Positions 1 through 49,594 of a stretch of DNA of 49,594 bases are shown here, piece after piece. The notes beneath the pieces are model-generated. The model saw nothing but the letters and a program-made list of their open reading frames with translations. It made no database searches and was not told where the DNA came from. Numbering within the stretch: the stretch's first letter is position 1; each line of letters starts with the position of its first letter. Source of the DNA: an uncultured Gammaproteobacteria bacterium (GTDB lineage: Bacteria > Patescibacteriota > Patescibacteriia > Magasanikbacterales > UBA10003); NCBI GenBank assembly GCA_964365025.1, contig CAYIOJ010000003.1, positions 1-49,594 of the forward strand, given 5' to 3'. The position numbers and the translations under genes are program-made.

Positions 1-1
1 A

Positions 2-871
2 CGCTTTTTGTTCACTCAGCCGGCTTTGCTTTTCAAAAGAAGAAAACGCAAAAAGTGGGGTGTGGTCTACAATTCTTTGACCAAAATACCTTTAGGTTTG
101 ATGACTGTGCGCCTGATTGACGCGACTAGTGGCCGTATTGCGCAAAGTCGAGTTACTGACGGCGAAGGGCGTTATGCTTTTTTTCCAGCCGTTGGTTCTT
201 ACAAGCTGGAAGTTTCTGTCGCTCAATTTGATTTTCCCAGCCAATTTTTTAGCGGACTGCGGGAAGACGGACAATTTGTAGATTTGTATCACGGCGAAGT
301 AATTGAAGTAAAAGAAAAAGGAGCTACCATTACCGCGAATATTCCTTTGGATCCCGCGGGAGCGGAGCGGCCGATTGGGCATTTGATTTGGCAATTGACT
401 TGGCGCCGCCTCCAGAATGTTTTAAGTATTATTAGCATCTTAGTGGCAGTTGGTTTTGTAATTTGGGTGCCGGGTATTATTACCGGCGGACTTTTGGCAG
501 TGCAGGTAGTTTTTTACGCCTTATTTAAGCATCTGACCACGCCTCCTCAACCGAAGAGTTGGGGTATTATTTATGATGAACGCAATAGTTTGCCTTTGAC
601 TCAAGCTATTGCCCGTATTTTTGATAAACAATACAATAAATTATTAGAAACACAGGTGACTGATAAAAGCGGACGGTATGCTTTTTTAGTCGGCCGCAAT
701 GAATATTATGTTACTTATGAGAAAAACGGTTATGAGAAGAAGCAAAGCGCGATAATTGATTTAAAAGATAATCCTGAACTAGCAGCGTCAGTAGGGATAG
801 ATACCGGCTTAAAGCCGGTTGAGTTAGATTTGGGGTCGGTTGGTGACAAAAACGAAGAAGAAGTTACCTGA
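2..871 (+). CDS. membrane protein with two carboxypeptidase-regulatory-like (transthyretin-fold) domains; 5' end probably outside the window
   Basis: ORF 8..871 stays open back to base 2. Motifs VRLIDATSGRIAQSRVTDGEGRYAFF and TQVTDKSGRYAFLV fit the CarboxypepD_reg pattern. A hydrophobic segment ILVAVGFVIWVPGIITGGLLAVQVVFYALF lies between them. Confidence 0.55.
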   Translation, partial: RFLFTQPALLFKRRKRKKWGVVYNSLTKIPLGLMTVRLIDATSGRIAQSRVTDGEGRYAFFPAVGSYKLEVSVAQFDFPSQFFSGLREDGQFVDLYHGEVIEVKEKGATITANIPLDPAGAERPIGHLIWQLTWRRLQNVLSIISILVAVGFVIWVPGIITGGLLAVQVVFYALFKHLTTPPQPKSWGIIYDERNSLPLTQAIARIFDKQYNKLLETQVTDKSGRYAFLVGRNEYYVTYEKNGYEKKQSAIIDLKDNPELAASVGIDTGLKPVELDLGSVGDKNEEEVT

Positions 872-883
872 AACAGTGATTTG

Positions 884-892
884 TGATATAAT
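884..892 (+). promoter_or_regulatory. extended -10 element (TGaTATAAT) upstream of the giant surface-protein gene
   Basis: tgatataat at 884-892, 11 nt before the ATG at 904. This implies a very short or absent leader. Confidence 0.35.
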
Positions 893-903
893 TATAAATA
901 AGA

Positions 904-3900
904 ATGAGGAGGGAGAAATCAGTCATTATCATGACTGAAAAAGCTGAAAGAACAATAGAGAAAAAGTGGTTAAACAAAGCCGCTAATTTGGCGTTAGGGG
1001 TATTTTTCGTGTTTTTATTTTTCTTAATAAACGCAACGCCGGCTGACGCGGGCAATCAGCAGATTACCTTTCAGGGCAAATTAACTAATGCCAGCGGCAA
1101 TACGGTCAGTGACGGTACTTATTATTTAAAATTGACAATTTACGACGCGGCCAGCGGTGGCACTTGCCAATACACCGCCTCTTCCACTTGTTCTGCTGTT
1201 ACCAGTACTGCCGTTACAGTCACTAATGGCATTTTTTCCATAAATTTGGGTGACACCTCGGCCAGTTTGGCCGCCATTTCTCCCACCTTGTTCAACAGCA
1301 GTGAATTGTATCTGGGCATCACTGTCTGTTCTGGCGCTGGCACTGGTTGCGATAGCGAGATGACCCCGCGCAAACGGCTTACAGCCAGCCCTTATGCCTT
1401 TAATGCCGATTATTTATCTGGTTTGGCTACCTCCACGATTGGCGGCGCTGGTTCTTATGTGCCGGTAACCGATTCCAGCGGCAATTTAAAAATTACCAAC
1501 AGTTTATTGATAGCCACTACCACTGCCGGACAGTTTGGCGTTGGCACCACCACTGTGCCGTCCGGCGTGAAGAGCTATGTTGAAGGCACTACCGCGAGCA
1601 ATAAATTGTTAGTGTTGCGGGGCGCCGGTAGCCAGAGCGGTAATTTGCAAGAATGGCAGAATAGCGCCGGCACGGCTCTGGCCTTGATTGACTCATCCGG
1701 TAATTTTTCTGCTTCCGGCACGCTCGCCACCTTTGGTAACGCCACTGTCGGCGGCCATCTTTATCCGTCTTCAGACAACCTTTATGACCTTGGCGCTTCT
1801 TCAACCCAATGGCGATATGGTAATTTTCAAGGAGGCCTACTGGTGGCCAATAGTATTAATACTTCGACTTTGTCTCATAACTCTCTTATTATTGGGCAAA
1901 GAATAAATACATATGGGGTTGGTTATTTCTATGTTGATTCTTCCGGCAATGTGTCCGCTTCCGGCACGCTCGCGGCTTTTGGCAATACCACGCTGTCCGG
2001 CAGTTTGAGCGTTACCAGTAATACCAGCTCTTTGCGCAGTCTTTATTTATCTAGTCTGACTGCCGCGCCAAATGTTGCCGCCGGCACGCTGTATTTCAAC
2101 AGCGCTGATGCCAAGTTTTATGGTTATACTGCCAATGGCACGGCAGTGGATTTAGGGACAAGTGGTGTTAATGATTGGGGCAGGTTTTCTTCCACTTATG
2201 GCGCTTTGGCCATGATGACCTCTTCCACTTATCCTGTTTGGTTTGATGGCGCGGTCTATGCTTCTTCCACTTTGACAGTAAGTGGATCCACTAATGCCAG
2301 TTCTTCGGCGTTGACCGGCACCACTTTCGTAATTGGCAAAGGCAATAGTTGGGGTAATGGTGTATTTAGCGTGGATGCGAATGGCGGAGTTTCTGTTTCA
2401 AGCACGCTTAATGTGGCTGGCGGGCCGGATCCGGTGGGTAGTGTTTGGCACCCAACGCATAAGAGCGCTCTTACTGACGCGGCCAGTTATAATCTTAAAG
2501 GCGCGAGATCAGTTTTTGTTTCCGGCAATTACGCTTATATTGCCGCTTGGACAGAAGACGCTTTGACCATTGTTGATGTGTCCAATCCGGCTAGTACTAC
2601 TTATAAGGGATCATACAGTAACGCCACATTATTGGATGGCGCCAAATCAGTTTTTGTTTCCGGCAATTATGCTTATGTGATCGGAGAAACAGCAGACACT
2701 TTGGCGGTAATTGATATCTCCAATCCGATTAATCCGACTTTAAAAGGCTCCATTACCGACTCAGTTAATCTCGGTACCGCAAATTCAGTTTTTGTTTCCG
2801 GAAATTATGCTTACGTAGCTTCTGATTATTCAACGACAGGGATTTTATCTATTGTTGACGTCTCCAATCCGGCTAATCCGGTTCTTGTGTCATCTCTTAC
2901 TGATGGCACTAATTTAGACGGCGCCGAATCGGTTTTCGTTTCCGGAAAATACGCATATGTGGCGGCTCATGATTCTAACATATTGGGAATTGTGGATATT
3001 TCTAATCCGCGCCAGCCAATGGTTGTCGGTTCTCTTACCGATAGCGCAGGTACTTCGTTCGCGGCTCCTAATAGTGTTTTTGTCTCGGGTAATTATGCTT
3101 ATTTAGTTGGGATAACCGATGATGCTTTAGAAATAATAGATATTTCCAATCCGGCAAATCCCGTTCACAAGGGCTCCCTAACCAATGGTACCGGCGGGGC
3201 GCTATTGAATGACCCTATTTCTATTTTCGTTTCCGGCAACTACGCGTATGTTGGTGCTGATTCTAGCAGCGCCTTAGAAATAATAGATATTTCCAATCCG
3301 GCAAATCCCGTTCACAAGGGCTCCATAGTTAATGGCGACGGCGGAGCTAGATTGTTGAGCGTTTATTCCATTTTCGTTTCCGGAAATTATGTTTACGTAG
3401 CCGAGTATGCGAGCGGCACGAGTGGGTCTTTGGAAATTATAGATATTTCCGGCGCCATAATTTCCAACGCTCAGATCGGCGCCTTGAGAGTGGATACTTT
3501 GCAGATAAATAGTTTTGCGCAATTTGATCAGCACCTGGCGGTGCGCGGTGGTTTGAATGTCGGCGGAAGCGCTCAATTATTCGGCGATGTTTCCATCGGC
3601 GGCGGCCGCGCCACTTCCACCAATATGGGCGGCGGCGGGATTACTATTTTTACGAATCAGGCTTCTTCCACTTTTACTTCCCGCGTATTGGACGTCAGCG
3701 GCAACAGCGGATTTGTTTTTAACGCCGGCACTTCCACTTGGACCGGCAGTGATCGCACTTTAGTTTCTTTTCAGACCGGCGGGACAGATAAATTTTTGTT
3801 CGCGGCTGACGGCAGTGTAATATTTAACAAAGCTGCAAGTTATAATTCCGGATATTTTAATATTGGTTCAACCGGTAACACTTCCGTTTCCGGCACTTTG

Positions 3901-5220
3901 CAGGTTTTTGGCGGCGCTTCCACCGGCGGTTTGAAAGTTAGCGCCAGTAACACCACCACCACCCTGACCTCGCTTGCCTCCGGCGCTGGCGCGGGCGCGT
4001 TTGTCTTTGATACCAACACAACTTTAAATCATGCTTCATCCAGTGTCCTGTTTTCCGTGCGTAATAACGGGTCAAAAGTTTTTAGTATTGACGCCACCGG
4101 TTATGTTACGGCTACTGGCACCATTCAAGCTAACAATACCAGCCCTGGGCCTGGTGATGTGGCTGAATATGTGAATTTAGTCCCGGGCGAAACAGCCGAG
4201 GCCGGTGATGTCTTGATTGTAGATGAAAATGGTTTAAACCAATACCGCAAATCAGACACGATGAACGCGCGCAATGTCGCCGGCGTGATTTCCGGCACCG
4301 GAGCGTTTTTAATCGGCGCGTCAGGCGCTAATCGCGCTCCTTTAGCCTTGGTCGGTTTGGTTAAAGTCAAAGTAACTGATGAAAACGGTCCTATTCAGGT
4401 TGGCGATTATTTAGTCACCGCTTCGAAACCAGGTTATGCCATGAAATATGATACCGCTTTAGGACAATCAGCCGGTTTAGTGGGTATGGCCTTGCAATCA
4501 TTTGCTCAAGACGAAGGCAAGATTTTGATTTTGATCAATAAAGGATTGGTGAACGGAACATCGGGCAATTCAGCGGTTTTGAATGTGTCGGCGAATGAAG
4601 GCGGCCAGCTTACCAATAATGTGGATTTGGATATGATTGGTCAAAGTATTTTGAATTTGTCAGCTATTAAAGGAAAGGATGATAAATGGACAATTAACGA
4701 AGATGGATTTTTGATAGTGAAAGTGAAAACCAAACAAGGTGAAAAAGAGCTGTATGGTTTGCAGTCCGGACAAGACAAAGAATTAGTTTTGTCCGGCTCG
4801 GCGCAGTTGGAAAATGGTGTTCAAAAAATTGAGTTTTCTCTGTTAAACCAAGAAGTGATTGACCCGGACGCGTCAATTAAAGTCTCTGTTACTTTGACCG
4901 GTGAGGCTAAAGGCGTGTTTGTAAGCGAGAAAAATTATCAAGGATTCACTGTCAAAGAATTGGGCGGCGGCACAAGCAATGCCACTTTTGATTGGCTGGT
5001 GATTGCCAAGCGTCGGTCGGTTGATTATCAGGAGTCGGAATCGGCGCCAGCAGAAACATCCGCGCCAGTTGCGCCGGAAACTACTTCTTCCACCTTTATT
5101 ATTGAAACATCGCCAACGCCGGCATTTGTCTTAACAGAAACACCGGCTAATTCCGCCGAATCGGTTAGTTCGTCGGTTGAGGTATCATCTTCCACGCCGG
5201 TTGTTTCTCCGACTGAATAA
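904..5220 (+). CDS. giant secreted/cell-surface protein with LVIVD-type beta-propeller repeats and a Ser/Thr/Pro-rich tail
   Basis: 1438-aa ORF with an N-terminal signal/anchor LALGVFFVFLFFLINATPADA. About 8 tandem ~49-aa units of the form SVFVSGNYAYV...L.I(V/I)D(V/I)SNPxNP lie at ~2490-3480. The C-terminal 90 aa are rich in S/T/P/E. The start is ambiguous (ATG 904 or ATG 931). Confidence 0.8.
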   Translation: MRREKSVIIMTEKAERTIEKKWLNKAANLALGVFFVFLFFLINATPADAGNQQITFQGKLTNASGNTVSDGTYYLKLTIYDAASGGTCQYTASSTCSAVTSTAVTVTNGIFSINLGDTSASLAAISPTLFNSSELYLGITVCSGAGTGCDSEMTPRKRLTASPYAFNADYLSGLATSTIGGAGSYVPVTDSSGNLKITNSLLIATTTAGQFGVGTTTVPSGVKSYVEGTTASNKLLVLRGAGSQSGNLQEWQNSAGTALALIDSSGNFSASGTLATFGNATVGGHLYPSSDNLYDLGASSTQWRYGNFQGGLLVANSINTSTLSHNSLIIGQRINTYGVGYFYVDSSGNVSASGTLAAFGNTTLSGSLSVTSNTSSLRSLYLSSLTAAPNVAAGTLYFNSADAKFYGYTANGTAVDLGTSGVNDWGRFSSTYGALAMMTSSTYPVWFDGAVYASSTLTVSGSTNASSSALTGTTFVIGKGNSWGNGVFSVDANGGVSVSSTLNVAGGPDPVGSVWHPTHKSALTDAASYNLKGARSVFVSGNYAYIAAWTEDALTIVDVSNPASTTYKGSYSNATLLDGAKSVFVSGNYAYVIGETADTLAVIDISNPINPTLKGSITDSVNLGTANSVFVSGNYAYVASDYSTTGILSIVDVSNPANPVLVSSLTDGTNLDGAESVFVSGKYAYVAAHDSNILGIVDISNPRQPMVVGSLTDSAGTSFAAPNSVFVSGNYAYLVGITDDALEIIDISNPANPVHKGSLTNGTGGALLNDPISIFVSGNYAYVGADSSSALEIIDISNPANPVHKGSIVNGDGGARLLSVYSIFVSGNYVYVAEYASGTSGSLEIIDISGAIISNAQIGALRVDTLQINSFAQFDQHLAVRGGLNVGGSAQLFGDVSIGGGRATSTNMGGGGITIFTNQASSTFTSRVLDVSGNSGFVFNAGTSTWTGSDRTLVSFQTGGTDKFLFAADGSVIFNKAASYNSGYFNIGSTGNTSVSGTLQVFGGASTGGLKVSASNTTTTLTSLASGAGAGAFVFDTNTTLNHASSSVLFSVRNNGSKVFSIDATGYVTATGTIQANNTSPGPGDVAEYVNLVPGETAEAGDVLIVDENGLNQYRKSDTMNARNVAGVISGTGAFLIGASGANRAPLALVGLVKVKVTDENGPIQVGDYLVTASKPGYAMKYDTALGQSAGLVGMALQSFAQDEGKILILINKGLVNGTSGNSAVLNVSANEGGQLTNNVDLDMIGQSILNLSAIKGKDDKWTINEDGFLIVKVKTKQGEKELYGLQSGQDKELVLSGSAQLENGVQKIEFSLLNQEVIDPDASIKVSVTLTGEAKGVFVSEKNYQGFTVKELGGGTSNATFDWLVIAKRRSVDYQESESAPAETSAPVAPETTSSTFIIETSPTPAFVLTETPANSAESVSSSVEVSSSTPVVSPTE
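3127..3324 (+). repeat. intragenic tandem repeat: two identical 51-nt blocks 147 bp apart
   Basis: ttagaaataatagatatttccaatccggcaaatcccgttcacaagggctcc occurs at 3127-3177 and again at 3274-3324. This is one LVIVD unit period of 49 codons. Confidence 0.9.
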
Positions 5221-5302
5221 ACAAGAAGTCGCTAGGGTTATTAGTGGCGTCTCTTGTATTTTTTAGAAAGAGATGATAAAATAAAAAAATTGAAATTTTG
5301 GT

Positions 5303-5376
5303 GGGCCTATGGTCTACCGGTATGACGGATCCATGGCATGGATCAAGACGGGGTTCGACTCCCCGTAGGTCCACCA
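5303..5376 (+). tRNA. tRNA-Ala (anticodon GGC), CCA encoded
   Basis: Manual cloverleaf. Acceptor GGGCCTA/TAGGTCC contains the G3:U70 alanine identity pair. Anticodon stem GATCC/GGATC, loop ATGGCAT (U33, GGC at 5335-5337, A37). T arm CGGGG-TTCGACT-CCCCG. Discriminator A followed by CCA. Confidence 0.85.
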
Positions 5377-5388
5377 AGATTTGAATTT

Positions 5389-6465
5389 ATGTCTTTATCA
5401 ATAGGCATTGTCGGCTTGCCCAATGTGGGCAAGTCAACTTTATTTAAAGCCCTAACCAAAAAGCAGGCTCTGATTGCCAATTATCCTTTTGCCACCATTG
5501 ACCCGAATGTCGGCATAGTGGAGGTGCCGGACAATCGTCTGGCCAAATTGGCCGAAGTTTCCAAGTCGGATAAAATCGTGCCGACTGTTATTGAGTTTAC
5601 CGACATTGCCGGATTGGTCAAAGGAGCTAGTCAGGGTGAGGGTTTGGGTAATAAATTTTTATCGCACATTCGCGAAGTGGCGGCCATTGTGCAGGTGGTG
5701 CGCGCGTTTTCTGATCCGGATGTGATTCACGTGGGCGGCCGCGTCAATCCGCAGGAGGATTTGGAAATTATTGGCGTGGAATTGGCTCTGGCTGATTTGG
5801 AATCGGCAAAAAAATATTTGAGCAATTTGAAAAGTAAAGCAAAATCCGGGTCAACTGTTGCGTTGGAACAAGAAATGAAACTATTTGAGAGAGTTATTGA
5901 CTCGTTGAGTAAAGGGCAGGCTATTAGAGACCTGTCTTTGAGCGATGATGAAAAAAAATTGATTAAAACATTTAATTTTTTAACCGCCAAACCAATGATG
6001 GCGGTGTTAAATGTTGACGAGGCCGGTGGCGCCAAACAGCCGGTCCCTCAATTGAATTTTAATGGTCCGATTATTGAAATTTCTGCCAAAATTGAGGCGG
6101 AATTGGCAGATTTAAGTCCGGAGGAGGCTAAAGAATTTTTAACTTCCATCGGCCAAAGTCAGACCGGTTTGGATAAATTAATTTTGGCCGGTTATAGATT
6201 ATTGGATTTGATTACTTTTTTAACTTCCGGGCCGATGGAATCGCGCGCTTGGACTGTGGAGAGCGGCGCTAAAGCGCCGCAAGCCGCCGGCGTGATTCAT
6301 TCTGATTTTGAAAAAGGTTTTATCCGCGCCGAAGTTTGCGATTATGATAATTTTGTGAATTTCAGCGGTTGGGCCAAAATTAAAGAAACTGGCAAAATGC
6401 GTTTAGAAGGCAAAGATTACGTGATGCGCGATGGAGATGTGGTGTTTTTTCATGTGGGTAGTTAA
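5389..6465 (+). CDS. ychF: ribosome-binding ATPase YchF (Obg-family GTPase)
   Basis: [24 protein letters not shown]-loop, [12 protein letters not shown], and a C-terminal TGS-like segment. The start was moved to ATG 5389 because the track start 5338 overlaps the tRNA. Confidence 0.9.
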
Positions 6466-6491
6466 AAAGAGCGGCTTAGCCGCTCTTTTTT
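6465..6491. terminator. bidirectional hairpin between convergent ychF and the methyltransferase gene
   Basis: aaaagagcgg-cttag-ccgctctttt followed by T residues. A-run on one side and T-run on the other. Confidence 0.6.
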
Positions 6492-7651
6492 AGTTTCACG
6501 ATCTCTCTCCCCACTTTTTGATCCGGTCGGGCATAAATAAGCGTACCGCGTGATGTTTGAAATTGACGGAAAATCGGAGAGAAAAAAGGTTCAATGCGCA
6601 AATTTAGCGCAGCCAATTTTTCCGGCAAAGGTAAAAAAAATCTTTGTTGCAATATCGGCCAAATCATTATTATTACCCCGTTTGGTTTTAAAATTTTGAT
6701 AAATTCGCGCAAACTAGCCGTGTATAGTTGAGTCAGTTCATCAACTGTTTTTTGCAGCCGCTCTTTTGTTTCACGGCCTCTCAAAGGCGGGCCGAGAAAT
6801 GGTTCGGTCACAATGGCATCGGTGGAATTGGCGGAAAAGCATTTTGAAAGCAATATGGCATTGCATTTGTGAATTGGCGCGGTTTTTAATTTTAGCCAAT
6901 CAATATTTTTTCGCGCGTCGGCAATAGCTTTGTCACTCACGTCGCTTCCCAGCACATTTTTATATTCCATAAGCATGGCTTCGGTCAAAATTGTGCCCGA
7001 GCCGCAAAAAGGGTCTAAAATCACCGCTTCGGTGCCTTTTTCCGCCAGATTTATCATTATTTTGGCTAATTTCGGCGGCAACATGCCGGAAAATTTGTCC
7101 CGCCCGGGCCGGCCGTAATCGCGTTCGCTAAATTCCGCAAACGGCTGTATAGCCAAAGTTTCCCCCAACCAGATTTGATTTTTATCCCCGGCAATGATTA
7201 TTTCCAATCCGTTGGCGTTTAGGAGTTTGTTTGTTTTGATAACCACAGAGGACAAGACTTTTTCTCGCGAGCTGACAAACCGCGCTTTGGCGCCACCGTT
7301 TACCAATTCTTTTTTAATTTCCAATCCCAATGTCGGAAATTTGCCAATGTAGGCGCTGATGCCGAAAAAGATTTTTTTATCCGTCGTTTTTTTCGCGATT
7401 AAATCCAATATGTTTTTTTTAAAATCAATTGATTCAATTTTTCCCAGTTGTTTTTTTACTTCGGCTATTTTTATAGTGCCGCCCAGTTGATTCATTATTT
7501 TTCCCGCATTAATTTTCGGGGCGATATCCAAAATCAGTGTTTCTTTTTGCCAAAAAGAAACTAGATAATCAATTTTTAATCTGCCGAACAAAGAAAAAAT
7601 TTCAGCCGCTGACAATTCCTGTTCGCGGCCAAGAATGAAAATATATTGCAT
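6476..7651 (-). CDS. SAM-dependent methyltransferase, UPF0020/Trm11-like (probable RNA N-methylase)
   Basis: Motif I ILDPFCGSGTILTEA and a motif IV-like VTEPFLGPP. The N-terminal ~180 aa are a non-catalytic domain. Confidence 0.6.
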   Translation of the reverse strand: MQYIFILGREQELSAAEIFSLFGRLKIDYLVSFWQKETLILDIAPKINAGKIMNQLGGTIKIAEVKKQLGKIESIDFKKNILDLIAKKTTDKKIFFGISAYIGKFPTLGLEIKKELVNGGAKARFVSSREKVLSSVVIKTNKLLNANGLEIIIAGDKNQIWLGETLAIQPFAEFSERDYGRPGRDKFSGMLPPKLAKIMINLAEKGTEAVILDPFCGSGTILTEAMLMEYKNVLGSDVSDKAIADARKNIDWLKLKTAPIHKCNAILLSKCFSANSTDAIVTEPFLGPPLRGRETKERLQKTVDELTQLYTASLREFIKILKPNGVIIMIWPILQQRFFLPLPEKLAALNLRIEPFFSPIFRQFQTSRGTLIYARPDQKVGREIVKLKKSG

Positions 7652-7665
7652 AGAGCCGGCGCGGC

Positions 7666-7983
7666 TTATTTAACCGGCGCCGTGGGAAAGGGATTGCGCA
7701 GTTCCCGCCAGTTGATAATGGGCGCGTTTTTACGGTTTTCCGCGGAGTTTTTTATTTTTTGATACAAATCAACATCCAACACGTCGACTGCTAACTGCGA
7801 TTTGAGGATGACAATTTCTTCCGCTTGGATTAAAGTTAGGTAAAAACGCTGGTAAAGAAAAAAAAGAAAAATTATAAAAGAAGAACTGATTAAAAGCAGG
7901 ATACCATAAAAAGTCAGTCTAATGGCCAGCTCAACTTTAGATACGTTTTTTTTGAAATATTTTGTCAAATCAATTTTGAACAT
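7666..7983 (-). CDS. small single-pass membrane protein, last gene of the pilus assembly cluster
   Basis: 105 aa with TM segment LTFYGILLLISSSFIIFLFFLY. Overlaps the pilO-like gene by 14 nt, consistent with an operon. Confidence 0.5.
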   Translation of the reverse strand: MFKIDLTKYFKKNVSKVELAIRLTFYGILLLISSSFIIFLFFLYQRFYLTLIQAEEIVILKSQLAVDVLDVDLYQKIKNSAENRKNAPIINWRELRNPFPTAPVK

Positions 7984-8500
7984 AAACTTCCGCTTTTAAA
8001 GTCATATTGATTGAGTAAGAGGCGTCGCGACTTAAGTTGATTTCTAAAATGGATATAAGGTAGTCGCTGCGCTCCAGGGCGTCCAAATATGACAACAAAT
8101 TGACAAATTCTCCCTGCGCGTCAATTTGCAGGTCAATTTTATCAGCGTCCACGCCTTTCATCTTATTGGCGCGCGAGATATTTATTTTTTGGCTAATGGA
8201 AAATTTATCCGCTAGATTTTCCAAATAGGAAATGAATTTTATTTCTTCTCCGTTTTTTATAAACAGCAATTTTAATTCTTCGGTCGTTTGCTTGGCCAAA
8301 GCCAGAATATTTTGCGATTTATGAAGATAACGAGTTTTTTCGTATTTGGCCTCCAAAGAAGTGCGTAATTCCAAAATTTGTCGGTTCATTTGTTGGATAC
8401 TGCGATATTGCGGGAAGATGATCAATCCGCTGATCAAGAAAAAAAATACCAAAATGCCGCCGGTAATGTAAATCAATTTTTTTTCATGGCTTTGGAACAT
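7970..8500 (-). CDS. pilO: PilO-like type IV pilus assembly protein
   Basis: N-terminal TM helix plus a coiled-coil segment. Position directly after pilM and pilN. No strong sequence motif, so the call rests on context and architecture. Confidence 0.5.
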   Translation of the reverse strand: MFQSHEKKLIYITGGILVFFFLISGLIIFPQYRSIQQMNRQILELRTSLEAKYEKTRYLHKSQNILALAKQTTEELKLLFIKNGEEIKFISYLENLADKFSISQKINISRANKMKGVDADKIDLQIDAQGEFVNLLSYLDALERSDYLISILEINLSRDASYSINMTLKAEVYVQN

Positions 8501-8501
8501 A

Positions 8502-9059
8502 TTATGGCTGGTTCAGTTCTATATTAATTATAAAGTTGATATTTTCTTTGGCGGTTAAGGCCGAAGCGGGCAAATCAAGGTTTTTAATCCAAGAAAATTT
8601 GGCCAAATTGTCTTTCAACGCCAGTAAATCAACGCGATTTTTTGCCAAGCCCTGAATAATTAAATCCTTGTTTTGTTTATTAAAATCAAGGCCGTTAAGG
8701 GAAATACCCGCAGGCATATTTTTAAACAGATCGGCCAGATATGGCGTCCAGAAAGAAAAATGACTTTGCGCTTCGTTGATATTTTTTAATTCTTTATTTA
8801 CCTTTTTAATTTCTCGGTTTATTTGATTATATACCGGTTCTAAATTAGCCGTGCGCAATTGAATGGAATCAAGACTGGAAAGTAAAATTTGATTGGCGAC
8901 AACCAAAGAGATGGCCACGATTAATCCGTAAAATAGAATTATTTCAATTAAAAAACGCGAATACAGAACAAAATAAATATGGCCGATCAGTTTCTTCTTT
9001 ACCGGCGGCATTAAATTGATAAGAATTTCCATATACCTAAAATTTGATTGGCGATTCAT
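8502..9059 (-). CDS. pilN: PilN-like type IV pilus assembly protein
   Basis: INLMPP motif near the N-terminus (PilN proteins typically start ..INLLP), followed by a TM helix and a coiled coil. The alternative ATG at 9032 avoids overlap with pilM. Confidence 0.6.
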   Translation of the reverse strand: MNRQSNFRYMEILINLMPPVKKKLIGHIYFVLYSRFLIEIILFYGLIVAISLVVANQILLSSLDSIQLRTANLEPVYNQINREIKKVNKELKNINEAQSHFSFWTPYLADLFKNMPAGISLNGLDFNKQNKDLIIQGLAKNRVDLLALKDNLAKFSWIKNLDLPASALTAKENINFIINIELNQP

Positions 9060-10116
9060 CTGCCCGAATGGCCAGCCCTATGGCCGTGGCATAAAGAAGC
9101 GAGCGTTCTTCGGTCATTGGCGGCTGATTTGTCGGGAAAAGATTGACCCAAGGATTGGCTTTTCTAATTTTTAATTTTAATTTGGCGGATAAATAATTTT
9201 CTAGCGCCGGCAAGTTCGCCCCGCCGCCGCACAGCCGGATGCCGGTTAAAGGATTTTTTTCCGGAAAATGCAGCTTATAAAATTGAATGGCTTGCGTGAT
9301 TTTGTCGGCTAAATCATTCAAGCTGTTTTCCAGAACTGATTTTAAATTGCCTTTGCATTTTTTTGGGTCAATGCCGCATTCTTTTTTTATTTTTTCAGCT
9401 TCGGCCAAGTCTAGATTTAGGGCGTTAGAAATTTTTTCCGTTACTTCTTGTCCGGCAAAAGCCAAAGAAAGTGAAAATTGAATGACTCCGTGATCGTAAA
9501 TAACAAAACTGGAACGAGAAGCGCCCAGATCCAGGATGCCGCGCGCTTCGCGGGTCAAGTCTTTTTGGCGGTTGATAATAGCGCGAGTTATGGCGGTGGC
9601 TTCAACCTCCATGGCCAAAGGCGTCAAACCGGCGATATTTAAAAGATAGGTGTATGAGTCGGCTATTTTTTTGGGCACCGCCGCTAGCAACACAGACGCG
9701 TGATTGGCGTTTTGCTCAATAATCTGCCAGTCCAAATAAATATCATCCAATTCATAAGGCAGGTATGAAGGAGCAACTTCACGGACGATTTCTTCACTGA
9801 TTTGTTCGCCATTTGTTTTTAATTGGATTAATTGAATGTAGGTTTTAGTTTCAGGTAGAGATATTGCCACCCAAGGAGAAATAGCCAACCCATCTTTTTG
9901 TTTGGCGATATGGTTTTTTAATGCTTGGACTATTTCTTCCGGTTTTTGCAGTTCCCCGTCCACAATCCAACCAATCGGCAATGGAATTTGGGAAAAATGA
10001 GTCAAACGATGACAATATTTGAAGACGCCGCAACGGACGCGCTGCAACTGAACCAGTTTGATAGAACGATCGCCGATATCCATTCCGAAAGAGTGGTAAA
10101 AAGGATTAAGAAACAT
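9037..10116 (-). CDS. pilM: PilM, actin-like ATPase of the type IV pilus assembly platform
   Basis: FGMDIGDRSIKLVQL N-terminal phosphate-1 motif, ILDLGASRSSFVIY, and LCGGGANLPAL at the C-terminal part. Confidence 0.8.
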   Translation of the reverse strand: MFLNPFYHSFGMDIGDRSIKLVQLQRVRCGVFKYCHRLTHFSQIPLPIGWIVDGELQKPEEIVQALKNHIAKQKDGLAISPWVAISLPETKTYIQLIQLKTNGEQISEEIVREVAPSYLPYELDDIYLDWQIIEQNANHASVLLAAVPKKIADSYTYLLNIAGLTPLAMEVEATAITRAIINRQKDLTREARGILDLGASRSSFVIYDHGVIQFSLSLAFAGQEVTEKISNALNLDLAEAEKIKKECGIDPKKCKGNLKSVLENSLNDLADKITQAIQFYKLHFPEKNPLTGIRLCGGGANLPALENYLSAKLKLKIRKANPWVNLFPTNQPPMTEERSLLYATAIGLAIRADESPIKF

Positions 10117-10117
10117 A

Positions 10118-11206
10118 TTAAAATGCCTGTGAAAGAGAATACATCGGCATGATTACGGAAATTGCCAATCCCGCCACCACAATGCCTAGGAAAATAATCA
10201 GCACAGGTTCAATGATGGTGGAGATATTTTTGAGTATTTGATCGATTTCTTCGTTATAATAAATTGATAATTCGTTTAATAAATCATCGGTGGTGCCGGA
10301 ACGTTCTCCCACCATAATCATTTGCGTGGCCAGAGGCGGAAACAGTTTGGGGTAAAATTCCAAAGAATCGGAAATGGTAACACCGGTTTTGACATTTTTG
10401 GAAGCCTCCAATACAGCATTTTTGTAATGAACATTACTCAACACGTCAGCCGTAATTTCCAGCGCCTCAATAATGGGTATGGCGCTTTTGGAAAGAGAGC
10501 TTAAAGTCAAAGTAAATCGCGCTAAATTCAATTGACGGGAAATTTTGCCAAAAATCGGGAGCTGCAGAATAAAGGCGTCCAAAGCCGAGCGTACTTTCGG
10601 CTTTTTTTTAAAATATATAAAAGCAATAATCATGGCGATCAAAAATATTACTACCCAAATTCCGTAATCAATCAAGAAAGCGCTGGTGGTCATGAGAATG
10701 CGCGTGGGTAATGGCAAGGGAACGTTCATTTCTTTGAACAGATCCAAAAGTTTTGGCAGAACAAACACCACCATTTCCACGCCAACGCCGGCCACAGCGA
10801 CCAAAACCACGATCGGATAAATCATGGCGCCGCGCACCTTGGAATTCAGTTCTTTATTTTTTTTCATTTGTTTAACAATCTCTGATAAACTTTCGTCCAA
10901 TTTGCCCGATATTTCGCCCGAGGCTAACATTTTTACGTAAATTGTTGGCATTAACTCCGGAAATTTGGTTAGAGTGTCGGCGAGAGTCGTGCCTTTTTCC
11001 ACTTCCCGCCCCACGGCTTCAATTATTTCTTTCAATTTGCGGCTGGGCGTTTGCGCGGCCAAAATGTGAAAGGCCTCGGTGATGGAAAGTCCGGCTTTAA
11101 GCATTACGCGCAAATTATCCATTAAAAAAATTTTTTGCGCCACGCTGATACGCTCAATTTTTTCAGAGATTTTTTGCCAAAGATTTTTGTTTTCTTTTTT
11201 GGGCAT
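10118..11206 (-). CDS. pilC: PilC / GspF-family type IV pilus platform protein
   Basis: Two repeats of the T2SS-F fold (ALE/GxS..G.L...L motifs, e.g. MLASGEISGKLDESL and MIMVGERSGTTDDLL) with 3 TM segments. Confidence 0.85.
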   Translation of the reverse strand: MPKKENKNLWQKISEKIERISVAQKIFLMDNLRVMLKAGLSITEAFHILAAQTPSRKLKEIIEAVGREVEKGTTLADTLTKFPELMPTIYVKMLASGEISGKLDESLSEIVKQMKKNKELNSKVRGAMIYPIVVLVAVAGVGVEMVVFVLPKLLDLFKEMNVPLPLPTRILMTTSAFLIDYGIWVVIFLIAMIIAFIYFKKKPKVRSALDAFILQLPIFGKISRQLNLARFTLTLSSLSKSAIPIIEALEITADVLSNVHYKNAVLEASKNVKTGVTISDSLEFYPKLFPPLATQMIMVGERSGTTDDLLNELSIYYNEEIDQILKNISTIIEPVLIIFLGIVVAGLAISVIMPMYSLSQAF

Positions 11207-11211
11207 ATATT

Positions 11212-12930
11212 TTAGTCGCGAGTGGCTTCAAGCACTTCTTCTAAAGAAGTCAAGCCGAGTTTGGCTTTAATTATGCCGTCTTGAAGCATGGTGGTGAAGC
11301 CATTTTTAATGGCGCCTTGCCGCAATTCTTCCACGCTGGCTTTTTTATTGATTAATTCGGCGATGGTTTTATTAACTTCCAGAGTTTCATAAATTCCCAG
11401 CCGGCCTTTGTAGCCTTCGCGGTTGCATTTTTGGCAGCCTTCCCCGCGATAAAATGTCCAGGATTTTAGAGTTGTGTCCCCGCTTTTTAAGCAATCATGT
11501 TTTTTAAATAATTCAATCATTTTTTTGGCATCCACTATTTTTTCCAAATCTGTGATGTTTTCAGCTGTTAATTTGTATTCTTTTTTGCAAAATGGGCAGA
11601 TTTTACGCACCAGACGTTGAGCCATAATCAGATTGGCGGTAAAAGCTACGAGAAACGACGGCACGCCCATGTCGAGCAATCGCGGCAGGGCCGTGGGAGC
11701 GTCATTAGTGTGCAGAGTCGAGAGCACCAAATGGCCGGTCAAGGCTGCGTGGGCTGAAATTTCAGCTGTTTCCGCATCGCGGATTTCGCCTACCATGATA
11801 ATGTCCGGATCCTGCCTCAAAAAGGCGCGGAGTCCTGTGGCAAAAGTATAACCCACTCGCGGTTGAATCTGGCTTTGGTTTATGCGCGGCATGTGATATT
11901 CAATCGGGTCTTCAATCGTAACAATGTTGACTCCCGGTTGGTTTAAAATATTTAAAACCGAATAGAGCGTGGTAGTTTTACCGGAGCCGGTTGGTCCGGT
12001 TACCAAAACCATGCCGTGCGGTTTGTTAATGGCGTCTTCAATTCTTTTTTTGTCATCAGGCAAAAATCCTAATTGATCCAAAGTCAGGGGCTTGGTGCTT
12101 TCCGGCAATAGACGCATGACTATTTTTTCACCGTCATAGACTGGCAAAATGGACACGCGCAAGGAAAGTTTTTCGTCTTGAATTTCAATTTTGATGCGGC
12201 CGTCCTGCGGCTGTTGGTGCTCGTCCAGTTTAAGATTGGCCAGAATTTTTATGCGGGCGATTATGCCGGCTTGCACGGCTTTGGGCAAGGTCATGACCTG
12301 TCGCAAGACCCCATCAATGCGATACCTAACGATCATTTCTTTTTCCATTGGTTCAATATGAATATCCGACGCTTTCTCAAACACCGCGTGCTCCAGGATG
12401 CTATTGACGATATTGATAATTGGCAAATCCTCGGCAATTTTTTTTAATTGTTTTTCATCGCCCGCTTCCTCTGATTTAATAATTTGCAATTCCGACTCCA
12501 GAGAGGCGTGGTATTTCCGTAAGACCTCTTTCAAAGAGCCGGGCGTTGTCAAATGCGCTTTTACCGCGAGTCCGGTTTTGCGTTTGATAAATTCCATGGT
12601 TTGCAGATCCAGAGGGTCTAAAACCGCGGCTTTTAATTCCTTGCCATCTTTCGCAAAAATAACCACTTGGCGGGCCACAGCCAAAGGGCTCGGAATAAGG
12701 GAAATTACTTCTTGCTTGATTTCACGGTTTTTCAGGTCAATAAAAGGCAAATCAAAATGATTGGCAATGGCTTGATACAGTGTTGTTTCATCAACGATAT
12801 TTTTGCTGATTAGGTATGATTCCAACGGCAAATGGGCTTTTTCCGCGGTTTTTATAGCAACACGCAATCCGGCTTCGTCTAGGATTTTTTTGTTTTTAAT
12901 GATTTTTTTTAGGATATCAACATTAATCAT
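11212..12930 (-). CDS. pilB: PilB / GspE-family type IV pilus assembly ATPase
   Basis: N-terminal GSPII_E_N-like domain, Walker A VTGPTGSGKTTTLYS, Asp box, Walker B IMVGEIRD, His box LVLSTLHTND, and a tetracysteine motif CPFC...CQKC. Confidence 0.92.
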   Translation of the reverse strand: MINVDILKKIIKNKKILDEAGLRVAIKTAEKAHLPLESYLISKNIVDETTLYQAIANHFDLPFIDLKNREIKQEVISLIPSPLAVARQVVIFAKDGKELKAAVLDPLDLQTMEFIKRKTGLAVKAHLTTPGSLKEVLRKYHASLESELQIIKSEEAGDEKQLKKIAEDLPIINIVNSILEHAVFEKASDIHIEPMEKEMIVRYRIDGVLRQVMTLPKAVQAGIIARIKILANLKLDEHQQPQDGRIKIEIQDEKLSLRVSILPVYDGEKIVMRLLPESTKPLTLDQLGFLPDDKKRIEDAINKPHGMVLVTGPTGSGKTTTLYSVLNILNQPGVNIVTIEDPIEYHMPRINQSQIQPRVGYTFATGLRAFLRQDPDIIMVGEIRDAETAEISAHAALTGHLVLSTLHTNDAPTALPRLLDMGVPSFLVAFTANLIMAQRLVRKICPFCKKEYKLTAENITDLEKIVDAKKMIELFKKHDCLKSGDTTLKSWTFYRGEGCQKCNREGYKGRLGIYETLEVNKTIAELINKKASVEELRQGAIKNGFTTMLQDGIIKAKLGLTSLEEVLEATRD

Positions 12931-12939
12931 AATGGCTAC

Positions 12940-12948
12940 ATTATATCA
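12940..12948 (-). promoter_or_regulatory. extended -10 (TGaTATAAT) 9 nt upstream of the pilB ATG
   Basis: The minus strand reads tgatataat-gtagccatt-ATG. No SD motif. Implies a leaderless or near-leaderless pilB mRNA. Confidence 0.4.
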
Positions 12949-12970
12949 TAATAGTGAATATAATAGTAAT

Positions 12971-13004
12971 TTTTAAAAAAGGCCTCCAACAGTTGCTGAA
13001 GGCC
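12971..13004 (-). terminator. intrinsic terminator after the high-GC gene 13023..13580
   Basis: The minus strand reads GGCCTTCA-gcaactgt-TGGAGGCC followed by TTTTTT. The one non-Watson-Crick position is G:U only on the minus-strand RNA. Confidence 0.65.
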
Positions 13005-13022
13005 GAGACGTCTCCTTTCGGG

Positions 13023-13580
13023 TTAGTCGGCAAAGACCCAGACGTGGCCGGGTTCAGAGTACTGGCCAGTCGGGTCATCGTAGTCAAGGTCGTTGCGGCC
13101 GGCTCTGGTCAGCGACTCCTTGGATAGATCAATGATTACTGGCCCACCGCTATTGTCCATGGCCACAATCCAGGTGTAGCCAATGCCATCGGGCAATTGT
13201 TTGCCGCAAGCCCTGGCAACTACACCGCACTCTTTCAGCAAGATGAAAAGCAGGGCGTGGTAGTAGCGGCAGCAGGCAATTCCCCAGGCCAGCGCGTAAG
13301 ACAAATTTCTCTGTGCCTCGGTAGGTTTGTGGACAAAGGCACGACAGTAATCCAGTTCTTGTTGGGTCTCGGCAGTGCTTTTGAGCAGTACGGCATTTCT
13401 GAACAAGGATGCCAGTACTTGTTCTTTGGCGACCGCGATGCGATCATTCAAATGGGGCATACTACGCCATTCTCCGGCGCGTCGGCAAAGATCCCGCAGA
13501 GCTTGGCCGTCATCAAGAAACACTCCGCAGATATTGGCTTCGCGCCAGTCCCTATTTACTGTGTGCGTTACGAATCCCAC
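13023..13580 (-). CDS. hypothetical protein in a high-GC patch (GTG start, strong SD)
   Basis: 185-aa ORF preceded by gaAGGAGaaggcc-GTG, with its own terminator. The ORF track shows 5 overlapping ORFs here, which indicates stop-codon-poor, GC-rich DNA. The segment GIACCRYYHALLFILLKECGVVAR faintly resembles a transglutaminase-like Cys core. No confident family call. Confidence 0.6.
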   Translation of the reverse strand: MGFVTHTVNRDWREANICGVFLDDGQALRDLCRRAGEWRSMPHLNDRIAVAKEQVLASLFRNAVLLKSTAETQQELDYCRAFVHKPTEAQRNLSYALAWGIACCRYYHALLFILLKECGVVARACGKQLPDGIGYTWIVAMDNSGGPVIIDLSKESLTRAGRNDLDYDDPTGQYSEPGHVWVFAD

Positions 13581-13683
13581 GGCCTTCTCCTTCTGTTGAA
13601 TTCGCTCTTTTCAGAGCGAGGTTGAGTAGATTATAGATGAATTAATAATTTTGTCAATCCGTACCCCCTTCCGCGCCTCCCTC

Positions 13684-13712
13684 TTGCCAAAATTTTAAGT
13701 CCGTGATATAGT
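13684..13712 (+). promoter_or_regulatory. sigma70-like promoter for rpsF-ssb-rpsR
   Basis: TTGCCA (13684-13689), 17-nt spacer, TATAGT (13707-13712). The rpsF ATG is at 13744. Confidence 0.5.
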
Positions 13713-13743
13713 AGTTTCACTGGATTATTTATTTTATTATCTT

Positions 13744-14175
13744 ATGCGAAAATACGATTGTTTATTCCTTTTGCCCGGCACTTTTTCCGACAGCGAAATA
13801 CCAGGCATCCTGGAAAATGTTAAGAGTATTTTGGCTGAATTTGGTGCGGAGAATCCGCAATTTGAGAATTTGGGTCGACAAAAATTGGCTTATCCGATCA
13901 AAGGCGGCCATTTTGCCCATATTGTCAATTCTTCTTTTTCTTTAGCTCCGGGGAAAGTGTCCGCTTTAAAAAGCAAAATGATTTTGGAGCCGTTTGTTTG
14001 GCGTTTTTTGCTTTCTGATTATCAGGCCAAAGAGGTTATCAGACGCCGTCCGACCCAACCGATGTCTGACAAGACTCCCGCCGTTTCGTCCAAAGAACCA
14101 AACAAAGGAGTTGATCTGAAAGCGATTGATAAAAAAATTGAGGAAATTTTGCAGCAGGACAATTTGGTGGTATAG
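13744..14175 (+). CDS. rpsF: 30S ribosomal protein S6
   Basis: MRKYDCLFLL...FENLGRQKLAYPIKG matches the S6 N-terminal pattern. Classic rpsF-ssb-rpsR gene order. Confidence 0.85.
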   Translation: MRKYDCLFLLPGTFSDSEIPGILENVKSILAEFGAENPQFENLGRQKLAYPIKGGHFAHIVNSSFSLAPGKVSALKSKMILEPFVWRFLLSDYQAKEVIRRRPTQPMSDKTPAVSSKEPNKGVDLKAIDKKIEEILQQDNLVV

Positions 14176-14211
14176 TAAAGTTAAGTGAAAATAATATTTT
14201 TTTGAAAAAAT

Positions 14212-14658
14212 ATGAATCTAAATCGCGCCATGATTATCGGCAACCTTACTCGCGATCCCGAGGCCCGCACCACTCCCACCGGTAAATCAGTCGTTTCCTT
14301 TGATGTGGCCACCAATCACTCTTGGACCAACAGCGCCGGCGTCAAGCAGGATGAAGTTGAATATCATCATATAGTGGCTTGGGCCAAATTGGCTGACATT
14401 TGCCGCCAATATTTGGGCAAGGGTCGCAAGGTTTATGTGGAGGGCCGTTTAAAAACTCGCGAATGGGTGGGTCAGGATGGAATCAAACGCACCCGCACGG
14501 AAATCATCGCTGATAATATGATAATGTTGGATCGGGGTCCCAGCGCCGGAGGAGCGACCCCGTCTTTTGCACCTGTTTCGGCAGTTAGCGCCGAAGTTGC
14601 GCCCGCAGTCCAGCCGGCTAATGAAGAAGAAATTAAAGTTGAAGATATTCCATTTTAA
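14212..14658 (+). CDS. ssb: single-stranded DNA-binding protein
   Basis: MNLNRAMIIGNLTRDPEARTTPTGKSVVSFDVA OB-fold start, and an acidic C-terminal tip EDIPF. Confidence 0.92.
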   Translation: MNLNRAMIIGNLTRDPEARTTPTGKSVVSFDVATNHSWTNSAGVKQDEVEYHHIVAWAKLADICRQYLGKGRKVYVEGRLKTREWVGQDGIKRTRTEIIADNMIMLDRGPSAGGATPSFAPVSAVSAEVAPAVQPANEEEIKVEDIPF

Positions 14659-14667
14659 AAATAACCT

Positions 14668-14898
14668 ATGATAAGAGGCAGAAAAAAAAGAACAGTTCCG
14701 AAAATTTGCTATTTTTGCGTTAATAATCTGAATAAGGCGGATTATAAAGATATTGCGTTGTTGCGCCGGTTTGTTTCTTCTTTTATGAAGATCGCTCCCA
14801 AGCGCCGCAGCGGTTTGTGCTCTATGCACCAGCGCAAAGTAGCCACGGCCATCAAGCGCGCGCGCGAAATGTCTCTGTTGCCGTATTTGCCGAGTTAA
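14668..14898 (+). CDS. rpsR: 30S ribosomal protein S18
   Basis: CYFCVNN...DYKDIALLRRFVS...KIAPKRRSGLCSMHQRKVATAIKRAREMSLLPY. Confidence 0.92.
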   Translation: MIRGRKKRTVPKICYFCVNNLNKADYKDIALLRRFVSSFMKIAPKRRSGLCSMHQRKVATAIKRAREMSLLPYLPS

Positions 14899-14925
14899 AT
14901 AAAAAATTAGTGGAAGTTTTTATGT

Positions 14926-14990
14926 TGTCATTCCCGCGAAAACGGGAATCCAGAATTAATCGCTGGATTCCCATTGTCATGGGAATGACA
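14926..14990. repeat. REP/MITE-like palindromic element: two inverted units TGTCATTCCC-N8-GGGAATCC
   Basis: Unit 1 is tgtcattcccgcgaaaacgggaatcc (14926-14951). Unit 2 is the reverse complement of ggattcccattgtcatgggaatgaca (14965-14990). Nested stems include ggaatccag/ctggattcc (14945-14953/14963-14971). Located in the rpsR-epmA spacer. Confidence 0.75.
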
Positions 14991-15000
14991 TTTTGATTTT

Positions 15001-16038
15001 ATGCGCTGGCAAGAATTGAAAAATAATGAAGTCGCCAAAGAAAAATTGCGTCAGCGCGGGATGATTTTAAAATCAATCCGCGAATTTTTTTGGCAAAACG
15101 GATTTTTAGAGGTGGAGACCCCTCTTTTGGTAAAAGACGGCAATTTGGAGCCGAATCTGGATTTATTCAAGACTGAATTGAAAGAAGTCGGTGGGGTAAA
15201 ACATAACGCATATTTAGTGACTTCGCCGGAGTATGGTTTAAAGAAACTTTTGGCCGCTGGTTTTCCCAAAATTTTTCAATTGGGCAAATGCTTTCGCAAT
15301 AGCGAACCCTGGGGCGGGGCGCATAATCCGGAATTTACCATGTTGGAATGGTATGAAGCCGGTGAGAATTATTTTGGATTGATGGACCGGGTGGAAGAAT
15401 TGTTCGCGTTTGTGATTGAGAAATGCGGTTTTAACAGTCATCCTGAATTTATTTCAGGATCCCCTTGGCTCCGTCTTTCCATGCGCGAGGCCTGGCAAAA
15501 ATACGCCGGCGCGGACTTGAACAATTTTTTAACTTATGATACAATGTTCGCGCTGGCAAAAGAGAAAAAGTGCACCGTTTCCGCTAGCGACGCCTGGGAC
15601 GACTTGTTTTTTAAAATTTTTTTGAGCGAAGTTGAGCCGCAAATCACGGTCGCAAACCAGCTGGTTTTTCTTTATGATTATCCAGTCCAGCTGGCCGCGC
15701 TATCTCGTGTTAAAAAAGACGACCCGCGCTATGCCGAACGGTTTGAACTCTACATCGGTGGCTTGGAGCTGGCCAATGCCTATTCGGAGTTGATTGACTG
15801 GCAAGAACAGGAAAAACGATTTCAAGATGATGTGCTGTTGCGGCAAAAATTAGACAAAGAAAAGATTGATTATGACCGCGATTTGATTGCCGCGTTAAAA
15901 TCCGGTTTGCCCGAATGCGCCGGAATTTCCGTGGGAGTCGATCGGTTGATAATGTTTTTAACCAATTCAAAAGATATGGAAGAGATAATGCCGTTCACGG
16001 CAAGTGAACTGTTTAAAAAATATGGCCTCGGTGAATGA
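15001..16038 (+). CDS. epmA: EF-P--(R)-beta-lysine ligase EpmA (GenX/PoxA, truncated class II LysRS paralog)
   Basis: FLEVETPLL, TSPEYGLKKLLAAGFPKIFQLGKCFRNSE, HNPEFTMLEWY and GISVGVDRL class II motifs with no anticodon-binding domain. Overlaps efp. Confidence 0.8.
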   Translation: MRWQELKNNEVAKEKLRQRGMILKSIREFFWQNGFLEVETPLLVKDGNLEPNLDLFKTELKEVGGVKHNAYLVTSPEYGLKKLLAAGFPKIFQLGKCFRNSEPWGGAHNPEFTMLEWYEAGENYFGLMDRVEELFAFVIEKCGFNSHPEFISGSPWLRLSMREAWQKYAGADLNNFLTYDTMFALAKEKKCTVSASDAWDDLFFKIFLSEVEPQITVANQLVFLYDYPVQLAALSRVKKDDPRYAERFELYIGGLELANAYSELIDWQEQEKRFQDDVLLRQKLDKEKIDYDRDLIAALKSGLPECAGISVGVDRLIMFLTNSKDMEEIMPFTASELFKKYGLGE

Positions 16039-16582
16039 AATTTCCAAAGAATCAATTTTGCGCCTGAATGGCGAAATTTATCTAGTGATGGATTCCCAGC
16101 ATGTGAACCCGGGCAAGGGCGCGGCTTTTGTGCGCACCAAATTGAAAAACATCAAAAGTAATAAAACCATTGAAATGACTTTTAAATCCAACGAGTCGGT
16201 GGAAATGGTGGAGGTGGAACGCCGCCGGATGCAGTATTTGTATAATAACAATGAGATGTATTCTTTCATGGACAATGAAAGCTATGAGCAGATTGAAATC
16301 AATGCTAGTTTGCTGGAAGACAAAAAGGAATTTTTAAAAGAGGGCTTGGAGGTGATGGTAATTAAATTTGCAGGTGTGCCCTTGAGCGTGAGCTTGCCGA
16401 TGAAGGTGACTTTTAAAATAGTAGAGGCCGAGCCGGGCGTGAAAGGCGATACGGCTTCGGGCAATGTTACTAAAGAAGCGACTATGGAAAATGGCACTAA
16501 AATCCGTGTTCCATTGTTTATCAAAGAAGGTGAGAATATTATCGTGAACACGGAAATTGGCGAATATGTGGAGAGGGCTTGA
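16022..16582 (+). CDS. efp: translation elongation factor P
   Basis: NPGKGAAFVRTKLKN loop with the modifiable Lys. Three-domain length of 186 aa. The start was set at ATG 16022 (MASVNEI...). Confidence 0.9.
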   Translation: MASVNEISKESILRLNGEIYLVMDSQHVNPGKGAAFVRTKLKNIKSNKTIEMTFKSNESVEMVEVERRRMQYLYNNNEMYSFMDNESYEQIEINASLLEDKKEFLKEGLEVMVIKFAGVPLSVSLPMKVTFKIVEAEPGVKGDTASGNVTKEATMENGTKIRVPLFIKEGENIIVNTEIGEYVERA

Positions 16583-16664
16583 CACACTCTGCTAAAAGTG
16601 ATAAAAAATAATCAACACAAAGCTGGGAATTGGTTCCAGCCTACAACCAACTAGGAGGAATATC

Positions 16665-17156
16665 ATGTTTCGCCGATGGTTCATTTGGTGCTTGGCGCTG
16701 GTGGTTCTGGGTGGCGCGACAATTACTTGTGCTGACTATGGCGCGGAAAAAAACCAATCCAAGGTCAAAATCCAAAGCGAGATTATCGCCGCCAAGTACG
16801 ATTACGCGGTGGTGGAGGATGTCACCCCCTCCAAGCGCCAGATCAGTGATCTGGAAATTGTTTCCTTCTTGAATGATGACGAAAGTTACATCAATGGCAC
16901 GGTGATGCGCGTCCGCGCCGTCATCCTCAAGGCCAACCTTGGCCTTGTTGACGCCAAACGCCTGCTGGACAACCAGGAGGAAATTCCGGTTGAATTCAGA
17001 AGCAAAGTGCTCGTCTTTACCGGCACACTCCTCCGCGATTCCGGCGGCCGCCTGCATGTCGCCTGCCTCTACTGGGGTGGCGGCCGTTGGTGCTTGCGCT
17101 TCGACTGGATTGACGGCGGCTTCTTCGGCGCCTGCCGTCTCCTCCGCGGTAAGTAG
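16665..17156 (+). CDS. hypothetical secreted protein in a high-GC patch (strong SD)
   Basis: ctAGGAGGaatatc-ATG. N-terminal signal-like segment FIWCLALVVLGGATITC. Trp/Gly/Cys-rich C-terminus. Four overlapping ORFs in the track mark GC-rich DNA. Followed by a 14-bp-stem terminator. Confidence 0.6.
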   Translation: MFRRWFIWCLALVVLGGATITCADYGAEKNQSKVKIQSEIIAAKYDYAVVEDVTPSKRQISDLEIVSFLNDDESYINGTVMRVRAVILKANLGLVDAKRLLDNQEEIPVEFRSKVLVFTGTLLRDSGGRLHVACLYWGGGRWCLRFDWIDGGFFGACRLLRGK

Positions 17157-17219
17157 TCACTCGGTCCCTAGGCGCTTCCACACCGAAGCCCTAGGTCGCT
17201 CGGCAACTCTGACTCTCAA

Positions 17220-17262
17220 CCCCCCTTCTTGATGTTCCATCAAGAAGGGGGGTTTATTTTTT
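17220..17262 (+). terminator. strong intrinsic terminator
   Basis: CCCCCTTCTTGATG-ttc-CATCAAGAAGGGGG (14 perfect bp) followed by gTTTaTTTTTTT. Confidence 0.85.
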
Positions 17263-17315
17263 TCTTGACTTTTTGTCAAAATTGTGGTAAAATTGAAGTA
17301 TAAAAGGTGAATCCT

Positions 17316-17564
17316 ATGAAATTTCGTCCAGCTTTGTTTTGGGATGTTGACCCCAAAAAACACGCTTAATACATTATTGAGCGGGTTTTGGATTTTGGCA
17401 ATGATAAAGAGATAAGGTGGGCATTGAAGACATATTCCATAAGACTAATAAAAAGTGTTGTGAAAAATACACGAGCAATGCTTGCAAGTCGAAAAAAATT
17501 CTGGGCAAAATTTTTAGGAATAAAAAATATAAAGATTTCAAACCATTTCCCGAATCCTAACTGA
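17316..17564 (+). pseudogene. small ORF interrupted by an in-frame TAA; resembles the LFWDVD...IIERVL family often found next to AbiEii-type genes
   Basis: ATG 17316 reads MKFRPALFWDVDPKKHA, then TAA (17367-17369), then the same frame continues YIIERVLDFGNDKEIRWALKTYSIRLIKSVVKNTRAMLASRKKFWAKFLGIKN... to TGA 17562-17564. The family assignment is from memory and is tentative. Confidence 0.4.
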
Positions 17565-17692
17565 TTTATTTTGTTGACGCTGAAAATGACCCTATACCCA
17601 AAAATTTTTTCAAAGCAAATTGGAAAGATGTAAAAAAATTTTTTCAAAAAGAAGCGGTGGCTTTGAGTAGACATCTGGTCGGTTTATCATGA
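17561..17692 (+). pseudogene. start-less ORF fragment, possible 3' remnant of a deleted gene
   Basis: The frame reads LIYFVDAENDPIPKNFFKANWKDVKKFFQKEAVALSRHLVGLS* with no start codon. It lies directly after the interrupted ORF. Confidence 0.25.
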
Positions 17693-17718
17693 CTTTTTTA
17701 TTGTTAATCTAAGATATT

Positions 17719-17750
17719 AAAAATCCCGATCAATTTGATCGGGATTTTTT
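17719..17750 (-). terminator. hairpin terminator directly after the recA stop (usable on both strands)
   Basis: aaaaatcccgatca-att-tgatcgggattttt, with A and T runs on both sides. Confidence 0.7.
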
Positions 17751-17751
17751 G

Positions 17752-18813
17752 TTATTCTTCCATTGGCGGCGGTTCGTCATCTGGCGGCGAGGTATCCACG
17801 ATTTCCACAGTTTCTTTTTTCTTTACTTCCTCCATTATTCTTTCGCGGATTTCTTTCATCAATTCCGGATTGGATCGTAAAAAGGCTTTGGCGGTTTCGC
17901 GGCCCACGCCCAATTTGATGTCGCCATAGGTATAGGAATTGCCGGATTTGGTAATGACTTTTTCCGCGACCCCGATATCGGTCAAATCACCGGAAATGGA
18001 GATGCCTTCATTATACATAATGTCAAACTCGCAGGTGCGGAAAGGCGCGGCCACTTTGTTTTTCACTATCTTGGCTTTGACGCGGTTGCCAATAATTTTG
18101 TCTCCCATCTTGATCTGCGCCGCGCGCCTGACCTCAATGCGCACCGAGCAATAAAATTTTAAAGCATTGCCGCCGGTGGTTGTTTCCGGATTGCCGAAAA
18201 ACACGCCGATTTTGTGCCGAATTTGATTGATAAAAATTACCACTGTGTTGGATTTGCTGATAATGGCCGTGAGTTTTCGGAGCGCCTGCGACATCAAACG
18301 CGCTTGCAGACCCATGTGCGAATCGCCCATGTCCCCCTCAATTTCCGCTTTGGGGGTCAAAGCCGCCACTGAGTCCACCACAATCACATCCACGCCATTG
18401 GAGCGCACCAAAGTTTCCACAATATCTAGGGCCTGTTCGCCGGTGTCCGGTTGGGAAATGAGCAATTCTTTGCATTTGACGCCGATTTTCGCGGCATAAT
18501 CGGGATCCAGCGCATGCTCCGCGTCCACGAAAGCGGCAATGCCTCCGGCTTTTTGCAGTTCTGCTACAATATGCAAAGCCAGGGTGGTTTTGCCAGAAGC
18601 CTCCGGCCCAAAAATTTCCACGATTCTGCCTTTGGGCACTCCGCCAACGCCCAGGGCCAGATCCAAAGAAAGACAGCCTGTTGGCACTGTCTCCACTTGC
18701 ATTTTTTTCGCTTCTCCCAGACGCATGATTGAGCCCTCGCCAAATCGTTCTTTAATTTGATTAATGGCCTCCTCCGCCGCCGCCATTCTTTCGTCAGTCG
18801 CTTTTTTTGCCAT
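17752..18813 (-). CDS. recA: recombinase RecA
   Basis: [16 protein letters not shown] Walker [21 protein letters not shown]1/L2 loop region, acidic Pro-rich tail. Confidence 0.97.
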
Positions 18814-18817
18814 AGTG

Positions 18818-19204
18818 TTATTTCAAAGAAATATCTTTTTGTTCTTTAAGAATTACATTGCGAATTAAAGTTGTTGACTGGCCATATTTTTTGATCGCTT
18901 TTACCACTATCACATTCAGGCCGGGATTTAAAACAATCGGTTCTTCAAAAAATCCTTGGATATTGCTGATAACTTCGTGTCCATTGACTTGCACTCGCGT
19001 TTCCGGATTGGTAAGCCCTTTGACCAAAAGATTTGGAGCCGCGCTTACAGAATTATCAATTGGTGTTTCCACATCCAACGGAGGAGTGCTAAAAGTTCCA
19101 CGCAGGTTAATACCTAAATATATTAGCAAACCTGCCACAACAGTCAAGGCGGCTACGCGACGCAAAATACCGGGTATGTCTTTTTGCAAAACCCAAGGTG
19201 CCAT
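18818..19204 (-). CDS. membrane-anchored hypothetical protein (Ig-like beta-rich ectodomain?)
   Basis: 128 aa with TM segment [16 protein letters not shown]. Sits between ftsK and recA with 1-4 nt spacers. Confidence 0.5.
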
Positions 19205-19205
19205 G

Positions 19206-21431
19206 TTAAATTTCTACATTGTTGTTTTCCTCGTTTATTTCCTCCTCCTGAATTATATCCCCGCCTGTTCCTTTTATCAATAGCTCGCGTGGCTTGGCGC
19301 CGTCAGCCGGGCCGATAAATCCGATTTTTTCCAATAAATCCAACAGCCGCGCCGCTCTGGCATAGCCGACTTTCAGCCGCCTTTGCAAAAGAGAGGCTGA
19401 ACCCTTGCCAGCTTGTATGAGCACTTCTTTAGCTTCATCCAGCAATGGGTCGTCGTCTTCAGAAGGAACATTGGCACTATTAAATTCAAAGGTTCGTTGC
19501 TGTTTGGCGGTTATTTCATCATTGTATTGTGGTAACTCGTCGCCTTTTAAAAACTCCACCACTTTTTTAATTTCTTCTTCTCCGACATACGCTCCTTGTA
19601 AGCGTCTGGGTTTGGATAATTCCGGCGGGCTCCACAAACAATCGCCACGGCCCAAAAGTTTTTCCGCTCCGCTGGCATCCAAAATAGTTCGTGAGTCCAT
19701 TAATGAAGCTACGGAAAAAGCCAAACGCGCCGGCATGTTCGCTTTAATAAGTCCGGTAATAACATTTACTGAAGGCCTTTGAGTTGCCAACACCAAATGA
19801 ATGCCGACAGCGCGCGCCATTTGCGCCAATCTGACTATCGCCGCCTCCAACTCGGATCCGACCGAAGAAGTCATCAATTCCGCCAGTTCATCAATCACAA
19901 ACACTATATGCGGCAATTTTTGATCCATTACTTTATTGTAAGAAGCAATATCACGTCGTCCTGCTTTGGATAATAATTCAAAACGACGCTCCATTTCGCC
20001 AATTGTCCAGCGCAAAGCATTCACCGTTTTTTGTCCGTCAGTAATTATCGGCGTTAATAAATGCGGAATGCCATTATAATTGGGCAATTCCACTCTTTTG
20101 GGATCGACCAAAATCAAACGCAAGGTTTCCGGCGTGTGTTGCAAAAGCAAGCTCAAAAGAATTTCGTTGATGCAAACTGTTTTGCCCGAACCGGTAGTGC
20201 CGGCAATCAATAAATGTGGCAATACAGCTAAATCAGCAAACCATGGTTTGCCGGAAACATCTTTGCCAAGAGCCACAATCAAATTACCGCGCTGTTCGCG
20301 CGCTTCGGGCGATTCCAACAGTTCTCGCAAAGAAACTAAAGCCGCTTTTTGATTGGGCACTTCAATTCCCACCAGCGACTTGCCTGGGATAGGCGCCTCA
20401 ATGCGGATTGGATGAGCTGCCAAAGCCATGGCCAAATCATTTTGCAAAGCAGTCAAACGCGACAGCTTTACGCCATCAGCCGGTTTTAAAGTGTATTGGG
20501 TGACAGTCGGGCCAACCTGCACCGCGCCCATTTCCACCACAATGCCGAAATTTTCCAGTGTCTTTTGGATTGTAAAAAGATTGGCTTTGATGTCGCCTGA
20601 AGTTGGTTTGGAACGCATTGAAGATAGCAAATCAAGCGATGGAAGTCCGCGAGTATATTTGAAAGCCGGAATGGCGTCATCAATCGTTGGTGTTGGTTTC
20701 TCATCTGTTCCCTGTGCCGTGGCAACCGGAGCAACACTTTCCTCTTCTTTTTTCAAAGCGCGAGTTTGAAAATCAAAAGCCGGAGCGGAAGATTCTTCTT
20801 CGCTATAATCAGCCACCTCCGGTGTTTTTTTAATGAATAATGAAATCACGCCGATAATAATTTTGCCAAAAGTTCCCAGTTGCAACAACATCATTTTTTG
20901 GGCGTTGATAATACGAGCGAGAGAAGTGTTGAAAAGTAAAAGTAGCGATGCCAAAATCAGAGCTCCCAAAATTACCAAGGCCGTCAAAAAACCAAACAGA
21001 TATGACAGCGGATACCCGGCGCCAAAACCCATGAGTCCGCCGGCTTGGCCGGTCAAGGCGATTTTAAAAGCGCCGGAAGTCGGCTCGTGAAAACGAATCA
21101 AATGAATTACGCCATTAACTCCAAAAAGCAAAAGAAAAAATCCCAGAAAATGACGGACATCGTGCGGATAATCCTGTTCCATTTCAATCAAAATGCCAAT
21201 GAGCACGAGCAGAATTGGCGCCAAAAGTCGGCTTTCGCCAAAAGCCACTGCCAAAAGATAATCAATAATTGAGCCGGCCTGTCCGCCGATTCCCAGATAG
21301 CTCAAAATTAAAATTCCGGCAATTAAAAAAAGCGCAATTACCATAAGTCCGCGTTTGATTTCAGGATTAAGGCCGATTGATTCTTTGTGTCGCGGTTTGC
21401 GCTTTTCCACCTCTTTTTTTACATGTGGCAT
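19206..21431 (-). CDS. ftsK: DNA translocase FtsK/SpoIIIE
   Basis: N-terminal 4-5 TM helices, a linker, the motor domain with LLIAGTTGSGKTVCIN Walker A and VFVIDELAEL Walker B, and a C-terminal gamma wHTH (SASLLQRRLKVGYARAARLLDLLE). The start was set at ATG 21431 (MPHVKKE). Confidence 0.93.
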   Translation of the reverse strand: MPHVKKEVEKRKPRHKESIGLNPEIKRGLMVIALFLIAGILILSYLGIGGQAGSIIDYLLAVAFGESRLLAPILLVLIGILIEMEQDYPHDVRHFLGFFLLLFGVNGVIHLIRFHEPTSGAFKIALTGQAGGLMGFGAGYPLSYLFGFLTALVILGALILASLLLLFNTSLARIINAQKMMLLQLGTFGKIIIGVISLFIKKTPEVADYSEEESSAPAFDFQTRALKKEEESVAPVATAQGTDEKPTPTIDDAIPAFKYTRGLPSLDLLSSMRSKPTSGDIKANLFTIQKTLENFGIVVEMGAVQVGPTVTQYTLKPADGVKLSRLTALQNDLAMALAAHPIRIEAPIPGKSLVGIEVPNQKAALVSLRELLESPEAREQRGNLIVALGKDVSGKPWFADLAVLPHLLIAGTTGSGKTVCINEILLSLLLQHTPETLRLILVDPKRVELPNYNGIPHLLTPIITDGQKTVNALRWTIGEMERRFELLSKAGRRDIASYNKVMDQKLPHIVFVIDELAELMTSSVGSELEAAIVRLAQMARAVGIHLVLATQRPSVNVITGLIKANMPARLAFSVASLMDSRTILDASGAEKLLGRGDCLWSPPELSKPRRLQGAYVGEEEIKKVVEFLKGDELPQYNDEITAKQQRTFEFNSANVPSEDDDPLLDEAKEVLIQAGKGSASLLQRRLKVGYARAARLLDLLEKIGFIGPADGAKPRELLIKGTGGDIIQEEEINEENNNVEI

Positions 21432-21685
21432 AAATACCAGTTTGAATGTCCACACTATTATATCACATTTTGCCTCAAAACCAAAAAGCGGCGAATTGGC
21501 TATCACGCTTTTGAACCGACTGGGGGCTAAAGTCCCTATCTAAATGTTTGTGTTTTTAGATAGTGCGTTATCGCTAACGATATTTAGTCGCTGGACAATC
21601 GCGTTTATGACTTTAGTATAACCGATTCATCGTATAACTATTCGCCGCTTTCTGAGTCCTTTATTAGGGATAAAGGGCCTAAATA

Positions 21686-21714
21686 ATCATAGCTTTTTGG
21701 CGGAATTTTGTCAA
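21686..21714 (-). promoter_or_regulatory. sigma70-like promoter upstream of ftsK
   Basis: The minus strand reads TTGACA (21714-21709), 17 nt, TATGAT (21691-21686). This leaves a ~250-nt leader before the ftsK ATG. Confidence 0.5.
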
Positions 21715-21734
21715 AATTATTTTTTTTGGTTTTT

Positions 21735-22130
21735 TTAAATGACTTTAATTATGTCTAACAATTGATTTGGATTAGATTTGAGATTTACGATTATAAGTTT
21801 ATCTAGCGCAAGGTGCTCTTCTAAAATATTTTTTTCCGTGTCAAAAGCATAATCGTCGAGCCAAAGAAAATTCTGTGAAAAATTTATCCCTTCCGTTTTC
21901 CAAAGGTTCCAATTGGTAGTTTTTATTTTCTTCAAAAAAGGAATTGCTTCGGGTTGGACACCACCAATTAAATGGAAAATAGCGCTAGCCGCGTCACCTT
22001 TACAGTGAGTCGTAAGCCAGTAACAGTCAAAGTTGTTTGTCGCGAAATTGAGAAAGTCGACAAGGTGCAGAGCCATATCGCCGTGTTTTGTAAGAAGCAC
22101 TCCGTCAATGTCTAAATAGAGATTTTTCAT
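21735..22130 (-). CDS. small HAD-superfamily-like protein
   Basis: N-terminal LYLDIDGVLL (DxDGV motif I) and a late LWLDDY acidic motif. 131 aa. Confidence 0.5.
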   Translation of the reverse strand: MKNLYLDIDGVLLTKHGDMALHLVDFLNFATNNFDCYWLTTHCKGDAASAIFHLIGGVQPEAIPFLKKIKTTNWNLWKTEGINFSQNFLWLDDYAFDTEKNILEEHLALDKLIIVNLKSNPNQLLDIIKVI

Positions 22131-22311
22131 TTATTCTCCAGCCTATTTTTAATAAATTTTAATAAATATGTTGCTCCTCCGACTTGGGAGAGAAAATTTT
22201 TTTTTACCTTTGATTATATAAATGAGAAAATTTTTGGAACCAGATATTTGGTGTTGTGTGATGTACACAGAAAATTAATAAATTAGAGGGAAATTTTGTT
22301 ATTCTTTCCTA

Positions 22312-22884
22312 TTAAACTAAATCAATTTTTTCATATTCTTTGATGAGATTCTGCCAAGCATTATAAAGTCCCGTTAATTCATTCTGGATTTCTGGAAAAG
22401 AGGATAAATTCCGCAAGTCTCTTTCCATTTTAGCATAAACCATGAAGTTCTCCTTTTTATCCTTATCATCTTTGGCCATATCAAAATACGTTGAATTGGT
22501 CATGTGGCTGGCAGAATCTACAAAAGCCATAATTTTTGCCTCTAATGATTTTGGCATCACATCTCGGCATCTGTGAGAACGAACGCAATGCAACACCTCG
22601 TTCATTTTTTCTGACCCACAATTTTCATGTTCCAGAAATTCTTTGGCACGCTCCTCGCTACGAACCGCATGATCAATGTCTGTCGGGATAGGATAATGCC
22701 CAAGATCGTGCAACCAAACCGCCAGCAAAACAATTTCTTCGTTTGCTTGCGGATATTTATTCAACATAAATCTAGCCCATTTTTCCGCTTCTGGAACATG
22801 AGGTAAAAGATGATATGGGTCTGAGCCAAAATCACTCACCATTTCCAAAAATTTGGCTTTTGCTTTTTCAATAATTGACTCCAT
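22312..22884 (-). CDS. HD-domain metal-dependent phosphohydrolase
   Basis: LLAVWLHDLGH (the HD dyad), a later HCVRSH, and DSASHM. Confidence 0.7.
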   Translation of the reverse strand: MESIIEKAKAKFLEMVSDFGSDPYHLLPHVPEAEKWARFMLNKYPQANEEIVLLAVWLHDLGHYPIPTDIDHAVRSEERAKEFLEHENCGSEKMNEVLHCVRSHRCRDVMPKSLEAKIMAFVDSASHMTNSTYFDMAKDDKDKKENFMVYAKMERDLRNLSSFPEIQNELTGLYNAWQNLIKEYEKIDLV

Positions 22885-22964
22885 ATCTTATGAAAAAATT
22901 GATTATAAAATAGTGAATAACAAAATTTTTCTTCCTTATAAAAAATAAATTTTCTGTGTTTTTT

Positions 22965-23360
22965 GCACAATGGGCGGCGGATATGCGACGTCCCGTCCGG
23001 ACGAAAACAGAGTTTTCGGACGGGCGGGATGTAGCGAAGCGACGCATATCCGACAGTTCGGCGATGTCGCGAAGCGTAGCGAGCGACAGAGCAAGAACTG
23101 GCGGGCACCGCCGCCCATTCGGCAAAACGAGGAGGAGTCCGCGAGGACTCCGACGAGAGCGAGCGGAGCGAGCGATTTTGGCCAACGTATCCGAGTATGC
23201 GAAGCCGCGCCGTTGTTTTCAACACAAACTTTCGCTTTCAGATGATTGTATTTTATCATTTTAAGCCCTCAATTTCAATAGCGCGGTTTGGGTGAAGAAA
23301 ATAGCGATACCTTATTAAAAGTTAAAAATTTATCGCTATTTTCTGAACCGCATACTCGGT
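22965..23360. other. high-GC, palindrome-dense non-coding segment (candidate large structured RNA or cluster of REP-like elements)
   Basis: Perfect long-range complements: 22969-22980/23108-23119 (12 bp), 23191-23201/23349-23359 (11 bp), 23296-23308/23332-23344 (13 bp). Local hairpins include ggagtcc-GCGA-ggactcc (23134-23151). Every frame is open, but none has a start/RBS context. Confidence 0.4.
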
Positions 23361-23361
23361 G

Positions 23362-23423
23362 TTATCGGATGTAAATTATTTTCATTTTCGATTTTCGTCA
23401 TTTATTAAAAGGCAAATTTTGAT
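23362..23423. repeat. left arm of a ~62-bp imperfect inverted repeat (partner 25823..25885)
   Basis: ttatcggatgtaaattattttcattttcgatttt... matches the reverse complement of 25852-25885 at 32 of 34 positions. Similarity continues with small indels (aaggcaaattttgat versus aaggcgaattttgat). Confidence 0.85.
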
Positions 23424-23428
23424 TCCAC

Positions 23429-23479
23429 TTGGCGGGGGCGCAAGAGGGGAATAAAAGGGGTGAATTGCGCCCCCGCCAA
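23429..23479. other. 15-bp perfect GC-rich stem-loop just inside the left inverted repeat
   Basis: ttggcgggggcgcaa (23429-23443) and ttgcgcccccgccaa (23465-23479), with a 21-nt G-rich loop. Confidence 0.8.
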
Positions 23480-23490
23480 TCCGTTTATAC

Positions 23491-23544
23491 AAAATGAAGA
23501 AGGCCAGCGGTACTTTTCCGATTTCTCGGAATTTCCCGCTGGCC
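23491..23544 (-). terminator. probable terminator of the high-GC two-gene operon
   Basis: The minus strand reads GGCCAGCGG...(inner CCGA-gaaa-TCGG)...CCGCTGGCC followed by TTCTTCATTTT. It begins 19 nt after the stop at 23563. Confidence 0.5.
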
Positions 23545-23562
23545 CATGTGAGTTGGCCTGCT

Positions 23563-24168
23563 TCAGAGTTGAACCTCCTCCGCAGGCACGAATGCGGCGC
23601 TGTCGACATGCCCGCATGTCCAGTGTCCAGTCTGGATGAAGCCGACAAGCACGTACTTCCTTCCCCGGAATTCCATGACTTCGCCCAGCTCTCGCGGCAT
23701 GTGCCATCGGCCGCGTTCCTCCGGCGGAAGAAAACCGCGACTGTCAGCCCTCGGCCACGAGCGAGTCTTCTCCTCGTTGAGGAGCCACGCCCGAATCTCC
23801 GGCGGCTGAACCGGTTCCTCCTCTCCGTAGTAGATGGAAACCGTCAGTCCCAGGGCTTTGGCCCCCGGAACCCACCACCACTCGATGGTGGAAGTGAAAT
23901 CGAGCGGATCCCGAGCGTCTTTGTCCTCGACCACTGCCCTCCGCGCAATGTCGAGGAGCGTCGGTTTCTTGGCCGCCGTGCTTTTTTCCTCCATAGGTTT
24001 CTCCTCTGTTGGCTGGTGCGGAGGATTTTGCTGGCACATGCATGTCGGCGCCTGCACGGGCATCGTGGCCCTGCATCTCCCCATGTGCTCCTCATACTGA
24101 CGTCGTTTCTTCGGATACTTGTCTGCGCCTGCCGACAGTACGGACTCCTCATACCATGGCCGCGACAT
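23563..24168 (-). CDS. hypothetical protein (high-GC operon, gene 2), no recognisable family
   Basis: 201 aa from ATG 24168, preceded by caaaacaAGGAAGGAGGcaaaa. Normal amino-acid composition, in contrast to the Arg/Pro/Leu-rich antisense ORFs. 22-nt spacer to the upstream gene. Confidence 0.65.
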   Translation of the reverse strand: MSRPWYEESVLSAGADKYPKKRRQYEEHMGRCRATMPVQAPTCMCQQNPPHQPTEEKPMEEKSTAAKKPTLLDIARRAVVEDKDARDPLDFTSTIEWWWVPGAKALGLTVSIYYGEEEPVQPPEIRAWLLNEEKTRSWPRADSRGFLPPEERGRWHMPRELGEVMEFRGRKYVLVGFIQTGHWTCGHVDSAAFVPAEEVQL

Positions 24169-24190
24169 TTTTGCCTCCTTCCTTGTTTTG

Positions 24191-24733
24191 TTAGTCACCC
24201 TCGACAAGCACGCTGTATCCACCCCATTTTTCCACGGCCGCTTTCAACTCGACGTTCTGCTCGCGGCTGAAGATATCTCGGCCTTCGGCGCCCTGAATGG
24301 TGCAAGTGATGCATCCGAGCATGCCGAGTTTCACCCACACCATGTGGATATCGATCCTGTCGATCGCCCACAGCCTGGCGTAGATTTCCTGCTCTCGGTA
24401 TCCCGGGCAGTACTCTACTATGCAGTGAGAGCTTTCCAAGCAACCGGCATACGGAGCGGCACTCCGGTATTTCTTGCAGTTCTTTGCCGGTCGGAATACC
24501 CACAAACCATTCTCGTTCATGTCGAGGTGAAAGGATTCCCCAATTCTGTCGTTTGGCCAGTCAGCGCACCGGACCGTGACGAAGGCATGCCGCCAATCGT
24601 CACCGTTGCGTTCTTTTCCGCTGCTTTCTTCTGCTTGCACCACATACCCCGCGGCTTCAAACTCCTTCTTGACTTTCTCCGGTTGTTGCGCCGCGTAGGT
24701 CGTGTGAAAACGGTAGCAGATGTCCATGCCCAT
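24191..24733 (-). CDS. hypothetical Cys-rich protein (high-GC operon, gene 1), no recognisable family
   Basis: 180 aa from ATG 24733, preceded by caaacaAGGAAGGAGacaaaaa, nearly the same RBS context as gene 2. Contains 9 Cys, including CLESSHCIVEYC and CITC. Confidence 0.65.
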   Translation of the reverse strand: MGMDICYRFHTTYAAQQPEKVKKEFEAAGYVVQAEESSGKERNGDDWRHAFVTVRCADWPNDRIGESFHLDMNENGLWVFRPAKNCKKYRSAAPYAGCLESSHCIVEYCPGYREQEIYARLWAIDRIDIHMVWVKLGMLGCITCTIQGAEGRDIFSREQNVELKAAVEKWGGYSVLVEGD

Positions 24734-24911
24734 TTTTTGTCTCCTTCCTTGTTTGTTAAAGAGCCCCGTCTTCCTCCGCACCCATTACGGAGTTTAGACA
24801 AGTCAATGTACCAAATAAACCAGATTTGTAAATACTATGCGTCAGAGAAAATGGTGAAATATGCGCGAATAAGCCAAAATAATAAAATAAAATATAAATT
24901 GTAAGTAATCA

Positions 24912-24940
24912 TTGACACAATGTAGCCTTTGTGATATGAT
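24912..24940 (+). promoter_or_regulatory. sigma70-like promoter of the TrmB-family regulator gene
   Basis: TTGACA (24912-24917), 17 nt, TATGAT (24935-24940). ATG at 24976. Confidence 0.55.
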
Positions 24941-24975
24941 GGAAATGTATAAATTAGCATTTTAAACACAAACAT

Positions 24976-25764
24976 ATGGCAAACCTAATCGACGATCTCG
25001 GTTTAGACGAAAACGAAGCAAAAGTATATCAAGCACTTTTAGAGATTGGGCCTTCTACGGTTAGCCAAATAACAAAAAAAGCGGGTATCACCCGCACCTT
25101 TGGTTATCAGATTTTGGAAAAATTGAGTATTTACGGATTGGTCAATCGTGTTTCTGGCGAAAGGGTAAAAATTCGCTATGCTGCGGAACATCCGCGCCAT
25201 TTGGTGCAATTTATCCAAAACCGCAAAAACCAATGGGAGAGGCGGCTTAAAGATGTTGAACAACGTCTGCCGGATTTAGTTTCACTTTTCAAAGTCGCGG
25301 AAAAACCAATCATAAAATATCAAGAAGGAATTGAAGGTGTAAAAACTATTTACAGCCAAACCCTTGAATCAAAAGAAGAAATTTTATCTATTTTGGATAT
25401 TGAAGGTTGGGATGTGCCGGAATTTCGGCAATGGGGAAGAGAATATAATCGACAACGCAGTGAAAAGAAAATCAAAGAGCGGATACTTATGCTTGATACT
25501 CCGCAAGGCCGTGACTGGATGAAAAATTATCGCGGGTCTTTCAAATACACGTATTGTCGCTGGATAAAATCAGAACAGTTGCCTGGAATTAAAGAGTTTG
25601 GCGGCGAAATAAACATTTATGAAAACAAAGTTGTGATTGCGCTTTTGAAAAAGACTAATTTGATGGGAGTAATGATTGAAAGCACGGCCTTGGCAAACAT
25701 TTTGAAAGGATTGTTTGAGTTGGCGTGGACGCAAGGGGTGGAAGCAAGAAAAAGTAAAAAATAA
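24976..25764 (+). CDS. TrmB-family transcriptional regulator (wHTH plus C-terminal sensor-like domain)
   Basis: LGLDENEAKVYQALLEIGPSTVSQITKKAGITRTFGYQILEKLSIYGLVNRV is a typical TrmB N-terminal wHTH. Total length 262 aa. Confidence 0.8.
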   Translation: MANLIDDLGLDENEAKVYQALLEIGPSTVSQITKKAGITRTFGYQILEKLSIYGLVNRVSGERVKIRYAAEHPRHLVQFIQNRKNQWERRLKDVEQRLPDLVSLFKVAEKPIIKYQEGIEGVKTIYSQTLESKEEILSILDIEGWDVPEFRQWGREYNRQRSEKKIKERILMLDTPQGRDWMKNYRGSFKYTYCRWIKSEQLPGIKEFGGEINIYENKVVIALLKKTNLMGVMIESTALANILKGLFELAWTQGVEARKSKK

Positions 25765-25771
25765 AAAAAGC

Positions 25772-25797
25772 GTCCCGCCCGAATATACGGGCGGGAC
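25772..25797. terminator. GC-rich hairpin after the TrmB-family gene (bidirectional shape)
   Basis: gtcccgccc-gaatatac-gggcgggac, preceded by an A-run. Confidence 0.6.
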
Positions 25798-25822
25798 ACC
25801 ATATTTCCCCTAATCAAAAAAT

Positions 25823-25885
25823 ATCAAAATTCGCCTTTCCTTATTCAAATAAAAATCGAAAATGAAAATAATTTATTTCCGATAA
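25823..25885. repeat. right arm of the ~62-bp inverted repeat (partner 23362..23423)
   Basis: aaaatcgaaaatgaaaataatttatttccgataa (25852-25885) is the reverse complement of 23362-23395 with 2 mismatches. The inner part aligns with indels. Confidence 0.85.
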
Positions 25886-26119
25886 ACTACTTATATACCA
25901 ACTCACCTGTTTTTTCTCTAAAACATGCCAAAATGTCAACGGATAGTTGCTTATAGGAAGGGTTGTGTAAGGCATTTTTATTCTAACACCATTTAAGGCA
26001 GGCGGCAACACACCTCCCCAATAAAAAGCTCTCCGCTATTTTAAGGCTGAGTTGGTCATCATTTATCCACACCCCCATTCTTTACTGTTTTTGAAATAAT
26101 AGGTATAATTTGTATATAC

Positions 26120-26157
26120 GTTTCTATTTTTTATCATTTTTAATAAAGAAATGAAAT
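26120..26157 (+). repeat. 38-nt direct repeat, copy 1 (abiEi upstream region plus first codons); copy 2 at 28724..28761
   Basis: gtttctattttttatcatttttaataaagaaatgaaat versus gtttccgttttttatcatttttaataaaaaaatgaaat: 35 of 38 identical. Confidence 0.85.
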
Positions 26158-34800: not shown

Positions 34801-35094
34801 GAAATGGAGGTCTGGGCGCTGGAGGCCTATGGCGCCGCGGCTATGTTGCAGGAAATTTTAACTATTAAATCCGATGACGTGCCCGGCCGTTCCAAAGCTT
34901 ATGAATCAATTATTAAGGGCGAACCCATTACCCGTTTGAACATCCCCGAATCATTCAATGTGCTGGTGCGCGAACTTAAAGGTTTGGGGTTGGATATTGA
35001 ATTATTGCGTAAAAGCGAAACCAAAAAAGGCGATTATGATGTCGTAAAGGTCGACGACAAAAGCCAAGGTGAGCCGGAACGAGATTTCAGATAA
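31804..35094 (+). CDS. rpoB: DNA-directed RNA polymerase subunit beta
   Basis: [16 protein letters not shown], the rifampicin-cluster region [46 protein letters not shown]. The start was chosen at ATG 31804; the track GTG at 31765 is also possible. Confidence 0.97.
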
Positions 35095-35115
35095 AGAGAA
35101 TAATCAAACAAAAAT

Positions 35116-38100
35116 ATGTATCACGAACAACCAAAAACAATAGAATTTGACGCCATGCGCTTTCGTTTGGCTTCGCCGGAAGTAATAAAAGCCTGGTCAT
35201 TTGGCGAAGTGGCTAAGCCCGAGACCATCAATTACCGCACGCAAAAACCGGAAAAAGGCGGACTTTTCGCCGAAGAGATTTTCGGCCCCACCAAAGATTG
35301 GGAGTGTTATTGCGGTAAATACAAAAAGATTCGCTATAAAGGCATTATTTGCGATAAATGCGGGGTGCAGGTGACTCATTCTTTGGTACGCCGCGAGCGC
35401 ATGGGGCACATTGAATTGGCTTCGCCAGTGTCCCATATTTGGTTTTTGCGCAGTATCCCGTCTAAAATCGGCACAATTCTGGATATTTCCATTCAGAATC
35501 TGGAAAAGGTGATATATTTTGCCAATTTCATAATTATTTCAGTTGATGAAAATTTAAAGAATCAGACCTTGGAACAGGTGCGCCAGGAATTTAAATCCAA
35601 ACGCAAAGCCATTGAAAATGAAATGCAGAAAAAAATGGAAGGCGCCGATGCCAAGTCTTTGGAAAAACTCACGGCCGAACGCGACCGAAAACTGGCCGGG
35701 CTGGAAGAAACTTTCGTGGCTACGGAAAAAGAAATTAAAGAAATCAAACCCCTGCAAATTTTGAGCGAGGCGCAATATCAGGAAATGTCTCTGCGTTTCG
35801 GCCATATTTTTGAAGCCGGCATTGGCGCCGAAGCGGTGCGATCGCTTTTGGGACAAATGGACTTAGTCAAAGAAATTAAAACTCTGACCGAAGAGCAAAT
35901 TGAGGCCTCGCCGGCGCGCAAAGAAAAAATTATTCGTCGTTTGAAACTCTTGAAAAGTTTGGACCGCAATACCGTGAAACCAGAATGGATGATTATGACG
36001 GTGGTGCCGGTGATTCCGCCGGATTTGCGGCCCATGGTGGCTTTGGACGGCGGCCGTTTTGCCACCTCGGACTTGAATGATTTGTATCGCCGCGTGATCA
36101 ATCGCAACAATCGTCTGAAAAGATTAATGGAGTTGAACGCGCCGGAAGTCATTTGCCGCAATGAAAAAAGAATGTTGCAAGAAGCCGTGGATGCTTTGAT
36201 TGATAATAGCGCTCGCCACAGCAAGACCGTGGCCGCTTCCACCGGCCAGCGCAGGCAACTGCGTTCTTTGGCTGATATTTTACGCGGCAAGCAGGGTCGT
36301 TTCCGCCAGAATTTGCTCGGCAAGCGCACTGACTATTCCGGCCGTTCAGTGATTGTGGTCGGCCCGCATTTGAAAATTCATCAATGCGGTTTGCCCAAGC
36401 GCATGGCTTTGGAATTGTTCAAACCATTTGTGATGAGCCAGATTATTCAACGCGGACTGGTGCACAATGTTAGGAGCGCCTCACGATTTATTGAAACCGA
36501 CCGACCGGAAGTGTGGGATATTTTGGAAGAAATTATCAAGGACGCGCATGTACTTTTGAATCGCGCTCCGACCCTGCACCGCCTGGGTATCCAGGCCTTT
36601 CAGCCGATTTTGATTGAAGGCAAAGCCATTCAAGTTCATCCTTTGGTGTGTACCGCTTTTAACGCCGACTTTGACGGCGACCAAATGGCCGTGCACGTTC
36701 CTTTGACCGAGCAGGCCAAATTGGAAGCAAAAGAAATAATGCTCTCGGCTAAAAATTTGTTAAAGCCTGCCACCGGCCAGCCGGTAGTAACTCCCAAACA
36801 AGATATTGCTTGGGGCTGTTACTATGCGACTTCGATGATGGAAAAAGAGCGGGCGAAAATTTTTGGATCTTCGGTAGAGGCGGACTTGGCGTACAAAATG
36901 CGCATTATCACTTTGCAGGAAAAAATTCAGGTGCGCTTGAAGGATTTATCCAAATTTCCCAAAGGAACCAAGCCGATGGTGGAAACGACTATAGGCCGCT
37001 TGTATTTCAACAATGCCCTGCCGCCGGATTTGCCGTTTTACAATGAAGTGGTTGGTTCCAAAAAACTTGGCGAAATCGTAAAATTGTGTCTGGAAATTTG
37101 CGGACAGGAAAAAACCGCCGAAGTTTTGGATGTTATTAAAGAACTCGGTTTCAAATACATTACCAAATCCGGTTATTCTTTGGGTATGGATGATTTTCCT
37201 CGTTTAGAGGCCAAGGCCGGAATTGTAACCGGGGGAGATGCTCGCGTGGAGGAAATTGAAAACCAATATTCCGAAGGACTTTTGACCGCGCAAGAACGAC
37301 ACAGCAAAGTTATTGAAGTTTGGTCTGATATTAAAGATCAAGTAGTTAAAGCCAGCCGCGGAATTTTAAAACCTTTTGGTCCGGTGTCCACCATTATTGA
37401 GTCGGGCGCGCGCGGCAGTTGGGGACAGCTGACGCAGGTTATCGGTATGAAGGGTTTGGTGTCCAATCCGGCCGGCGATATTATTGAATTGCCGGTCAAA
37501 GGCAGTTTTAAAGAAGGATTTGATGTTTTGGAATTTTTTATCTCCACGCACGGCACGCGCAAAGGTTTGTCTGACACGGCTTTGCGCACGGCCAATGCCG
37601 GTTATTTGACTCGCCGTTTGGTGGATGTGGCGCAAGATATGGTAATTAATACCGAAGATTGCGGAGACGAAGAAGGAATTTTATTGACGAAAGTTGAAAG
37701 CGATGAAATGGGCGAAAAATTGTCTGTCCGCGCTTGGGGTAGAACTGTTTTGCAGGACATTGTTGATCCCAAAACAGAGAAAGTTATTGTTAAAGCCAAT
37801 GAAATTATCACTGACGCGATGGCCAGAGAAATCGCTTTGTTGGATTTGTCAGAAATTCGCGTGCGTTCGGTTTTGAAATGCCGCGTGCCTAAAGGCATTT
37901 GTCAAAAATGCTATGGTTTGGATTTAGGCCGAAATGATTTGGTTCACAAGGGCGTGGCCGTGGGTATTATTGCCGCGCAGTCTATTGGCGAGCCGGGCAC
38001 CCAGTTAACCATGCGCACCTTTCACACCGGCGGCGTGGCCGGTGGCGAAGATATTACGCAAGGTTTGCCTCGCGTGGAAGAATTGTTTGAAGTGCGTCCG

Positions 38101-38973
38101 CCCAAGCGCCGTGCCTTTATGACTGATGTAGCCGGCACGGTAGAGGTAACGGCTTTGGAGCAAAGGGTGATTGAATCAGCCGAGGGCAAAACAATTTTGG
38201 AAGGCCGGTTTGGGCAGAAGATGATTAAAATTAAATATGCGGCGGTGAAAGAAGATGTTTATCCTTTTTCTAAAAATGATGAAGTTAGAGTTGAAGAAGG
38301 CGCGACAGCTGTGGAAGGCCAAACAATCATTGTTCGCAAGGCAGGTGAAGAAGTGAAAGCCGTGCATGGCGGCTCGGTGGTGAAAGAAAAAAATAAAGTG
38401 AAAATTTTGGCCAATGTGGAGGGCGTGAAAGAGTATGTGATTCCAGCCGGTTATGTGCTGTGGGTGAAAACCGGCGATTTGGTGGCGGCCGGCGGCCAGC
38501 TCACCGATGGTAATTTGGATTTAGCCACATTGTATCAATTGCAAGGACGGCAAGCAGTGGAAAAATATATTTTGAGCGAGATTCAACACATCTATTCTTC
38601 GCAAGGCCAGAAATTGAATGACAAGCATGTGGAATTGATTATCAAGCAATTATTTTCGCGCGTGTATGTGCATGAAGCCGGCGATACGGAATTGTTGCCC
38701 GGCGAAATTATTGAAAAAGCGCAGTTGATTGAGGAAAATGAAAAAGTGAAAAAAGCCAAGGGCAAGCCGGCCGAGGCCGAAGAATTGCTGTTGGGCGTGA
38801 CGCGCGTGTCTTTGACCACGCAGAGTTTTCTCTCGGCCGCGTCATTTCAAGAAACCGCGCGCGTGTTGATTAACGCGGCGGTGACCGGCAAGATTGATCG
38901 GTTGGAGGGCTTGAAAGAAAATGTGATTATTGGTCGGCAGATTCCAGCCGGGACTGGGTTTCATAGTAAGTAG
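35116..38973 (+). CDS. rpoC: DNA-directed RNA polymerase subunit beta'
   Basis: Zn finger CYCGKYKKIRYKGIICDKCGV, catalytic NADFDGDQMAVH, and trigger-loop and bridge-helix regions. Confidence 0.97.
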   Translation: MYHEQPKTIEFDAMRFRLASPEVIKAWSFGEVAKPETINYRTQKPEKGGLFAEEIFGPTKDWECYCGKYKKIRYKGIICDKCGVQVTHSLVRRERMGHIELASPVSHIWFLRSIPSKIGTILDISIQNLEKVIYFANFIIISVDENLKNQTLEQVRQEFKSKRKAIENEMQKKMEGADAKSLEKLTAERDRKLAGLEETFVATEKEIKEIKPLQILSEAQYQEMSLRFGHIFEAGIGAEAVRSLLGQMDLVKEIKTLTEEQIEASPARKEKIIRRLKLLKSLDRNTVKPEWMIMTVVPVIPPDLRPMVALDGGRFATSDLNDLYRRVINRNNRLKRLMELNAPEVICRNEKRMLQEAVDALIDNSARHSKTVAASTGQRRQLRSLADILRGKQGRFRQNLLGKRTDYSGRSVIVVGPHLKIHQCGLPKRMALELFKPFVMSQIIQRGLVHNVRSASRFIETDRPEVWDILEEIIKDAHVLLNRAPTLHRLGIQAFQPILIEGKAIQVHPLVCTAFNADFDGDQMAVHVPLTEQAKLEAKEIMLSAKNLLKPATGQPVVTPKQDIAWGCYYATSMMEKERAKIFGSSVEADLAYKMRIITLQEKIQVRLKDLSKFPKGTKPMVETTIGRLYFNNALPPDLPFYNEVVGSKKLGEIVKLCLEICGQEKTAEVLDVIKELGFKYITKSGYSLGMDDFPRLEAKAGIVTGGDARVEEIENQYSEGLLTAQERHSKVIEVWSDIKDQVVKASRGILKPFGPVSTIIESGARGSWGQLTQVIGMKGLVSNPAGDIIELPVKGSFKEGFDVLEFFISTHGTRKGLSDTALRTANAGYLTRRLVDVAQDMVINTEDCGDEEGILLTKVESDEMGEKLSVRAWGRTVLQDIVDPKTEKVIVKANEIITDAMAREIALLDLSEIRVRSVLKCRVPKGICQKCYGLDLGRNDLVHKGVAVGIIAAQSIGEPGTQLTMRTFHTGGVAGGEDITQGLPRVEELFEVRPPKRRAFMTDVAGTVEVTALEQRVIESAEGKTILEGRFGQKMIKIKYAAVKEDVYPFSKNDEVRVEEGATAVEGQTIIVRKAGEEVKAVHGGSVVKEKNKVKILANVEGVKEYVIPAGYVLWVKTGDLVAAGGQLTDGNLDLATLYQLQGRQAVEKYILSEIQHIYSSQGQKLNDKHVELIIKQLFSRVYVHEAGDTELLPGEIIEKAQLIEENEKVKKAKGKPAEAEELLLGVTRVSLTTQSFLSAASFQETARVLINAAVTGKIDRLEGLKENVIIGRQIPAGTGFHSK

Positions 38974-38977
38974 GATG

Positions 38978-39010
38978 TAGAGAGCGGTTTTATACCGCTC
39001 TCTATTTTTA
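38978..39010 (+). terminator. intrinsic terminator after rpoC
   Basis: tagagagcgg-ttttata-ccgctctcta followed by TTTTTA. Confidence 0.8.
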
Positions 39011-39058
39011 TGTCATTGCGAGCGACCTGCCTGCCGGACAGGCAGGAGCGAAGCAATC
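39011..39058. repeat. REP/MITE-like palindromic element (TGTCATTGCGAGCG...AGCGAAGCAATC) with an inner 8-bp hairpin
   Basis: tgtcattgcgagcga-cctgcctg-ccgga-caggcagg-agcgaagcaatc. Same termini as the copies in yebC. Confidence 0.75.
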
Positions 39059-39067
39059 TCGTAAAAT

Positions 39068-39093
39068 AAAAACCCTGAGCAATCGGGGTTTTT
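39068..39093 (-). terminator. terminator after the second abiE operon
   Basis: Hairpin aaaaaccctga-gcaa-tcggggttttt. The minus-strand RNA is followed by TTTTTATTTTA. Confidence 0.65.
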
Positions 39094-39099
39094 GGCTAA

Positions 39100-39852
39100 T
39101 TATTTAATTTCATCAAAAGGCAGAGAACCAATCATTGCCGCGATAGATTCATTATTGATTTTCCTGGAATAATATATTTGATTCATTTCCATTTCTTTTT
39201 GCGCGCCAACTATCATCCAGTTATTTTTAATGTTGGCTTTGGTGAGAGGTTTCCGTATTTCTTTTTGTTTGATGTAGCTCACAATTTCGTTCAAATTCAG
39301 TTGGTACTTTTTTAAAATAAGAAACAAATCATAAAAATCACGATAGCGGGCGCGGTCATTTGTGGCTCGGATTTTTTCCGCGCAGATTTCTTTGATGTCC
39401 ATAACTCTCACCTCCAATTTGATGCCCCAAACATTGTTGTATTTCATGGTTTTAGGCGGTAAGAGCACATTCTGCAAAAAATCAATTTCAACTTTTAAAG
39501 AGTTTGGCTGAATCAGCGGTCCGGTATATTGCAGTCGTTCGATCTTTATTGTCGCGTCGGAGAGGTAATCTTTTTTAATGCTCAAATAGTATGTGTCAAT
39601 GAAAATCTTTTGTACCTCTTCCAAAGATATTGTTTTTTGATTGGCGGAAAAATCTAAATCTTCGGAAAAACGGTATTGTTCCAAATAGCAGTGATGTAGA
39701 GAGGTACCGCCTTTGAATATTAAGGTGTTCTTGAGGGTGGATTGAGTAATGATTTGGATTACGAGAGCGAGAAAATAGTCCTTCTCGGCAATTTGGAGCG
39801 GATACTTTAAGGTTCGGCGATTAATAATTTCCAATTGTTGGCGGGTGATCAT
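39100..39852 (-). CDS. abiEii: AbiEii/AbiGii-family nucleotidyltransferase toxin (second copy, divergent sequence)
   Basis: FKGGTSLHHCYLEQYRFSEDLDFS signature. 4-nt ATGA overlap with the upstream antitoxin gene. Confidence 0.85.
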   Translation of the reverse strand: MITRQQLEIINRRTLKYPLQIAEKDYFLALVIQIITQSTLKNTLIFKGGTSLHHCYLEQYRFSEDLDFSANQKTISLEEVQKIFIDTYYLSIKKDYLSDATIKIERLQYTGPLIQPNSLKVEIDFLQNVLLPPKTMKYNNVWGIKLEVRVMDIKEICAEKIRATNDRARYRDFYDLFLILKKYQLNLNEIVSYIKQKEIRKPLTKANIKNNWMIVGAQKEMEMNQIYYSRKINNESIAAMIGSLPFDEIK

Positions 39853-40628
39853 AATTTGAATTGATCAAAATATCCGTCGTAATAAAGACGCCATTTAGCA
39901 TTGAATTTTTTATCACCAGCGAGCATCCAATGAGTGCCCCGTTTATTTTTTATGAGTTCATGCAAGCGAACAGAATCAAGGCCTAAAAAATCAAAGATGA
40001 GACCAAAAGTTTTAATGGTAGCGCCGGAAAATTTAGATAAGTATTCGTTGAAGCGATTAAAATCCAAATCCCGTTTATGATTTATAATTTTTTCAATCAC
40101 CACATCAATCGTCAATTTGCTTTTATGAAAATTCACCATATCAATCAAGGCCTTTTCCGCGGTGGCAATCCGCGCCGTTTTATTATCCATTTGTACTTCG
40201 TCAAAACCAAAATACAAGTTCTTTTTAGTTTTAACAAAGCTGTATTCCATATTATTGAGTTTTGTGGCTTTGTACATTTTCAAGCTGACCGAGACGGTTT
40301 TATTCATTAATTGGTCAAACATGCTGTGGTATTGAAGAGCGGACTCAAAAGAGACATAGGAATCTTTGACTAACAAATTGGCTGTCAGATAGGGTGATAG
40401 AGATAGAAAGCCGCGGTTCGTTAATTCAGAAATGGTGTAGAGTCCGCGTTTAATTCGAATCAGCCAACCGTCCTTGGTAAGTTTAGTAATGATGTTTTTG
40501 GTTTGCTTGTAATCCCAACTGCCCTTGCTTGTCTCAATAATTTGCCTCGAAGTAACAATAAGGCCAAATTTGCCGATTAAATTTTCTAATAATTCGCTTT
40601 GTTTAACGGAAAGGATAGTTTGTTTCAT
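39849..40628 (-). CDS. abiEi: AbiEi-family antitoxin (second copy)
   Basis: ...LTKDGWLIRIKRGLYTI wHTH end motif. 259 aa. Coupled to abiEii. Confidence 0.7.
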   Translation of the reverse strand: MKQTILSVKQSELLENLIGKFGLIVTSRQIIETSKGSWDYKQTKNIITKLTKDGWLIRIKRGLYTISELTNRGFLSLSPYLTANLLVKDSYVSFESALQYHSMFDQLMNKTVSVSLKMYKATKLNNMEYSFVKTKKNLYFGFDEVQMDNKTARIATAEKALIDMVNFHKSKLTIDVVIEKIINHKRDLDFNRFNEYLSKFSGATIKTFGLIFDFLGLDSVRLHELIKNKRGTHWMLAGDKKFNAKWRLYYDGYFDQFKL

Positions 40629-40770
40629 ATATCATAGGTCATAAAGATTGATGACTTTATACATACATAATACACCCAATTTTAAAAATTGTCAAGTGAA
40701 ATAAGTGGATAACTTTTTTTGTTTCTGCTAAACTGGAATCAGATTCAGGTGAAATTTATTGTCCGTGAAT

Positions 40771-41553
40771 ATGTCCAAGCACTCCAAATGGGCAAAAATC
40801 AAAAATGACAAGGGCGCGGCTGATGTGAAAAAAGGCGCGGTGTTCACCAAACATTCACGCGCTATTAGCGTGGCAGCGCGTTCGGGCGGCGATCCTGAAA
40901 AAAACTTCAAATTGCGCATGGCCATGGACGCGGCGAAAACCGCCGGCGTGCCAAAAGACACGATTGAGCGGGCGGTTGCGCGCGGTTCAGGCGCTGATGG
41001 CGAGGAAGAATTAACCGAAATGCTTTATGAAGCAATCGGGCCTGGGAAGGTTGGAATAATGATTGAAGCCGTGACCAATAACAAAAACAGGACGGTGAAT
41101 GATTTGCGAAGATTGTTGGAAGAACATGGCGGGGTGTTGGCCAATAGCGGAGCTGTGGCTTGGCAATTTCAACGATTGGGAGTGGTGAGGTTGAGCATTT
41201 TGTCTAGTCATTGCGAGCCAGAAGCGAAGCAATCCCGCCCCTGTCATTCTGGGGCGAAGCCGAAGAATCCATTGTTAAATGATGAATTGGAATTAAAACT
41301 GATTGATTTAGGAGCTGAAGATATTAAAGAAGAAGAAGGCGGGATTACAATTTATACCAAGCAAGAAAATTGGCAAAAATTACTGGATGGTTTGCGCGGC
41401 CTGAACATGACTCCGGAATATTCCGGCTTAGAGTGGGTGGCCAAAGAACCAATAGCTGTGGCAGATCCGGCCGCACGGACGCAGTTGGATGAATTGTATG
41501 TGGCATTGGATGAAAATGATGATGTACAAAATTATTTTACAAATGAAGCGTAA
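40771..41553 (+). CDS. yebC: YebC/PmpR-family transcriptional/translational regulator carrying an in-frame ~22-24-aa insertion
   Basis: MSKHSKWAKIKNDKGAADVKKGAVFTK... is the canonical start. The start was set at ATG 40771. The insert SSHCEPEAKQSRPCHSGAKPKNP coincides with palindromic repeat units at 41206-41270. Confidence 0.9.
   Translation: MSKHSKWAKIKNDKGAADVKKGAVFTKHSRAISVAARSGGDPEKNFKLRMAMDAAKTAGVPKDTIERAVARGSGADGEEELTEMLYEAIGPGKVGIMIEAVTNNKNRTVNDLRRLLEEHGGVLANSGAVAWQFQRLGVVRLSILSSHCEPEAKQSRPCHSGAKPKNPLLNDELELKLIDLGAEDIKEEEGGITIYTKQENWQKLLDGLRGLNMTPEYSGLEWVAKEPIAVADPAARTQLDELYVALDENDDVQNYFTNEA
41206..41270 (+). repeat. two tandem REP/MITE-like units inside the yebC reading frame
   Basis: agtcattgcgagccagaagcgaagcaatcc (41206-41235) and tgtcattctggggcgaagccgaagaatcc (41242-41270). 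Same GTCATT...GMAATCC termini as 14926..14990 and 39011..39058. Confidence 0.75.
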
Positions 41554-41640
41554 AAATCTCGAATAAGGATGTGTTCGCCTTATTGTAACAAAAATGTTAC
41601 AATAACACCATTAAAATGTTACATTACTGGAACTGAAATT

Positions 41641-41958
41641 ATGAAAAATTTATTGCCTTTGGTGCCGAAAAAAATAACAGAAGAAATTGAATATCAAAAT
41701 GATTCAATCATCAGCAAGGTTTTGTTGCAAAGTGACAAATTAAATCTCACTCTTTTTGCCGTGGCCGCCGGTCAGGAGTTTTCTCCGCACACCACCGCGC
41801 GCCAGGCCATTGTCCATATTTTGGAAGGCGAGGGTGAATTTATGCTGGTGGACAAGTGGCATCAATTCAGCGCCGGCGACTATTTTCACATGCCGGAAAA
41901 ACTTTTGCACGCAATTAAAGCCAAAAGCGGTTTTAAATTTTTATTGTATCTCTACTAA
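41641..41958 (+). CDS. cupin-domain protein
   Basis: 105 aa from ATG 41641. FSPHTTARQAIVHILEGEGEF...GDYFHMPEKLLHAIKA fits the cupin_2 two-motif pattern. Confidence 0.65.
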   Translation: MKNLLPLVPKKITEEIEYQNDSIISKVLLQSDKLNLTLFAVAAGQEFSPHTTARQAIVHILEGEGEFMLVDKWHQFSAGDYFHMPEKLLHAIKAKSGFKFLLYLY

Positions 41959-41959
41959 T

Positions 41960-42451
41960 ATGGCCAGTGTCAAACGTATTTTAGGCATTGACCCCGGATT
42001 TGGCAGAATGGGTTTTGGCATTATTGATGTTACAGGCGGCAAAATGGAACTGGTGGATTATGGGTGTTGGGAAACGCACAAAGGCGAGGAATTTTCCGAA
42101 CGCATTTTTTGTTTAATCAAACTTTTGCGCGCGGTGCTTAAAAAATACAAACCGACTTCTGTGGCTTTGGAAGAATTATTTTTTTTCAAGAATTTAAAAA
42201 CAGCCATCAATGTGGCGCAGGCTAGAGGAGCGGTAATGCTCCAAATCAAAGAAAGTAAATTGCCTTTGGTGGAGTTAACTCCATTGCAGGTAAAACAATC
42301 AATCACCGGATTTGGCCGCGCTGAAAAAAAACAAATGCAAAAAATGGTGCAAATGATTTTGAAATTAAAAGAGATACCCAAACAGGACGACGCTGCTGAT
42401 GCTTTGGCTATTGCCATTGCCGCTGTTCCTTATCTAAATCAATGCCGCTAG
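41960..42451 (+). CDS. ruvC: crossover junction endodeoxyribonuclease RuvC
   Basis: ILGIDPGFGRMGFGII (catalytic Asp), ALEELFF, and DAADALAIAI near the C-terminus. The start was set at ATG 41960. Confidence 0.92.
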   Translation: MASVKRILGIDPGFGRMGFGIIDVTGGKMELVDYGCWETHKGEEFSERIFCLIKLLRAVLKKYKPTSVALEELFFFKNLKTAINVAQARGAVMLQIKESKLPLVELTPLQVKQSITGFGRAEKKQMQKMVQMILKLKEIPKQDDAADALAIAIAAVPYLNQCR

Positions 42452-43669
42452 ACCCAGAAGTGTCCAGAAAATGACCGCAAGGTCATTTTTAAAATATGGC
42501 ACATCCACGATTCCGTGGATGAGAATAATAATCATTGAAGCGATGAGTACGCGCGCCAGTGTAGCGCGATTGAAGATTGTTTTTTTGAAAAAAAGAATTA
42601 TCAGCCAGATAAAAGCAATCAAACCCAAAAGGCCGGTTTCGCTCCAAAAAGTAATGAATACATTGTGCGGGTAAAGATAAATCTCCGCCCAGCGCAAAAT
42701 GTGCCAAGGTCGCACAGCTGTTTGATAATTAGCCAACCCAGCTCCTAAAATCGGATTGGTTTTAAGCATTTCTACTGTTTCGCTCCACATATTTAGCCGC
42801 AGTTGTCCGGAAATACCTTGGAAAAGAACTTCATTGGCAAACGGTTGTTTTAAGGGTGTGGCAAAAAAGATAATAGCCGCGATAATAAGCGCGCCTAAAG
42901 CCCAAAAGCGCGTTTTTTTATTTATCAAGCCGAATAAAATGGCAGTGCTGACCAAAGCAATAATTGCGCCGGTGGATTGGGCAAAAATAATGGCCATGAG
43001 TCCCGCCGCGAGTATAATGATGAGTAATATTTTTTGCGCGAGACGGCGGTTCCATAAATATATCGCCAAGGGTATGAGCGGCGCGACATACAGCGCCACG
43101 GCGTTGGGGTAACCGAAAAAACTGGTAACGCGGCGCGTGGCTTCGGCTTGCCAAAACGGATTGGGAATAAGCCAGCCGGTGAATTTTTGAGTAATGGCGA
43201 AAATCGTTATGGGCAAGGTTCCAAGAAGCAATGCCCAAATGATTTGTTTTTTATCTTGCTCGGTTTTGACAGTGGAGATGAGTACAGAGAAAAATAACAG
43301 CGGCTCTACGAAGTAGGCCTTCCAAATTCCCATGGCCGCGCGAGTGTCATCGGACACAAAAACAGAAATGGTGGCGGCGATGAGCAAAAGTATAGTGGCG
43401 AGGAGCCATCTGTTAAAAGGCGCTCTTGGCAGTTTGGCCTTGAGAGCAGAGGCGCTAACTTTTTTCCAATCATGGCGATGCTGAATAATCCAGATTAAAG
43501 TCGTAATTAAAATTATTCCTTCCAAAACGGTCATCGGGACGCCGGCAATTTGAAAGCGGAGTAAATAGCTGGGTAAAAAAGCAACAATCAAAAACAAGCC
43601 GTAGAGAAGGCGGCGGGTCGTGAGCCAAACAAAGAGGATGAAAAAAATTATGAGTAAAATTTCAAACAT
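42434..43669 (-). CDS. O-antigen ligase/polymerase-like (Wzy_C family) membrane protein
   Basis: About 10 TM helices. YPHNVFITFWSETGLLGLIAF matches the Wzy_C H-N...E.G motif. Confidence 0.7.
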   Translation of the reverse strand: MFEILLIIFFILFVWLTTRRLLYGLFLIVAFLPSYLLRFQIAGVPMTVLEGIILITTLIWIIQHRHDWKKVSASALKAKLPRAPFNRWLLATILLLIAATISVFVSDDTRAAMGIWKAYFVEPLLFFSVLISTVKTEQDKKQIIWALLLGTLPITIFAITQKFTGWLIPNPFWQAEATRRVTSFFGYPNAVALYVAPLIPLAIYLWNRRLAQKILLIIILAAGLMAIIFAQSTGAIIALVSTAILFGLINKKTRFWALGALIIAAIIFFATPLKQPFANEVLFQGISGQLRLNMWSETVEMLKTNPILGAGLANYQTAVRPWHILRWAEIYLYPHNVFITFWSETGLLGLIAFIWLIILFFKKTIFNRATLARVLIASMIIILIHGIVDVPYFKNDLAVIFWTLLGLAALI

Positions 43670-43670
43670 G

Positions 43671-45077
43671 TTACTTAATTAATTCTTTTATCATTTGTTT
43701 GGTAAATCCTTTTAATAAAAACAATACAAGGCAGTAGGTGAGTATGGCTAAAATAAGTGAATAGATAAAATGCGGCATAGGAATGAAATAAACAGCGGCG
43801 AGCATGGCCATGGAGCTGATCAAACTTTTATTGAAAATCGCAAAAGACGGCCACAAACGGATTGTTTTTTCCACCACGAATAAGGTAAAAATCAAAATCA
43901 AAATTTCGGAAAAAACCGTCATCCAGCCGGCGCCGATTGCGCCATAACGCGGAATGAAAATAAAATAACCGGCCAAAGTGAGCGCGGCGGTGATGATGTA
44001 CCCCCAAATCATCAGCCGCTGTTTATTCAAGGCAACAATTGCGTGTCCGCTCAAGGCGCCGAAAAAAATGGCCAAAAGAGCGATAAGCAAGATTTGCAAA
44101 TATGTTCCGGAAGCGGCGAATTCCGCGCCGGCTAAAAAAGCCATAGCCGGTTTTGCCAGATAAATTCCGCCTAAAACAAAAGGCAGTCCGATAATGCTCA
44201 TAAAATCAAAAGCGCGGCGGAAATAATGGTTGAATTTTACGCGATCCGCGTGCCAGGCTGCGGTCAGGTGCGGGAGAATTATACCCATGAACATCACCGG
44301 CACCGAAGCGGCCACGTCAATCACGCGGTAAGCCGCGCCGTACAGTCCGACTTCGGCTTGCGGCCGCACCAGTGATAAAATAATCGTGTCGGCGCGCAGA
44401 TAAATCAGATTAAAAACCATGGAAATGGCAATGGGCCAGCTTTTGGTGAATATTTTTTTGTAAATTTCCCACTCAACGAGCCATTTTATTTTGACTATTT
44501 TTTTAGCAGACACGAATAAAAATAAAAATTGAGCGCCATTGGCCGCTACGCTAATGGCCAGTATGGGCAGTAGCCCGAGATTAAAATAAACGCACAAAAA
44601 ATAGCCGATTAAAATAATAAAGCGTCCGCCGGCATCTCCCCAAGCCGCGATGCTCAGTCGCAAATGTTTTTGAAACACGCCCATGAAGATGTTTTGGAGT
44701 GTCATGGCGAAAAACGCTCCGGTCAGTGTTAAAACTCCCAATTTAATAATCAGGGGATAAGGGAAAAAGAAAATCGCCACCATGGCCGAACCGAAGAAAA
44801 AAGCGGAAAGAAACAGACGAAAGGAAAAAAGATTGGAAACCAGGCGGTCTTCGTCAGCGTTGGGCTCTGCGATCATCTGCGCGCCGATGAGCGTGAGGCC
44901 AAAATCAGCGAGCACGGCAAAAAATTGTAAAAAAGTGGCGACAGTAGTGAGCCAGCCGAACTGCTCTTGACCAAGATAACGGGTGATGGCGGCCAAAGCA
45001 ATCAGGCCGAACAAGGTGGAAAACCCGCGGCCGATGATTTGAATCAGAGTGTTTTTAGCAATAAGAGGAAAGGACAT
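43671..45077 (-). CDS. oligosaccharide flippase (Wzx/MOP superfamily)
   Basis: 468 aa with about 12-14 TM helices. The N-terminus IAKNTLIQIIGRGFSTLFGLIALAAITRYLGQEQFG is typical of polysaccharide-biosynthesis (Wzx-like) proteins. Confidence 0.75.
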   Translation of the reverse strand: MSFPLIAKNTLIQIIGRGFSTLFGLIALAAITRYLGQEQFGWLTTVATFLQFFAVLADFGLTLIGAQMIAEPNADEDRLVSNLFSFRLFLSAFFFGSAMVAIFFFPYPLIIKLGVLTLTGAFFAMTLQNIFMGVFQKHLRLSIAAWGDAGGRFIILIGYFLCVYFNLGLLPILAISVAANGAQFLFLFVSAKKIVKIKWLVEWEIYKKIFTKSWPIAISMVFNLIYLRADTIILSLVRPQAEVGLYGAAYRVIDVAASVPVMFMGIILPHLTAAWHADRVKFNHYFRRAFDFMSIIGLPFVLGGIYLAKPAMAFLAGAEFAASGTYLQILLIALLAIFFGALSGHAIVALNKQRLMIWGYIITAALTLAGYFIFIPRYGAIGAGWMTVFSEILILIFTLFVVEKTIRLWPSFAIFNKSLISSMAMLAAVYFIPMPHFIYSLILAILTYCLVLFLLKGFTKQMIKELIK

Positions 45078-45105
45078 GCGTCTAGTATATATTATTTAAG
45101 CGCGA

Positions 45106-45135
45106 TTGACAAAGTGTCTGAATTTGAAATATAAT
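45106..45135 (+). promoter_or_regulatory. sigma70-like promoter placed so that the SpoIID-domain gene would be leaderless
   Basis: TTGACA (45106-45111), 18 nt, TATAAT (45130-45135). ATG ATG at 45140-45145. Confidence 0.55.
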
Positions 45136-45139
45136 AGAG

Positions 45140-46594
45140 ATGATGTTTAGAAAAATTACGCAAAAGATATTGATTTTAACTGTCACTTTAATTGTGGCCT
45201 TTTTTGTTGTAGGGCAGGTGGCTCAAGCCAAAGAGCCGGATTATGCCGCCGAGCAGTATTCTAAAATTAAGGAAATTACCACGCAAGCGGGCGAGCGCCA
45301 GAAAATTAAAATTGGTTTTAAAAATATTGGCCGTTACAATTGGCGGGGCACGGGCAAGAATTTTGTTTCCGTTTATACTTTTGAGCCAAAATATCGGAAA
45401 AGTGTTTTTGAAGATGACGCTTGGTTAAAAACGAGCCAGCTCGCGAAATTAAAAGACGCTCTGGTGGGGCCTGGTCAGCTGGGTTATTTTGAATTTTATC
45501 TGCAAGCGCCGGAAAAAGTCGGCGTTTACACTGAAAAATTTGCCTTGGCCGCGGAAAATAAATTGTGGATTCCGGGCGGGCAGTTTGAGTTGGTGATTAC
45601 TGTGAAAGAGGAAGCGGCTGACAGCGCTCCGCAGGAGTTACCTGCTGGTCAAGAAACATTGGTAACAGTAATAGTTGAAGAAAGCGCACCTGCGGCATCT
45701 AAAATAATTGAAGGTCAAGAGCCAACTGTGCGCATTGGGCTTTTCACCACCGAAGAGCCGATTATTTTCACCTCGCCGTATACTTATGAAATTAAAAATT
45801 CCAAAGGCGAGATGTTTTGTACTTTAAATCCCAATGAAGAATCGTCTGTTAGTTATATTGAGGCCAGCGGCGCGTATAACATTAAATGTCCGGCAACTGA
45901 TTTTGTTTCCACATCGCCGGTTCGCGTTGAACCGATGGAAATTATCAGTTTTGTGGAATTGAAAAATTATGAAAAACGATTACGTTGGCTGCCCAAGGTG
46001 AATAATAATAAATTTCGCGGAGTAATTGAAATTAATTTCAGTAAAGACAAGGGCTATCTTTGGGTGATTAATGAAATTTTTTTTGAATACTATATCAAAG
46101 GTATTGCTGAATCAGCTGACAATAGACATCCGGAGTTTTTAAAGTCCCTGGCAGTGGCTGTGCGTACTTACGCTTTGAATAATTTAAAAAATCCCGTGAA
46201 ACATAGCGGCAAGGGATTTGATGTGGACGCTGATATTGATCAGGTCTATCGCGGCTATGCTTTTGAAGAGCAGATGCCGTATTGGAGTAATGCCGTTGAT
46301 GAAACGCGGGGGATAGTTGTGACTTACAAAAATGAGGTGGTGACAACGCCGTATTTCGCGCGTTCGTCCGGCCGCACGCGCACTTGGCGCGAGGCCTGGG
46401 GCGGGGCAGACAAGCCCTGGATTAAATCAGTGAAAACGCCTTATGATCGCGGTTATTCGCGTTTGGGGCATGGAGTGGGCATGTCTTTGCATGATGCTTT
46501 GGCTCGCGCCAAGAAAGGCGTTTTGTACGAGGATATTTTAAAGTATTATTACAGCGGAGTAGAAACAAAAGATGTTTATGGATTCACTCCGTGA
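45140..46594 (+). CDS. SpoIID/LytB-domain protein with an N-terminal Ig-like module
   Basis: Signal/anchor ILILTVTLIVAFFVVGQVAQA. The C-terminal region with YFARSSGRTRTWREAWGG...HGVGMSLHDA matches the SpoIID amidase-enhancer/lytic transglycosylase domain. Confidence 0.8.
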   Translation: MMFRKITQKILILTVTLIVAFFVVGQVAQAKEPDYAAEQYSKIKEITTQAGERQKIKIGFKNIGRYNWRGTGKNFVSVYTFEPKYRKSVFEDDAWLKTSQLAKLKDALVGPGQLGYFEFYLQAPEKVGVYTEKFALAAENKLWIPGGQFELVITVKEEAADSAPQELPAGQETLVTVIVEESAPAASKIIEGQEPTVRIGLFTTEEPIIFTSPYTYEIKNSKGEMFCTLNPNEESSVSYIEASGAYNIKCPATDFVSTSPVRVEPMEIISFVELKNYEKRLRWLPKVNNNKFRGVIEINFSKDKGYLWVINEIFFEYYIKGIAESADNRHPEFLKSLAVAVRTYALNNLKNPVKHSGKGFDVDADIDQVYRGYAFEEQMPYWSNAVDETRGIVVTYKNEVVTTPYFARSSGRTRTWREAWGGADKPWIKSVKTPYDRGYSRLGHGVGMSLHDALARAKKGVLYEDILKYYYSGVETKDVYGFTP

Positions 46595-47118
46595 AATTTT
46601 CGATCTTCGTCCGCCAGCTGGATGATGGCTTCGCGGATTTTGTGCGGTTCCGGAACATTGAAAAAAGTAAATCTTTCTTTTTCACCGGCAGTTTGGATGT
46701 AGACATTGCCGTAGTCAAAAACCGTGGCAAATAATCCTTTAGTTTCGGAGGTCACGTCTTGCACGCGAAATAAATCTAACTCGGCGATGGTGCGGGCGAA
46801 CAAGCCATGTTGGTGAATATCAATGATGCGATCGTTGGTGACAATCCAGATATCCAGAAAATAATTGACAAAAGCGGTGTAGAAAAATAGCCAGATGGAA
46901 AGGGCGTAGATACTACCCAGAAGGATCAGGATAGCCAGAGAATTATTATTGATAAAAAGAGCGGGGAATAATAGTTTTAAAAGAAAATACAGTCCGTAAC
47001 CGACGCCGGCTAAAATAATCAGCAGTAAGATGCGCGGGATAAAAGTGATGGTGTCGCGCCGCAAAAGATAAATAATTTTTTCGTAGGGTTTTTGTTTAAT
47101 GATGTTGCTGTAATGCAT
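46576..47118 (-). CDS. membrane protein with a bacterial PH domain (YdbS/YdbT-like, bPH_2)
   Basis: Two TM helices followed by ...NDRIIDIHQHGLFARTIAELDLFRVQDV...NVYIQTAG, typical of the bPH_2 fold. Confidence 0.6.
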   Translation of the reverse strand: MHYSNIIKQKPYEKIIYLLRRDTITFIPRILLLIILAGVGYGLYFLLKLLFPALFINNNSLAILILLGSIYALSIWLFFYTAFVNYFLDIWIVTNDRIIDIHQHGLFARTIAELDLFRVQDVTSETKGLFATVFDYGNVYIQTAGEKERFTFFNVPEPHKIREAIIQLADEDRKFHGVNP

Positions 47119-47119
47119 A

Positions 47120-47380
47120 TTAAAAAGTTTCCGGATTTGGTGAAAAAGAGATTGATTGAAAAAAAGTTACCGACTCGTTCCAGTCAATCGGCTGGGCGAG
47201 CGTCCAAGCCCAAAAAGAAATGTAGACCACGCCGGCGAGGAAAATAAAAGTCATAAAAAAGCTCATGAAATGTACTTCAGCAAAAGAAACTAGGTGATAG
47301 ATATCCATTAAAATAAAAATGACATACACCAGCGCGAATAATGCGGCTGGGAAGAGGATATAAAAAAGCGGAAAAGACAT
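47120..47380 (-). CDS. small membrane protein
   Basis: 87 aa from ATG 47380 (MSFPLFYILFPAALFALVYV...). The longer track ORF would overlap the ruvB 3' end by 100 nt. Confidence 0.5.
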   Translation of the reverse strand: MSFPLFYILFPAALFALVYVIFILMDIYHLVSFAEVHFMSFFMTFIFLAGVVYISFWAWTLAQPIDWNESVTFFQSISFSPNPETF

Positions 47381-47382
47381 AT

Positions 47383-48393
47383 TTAGAGAAGATTTTCTTG
47401 TTTGGGCGGTTCCATTCCCAAATGTTTGTAAGCCAGAGTCGTGGCTACGCGGCCGCGAGGCGTGCGATTGATAAGTCCGCATTGGAGCAGGAACGGCTCG
47501 TAGACGGTTTCAATGGTTTCAATTTCTTCAGCTGTGGCAGCCGAAAGCGTTTGTAGTCCAACCGGTCCGCCATTGAATTTTTCAATCATTACTTTTAAAA
47601 TCAGGCGGTCAATGTGATCCAGCCCGACCTGATCAATTTCCAAAAGTTTTAACGCTTCTTTGGCTAAGTCCGTTGTAATTATACCATTTCCTTTTACTTG
47701 CGCGAAGTCGCGCACCCGTTTAAGCAGGCGATTGGCCACGCGCGGAGTGCGGCGGGCGGAAACGGCAATCAGACGGGCGGCATCATCATGCGTGCCAATA
47801 TCCAAAATTTTAGAACTGCGTCGCACGATTTGTTCAATTTCCGGCTCTTCATAAAAATTTAAGTGATAAATCGCTCCAAAGCGATCGCGAAGAGGGCCGG
47901 AGAGCAAACTCATTTTGGTAGTTGCGCCGATAAGAGTGAAGCGATTCAAATCCACGCGCAGGGTGCGCGCGCCAGGACCTTTGCCAATGATAATATCCAA
48001 AGCATAGTCCTCCAAAGCCGGATAGAGCACTTCTTCAATGGTTTTGTTCATTCGATGGATTTCATCCACGAACAAAATATCACCGGTTTCCAAGCTGGTG
48101 AGAATGGCGGCCAAGTCGCCTACGCGCTCCAAAGCCGGACCCGAGGTAATTTTGATGTTGGCGCCCATTTCTTTGGCAATGATATTGGCGAGCGTGGTTT
48201 TGCCAAGCCCGGGATTGCCATACAATAAAACATGCTCCAATGATTCGGCGCGTTTTTTAGCCGCGTCCAGAAAAATACGCAAATTATTTTTGATTTTTTC
48301 TTGGCCGATAAATTCGCCCAGACATTGCGGCCGTAAAGTCAGGTCAAATTTTATTTCGTCGTTTTTGAGTTGAGGGGTGATGACGCGATCCAT
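47383..48393 (-). CDS. ruvB: Holliday junction branch-migration helicase RuvB
   Basis: [16 protein letters not shown], Walker [17 protein letters not shown], Walker [10 protein letters not shown], sensor LIGATT, and a C-terminal wHTH. Confidence 0.96.
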
Positions 48394-48397
48394 GAGA

Positions 48398-48778
48398 TTA
48401 TTTAAATGCTTCCGGGCTGGAAATTAATTCTTCGGCGGATTTTAGAAAAGTTTGGATGGCTTGACCATCGTTTTCTTTTAAAATTCTTTCCAAATCCGCG
48501 TTAAATTTATCCACCAATTCATTATATTTGCGAACGGCCTCCGGATTGCTGTGTTTTAAAATTGCTTCAACAAAAGGTGATTTTTTGGCGTAGTCCTCGT
48601 AATGTTCAAGCGGAGTGATAAATTCTTTAAAATCTTCTCCTAACATTGTTCCTTGCGCGCTAACTCTTAATCCCTGCCAACGGCTACGAATGTCAGAACA
48701 CAGGCCGGAGCCGCTGGCAAAATGTCGTTCCACAAATTCCGCTTCTCGGATGGTGAAATCTTTTTCATTTTCCGACAT
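48398..48778 (-). CDS. hypothetical protein
   Basis: 126-aa helical-looking ORF wedged between the LAGLIDADG gene and ruvB with 1-4 nt spacers. Confidence 0.5.
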
Positions 48779-48779
48779 A

Positions 48780-49520
48780 TTATGCGCTATAATTTTTTTT
48801 GTTCAATTGCCAACCTATTTTTGAAGGATAATCTTGCTTTATATACGGTCGTTTATTTTTGTTCTTCCATTTTAAAAATTTTTGATATTTACGAGTTAAA
48901 AACAGAGATGCTCCTTTTTTATACATGAATTGGAATAATTTTTCGCAATCATCAATATAGAAATAAATAGAGTATGTATTTATGTGTGTTTTTCTTTTAT
49001 CAATATTTTTGTGAATGGTTTTTGTTGGAATACTTAAATTTTGGCAGAGTTGTTTATTAAACGAAGTGATAAAAGATAGACTGGAACTTATAAACCCCGC
49101 TTTGATTTGTGGAGTGTTATTCACTGTATAGATGTAAACTGTGCCGTCGCCATCAAAAAAACCACGAGTAAAATCTGCGAAATATTTTTGAGGGACGCTT
49201 ATTTGTTTCAAATTATAAGTTTTTCGCGGGTATATTCCTAAACTAATTAAATCTTCAGCTAAAGTCAAATTACGAATTTGTATCTGGAAACCAACACCAT
49301 TTCTACCGTTTGTTTTTTTACCGATTTTGTGTTTTGATTTTAGTATTTGTCTCAACTTGTATAGATGTTTTTTGTCAATAGAAGTGATGTTGAGAGTAAA
49401 CGGATTTTTCTTTCTATCCTTGCTAATTGCGATACAGCCGTCAGCGACGATATATCCTAAAAGATAGCTCATTTCTGGTGTCCAAATTTTAAATATTTTG
49501 TCATTGAGCATATTTATCAA
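48780..49520 (-). CDS. free-standing double-motif LAGLIDADG homing endonuclease-like protein
   Basis: Two LAGLIDADG motifs: LLGYIVADGCI and FTRGFFDGDGTV. 246 aa. Not embedded in a host ORF or in a recognisable intron. Confidence 0.8.
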   Translation of the reverse strand: MINMLNDKIFKIWTPEMSYLLGYIVADGCIAISKDRKKNPFTLNITSIDKKHLYKLRQILKSKHKIGKKTNGRNGVGFQIQIRNLTLAEDLISLGIYPRKTYNLKQISVPQKYFADFTRGFFDGDGTVYIYTVNNTPQIKAGFISSSLSFITSFNKQLCQNLSIPTKTIHKNIDKRKTHINTYSIYFYIDDCEKLFQFMYKKGASLFLTRKYQKFLKWKNKNKRPYIKQDYPSKIGWQLNKKNYSA

Positions 49521-49594
49521 AATTCCTGAAAGTTTGATATTGGTGCAGTATTCTTGAATTAGTCCGAACGCATTTTTCCGAAAAAATCCCCCCG

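Follow-up and report, generated by a model that had tools for sequence, protein, structure and literature searches.

Integron attC sites, of which the Vibrio VCR is an example, are imperfect palindromes that lie between mostly co-oriented accessory cassettes. They are roughly 57–141 nt in length and carry the core pair RYYYAAC / GTTRRRY. The folded attC is read by the integron integrase, IntI, using an additional domain, and these integrases are thought to be derived from Xer-type enzymes by the gain of a helix that enabled the use of folded, single-stranded sites (PMC4792948, PMC7790495). In the CTX-phage attP(+) and in IMEX, two inverted dif-like half-sites form a hairpin in ssDNA that imitates dif but has an unpaired centre, and integration at chromosomal dif results in tandem arrays (PMC3442271, PMC4246890, PMC5357621). 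A third system, the pdif modules of Acinetobacter, consists of genes between inversely oriented Xer sites, and their accessory cargo moves from one replicon to another (PMC6449649, PMC13141974). Finally, XerS/difSL and archaeal xerA/dif modules have a single Xer-type gene immediately beside the recombination site; these are described in connection with chromosome dimer resolution, with no mention of a cassette array beside the site (PMC5357621).

The segment studied here spans positions 22965–23360 of the window, which is the whole 49,594-nt stretch of DNA that was analysed. A sequence-only reading had proposed it as a candidate large structured RNA. As explained below, comparison with related loci indicates that it is probably where two mobile gene cassettes meet within a recombinase-linked array, and not a stand-alone RNA gene. 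The segment is divided into three modules: domain 1, an ORF-less mini-cassette and domain 2 (Table 1).

Table 1. Features of the cassette array in the window (a caret marks a cassette boundary)
Feature	Position	Strand	Description
Distal palindrome remnant	22240–22252	-	ACCAAATATCTGG after HD cassette; partner arm absent from window
HD-hydrolase gene cassette	22253–22970	-	Gene 22312–22884; Pfam HD; inverted ends ~55 nt
Domain 1	22969–23119	+	Closing stem AAT-GGGCGGCGG / CCGCCGCCC-ATT around two hairpins
Mini-cassette	23117–23186	.	ORF-less; inverted ends ATTCGGCAAAA ... TTTTGGCCAAC
Domain 2	23184–23368	+	Order AAC-GTAT-CCGAGTATGCG ... CGCATACTCGG-T-GTTATCGG
Promoter-like site (putative)	23250–23278	-	TTGAAA-17 nt-TGaTAAAAT; 10/12 matches plus TG
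AT-rich hairpin	23296–23344	.	Perfect 14 bp, flanked by A and T runs
Cassette A left inverted end	23361–23423	+	G^TTATCGGATGTAAATTATTTTCATTTTCGATTTT...; pairs with 25823–25885
Cassette A	23362–25887	-	201-aa gene 23563–24168 (-), 180-aa gene 24191–24736 (-), TrmB-family regulator 24976–25764 (+)
Cassette A right inverted end	25823–25887	+	...AAAATCGAAAATGAAAATAATTTATTTCCGATAAAC
dif-like site, array start	25875–25904	+	ATTTCCGATAAAC-TACTTA-TATACCAACTC

The complements that drew attention to the segment are real, and the fold z-scores against shuffles place them far above chance expectation. The 12 perfect bp of 22969–22980 with 23108–23119 extend to 18/20 over 22961–22980 with 23108–23127, the nested helix pairs at 12/13 positions (22978–22990 with 23040–23052) and the bulged hairpin spans 22985–23035. 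Also present are the tgtcgc/gcgaca pairing (23065–23070 with 23083–23088), the perfect AT-rich stem and the aagccgcgc/gcgcggttt helix with its G:U pair, which is kept in three copies. The GNRA-type hairpin ggagtcc-GCGA-ggactcc exists as read in the window and is not conserved in homologous copies. Over the whole 411 nt, the plus strand folds at -183 kcal/mol (z = -9.5) and the minus strand at -158.5 kcal/mol (z = -7.9), with 0/100 shuffles as good in either case. When the halves are folded separately the scores are still significant (z = -8.8 / -5.9 and -8.6 / -6.5), so that the fold score does not come merely from mixing a GC-rich and an AT-rich half. The description of all six frames as open needs correction: over the GC-rich part five are open, and one plus-strand frame has two stops. 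A protein-coding role for these frames was rejected, as a six-frame translation found no homologue among 8000 scored candidates from 5.8 billion proteins and indels between copies break the frames.

In its size, its nested multi-helix fold, a GC content higher than around it and a structure that covaries in part, the segment resembles the ornate RNAs of Rfam (ROOL, GOLLD, HEARO/OMEGA, OLE, raiA). In contrast to these RNAs, it has no covariance-model match: no Rfam 15 family reached its gathering threshold anywhere in the window, and at E ≤ 10 the region gave only unrelated miRNA, snoRNA and sRNA models (best E 0.7–10). It also lies exactly on cassette boundaries, and no promoter and terminator frame it as a whole. 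Of the structured RNA originally proposed, the conserved secondary structure stands. The single large RNA gene does not, as the modules recur independently, alone or together, between unrelated genes on other contigs; such a decomposition is among the refuting outcomes that the sequence-only reading had itself named. A tRNA/tmRNA search of the window returned a sole match, tRNA-Ala at 5303–5376. Retron, group II intron, IS-guide RNA and CRISPR assignments were rejected; the neighbouring proteins that were scanned (Pfam, PHROGs, PADLOC) include no reverse transcriptase, transposase or Cas families. A distant-mode search of a phage collection and a viral contig scan also gave no match.

Domain 1 encloses a long bulged hairpin (22981–23052) and a second hairpin (23050–23105), and four further copies were found, two in locus L008 and one each in L011 and L018. 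In a hand-chosen alignment of these five sequences, compensatory changes affect 11 of 56 pairs, as compared to 4.1 ± 1.4 in shuffles (0/500 as many), and 90.6% of the alignment cells are paired versus 30–47% for slid partners. In L011 and L018, hairpin tips have been swapped for different hairpins. The plus strand, which had been favoured as the folding strand, is the more stable one in 5/5 copies, by 12–21 kcal/mol with RNA parameters and by 4–11 with DNA parameters. In every copy this better-folding strand is antisense to the cassette genes, and as the copies are related, the bias does not represent five independent observations. The compensatory changes and the use of G:T/G:U pairs fit RNA as well as single-stranded DNA, and the folded form is presumably the latter.

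The mini-cassette holds the ggagtcc hairpin (23134–23151) and a recurring GAGCGAGCGGAGCGAGCGA motif. Its ends covary between copies, being GTTCAGCGACA...TGTCGCTGAAC in L008a and GTTGGCCGAAA...TTTCGGCCAAC in L009. In L011 and L018, the mini-cassette unit directly abuts the site upstream of a recombinase gene.

Domain 2 is built from an outer stem, which is the 11 perfect bp already noticed in the sequence-only reading (23191–23201 with 23349–23359), and an inner stem (23202–23210 with 23281–23289). L008 and L009 have long copies that are nearly identical, and short versions of 49–120 nt are found in L008, L009, L014 and L018. As the stems do not vary among the three long copies, they provide no evidence from covariation. 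The junction spacing is constant, with AAC and TATGCG separated by 9 nt on one side and by 6 nt on the other, and this 3-nt difference between the sides is maintained across genomes. The AT-rich hairpin, with a conserved stem and a variable loop in three copies, is a putative terminator for the cassette operon arriving on the minus strand. The promoter-like site points at domain 1 and the HD cassette. In L008b and L009a, the spacer differs in sequence but has the same length of 17 nt, and both hexamers and the TG are retained; the site is a putative promoter.

These properties bear on the proposal that one or both domains are structured non-coding RNAs, which could take the form of a plus-strand antisense RNA from domain 1 with a role in controlling the expression or recombination of cassettes, or of a minus-strand 5' leader or small RNA transcribed from the putative promoter in domain 2. 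Strong fold z-scores and plus-strand covariation with G:U use are in keeping with such an RNA, as is a terminator-like hairpin, GGAGTCC-TCGC-GGACTCC plus TCCTCGTTTT, located ~95 nt past the conserved, putative minus-strand promoter. However, this promoter lies between the arms of the long-range helices of domain 2, so its transcript could not form them, and the strand on which domain 1 folds better is antisense to the promoter. On the plus strand of the segment, no promoter-like site was found, and a stand-alone RNA gene as one conserved transcription unit is not seen, the only conserved promoter being internal and on the minus strand. No Rfam model matches at a noteworthy threshold. Furthermore, the units are always positioned exactly at cassette boundaries with ends that covary with the cassette, for which an RNA gene offers no reason. 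An RNA function for either domain is quite unlikely.

The junction between cassettes, which is the preferred reading, is best appreciated from the surroundings of the segment. On the minus strand, the array in the window runs from the dif-like site (25904–25875) through cassette A, domain 2, the 70-nt mini-cassette and domain 1 to the HD cassette and then a decayed palindrome. Each boundary is an ...AAC^GTT... junction, which is once AAT^ATT, altered on both sides. All cassettes, including the mini-cassette, have inverted ends; those of the HD cassette and cassette A are ~55–62 nt long, start with GTT/ATT and end with AAC. The cassette genes are co-oriented except for that encoding the TrmB-family regulator. 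The segment itself occurs only once in the window.

The HD cassette starts, on the minus strand, with A^TTGTGCAAAAAACACAG and ends with CTGTGTACATCACACAAC. It is also found in L015 and L016, with at least 90% amino acid identity and different neighbours, and there ATTGT marks the exact start of the homology, which declines shortly past ..ACAAC. In L015, ACCAAATATCTGG opens a full palindrome, ACCAAATATCTGG...CAGATATTTGG, of which the window holds this arm only. In GTDB genomes, synteny of the HD gene was seen at two loci, neither with a related element upstream, which is explained by the HD gene itself being mobile.

Cassette A has a GC content of 50–54% in comparison to 36–38% in its immediate flanks. 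Its ends (23361–23423 with 25823–25885) share a 34-nt perfect core, hairpins are located just inside them (23429–23479 and 25771–25798) and the Logan contig L003 covers exactly 23423–25818. In L009, the left-end sequence is found on a different cassette. A single homologue of a cassette-A protein was found, with 81% identity; its locus is without the structured segment, which is thus not an obligatory part of cassette A. The dif-like site at the start of the array has the same layout as, and a similar sequence to, the recombinase-side sites of L009–L014, L018, L019 and L021, which are explained next. The window itself has no tyrosine recombinase gene, neither after the dif-like site nor elsewhere, tblastn returning noise only; one weak match (29338–29469) was rejected, as it falls within a Fic gene.

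When a frame translation of the segment was used as query, L008 and L009 were retrieved. Two copies of the segment flank a GNAT gene in L008. In L009, domain 2 is followed by a cassette that has the inverted ends of cassette A but other cargo, then by a short palindrome, another cassette and a tyrosine recombinase gene. The tripartite unit or short versions of it separate unrelated cassettes in other groundwater and Magasanikbacteria-type contigs, the complete unit being located between cassettes in L014 and L018. Domain 1 and the mini-cassette occur without domain 2 in L011 and at 9748–9920 of L018, and domain-2-type units occur alone in L009 and L014. The array cassettes that were seen encode GNAT, Fic, HicAB, restriction-modification and HD proteins.

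In relatives, the arrays begin at a dif-like site directly upstream of a gene for an Xer-like tyrosine recombinase, the distance being 70–110 nt (L009–L014, L018, L019 and L021). In L009, L014 and L018–L021, an array of co-oriented cassettes starts beside this gene, which is divergent. The link between enzyme and array is drawn from about ten related loci. Contigs from independent assemblies break just 5' of the recombinase gene or at cassette ends, as expected of repeated or variable DNA. Further support comes from L018 and L019, which have an identical recombinase and common downstream genes with different upstream cassettes, GNAT/hydrolase in the one and a restriction-modification system in the other. 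The cassettes meet the common chromosomal sequence exactly at AAC^TCCTGT, the junctions being ..GCCGAAC^TCCTGTTATACC and ..CACATAAC^TCCTGTTATACC.

Such exact breaks are relevant to a further explanation, namely that the modules are selfish palindromic repeats of intergenic DNA, similar to REP/BIME or MITE elements, whose proximity to a recombinase is coincidental. The modules are indeed repeated, palindromic, intergenic and nested, and short motifs such as AGCGAAGCGAGCGA recur, so that the pile-up of REP-like palindromes offered as an alternative in the sequence-only reading came nearer with its palindromic repeats. It fails on their distribution, which is tied to cassette boundaries and the recombinase gene instead of being randomly dispersed: in all loci examined, copies are confined to the variable region starting at the recombinase-side site and have one relative orientation. 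Selfish repeats are very improbable, as in addition the window holds a single copy, no target-site duplications were seen flanking the units and strain differences break exactly at the AAC junction.

The recombinase is colinear with Pyrococcus abyssi XerA (PDB 4a8e). It matches NF040815 (XerA/integron integrase) with 246.6 bits against a cutoff of 220, and TIGR02249 (integron integrase) with 251.1 bits, below the cutoff of 265. The L009 enzyme aligns with VchIntIA (PDB 2a3v) in two blocks, 15–184 with 8–180 and 202–278 with 241–317. The IntI-specific additional domain (I2 helix, around patch III) is absent from this protein, with ~43 residues missing there. The family has more than 5000 members in candidate-phyla (CPR) bacteria.

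What such an enzyme could use as a site was considered from the junctions on both strands. The recombinase-side site and one boundary of each domain-2-type unit have the form arm-AAC + 6–7 nt + TAT(A/G)C(C/G), and the other boundaries have a 9–11-nt spacing; according to junction type, AAC and TATGCG are 6, 7, 9, 10 or 11 nt apart. Thus, only some junctions resemble a canonical double-stranded core site. The stems of domains 1 and 2 contain the half-site TATGCG(A), which is the chromosomal arm of the recombinase-side site in the closest recombinase loci (L009–L011). The sites of the window, L012–L014 and L018 have TATACC/TAAACC in the chromosomal-arm position. Site orientation alternates, and the modules are flanked by inversely oriented sites.

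These sites could be duplex dif-like sites only. Modules between inverted Xer core sites, like those of Acinetobacter pdif modules or IMEX, would then be moved or inverted as double-stranded DNA, with the hairpin potential a by-product of inverted sites and terminators and no folded strand involved. Sites with the 6–7-nt spacing fit this idea, each of their arms being similar, at ~8/11 positions, to the E. coli dif sequence. So does an Xer-like recombinase that lacks the integron-specific domain. The alternating orientation, with one or the other arm inside, is as in dif modules (PMC13141974, PMC6449649), and xerS and some xerA genes adjoin their own dif site (PMC5357621). However, a duplex core site should not tolerate the 9–11-nt spacing of the remaining boundaries, and the constant 3-nt difference between the sides of domain 2 is equally at odds with the idea. 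Nor would it account for interior helices of domain 1 that are kept through 11 compensated pairs and whole-tip replacements, for one strand that folds consistently better or for cassette ends that are complementary over 55–62 nt, far beyond the need of two 11-bp arms. On balance, duplex-only sites are an unlikely explanation.

Instead, we propose that domains 1 and 2 are hairpin-forming modules, similar to attC or CTX attP sites, at which the Xer-like tyrosine recombinase of the CPR lineage would carry out recombination. Here, the strand antisense to the cassette genes would fold as single-stranded DNA, and the base of the hairpin would resemble a dif site whose spacer is irregular, in the manner of integron attC sites and the attP(+) hairpin of CTX phage. 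The recombinase may act on these candidate sites, so that the dif-like site beside its gene would be the point of cassette insertion, and cassettes could later be excised or shuffled. Domain 2 could additionally be an insulator, where the AT-rich hairpin would stop transcription from the upstream cassette and the conserved promoter would restart it toward the next.

The likeness to integron attC sites concerns several features. The imperfect palindromes between mostly co-oriented cassettes have ...AAC and GTT... cores at their opposite ends, and the RYYY/RRRY flanks fit only in part (GGCCAAC, CGATAAC, GCATAAC / GTTATCG, GTTAGCT, GTTAAGT). Structure is more conserved than sequence, the tip is variable and the better-folding strand is the antisense or 'bottom' one. 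In relatives, the array starts beside a divergent tyrosine recombinase gene, as in integrons. In contrast to integrons, the recombinase lacks the domain that IntI uses to read folded attC, and its score is just below the integron-integrase cutoff (251 vs 265 bits). The domains, at 150–185 nt, are larger than a typical attC, and two of them are arranged in tandem with a 70-nt empty cassette between them. Complementarity of the cassette ends extends over 55–62 nt instead of ~6 nt, domain 2 has its own promoter-like site and the window is without a recombinase gene.

With CTX attP(+) and IMEX, the arrays share a candidate enzyme of the Xer family that is without the integron-type domain. They differ in having small cassettes of one to three genes and not phage genomes, a single XerA-like recombinase instead of XerC plus XerD, a site beside the recombinase gene and hairpins that are far more elaborate. 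Gene modules between inversely oriented Xer sites of alternating orientation are shared with the Acinetobacter pdif modules. However, the pdif sites are located on plasmids and are simple duplexes of 28 bp, whereas here chromosomal arrays are anchored at one site and the alternate 'modules' are non-coding hairpins of 50–185 nt with covarying helices. The single gene immediately beside the site and the colinearity of the protein with XerA are as in XerS/difSL and archaeal xerA/dif (PMC5357621).

On a more tentative level, the arrays may be an Xer-based integron analogue in CPR, in which a XerA-like enzyme without the I2 helix captures cassettes at a dif-like site. Capture would occur via large, folded, single-stranded hairpin sites, and the arrays built up in this way would be specific to a strain and consist of defence, toxin-antitoxin and metabolic genes. 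The 400-nt segment would then comprise two of these sites, one on either side of an empty cassette, with their own terminator and promoter. No description of this integron-like arrangement was found in the literature, and we know of no natural system described as intermediate between Xer and the integron integrase. The arrays are integron-like in their structure-conserved palindromes, AAC/GTT cores, anchoring to a recombinase and strain-specific content, yet the enzyme is plain Xer-like. If it does move the cassettes, the origin of integrons would become directly testable, and the exchange of accessory genes among the very small CPR genomes would be accounted for. The system would then have arrived at the integron principle on its own, or else be a surviving relative of the step from Xer to IntI. 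Standard integron finders probably miss these arrays because the IntI-specific domain is required. For annotation, GC-rich and strongly folding intergenic blocks in these genomes would mark cassette boundaries and not RNA genes.

A final likeness to attC sites is that the first bases of each cassette can pair with the far side of the site that belongs to it. When the right end of cassette A is joined to domain 2, as in a modelled excised circle, 49 extra pairs lengthen the hairpin, and its folding energy (DNA parameters) is -71.5 as compared with -48.6 kcal/mol.

The segment is the junction of cassette A and the HD cassette, and it is made up of two hairpin modules (domains 1 and 2) around a 70-nt empty cassette (Table). 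We take the modules to be recombination sites of an Xer-linked cassette array, on which a Xer-like enzyme would act and whose folded form would be single-stranded DNA, not RNA. The sequence-only reading of the segment as a candidate large structured RNA fails. The seven complementarities on which it drew are all present at the coordinates given there, and five of the six frames, where it had claimed all six, are open across the GC-rich part.

Features of the segment and its neighbourhood, sequence layout of units and junctions, and gene order on the related contig L009
Feature	Position or layout	Strand
131-aa gene, ftsK, recA	left of HD gene	
HD cassette	22253-22970	
Segment	22965-23360, between start of HD-domain gene (22312-22884, -) and GC-rich block	
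Domain 1	22969-23119	
Mini-cassette (ORF-less)	23117-23186	
Domain 2	23184-23368	
Cassette A (GC-rich block)	23362-25887	
Genes of 180 aa and 201 aa	right of segment	-
TrmB-family regulator	beyond 180-aa and 201-aa genes	+
Recombinase-side-type site	25875-25904	
AbiEi/AbiEii pair, histidine phosphatase, Fic gene	further right of cassette A	
Three-part unit, part 1	AAY, domain 1, (G/A)TT	
Three-part unit, part 2	mini-cassette, AAC at end	
Three-part unit, part 3	GTWT + stem ... stem + T, then GTTA...	
Junction, one side of every domain-2-type unit	AAC + 9 nt + TATGCG	
Junction, other side of domain-2-type unit	AAC + 6 nt + TATGCG	opposite
Junction, domain 1	AAY + 10-11 nt + TAT(G/C)CG	
Junction, recombinase-side site	AAC + 6-7 nt + TAT(A/G)C(C/G)	
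L009, first	right half of element	
L009, second	cassette, inverted ends as in window's GC-rich block, different gene	
L009, third	short palindrome	
L009, fourth	second cassette, different inverted ends	
L009, fifth	tyrosine recombinase gene	

Compared with dinucleotide shuffles, the 411 nt around the complements fold to -183 kcal/mol on the plus strand (z = -9.5) and -158.5 kcal/mol on the minus strand (z = -7.9). Because one half of the segment is GC-rich and the other AT-rich, the halves were also folded separately, and both remained significant: z = -8.8 (+) and -5.9 (-) for 22958-23190, and -8.6 (+) and -6.5 (-) for 23188-23362. Rfam gave no match in the whole window at gathering thresholds and only noise in E-value mode. 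No part of the segment has a second copy elsewhere in the window. Selfish dispersed repeats are unlikely given this single copy, and given an orientation and position that are fixed in every array.

Synteny via the HD gene led to two loci, both uninformative. The translation of one segment frame, used as a surrogate DNA probe, matched nothing in the viral collection and two contigs in the metagenome collection: L008, where two copies of the element flank a small GNAT gene, and L009. The window's three-part unit also lies between cassettes on the related contigs L014 and L018, and on L011 and L018 domain 1 and the mini-cassette directly abut the recombinase-side site, upstream of the gene. A regular-expression scan of the junctions gave consistent layouts.

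Cassette A has a GC content of 50-54%, against 36-38% in the flanking kilobases, and self-comparison showed that 62-nt inverted repeats (23362-23423 and 25823-25885, with a 34-nt perfect core) enclose exactly this block. One Logan contig covers exactly the interval between them. The 180-aa and 201-aa genes, which share the block with the TrmB-family regulator, match nothing in Pfam, PHROG or PADLOC; among 5.8 billion proteins only one is homologous to the 180-aa protein (81% identity), and it too adjoins a TrmB gene (locus L001), at a locus without the structured segment. The HD gene is likewise a cassette. Contigs whose downstream genes differ from the window's encode HD proteins of at least 90% identity, and homology to the window runs from ATTGT exactly, directly after domain 1, to ..ACAAC. 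Inverted repeats of ~55 nt form the two ends of the HD cassette, and past it the window retains a single arm of the following palindrome.

The domain-1 alignment (RNAalifold) comprised five sequences: the window, two copies from L008, and L011 and L018. Of 56 predicted pairs, 11 still pair after changes on both sides, as against 4.1 +/- 1.4 in shuffles (0/500), and 90.6% of cells are paired, a share that drops to 30-47% if partners are shifted by 1-3 columns. Unrelated hairpins replace the tip of the long hairpin in L011 and L018, and the closing AAC/GTT is AAT/ATT, changed on both sides, in the window and L018. All five copies fold better on the strand equivalent to window plus (by 12-21 kcal/mol with RNA and 4-11 with DNA parameters); relative to the cassette genes this is the antisense strand. 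Domain 1 may have an RNA role, but this leaves the exact placement of the units on cassette boundaries unexplained. Movement of the modules by a purely duplex dif-module mechanism would fit the alternating site orientation, but is at odds with the irregular spacings, with covariation within domain 1 and with the strand bias.

Recombination through folded single strands would follow the same logic as at integron attC sites and the CTX-phage attP(+) hairpin. Each cassette begins with sequence that is complementary to the far side of the cassette's own site, so that the hairpin would be extended in the excised circle. When 25887 is joined to 23187, as for cassette A, 49 pairs are gained and the fold energy with DNA parameters falls from -48.6 to -71.5 kcal/mol.

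The domain-2 stems do not vary in three long copies and are thus uninformative on conservation of pairing; the positions that vary are in the AT-rich hairpin loop and, on the minus strand, in the spacer of a promoter-like site. This site (TTGAAA-17 nt-TGnTAAnAT) keeps its hexamers, TG and spacing in all three. Because it sits between the arms of the long-range helices, a transcript from it would lack their 5' arms. Hairpin 23296-23344 may terminate transcription and the promoter restart it. On the minus strand of 23125-23243, ~95 nt downstream of the promoter, is a terminator-like hairpin, GGAGTCC-TCGC-GGACTCC + TCCTCGTTTT, and together they could yield a small RNA of ~115 nt. At this place the other copies carry another hairpin and, after it, a short T run.

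The L009 recombinase scored 246.6 bits against NF040815 (XerA/integron integrase; cutoff 220) and 251.1 against TIGR02249 (integron integrase; cutoff 265). In comparison with solved structures, the protein and P. abyssi XerA are colinear, and the Vibrio integron integrase aligns in two blocks, with ~43 residues skipped where the integron-specific domain lies. The system does not belong to the integron family as defined, since this defining domain is absent. Neither is it a plain dif-module system. The recombinase family is very large in CPR (>5000 proteins below E = 1e-40), with members named from Magasanikbacteria, Uhrbacteria and Patescibacteria, and matches the 'Cand' Xer-related subgroup (PMC8138268). 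Full-text literature search, of incomplete coverage and so giving absence of evidence only, found no description of such arrays in CPR/Patescibacteria. The segment is of real interest for pointing towards an integron-like system based on an Xer-type enzyme.

Arrays were surveyed on the contigs of eight family members. On long contigs the recombinase gene divides conserved housekeeping genes from small accessory genes, mostly oriented away from it (GNAT, hydrolase, HicAB, EamA, Fic, a restriction-modification system, HD and others). L018 and L019 have an identical recombinase and common downstream genes but differ upstream. The two versions join the sequence that both share at ..GTTGCCGAAC|TCCTGTTATACCAACC and ..TTTCACATAAC|TCCTGTTATACCAACC, a footprint left by site-specific insertion at a fixed point. 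Upstream of the recombinase gene, five contigs (L010-L013, L022) stop at a distance of ~90-350 nt. Contigs L003, L004 and L005 stop at the inner edge of the cassette inverted repeat (window 23423-23442). Both sets come from independent assemblies. Cassette arrays are therefore likely under-represented and fragmented in metagenome bins.

No recombinase gene was found in the window. Its two AbiEi/AbiEii pairs (type IV toxin-antitoxin/abortive infection) lie at 26151-27564 and 39100-40628, the first immediately following the dif-like site (25875-25904), in the position that the recombinase gene takes in relatives. An intergenic minus-strand site at 14164-14192, ATTTTCACTTAAC-TTTAC-TATACCACCAA, resembles the dif-like site and has a 5-nt centre; it may be meaningless, the loose pattern being expected ~4 times by chance in the window.

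The GC-rich, structured-looking stretch 31270-31500, upstream of a 1109-aa ORF (31765-35094), has no Rfam match at E <= 0.1. On L006, an archaeal-labelled contig with an HD homologue, a ~60-nt GC-rich unit (caggtaagcg..gccaagt..ttgg.gtcaaaccag.tt.gacttc), unrelated to the segment, occurs twice upstream of that gene (1090-1330). A ~90-nt palindromic stretch, TTAGTATACCTTAYGAGTATACTA..TTGT.AATAGTGC...GTATATTAGCCAAAAA, is common to window 31104-31200, upstream of a 116-aa gene, and L014 5660-5750, upstream of an ATPase_2/DUF234 gene, and is probably a conserved operator or promoter travelling with cassettes. Near-duplicate minus-strand gene ends at 28890-28965 and 30100-30175, ~1.2 kb apart (accaccattttt..aatgtggacagaac..), suggest paralogous small genes in the variable region.

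Follow-up and report, generated by a model that had tools for sequence, protein, structure and literature searches.

Arm-bounded modules with a TrmB-family regulator and exchangeable GC-rich cargo in CPR bacteria

Genes, control region and hairpins of the locus

The 49.6-kb stretch of DNA analysed here (the window) is chromosomal in context (FtsK, RecA, EF-P, SSB) and contains, between two inverted arms, two leftward cargo genes (A and B) and a divergent TrmB-family regulator (Table 1). The initial annotation had read these as a two-gene operon with its regulator; the open reading frames are as it described, but the pair is not a fixed one, A being an orphan add-on and B the recurrent partner of TrmB. 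Toxin-antitoxin genes are abundant nearby, the genes at 26151-27564 are AbiEi/AbiEii (PADLOC), and no plasmid match was found. Type IV pilus-like genes (assigned from gene order) and RecA (Pfam) are also present in the window. GC skew is positive on both sides of the locus with no skew switch, so the locus does not lie at the terminus.

Table 1. Position, strand and main characters of the features at the locus (window coordinates).
Feature	Position	Strand	Description
Degenerate third arm-core copy	22936-22969	+	Orientation as arm L; 27 nt, 70% complementary to arm R
GC-rich structured non-coding patch	22956-23195	+	61% GC
Outer hairpin block (outerL)	23184-23361	+	Closing stem 23191-23201 / 23349-23359; inner 28-nt-arm hairpin 23291-23349
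Arm L	23362-23423	+	34-nt core 23362-23395 (TTATCGGATGT...); inner block 23408-23423
Hairpin hpL	23429-23479	.	Perfect 15-bp GC stem, conserved 21-nt loop GAGGGGAATAAAAGGGGTGAAT
hp2, cargo-operon intrinsic terminator	23491-23545	-	Predicted stem GGCCAGCGG / CCGCUGGCC, then U-rich tail
Cargo gene B	23563-24168	-	201 aa; conserved C-terminal domain of ~135 aa, variable N-terminus
Cargo gene A	24191-24733	-	180 aa, 9 Cys, orphan
Divergent control region	24734-24975	.	Cargo RBS repeat, leader hairpin, two promoters, conserved boxes
Conserved 5' leader hairpin	~24760-24800		Upstream of cargo
Cargo promoter	24832-24805	-	9/12
Conserved box TTTGTAAATAC	24826-24836		Within divergent control region
Conserved box TGTAAGTAATCATTGACACAA	24900-24920		Within divergent control region
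TrmB promoter	24912-24940	+	TTGACA-17-TATGAT, 11/12
TrmB-family regulator	24976-25764	+	262 aa; N-terminal winged helix and dimerisation helix
Hairpin hpR	25769-25800	-	13-pair stem, then TTTTTTTATTT
Arm R	25823-25885	-	34-nt core 25852-25885 (reverse complement TTATCGGAAAT...)

Neither cargo gene belongs to a recognisable family, as had been noted: A and B gave no match in Pfam, NCBIfam, PADLOC, PHROG or PDB sequences, none to the PADLOC defence-system models at E<=0.1, and their predicted structures were low-scoring (pLDDT 45 and 35). Both large protein searches returned a single homologue of A (81%, locus L001), and HMMER, run exhaustively against 1.84 billion representatives, found only A itself and two spurious repeat-protein matches. 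B has 13 homologues in 5.8 billion clusters and is divergent from an orthologous TrmB gene for every homologue whose context was examined; a test of co-occurrence with TrmB had been proposed for the pair. Substitutions relative to the L001 homologues are distributed over the three codon positions as 23/18/44 in A (34 synonymous and 35 non-synonymous codons) and 9/11/36 in B. The cargo is compositionally foreign, and the marked GC richness reported for the two genes is evident both in overall content (55-63% across 23500-24750 versus 30-42% in the surroundings) and at third codon positions (GC3 of 0.69 for A and 0.71 for B, whereas TrmB has 0.38 and the neighbouring genes have 0.36-0.43). The same pattern is seen at all loci, with cargo GC3 of 0.55-0.92 compared to approximately 0.4 for TrmB and host.

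Assignment of the divergent gene to the TrmB family is upheld by its score against Pfam TrmB (PF01978; 57.4 bits, cutoff 25.6; 1.3e-15), and residues 10-139 match the N-terminal winged helix and following helix of Pyrococcus furiosus TrmB (PDB 3QPH; E = 1e-5). Orthologues that are 67-89% identical occur in eight loci (GTDB species-representative MAGs) and span MAGs assigned to different CPR classes. As in sugar-responsive regulators of this family, the gene is divergent from its presumed target operon, with conserved repeated boxes over both promoters. Unlike those regulators, it has a C-terminal half with no match to the TrmB sugar-binding domain (the last 120 aa were unmatched in the Pfam and PDB comparisons), its full-length scores against the NCBIfam TrmB equivalogs are 16-28 bits, below cutoffs of 500-650, and its targets here are not sugar-metabolism genes. 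Divergent transcription from a shared control region had been proposed, and a promoter is indeed found on each strand. The boxes are near-invariant in an alignment of 14 TrmB upstream regions, and the leader is kept upstream of differing first cargo genes. The near-identical RBS context described for A and B also stands, with 21 nt repeated (24168-24188 and 24734-24754) at 95% identity.

Hairpins lie inward of both arms, as first described. On the left, hpL has 22 dispersed copies in which the stems covary and the loop is conserved; on the right, hpR scores as a strong terminator against transcripts coming into the module from that side and is conserved in L014, L019, L021, L023, L024, L039 and L041. 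The terminator-like hp2, a 44-nt hairpin, is conserved 3' of unrelated cargo (L001, L003/4, L005, L007, L014, L022, L023, L024, L027, L037 and L041), and the promoter boxes and leader are likewise conserved around unrelated ORFs. Outside arm L lies outerL, which starts with a degenerate inverted arm-end remnant ('site0'), precedes each L-type arm, is 83-91% identical in L017, L023, L024 and L041, and keeps the pairing of its closing stem by compensatory changes in L014, L019 and L022. The 2.5-kb interval between the arms had been taken as the unit; its arms are confirmed, but the conserved unit is larger and starts approximately 180 nt further left, at the outer hairpin (23184). A GC-rich non-coding patch, preceded by a degenerate third copy of the arm core, folds with -139.6 kcal/mol (z = -8.7 on the + strand versus -4.4 on the - strand) and has no Rfam match at E<=1. 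Pieces homologous to this patch adjoin arms in L022 and L036, and it is a separate small insert beside the arms, possibly outside the module.

Arm copies and a shared frame in CPR genomes

The inverted repeats are real: the two 34-nt cores are complementary at 32 of 34 positions (94%), a second block (23408-23423 and 25823-25838) matches at 15 of 16, giving arms of approximately 62 nt with a divergent middle, and no such match arose in dinucleotide-preserving shuffles (0/100). With up to three mismatches allowed, the 34-mer occurs in the window only at the two arms. Further copies, for which the initial annotation had proposed a search, do exist, with 31 non-redundant arms in approximately 20 CPR contigs (Magasanik-, Falkow- and Kerfeldbacteria MAGs) and one or two per genome. 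The two core mismatches represent a conserved distinction between left and right arms, GGATGT (L) versus GGAAAT (R). L-type cores have GGATGT except in L034 (GGATTT) and always have the outer hairpin attached; R-type cores have GGAAAT in nearly all cases, and their outer flanks differ and are unrelated among loci. The outer arm end is defined (TTATCGG), conservation ends at its (G)TT in many copies, and the outer end of arm R is the right limit of the conserved unit. In L022 the common sequence is the 34-nt core alone, with both sides differing. Arms are inverted in the window, L022, L023, L024, L039, L041 and L045, and in L019, L021 and L022 a short hairpin segment separates two arms. A dyad within the core (ATCGRAAAT / ATTTYCGAT) is weak, with a spacer of 5-11 by register, and is not significant as a fold.

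The order outer hairpin, arm L, hairpin, cargo terminator, cargo, leader and promoters, TrmB, hairpin and arm R forms a recurrent frame, and in the full frames (window, L023, L024 and L041) the outer hairpin is always joined to the cargo side. Cargo in this frame is a 155-172-aa orphan in L023 and L024, and a TrmB paralogue with two radical-SAM/SPASM genes in L041; L017 resembles the window in left flank, arm and hairpin and differs in cargo. Modules of a Fic-wHTH type occur at L022, L034, L037 and L043, and L039 and L045 consist of arm-bounded cargo without a regulator. The recurrence of the whole frame with other cargo, together with the linkage of TrmB and B at the examined loci, fits the regulator-controlled accessory module that was one of the two earlier suggestions. 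The TrmB-B loci L001, L003 and L005-L009 are without any arms, so arms are not needed for the platform to exist or to relocate. Position differs between relatives as well: the L001 module lies between recA and efp, a slot that in the window holds only a GC-rich orphan.

Two MAGs with unrelated flanks carry units (L023 2928-4907 and L024 2138-4115) that are 95% identical across 1,985 bp. Their homology stops exactly at the outer end of arm R and begins approximately 190 nt outside arm L, at a 12-nt repeat of the outer end of arm R in direct, not inverted, orientation (ATTTCCGATAAC), and no target-site duplication is present at the unit ends of either locus. Near-identity between unrelated flanks with no target duplication indicates that the unit moves horizontally, and with the recurrence of the arms it agrees with the other earlier suggestion, a non-autonomous mobile cassette.

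Candidate recombinases and the role of the boundary blocks

No recombinase or transposase gene lies inside the interval, as previously stated, and none was found across the whole window. At five other loci, XerA/IntI-like tyrosine recombinase genes occur at a distance of 0.1-3 kb from either an arm or a TrmB orthologue, with a Phage_integrase gene at 90 nt (L023), 105-150 nt (L044), 0.8 kb (L024) or 2.8 kb (L034) from an arm and, in L026, at 1.1 kb from a TrmB orthologue. The L023 and L024 recombinases (270-274 aa; 44% protein identity to each other) pass the NCBIfam XerA equivalog cutoff of 220 with 235 and 246 bits, have IntI4 and XerA as their closest PDB entries, and match TIGR02249 in two stretches with 209 and 229 bits (cutoff 265). 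These recombinase genes might be the housekeeping Xer genes of those genomes, which would count against a role at the arms.

Our data suggest, with somewhat better than even confidence, that the interval represents a single copy from a hitherto undescribed family of self-contained modules for accessory genes, which are bounded by recombination sites, mobilised in trans and spreading horizontally among ultra-small groundwater CPR bacteria (Patescibacteria) of the Magasanik-/Falkow-/Kerfeldbacteria type. The first layer of such a module would be an insulated expression platform, in which a TrmB-family repressor (or, in certain modules, a Fic protein containing a TrmB-like winged helix) is divergent from a conserved promoter and 5' leader, and this promoter would drive a swappable payload of small, strongly GC-rich and mostly orphan genes that ends in hp2. 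The second layer would be the boundary blocks, consisting of outer hairpin, arm L and hpL on the left and of hpR and arm R on the right, with the 34-nt cores as inverted copies carrying two fixed differences. The third layer would be a XerA/integron-integrase-like tyrosine recombinase whose gene, in some genomes, adjoins an arm or TrmB orthologue and which is absent here. We infer that the arm cores are substrates for such a recombinase acting in trans, by which modules may be exchanged among genomes or positions as is thought for Acinetobacter dif modules, and that TrmB holds the foreign payload repressed until a signal.

Alternatively, the arms, outer hairpin, hpL and hpR may be structured RNA or protein-binding boundary elements rather than recombination sites, serving as insulators, terminators, sRNA, 3'-UTR elements or distal operators for the TrmB-type winged-helix protein of the module, with spread by uptake and homologous recombination at the blocks. 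The left block is structured and its stems covary, and it would suit an RNA role equally well; the covariation extends from hpL, with its conserved loop, to the outer hairpin stem, and hpR is a strong inward-facing terminator, yet none of these elements matches an Rfam family. An operator function would accord with the TrmB-like winged helix encoded by both module types, although L039 and L045 are arm-bounded without a regulator. Many TrmB-B loci are free of arms and the window population has a single orientation, whereas tyrosine recombinase genes recurrently adjoin arms elsewhere. The type IV pilus-like genes and RecA of the window would suit uptake and homologous exchange, but homology breaks sharply at the outer end of arm R between unrelated flanks, a 12-nt direct repeat is present at both ends of the L023/L024 unit, and L022 has only the 34-nt core in common. 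On balance, we regard boundary elements of this kind as rather unlikely to account for the blocks.

Less probable again is a system of gene capture that is specific to CPR bacteria and different from both integrons and dif modules. Adjoining arms together with the outer hairpin make up a long palindrome foldable as single-stranded DNA. When these naturally competent epibionts take up single-stranded DNA, such an arm junction (approximately 200-300 nt, with the conserved L/R mismatch) would fold within it and be recombined by a XerA/IntI-like enzyme, in a manner comparable to attC sites or the attP hairpin of CTX phage. Foreign GC-rich genes, possibly host-derived, would in this way come under a standard set of TrmB-gated promoter, leader and terminator.

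It is improbable that the arms are terminal inverted repeats of a non-autonomous transposon served by a transposase, DDE or otherwise, whose gene lies elsewhere. Inverted arms with a defined outer end and the presence of the same element in differing contexts agree with a transposon, and an IS200-type Y1 transposase gene adjoins the TrmB-B locus L007, but no transposase gene was found near any of the arm-bearing loci examined. The L023/L024 unit lacks a target-site duplication and begins beyond arm L with a directly repeated arm end, and the fixed L/R distinction and long attached hairpins are unlike simple terminal inverted repeats.

Six independent assemblies from Hainich well H51 (the aquifer population of the window) are collinear with it over one or both arms, and among them no inverted orientation, empty site or excised circle was detected, so that the empty-site alleles sought on the earlier proposal were not found and an invertible switch is unlikely. 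Flipping of the 2.4-kb interval by a recombinase as a phase-variable segment that switches expression, which the initial annotation had also entertained, is very improbable: inverted sites do flank promoter-containing DNA, tyrosine recombinases near arms elsewhere also score against DNA-invertase models, and the ends of several short contigs fall at the arms or slightly within them (23423-23484 and 25815-25856; weak evidence because coverage is 3-6x), but both promoters, both terminators and all three genes lie inside the arms, so inversion would alter nothing obvious, and the outer hairpin is on the cargo side in every full frame.

Known systems compared and what the modules may mean

The mobile module family that we favour has its closest parallels in three known systems. 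Acinetobacter dif (pdif) modules hold accessory genes between oppositely oriented XerC/XerD sites (PMC6449649, PMC13141974, PMC9947245). Both are small modules (0.6-2.5 kb) between short inverted, imperfectly palindromic sites, with site orientation alternating along arrays (here L019, L021 and L022), an identical module in unrelated contexts (here L023/L024), no target duplications, a recombinase encoded outside the module and surroundings rich in toxin-antitoxin genes. The CPR boundary, however, with 62-nt arms and hairpins, extends far beyond 28 bp, and its 34-nt core does not match the canonical 11-6-11 layout of a XerC/D site (11-bp arms, 6-bp spacer; PMC2958812). The CPR modules are also chromosomal among housekeeping genes rather than on Rep_3 plasmids, are associated with a single XerA/IntI-like protein, and combine exchangeable GC-rich cargo with a regulator and expression platform that are conserved.

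Integrons comprise IntI, attI and gene cassettes that each have a terminal palindromic attC. As in integrons, the cargo consists of small, swappable and mostly orphan genes of foreign composition, followed by a conserved imperfect palindrome (here hp2), IntI4 is the nearest solved structure for an arm-neighbouring recombinase, conserved sequence halts at the (G)TT of the arm outer end in many copies, and adjacent arms with the outer hairpin can fold as a single-stranded palindrome. In contrast, the CPR recombinase is without the IntI-specific insertion and falls below the TIGR02249 cutoff, each module has one cargo operon rather than a same-orientation cassette array, the cargo is under its own regulated promoter and not a shared Pc, hp2 would act as an ordinary intrinsic terminator, and the arm sequence lies outside the R'/R'' consensus (GTTRRRY). 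XerS/difSL and XerH/difH are single-recombinase modules, and IMEX elements integrate at dif. A recombinase gene approximately 100 nt from a putative site (L023, L044) recalls these systems, and the L023/L024 unit, bounded by direct half-site copies, resembles Xer-integrated elements; unlike those systems, the window locus is not at the terminus and has no xer gene nearby in the window, and each locus has two or three sites instead of a single one.

CPR bacteria account for a large part of bacterial diversity and have tiny genomes and a host-dependent life, and to our knowledge almost nothing is known of how they acquire and control accessory genes. The locus suggests a standardised, portable 'expression slot', with regulator, promoter, leader and terminator between conserved sites, that holds very different, compositionally foreign genes in different genomes and moves across distant CPR lineages. 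That cargo GC3 stays high next to an AT-rich regulator may bear on where the cargo originates. If the arms are recombinase sites, the logic of gene exchange seen in dif modules and integrons would reach a major uncultivated radiation, and the 34-nt core would provide a sequence handle with which to catalogue the mobile gene pool of CPR bacteria.

Arms and hairpins bounding the module

The inverted repeat that the initial annotation had described was recovered: the 34-nt outer ends (cores) of arms L and R are 94% complementary, and an inner block pairs at 15 of 16 positions, bringing the arms to about 62 nt. In the window the 34-mer occurs at two sites only (0/100 shuffles matched). The GC-rich hairpin reported inward of each arm is also present, hpL with a perfect 15-bp stem and hpR scoring as a strong terminator for transcription arriving from outside the module. 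The initial description also holds for the three ORFs, for the divergent promoters and for the 21-nt RBS context, which is present twice. The stem of the outer hairpin, left of arm L, covaries between copies. Coordinates are collected in the table; L-numbers denote comparison loci or contigs, mostly from CPR MAGs or groundwater metagenomes.

Features of the window and their coordinates
Feature	Position	Strand	Properties
GC-rich orphan	13023-13580	-	GC3 0.60
GC-rich orphan	16665-17156	+	GC3 0.71
Non-coding patch	22956-23195	+	61% GC; -139.6 kcal/mol; z = -8.7 (- strand z = -4.4)
Outer hairpin	23184-23361		
Arm L	23362-23423		core 23362-23395; inner block 23408-23423
hpL	23429-23479		
hp2 (cargo-operon terminator)	23491-23545		
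Gene B	24168->23563	-	201 aa; GC3 0.71
Gene A	24733->24191	-	180 aa; GC3 0.69
Cargo 5' leader	24760-24800	-	
TrmB-type gene	24976-25764	+	GC3 0.38
hpR	25769-25800		
Arm R	25823-25885		inner block 25823-25838; core 25852-25885
Toxin-antitoxin-type genes	26151-27564, 28203-28632, 28969-29916, 39100-40628		two AbiEi/AbiEii pairs, HicA-like pair, Fic protein (Pfam labels from contig L047)
LAGLIDADG endonuclease ORF, free-standing	48780-49520	-	246 aa; 30% GC

Exact-pattern scans located copies of the core in groundwater metagenomes as well as in MAGs carrying the labels Parcubacteria, Falkow-, Magasanik- and Kerfeldbacteria; with duplicates removed the copies number 31, and each genome has one or two. 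They are of two types, which match the two mismatches of the inverted repeat. L-type cores carry GGATGT (one GGATTT variant, L034) and always have the outer hairpin, ending CCGCATACTCGGTG, before them, and hpL follows; R-type cores carry GGAAAT in nearly all cases and mostly have hpR after them, and the sequence beyond their outer end is unrelated from one locus to the next. A high-copy REP/MITE-like repeat was rejected for the arms because the 49.6 kb contain only two good copies and species-representative genomes one or two each. The chromosomal dif of the window genome is an unlikely identity for the arm, since the locus has positive GC skew to its left and to its right, and an assembly chimera was rejected as the origin of the GC-rich insert because independent assemblies show the same junctions and other genomes the same architecture.

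The hpL motif is itself dispersed, with 22 copies that share a 21-nt loop (GAGGGGAAYWAAAGGGGTGAAT) and covarying GC-rich stems (L006, L008, L009, L014, L017, L019 with three copies, L021-L024, L034, L035, L037, L039-L041, L043). Read on the sense strand of the cargo, the loop is UUCACCCCUUUUAUUCCCCUC and resembles the 3' end of 16S rRNA; the motif is absent from Rfam. Across the window and the locus Rfam gave no match other than two sub-threshold chance matches on the hpR terminator. The non-coding patch, which has a very stable + strand fold and likewise lacks an Rfam match, may be a structured RNA of no known family or a mini-insert; pieces homologous to it abut arm cores in L022 (378-398, opposite strand) and L036 (607-676).

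Around the module toxin-antitoxin-type genes are abundant, and arm-bearing loci elsewhere adjoin AbiE (L019), a DNA methyltransferase-like gene (L021) and HigB (L001). The LAGLIDADG ORF has a 126-aa and a 336-aa ORF as neighbours at the window end.

A conserved regulatory platform with varying cargo

The whole window frame, in the order outer hairpin, arm L, hpL, hp2, cargo, control region, TrmB, hpR, arm R, is present in L023 and L024 with an unrelated orphan as cargo, and in L041 the frame holds a TrmB paralogue of 32% identity and two radical-SAM/SPASM genes. In L022, L034, L037 and L043 the arm-bounded module carries a small GC-rich gene and a Fic protein that has a TrmB-like winged helix, and in L039 (GC3 0.92) and L045 it carries GC-rich cargo only. 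L017, from another Hainich well, matches the window from the left flank through arm L to hpL and has a different GC-rich cargo beyond. Cargo with a family match includes an AMP-ligase with a methyltransferase, a HAD hydrolase and an RNA-polymerase alpha-CTD-like protein. Collections of viral contigs, plasmids and phages gave no match. Several TrmB-module or arm contigs (L008/L025, L027, L028, L039, L040) belong to MAGs labelled Lutibacter or Gammaproteobacteria, which is probably mis-binning or mislabelling and would otherwise be transfer outside CPR.

The rightward gene encodes a TrmB-type winged helix (Pfam, 57 bits) that matches Pyrococcus furiosus TrmB over residues 4-140 only and scores far below the NCBIfam sugar-sensor equivalogs. 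The proposed unit of a two-gene operon plus TrmB held in part: the pairing of B with TrmB is recurrent, A is not a fixed partner, and the gene between them varies. In every B-homologue contig examined (L001, L002, L003, L005, L006, L007, L008, L009) B is divergent from an orthologous TrmB gene of ~261 aa; the intervening gene is A in the window and L001, a 125-aa gene in L001 and L002 and a 157-aa gene in L005, and there is none in L003, L006 and L007. Conserved around the ORFs are promoter boxes (TTTGTAAATA and TGTAAGTAAT-N-ATTGACACAA), a 5' leader hairpin and the 3' hairpin-terminator hp2 (GGCCAGCGG...CCGCTGGCC), all of which recur around unrelated cargo genes. The cargo leader contains a conserved small hairpin, CUCCG-N9-CGGAG, then GAAGAC, whichever gene follows (equivalents in L001, L002, L005, L007, L023, L027), and is a candidate regulatory RNA element.

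Genes flanking the TrmB-B module differ in every locus. The L001 module lies between recA and efp, and the same slot in the window genome holds only a GC-rich orphan (16665-17156), one of two inserted between housekeeping genes, neither with a Pfam match. L002 (5339-10414) has a tandem run of three TrmB-paralogue modules whose GC-rich cargos differ, being a 47-aa peptide, a 240-aa protein, and the 125-aa gene with a B homologue; a ~110-nt direct repeat (6440-6580, 8370-8500) that starts CCCAGCGG, like hp2, follows the first two cargos. Because TrmB-B loci without arms exist, this platform of regulator, promoters, leader and terminator can persist or relocate without them.

The leftward pair had been described as lacking a recognisable family, and this proved correct for both genes: A and B have no match in Pfam, NCBIfam, PADLOC, PHROGs, PDB sequences or a PDB profile search. 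Among 5.8 billion clusters A has a single homologue (81%, L001), and an exhaustive HMMER search of 1.84 billion representatives yielded no further genuine one, two repeat proteins that aligned in 5-9 stretches being judged spurious; B has 13 relatives. Both are real coding genes, since substitutions relative to L001 are most frequent at third codon positions (23/18/44 for A, 9/11/36 for B). AlphaFold2 models were unusable (B, pLDDT 45 from 9 sequences; A, pLDDT 35 from 2). A profile search with the B alignment added three proteins of 383-409 aa (P0014, P0015, P0016) with the B domain at the C-terminus; their N-terminus, without a Pfam match, looks from its sequence like a receiver (CheY-like) domain (LLIIDDGDE...DLILLD). 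GC3 of the genes neighbouring the module is 0.36-0.43. Cargo is GC-rich in every locus and TrmB in none, and cargo GC3 stays at 0.7-0.9 across diverged copies, beside an AT-rich regulator.

Movement, orientation and associated recombinases

The suggestion of a mobile cassette is supported by a near-identical unit in unrelated flanks. A 1,985-bp stretch is 95% identical between L023 (a 654-kb contig from a Saccharibacteria-labelled MAG) and L024 (from a Magasanikbacteria-labelled MAG), with unrelated DNA on either side; the recombinases near the two units are only 44% identical at the protein level. Homology begins at a direct 12-nt copy of the arm R outer end, where the outer hairpin starts, and stops precisely where arm R ends on its outer side (...ATTTCCGATAAC), with no target duplication at the unit. 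MAGs placed in different CPR classes carry TrmB orthologues that are 67-89% identical. The whole unit thus spreads horizontally.

In the source population the alternative of an invertible cassette was not borne out. Variant alleles were sought through identical copies of the HD and AbiEi proteins encoded in the flanks, and contigs of six other assemblies from the same well contained no inverted allele; those spanning one or both arms (L047 over both, L048, L051-L053) are collinear with the window. Nor were empty-site alleles found, all contigs being collinear. Several short contigs stop at 23423-23484 or 25815-25856, at a coverage of only 3-6x. Many independent contigs terminate no more than ~250 nt from an arm or its hairpin (L011-L013, L048, L054, L055; also L015, L019, L021, L038, L040, L044), which could reflect assembly-graph branching, that is population variation at module boundaries, or low coverage of AT-rich and hairpin DNA.

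The interval had been noted to hold no recombinase or transposase, and the window has none either. Elsewhere a Phage_integrase-family gene lies 90 nt outside arm R (L023), about 105-150 nt outside an arm (L044), 0.8 kb away (L024), 2.8 kb from a Fic module (L034) and 1.1 kb from a TrmB orthologue (L026). The L023 and L024 enzymes score above the NCBIfam cutoff for the XerA-type 'tyrosine recombinase/integron integrase' equivalog and below that for integron integrases, and their best solved relatives are IntI4 and Pyrococcus abyssi XerA. The core contains an imperfect, weak dyad (ATCGRAAAT ... ATTTYCGAT) that is not an 11-6-11 dif and belongs to the general class of tyrosine-recombinase sites as searched for previously (PMC2958812).

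Proposed site-bounded exchange compared with known systems

Frame and regulator are conserved, the foreign-looking cargo is interchangeable, breakpoints fall at the arm end and XerA-like genes are repeatedly near. The module most resembles a dif module in its probable working, although it falls outside the definition of one. It is integron-like in its orphan cassettes ending in a palindrome, its IntI-like enzyme and its foldable junction palindrome, but does not qualify as an integron, and it is unlikely to be a TIR transposon or an invertible switch. The arm cores would be sites for a XerA-like recombinase working in trans, in which case modules would be exchanged much like the dif modules of Acinetobacter (PMC6449649, PMC13141974). 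Within the unit TrmB may bind the TGTAARTA boxes, which are repeated and overlap both promoters, and so hold the payload off, and hpR and hp2 would insulate the unit transcriptionally. In the searchable literature on TrmB, integrons and attC, XerA and dif, and tyrosine recombinases in Patescibacteria/CPR, this arrangement is not described. We have high confidence that the feature is real and recurrent, and moderate confidence that its mechanism is a site-bounded, modular exchange of genes in a poorly known radiation.
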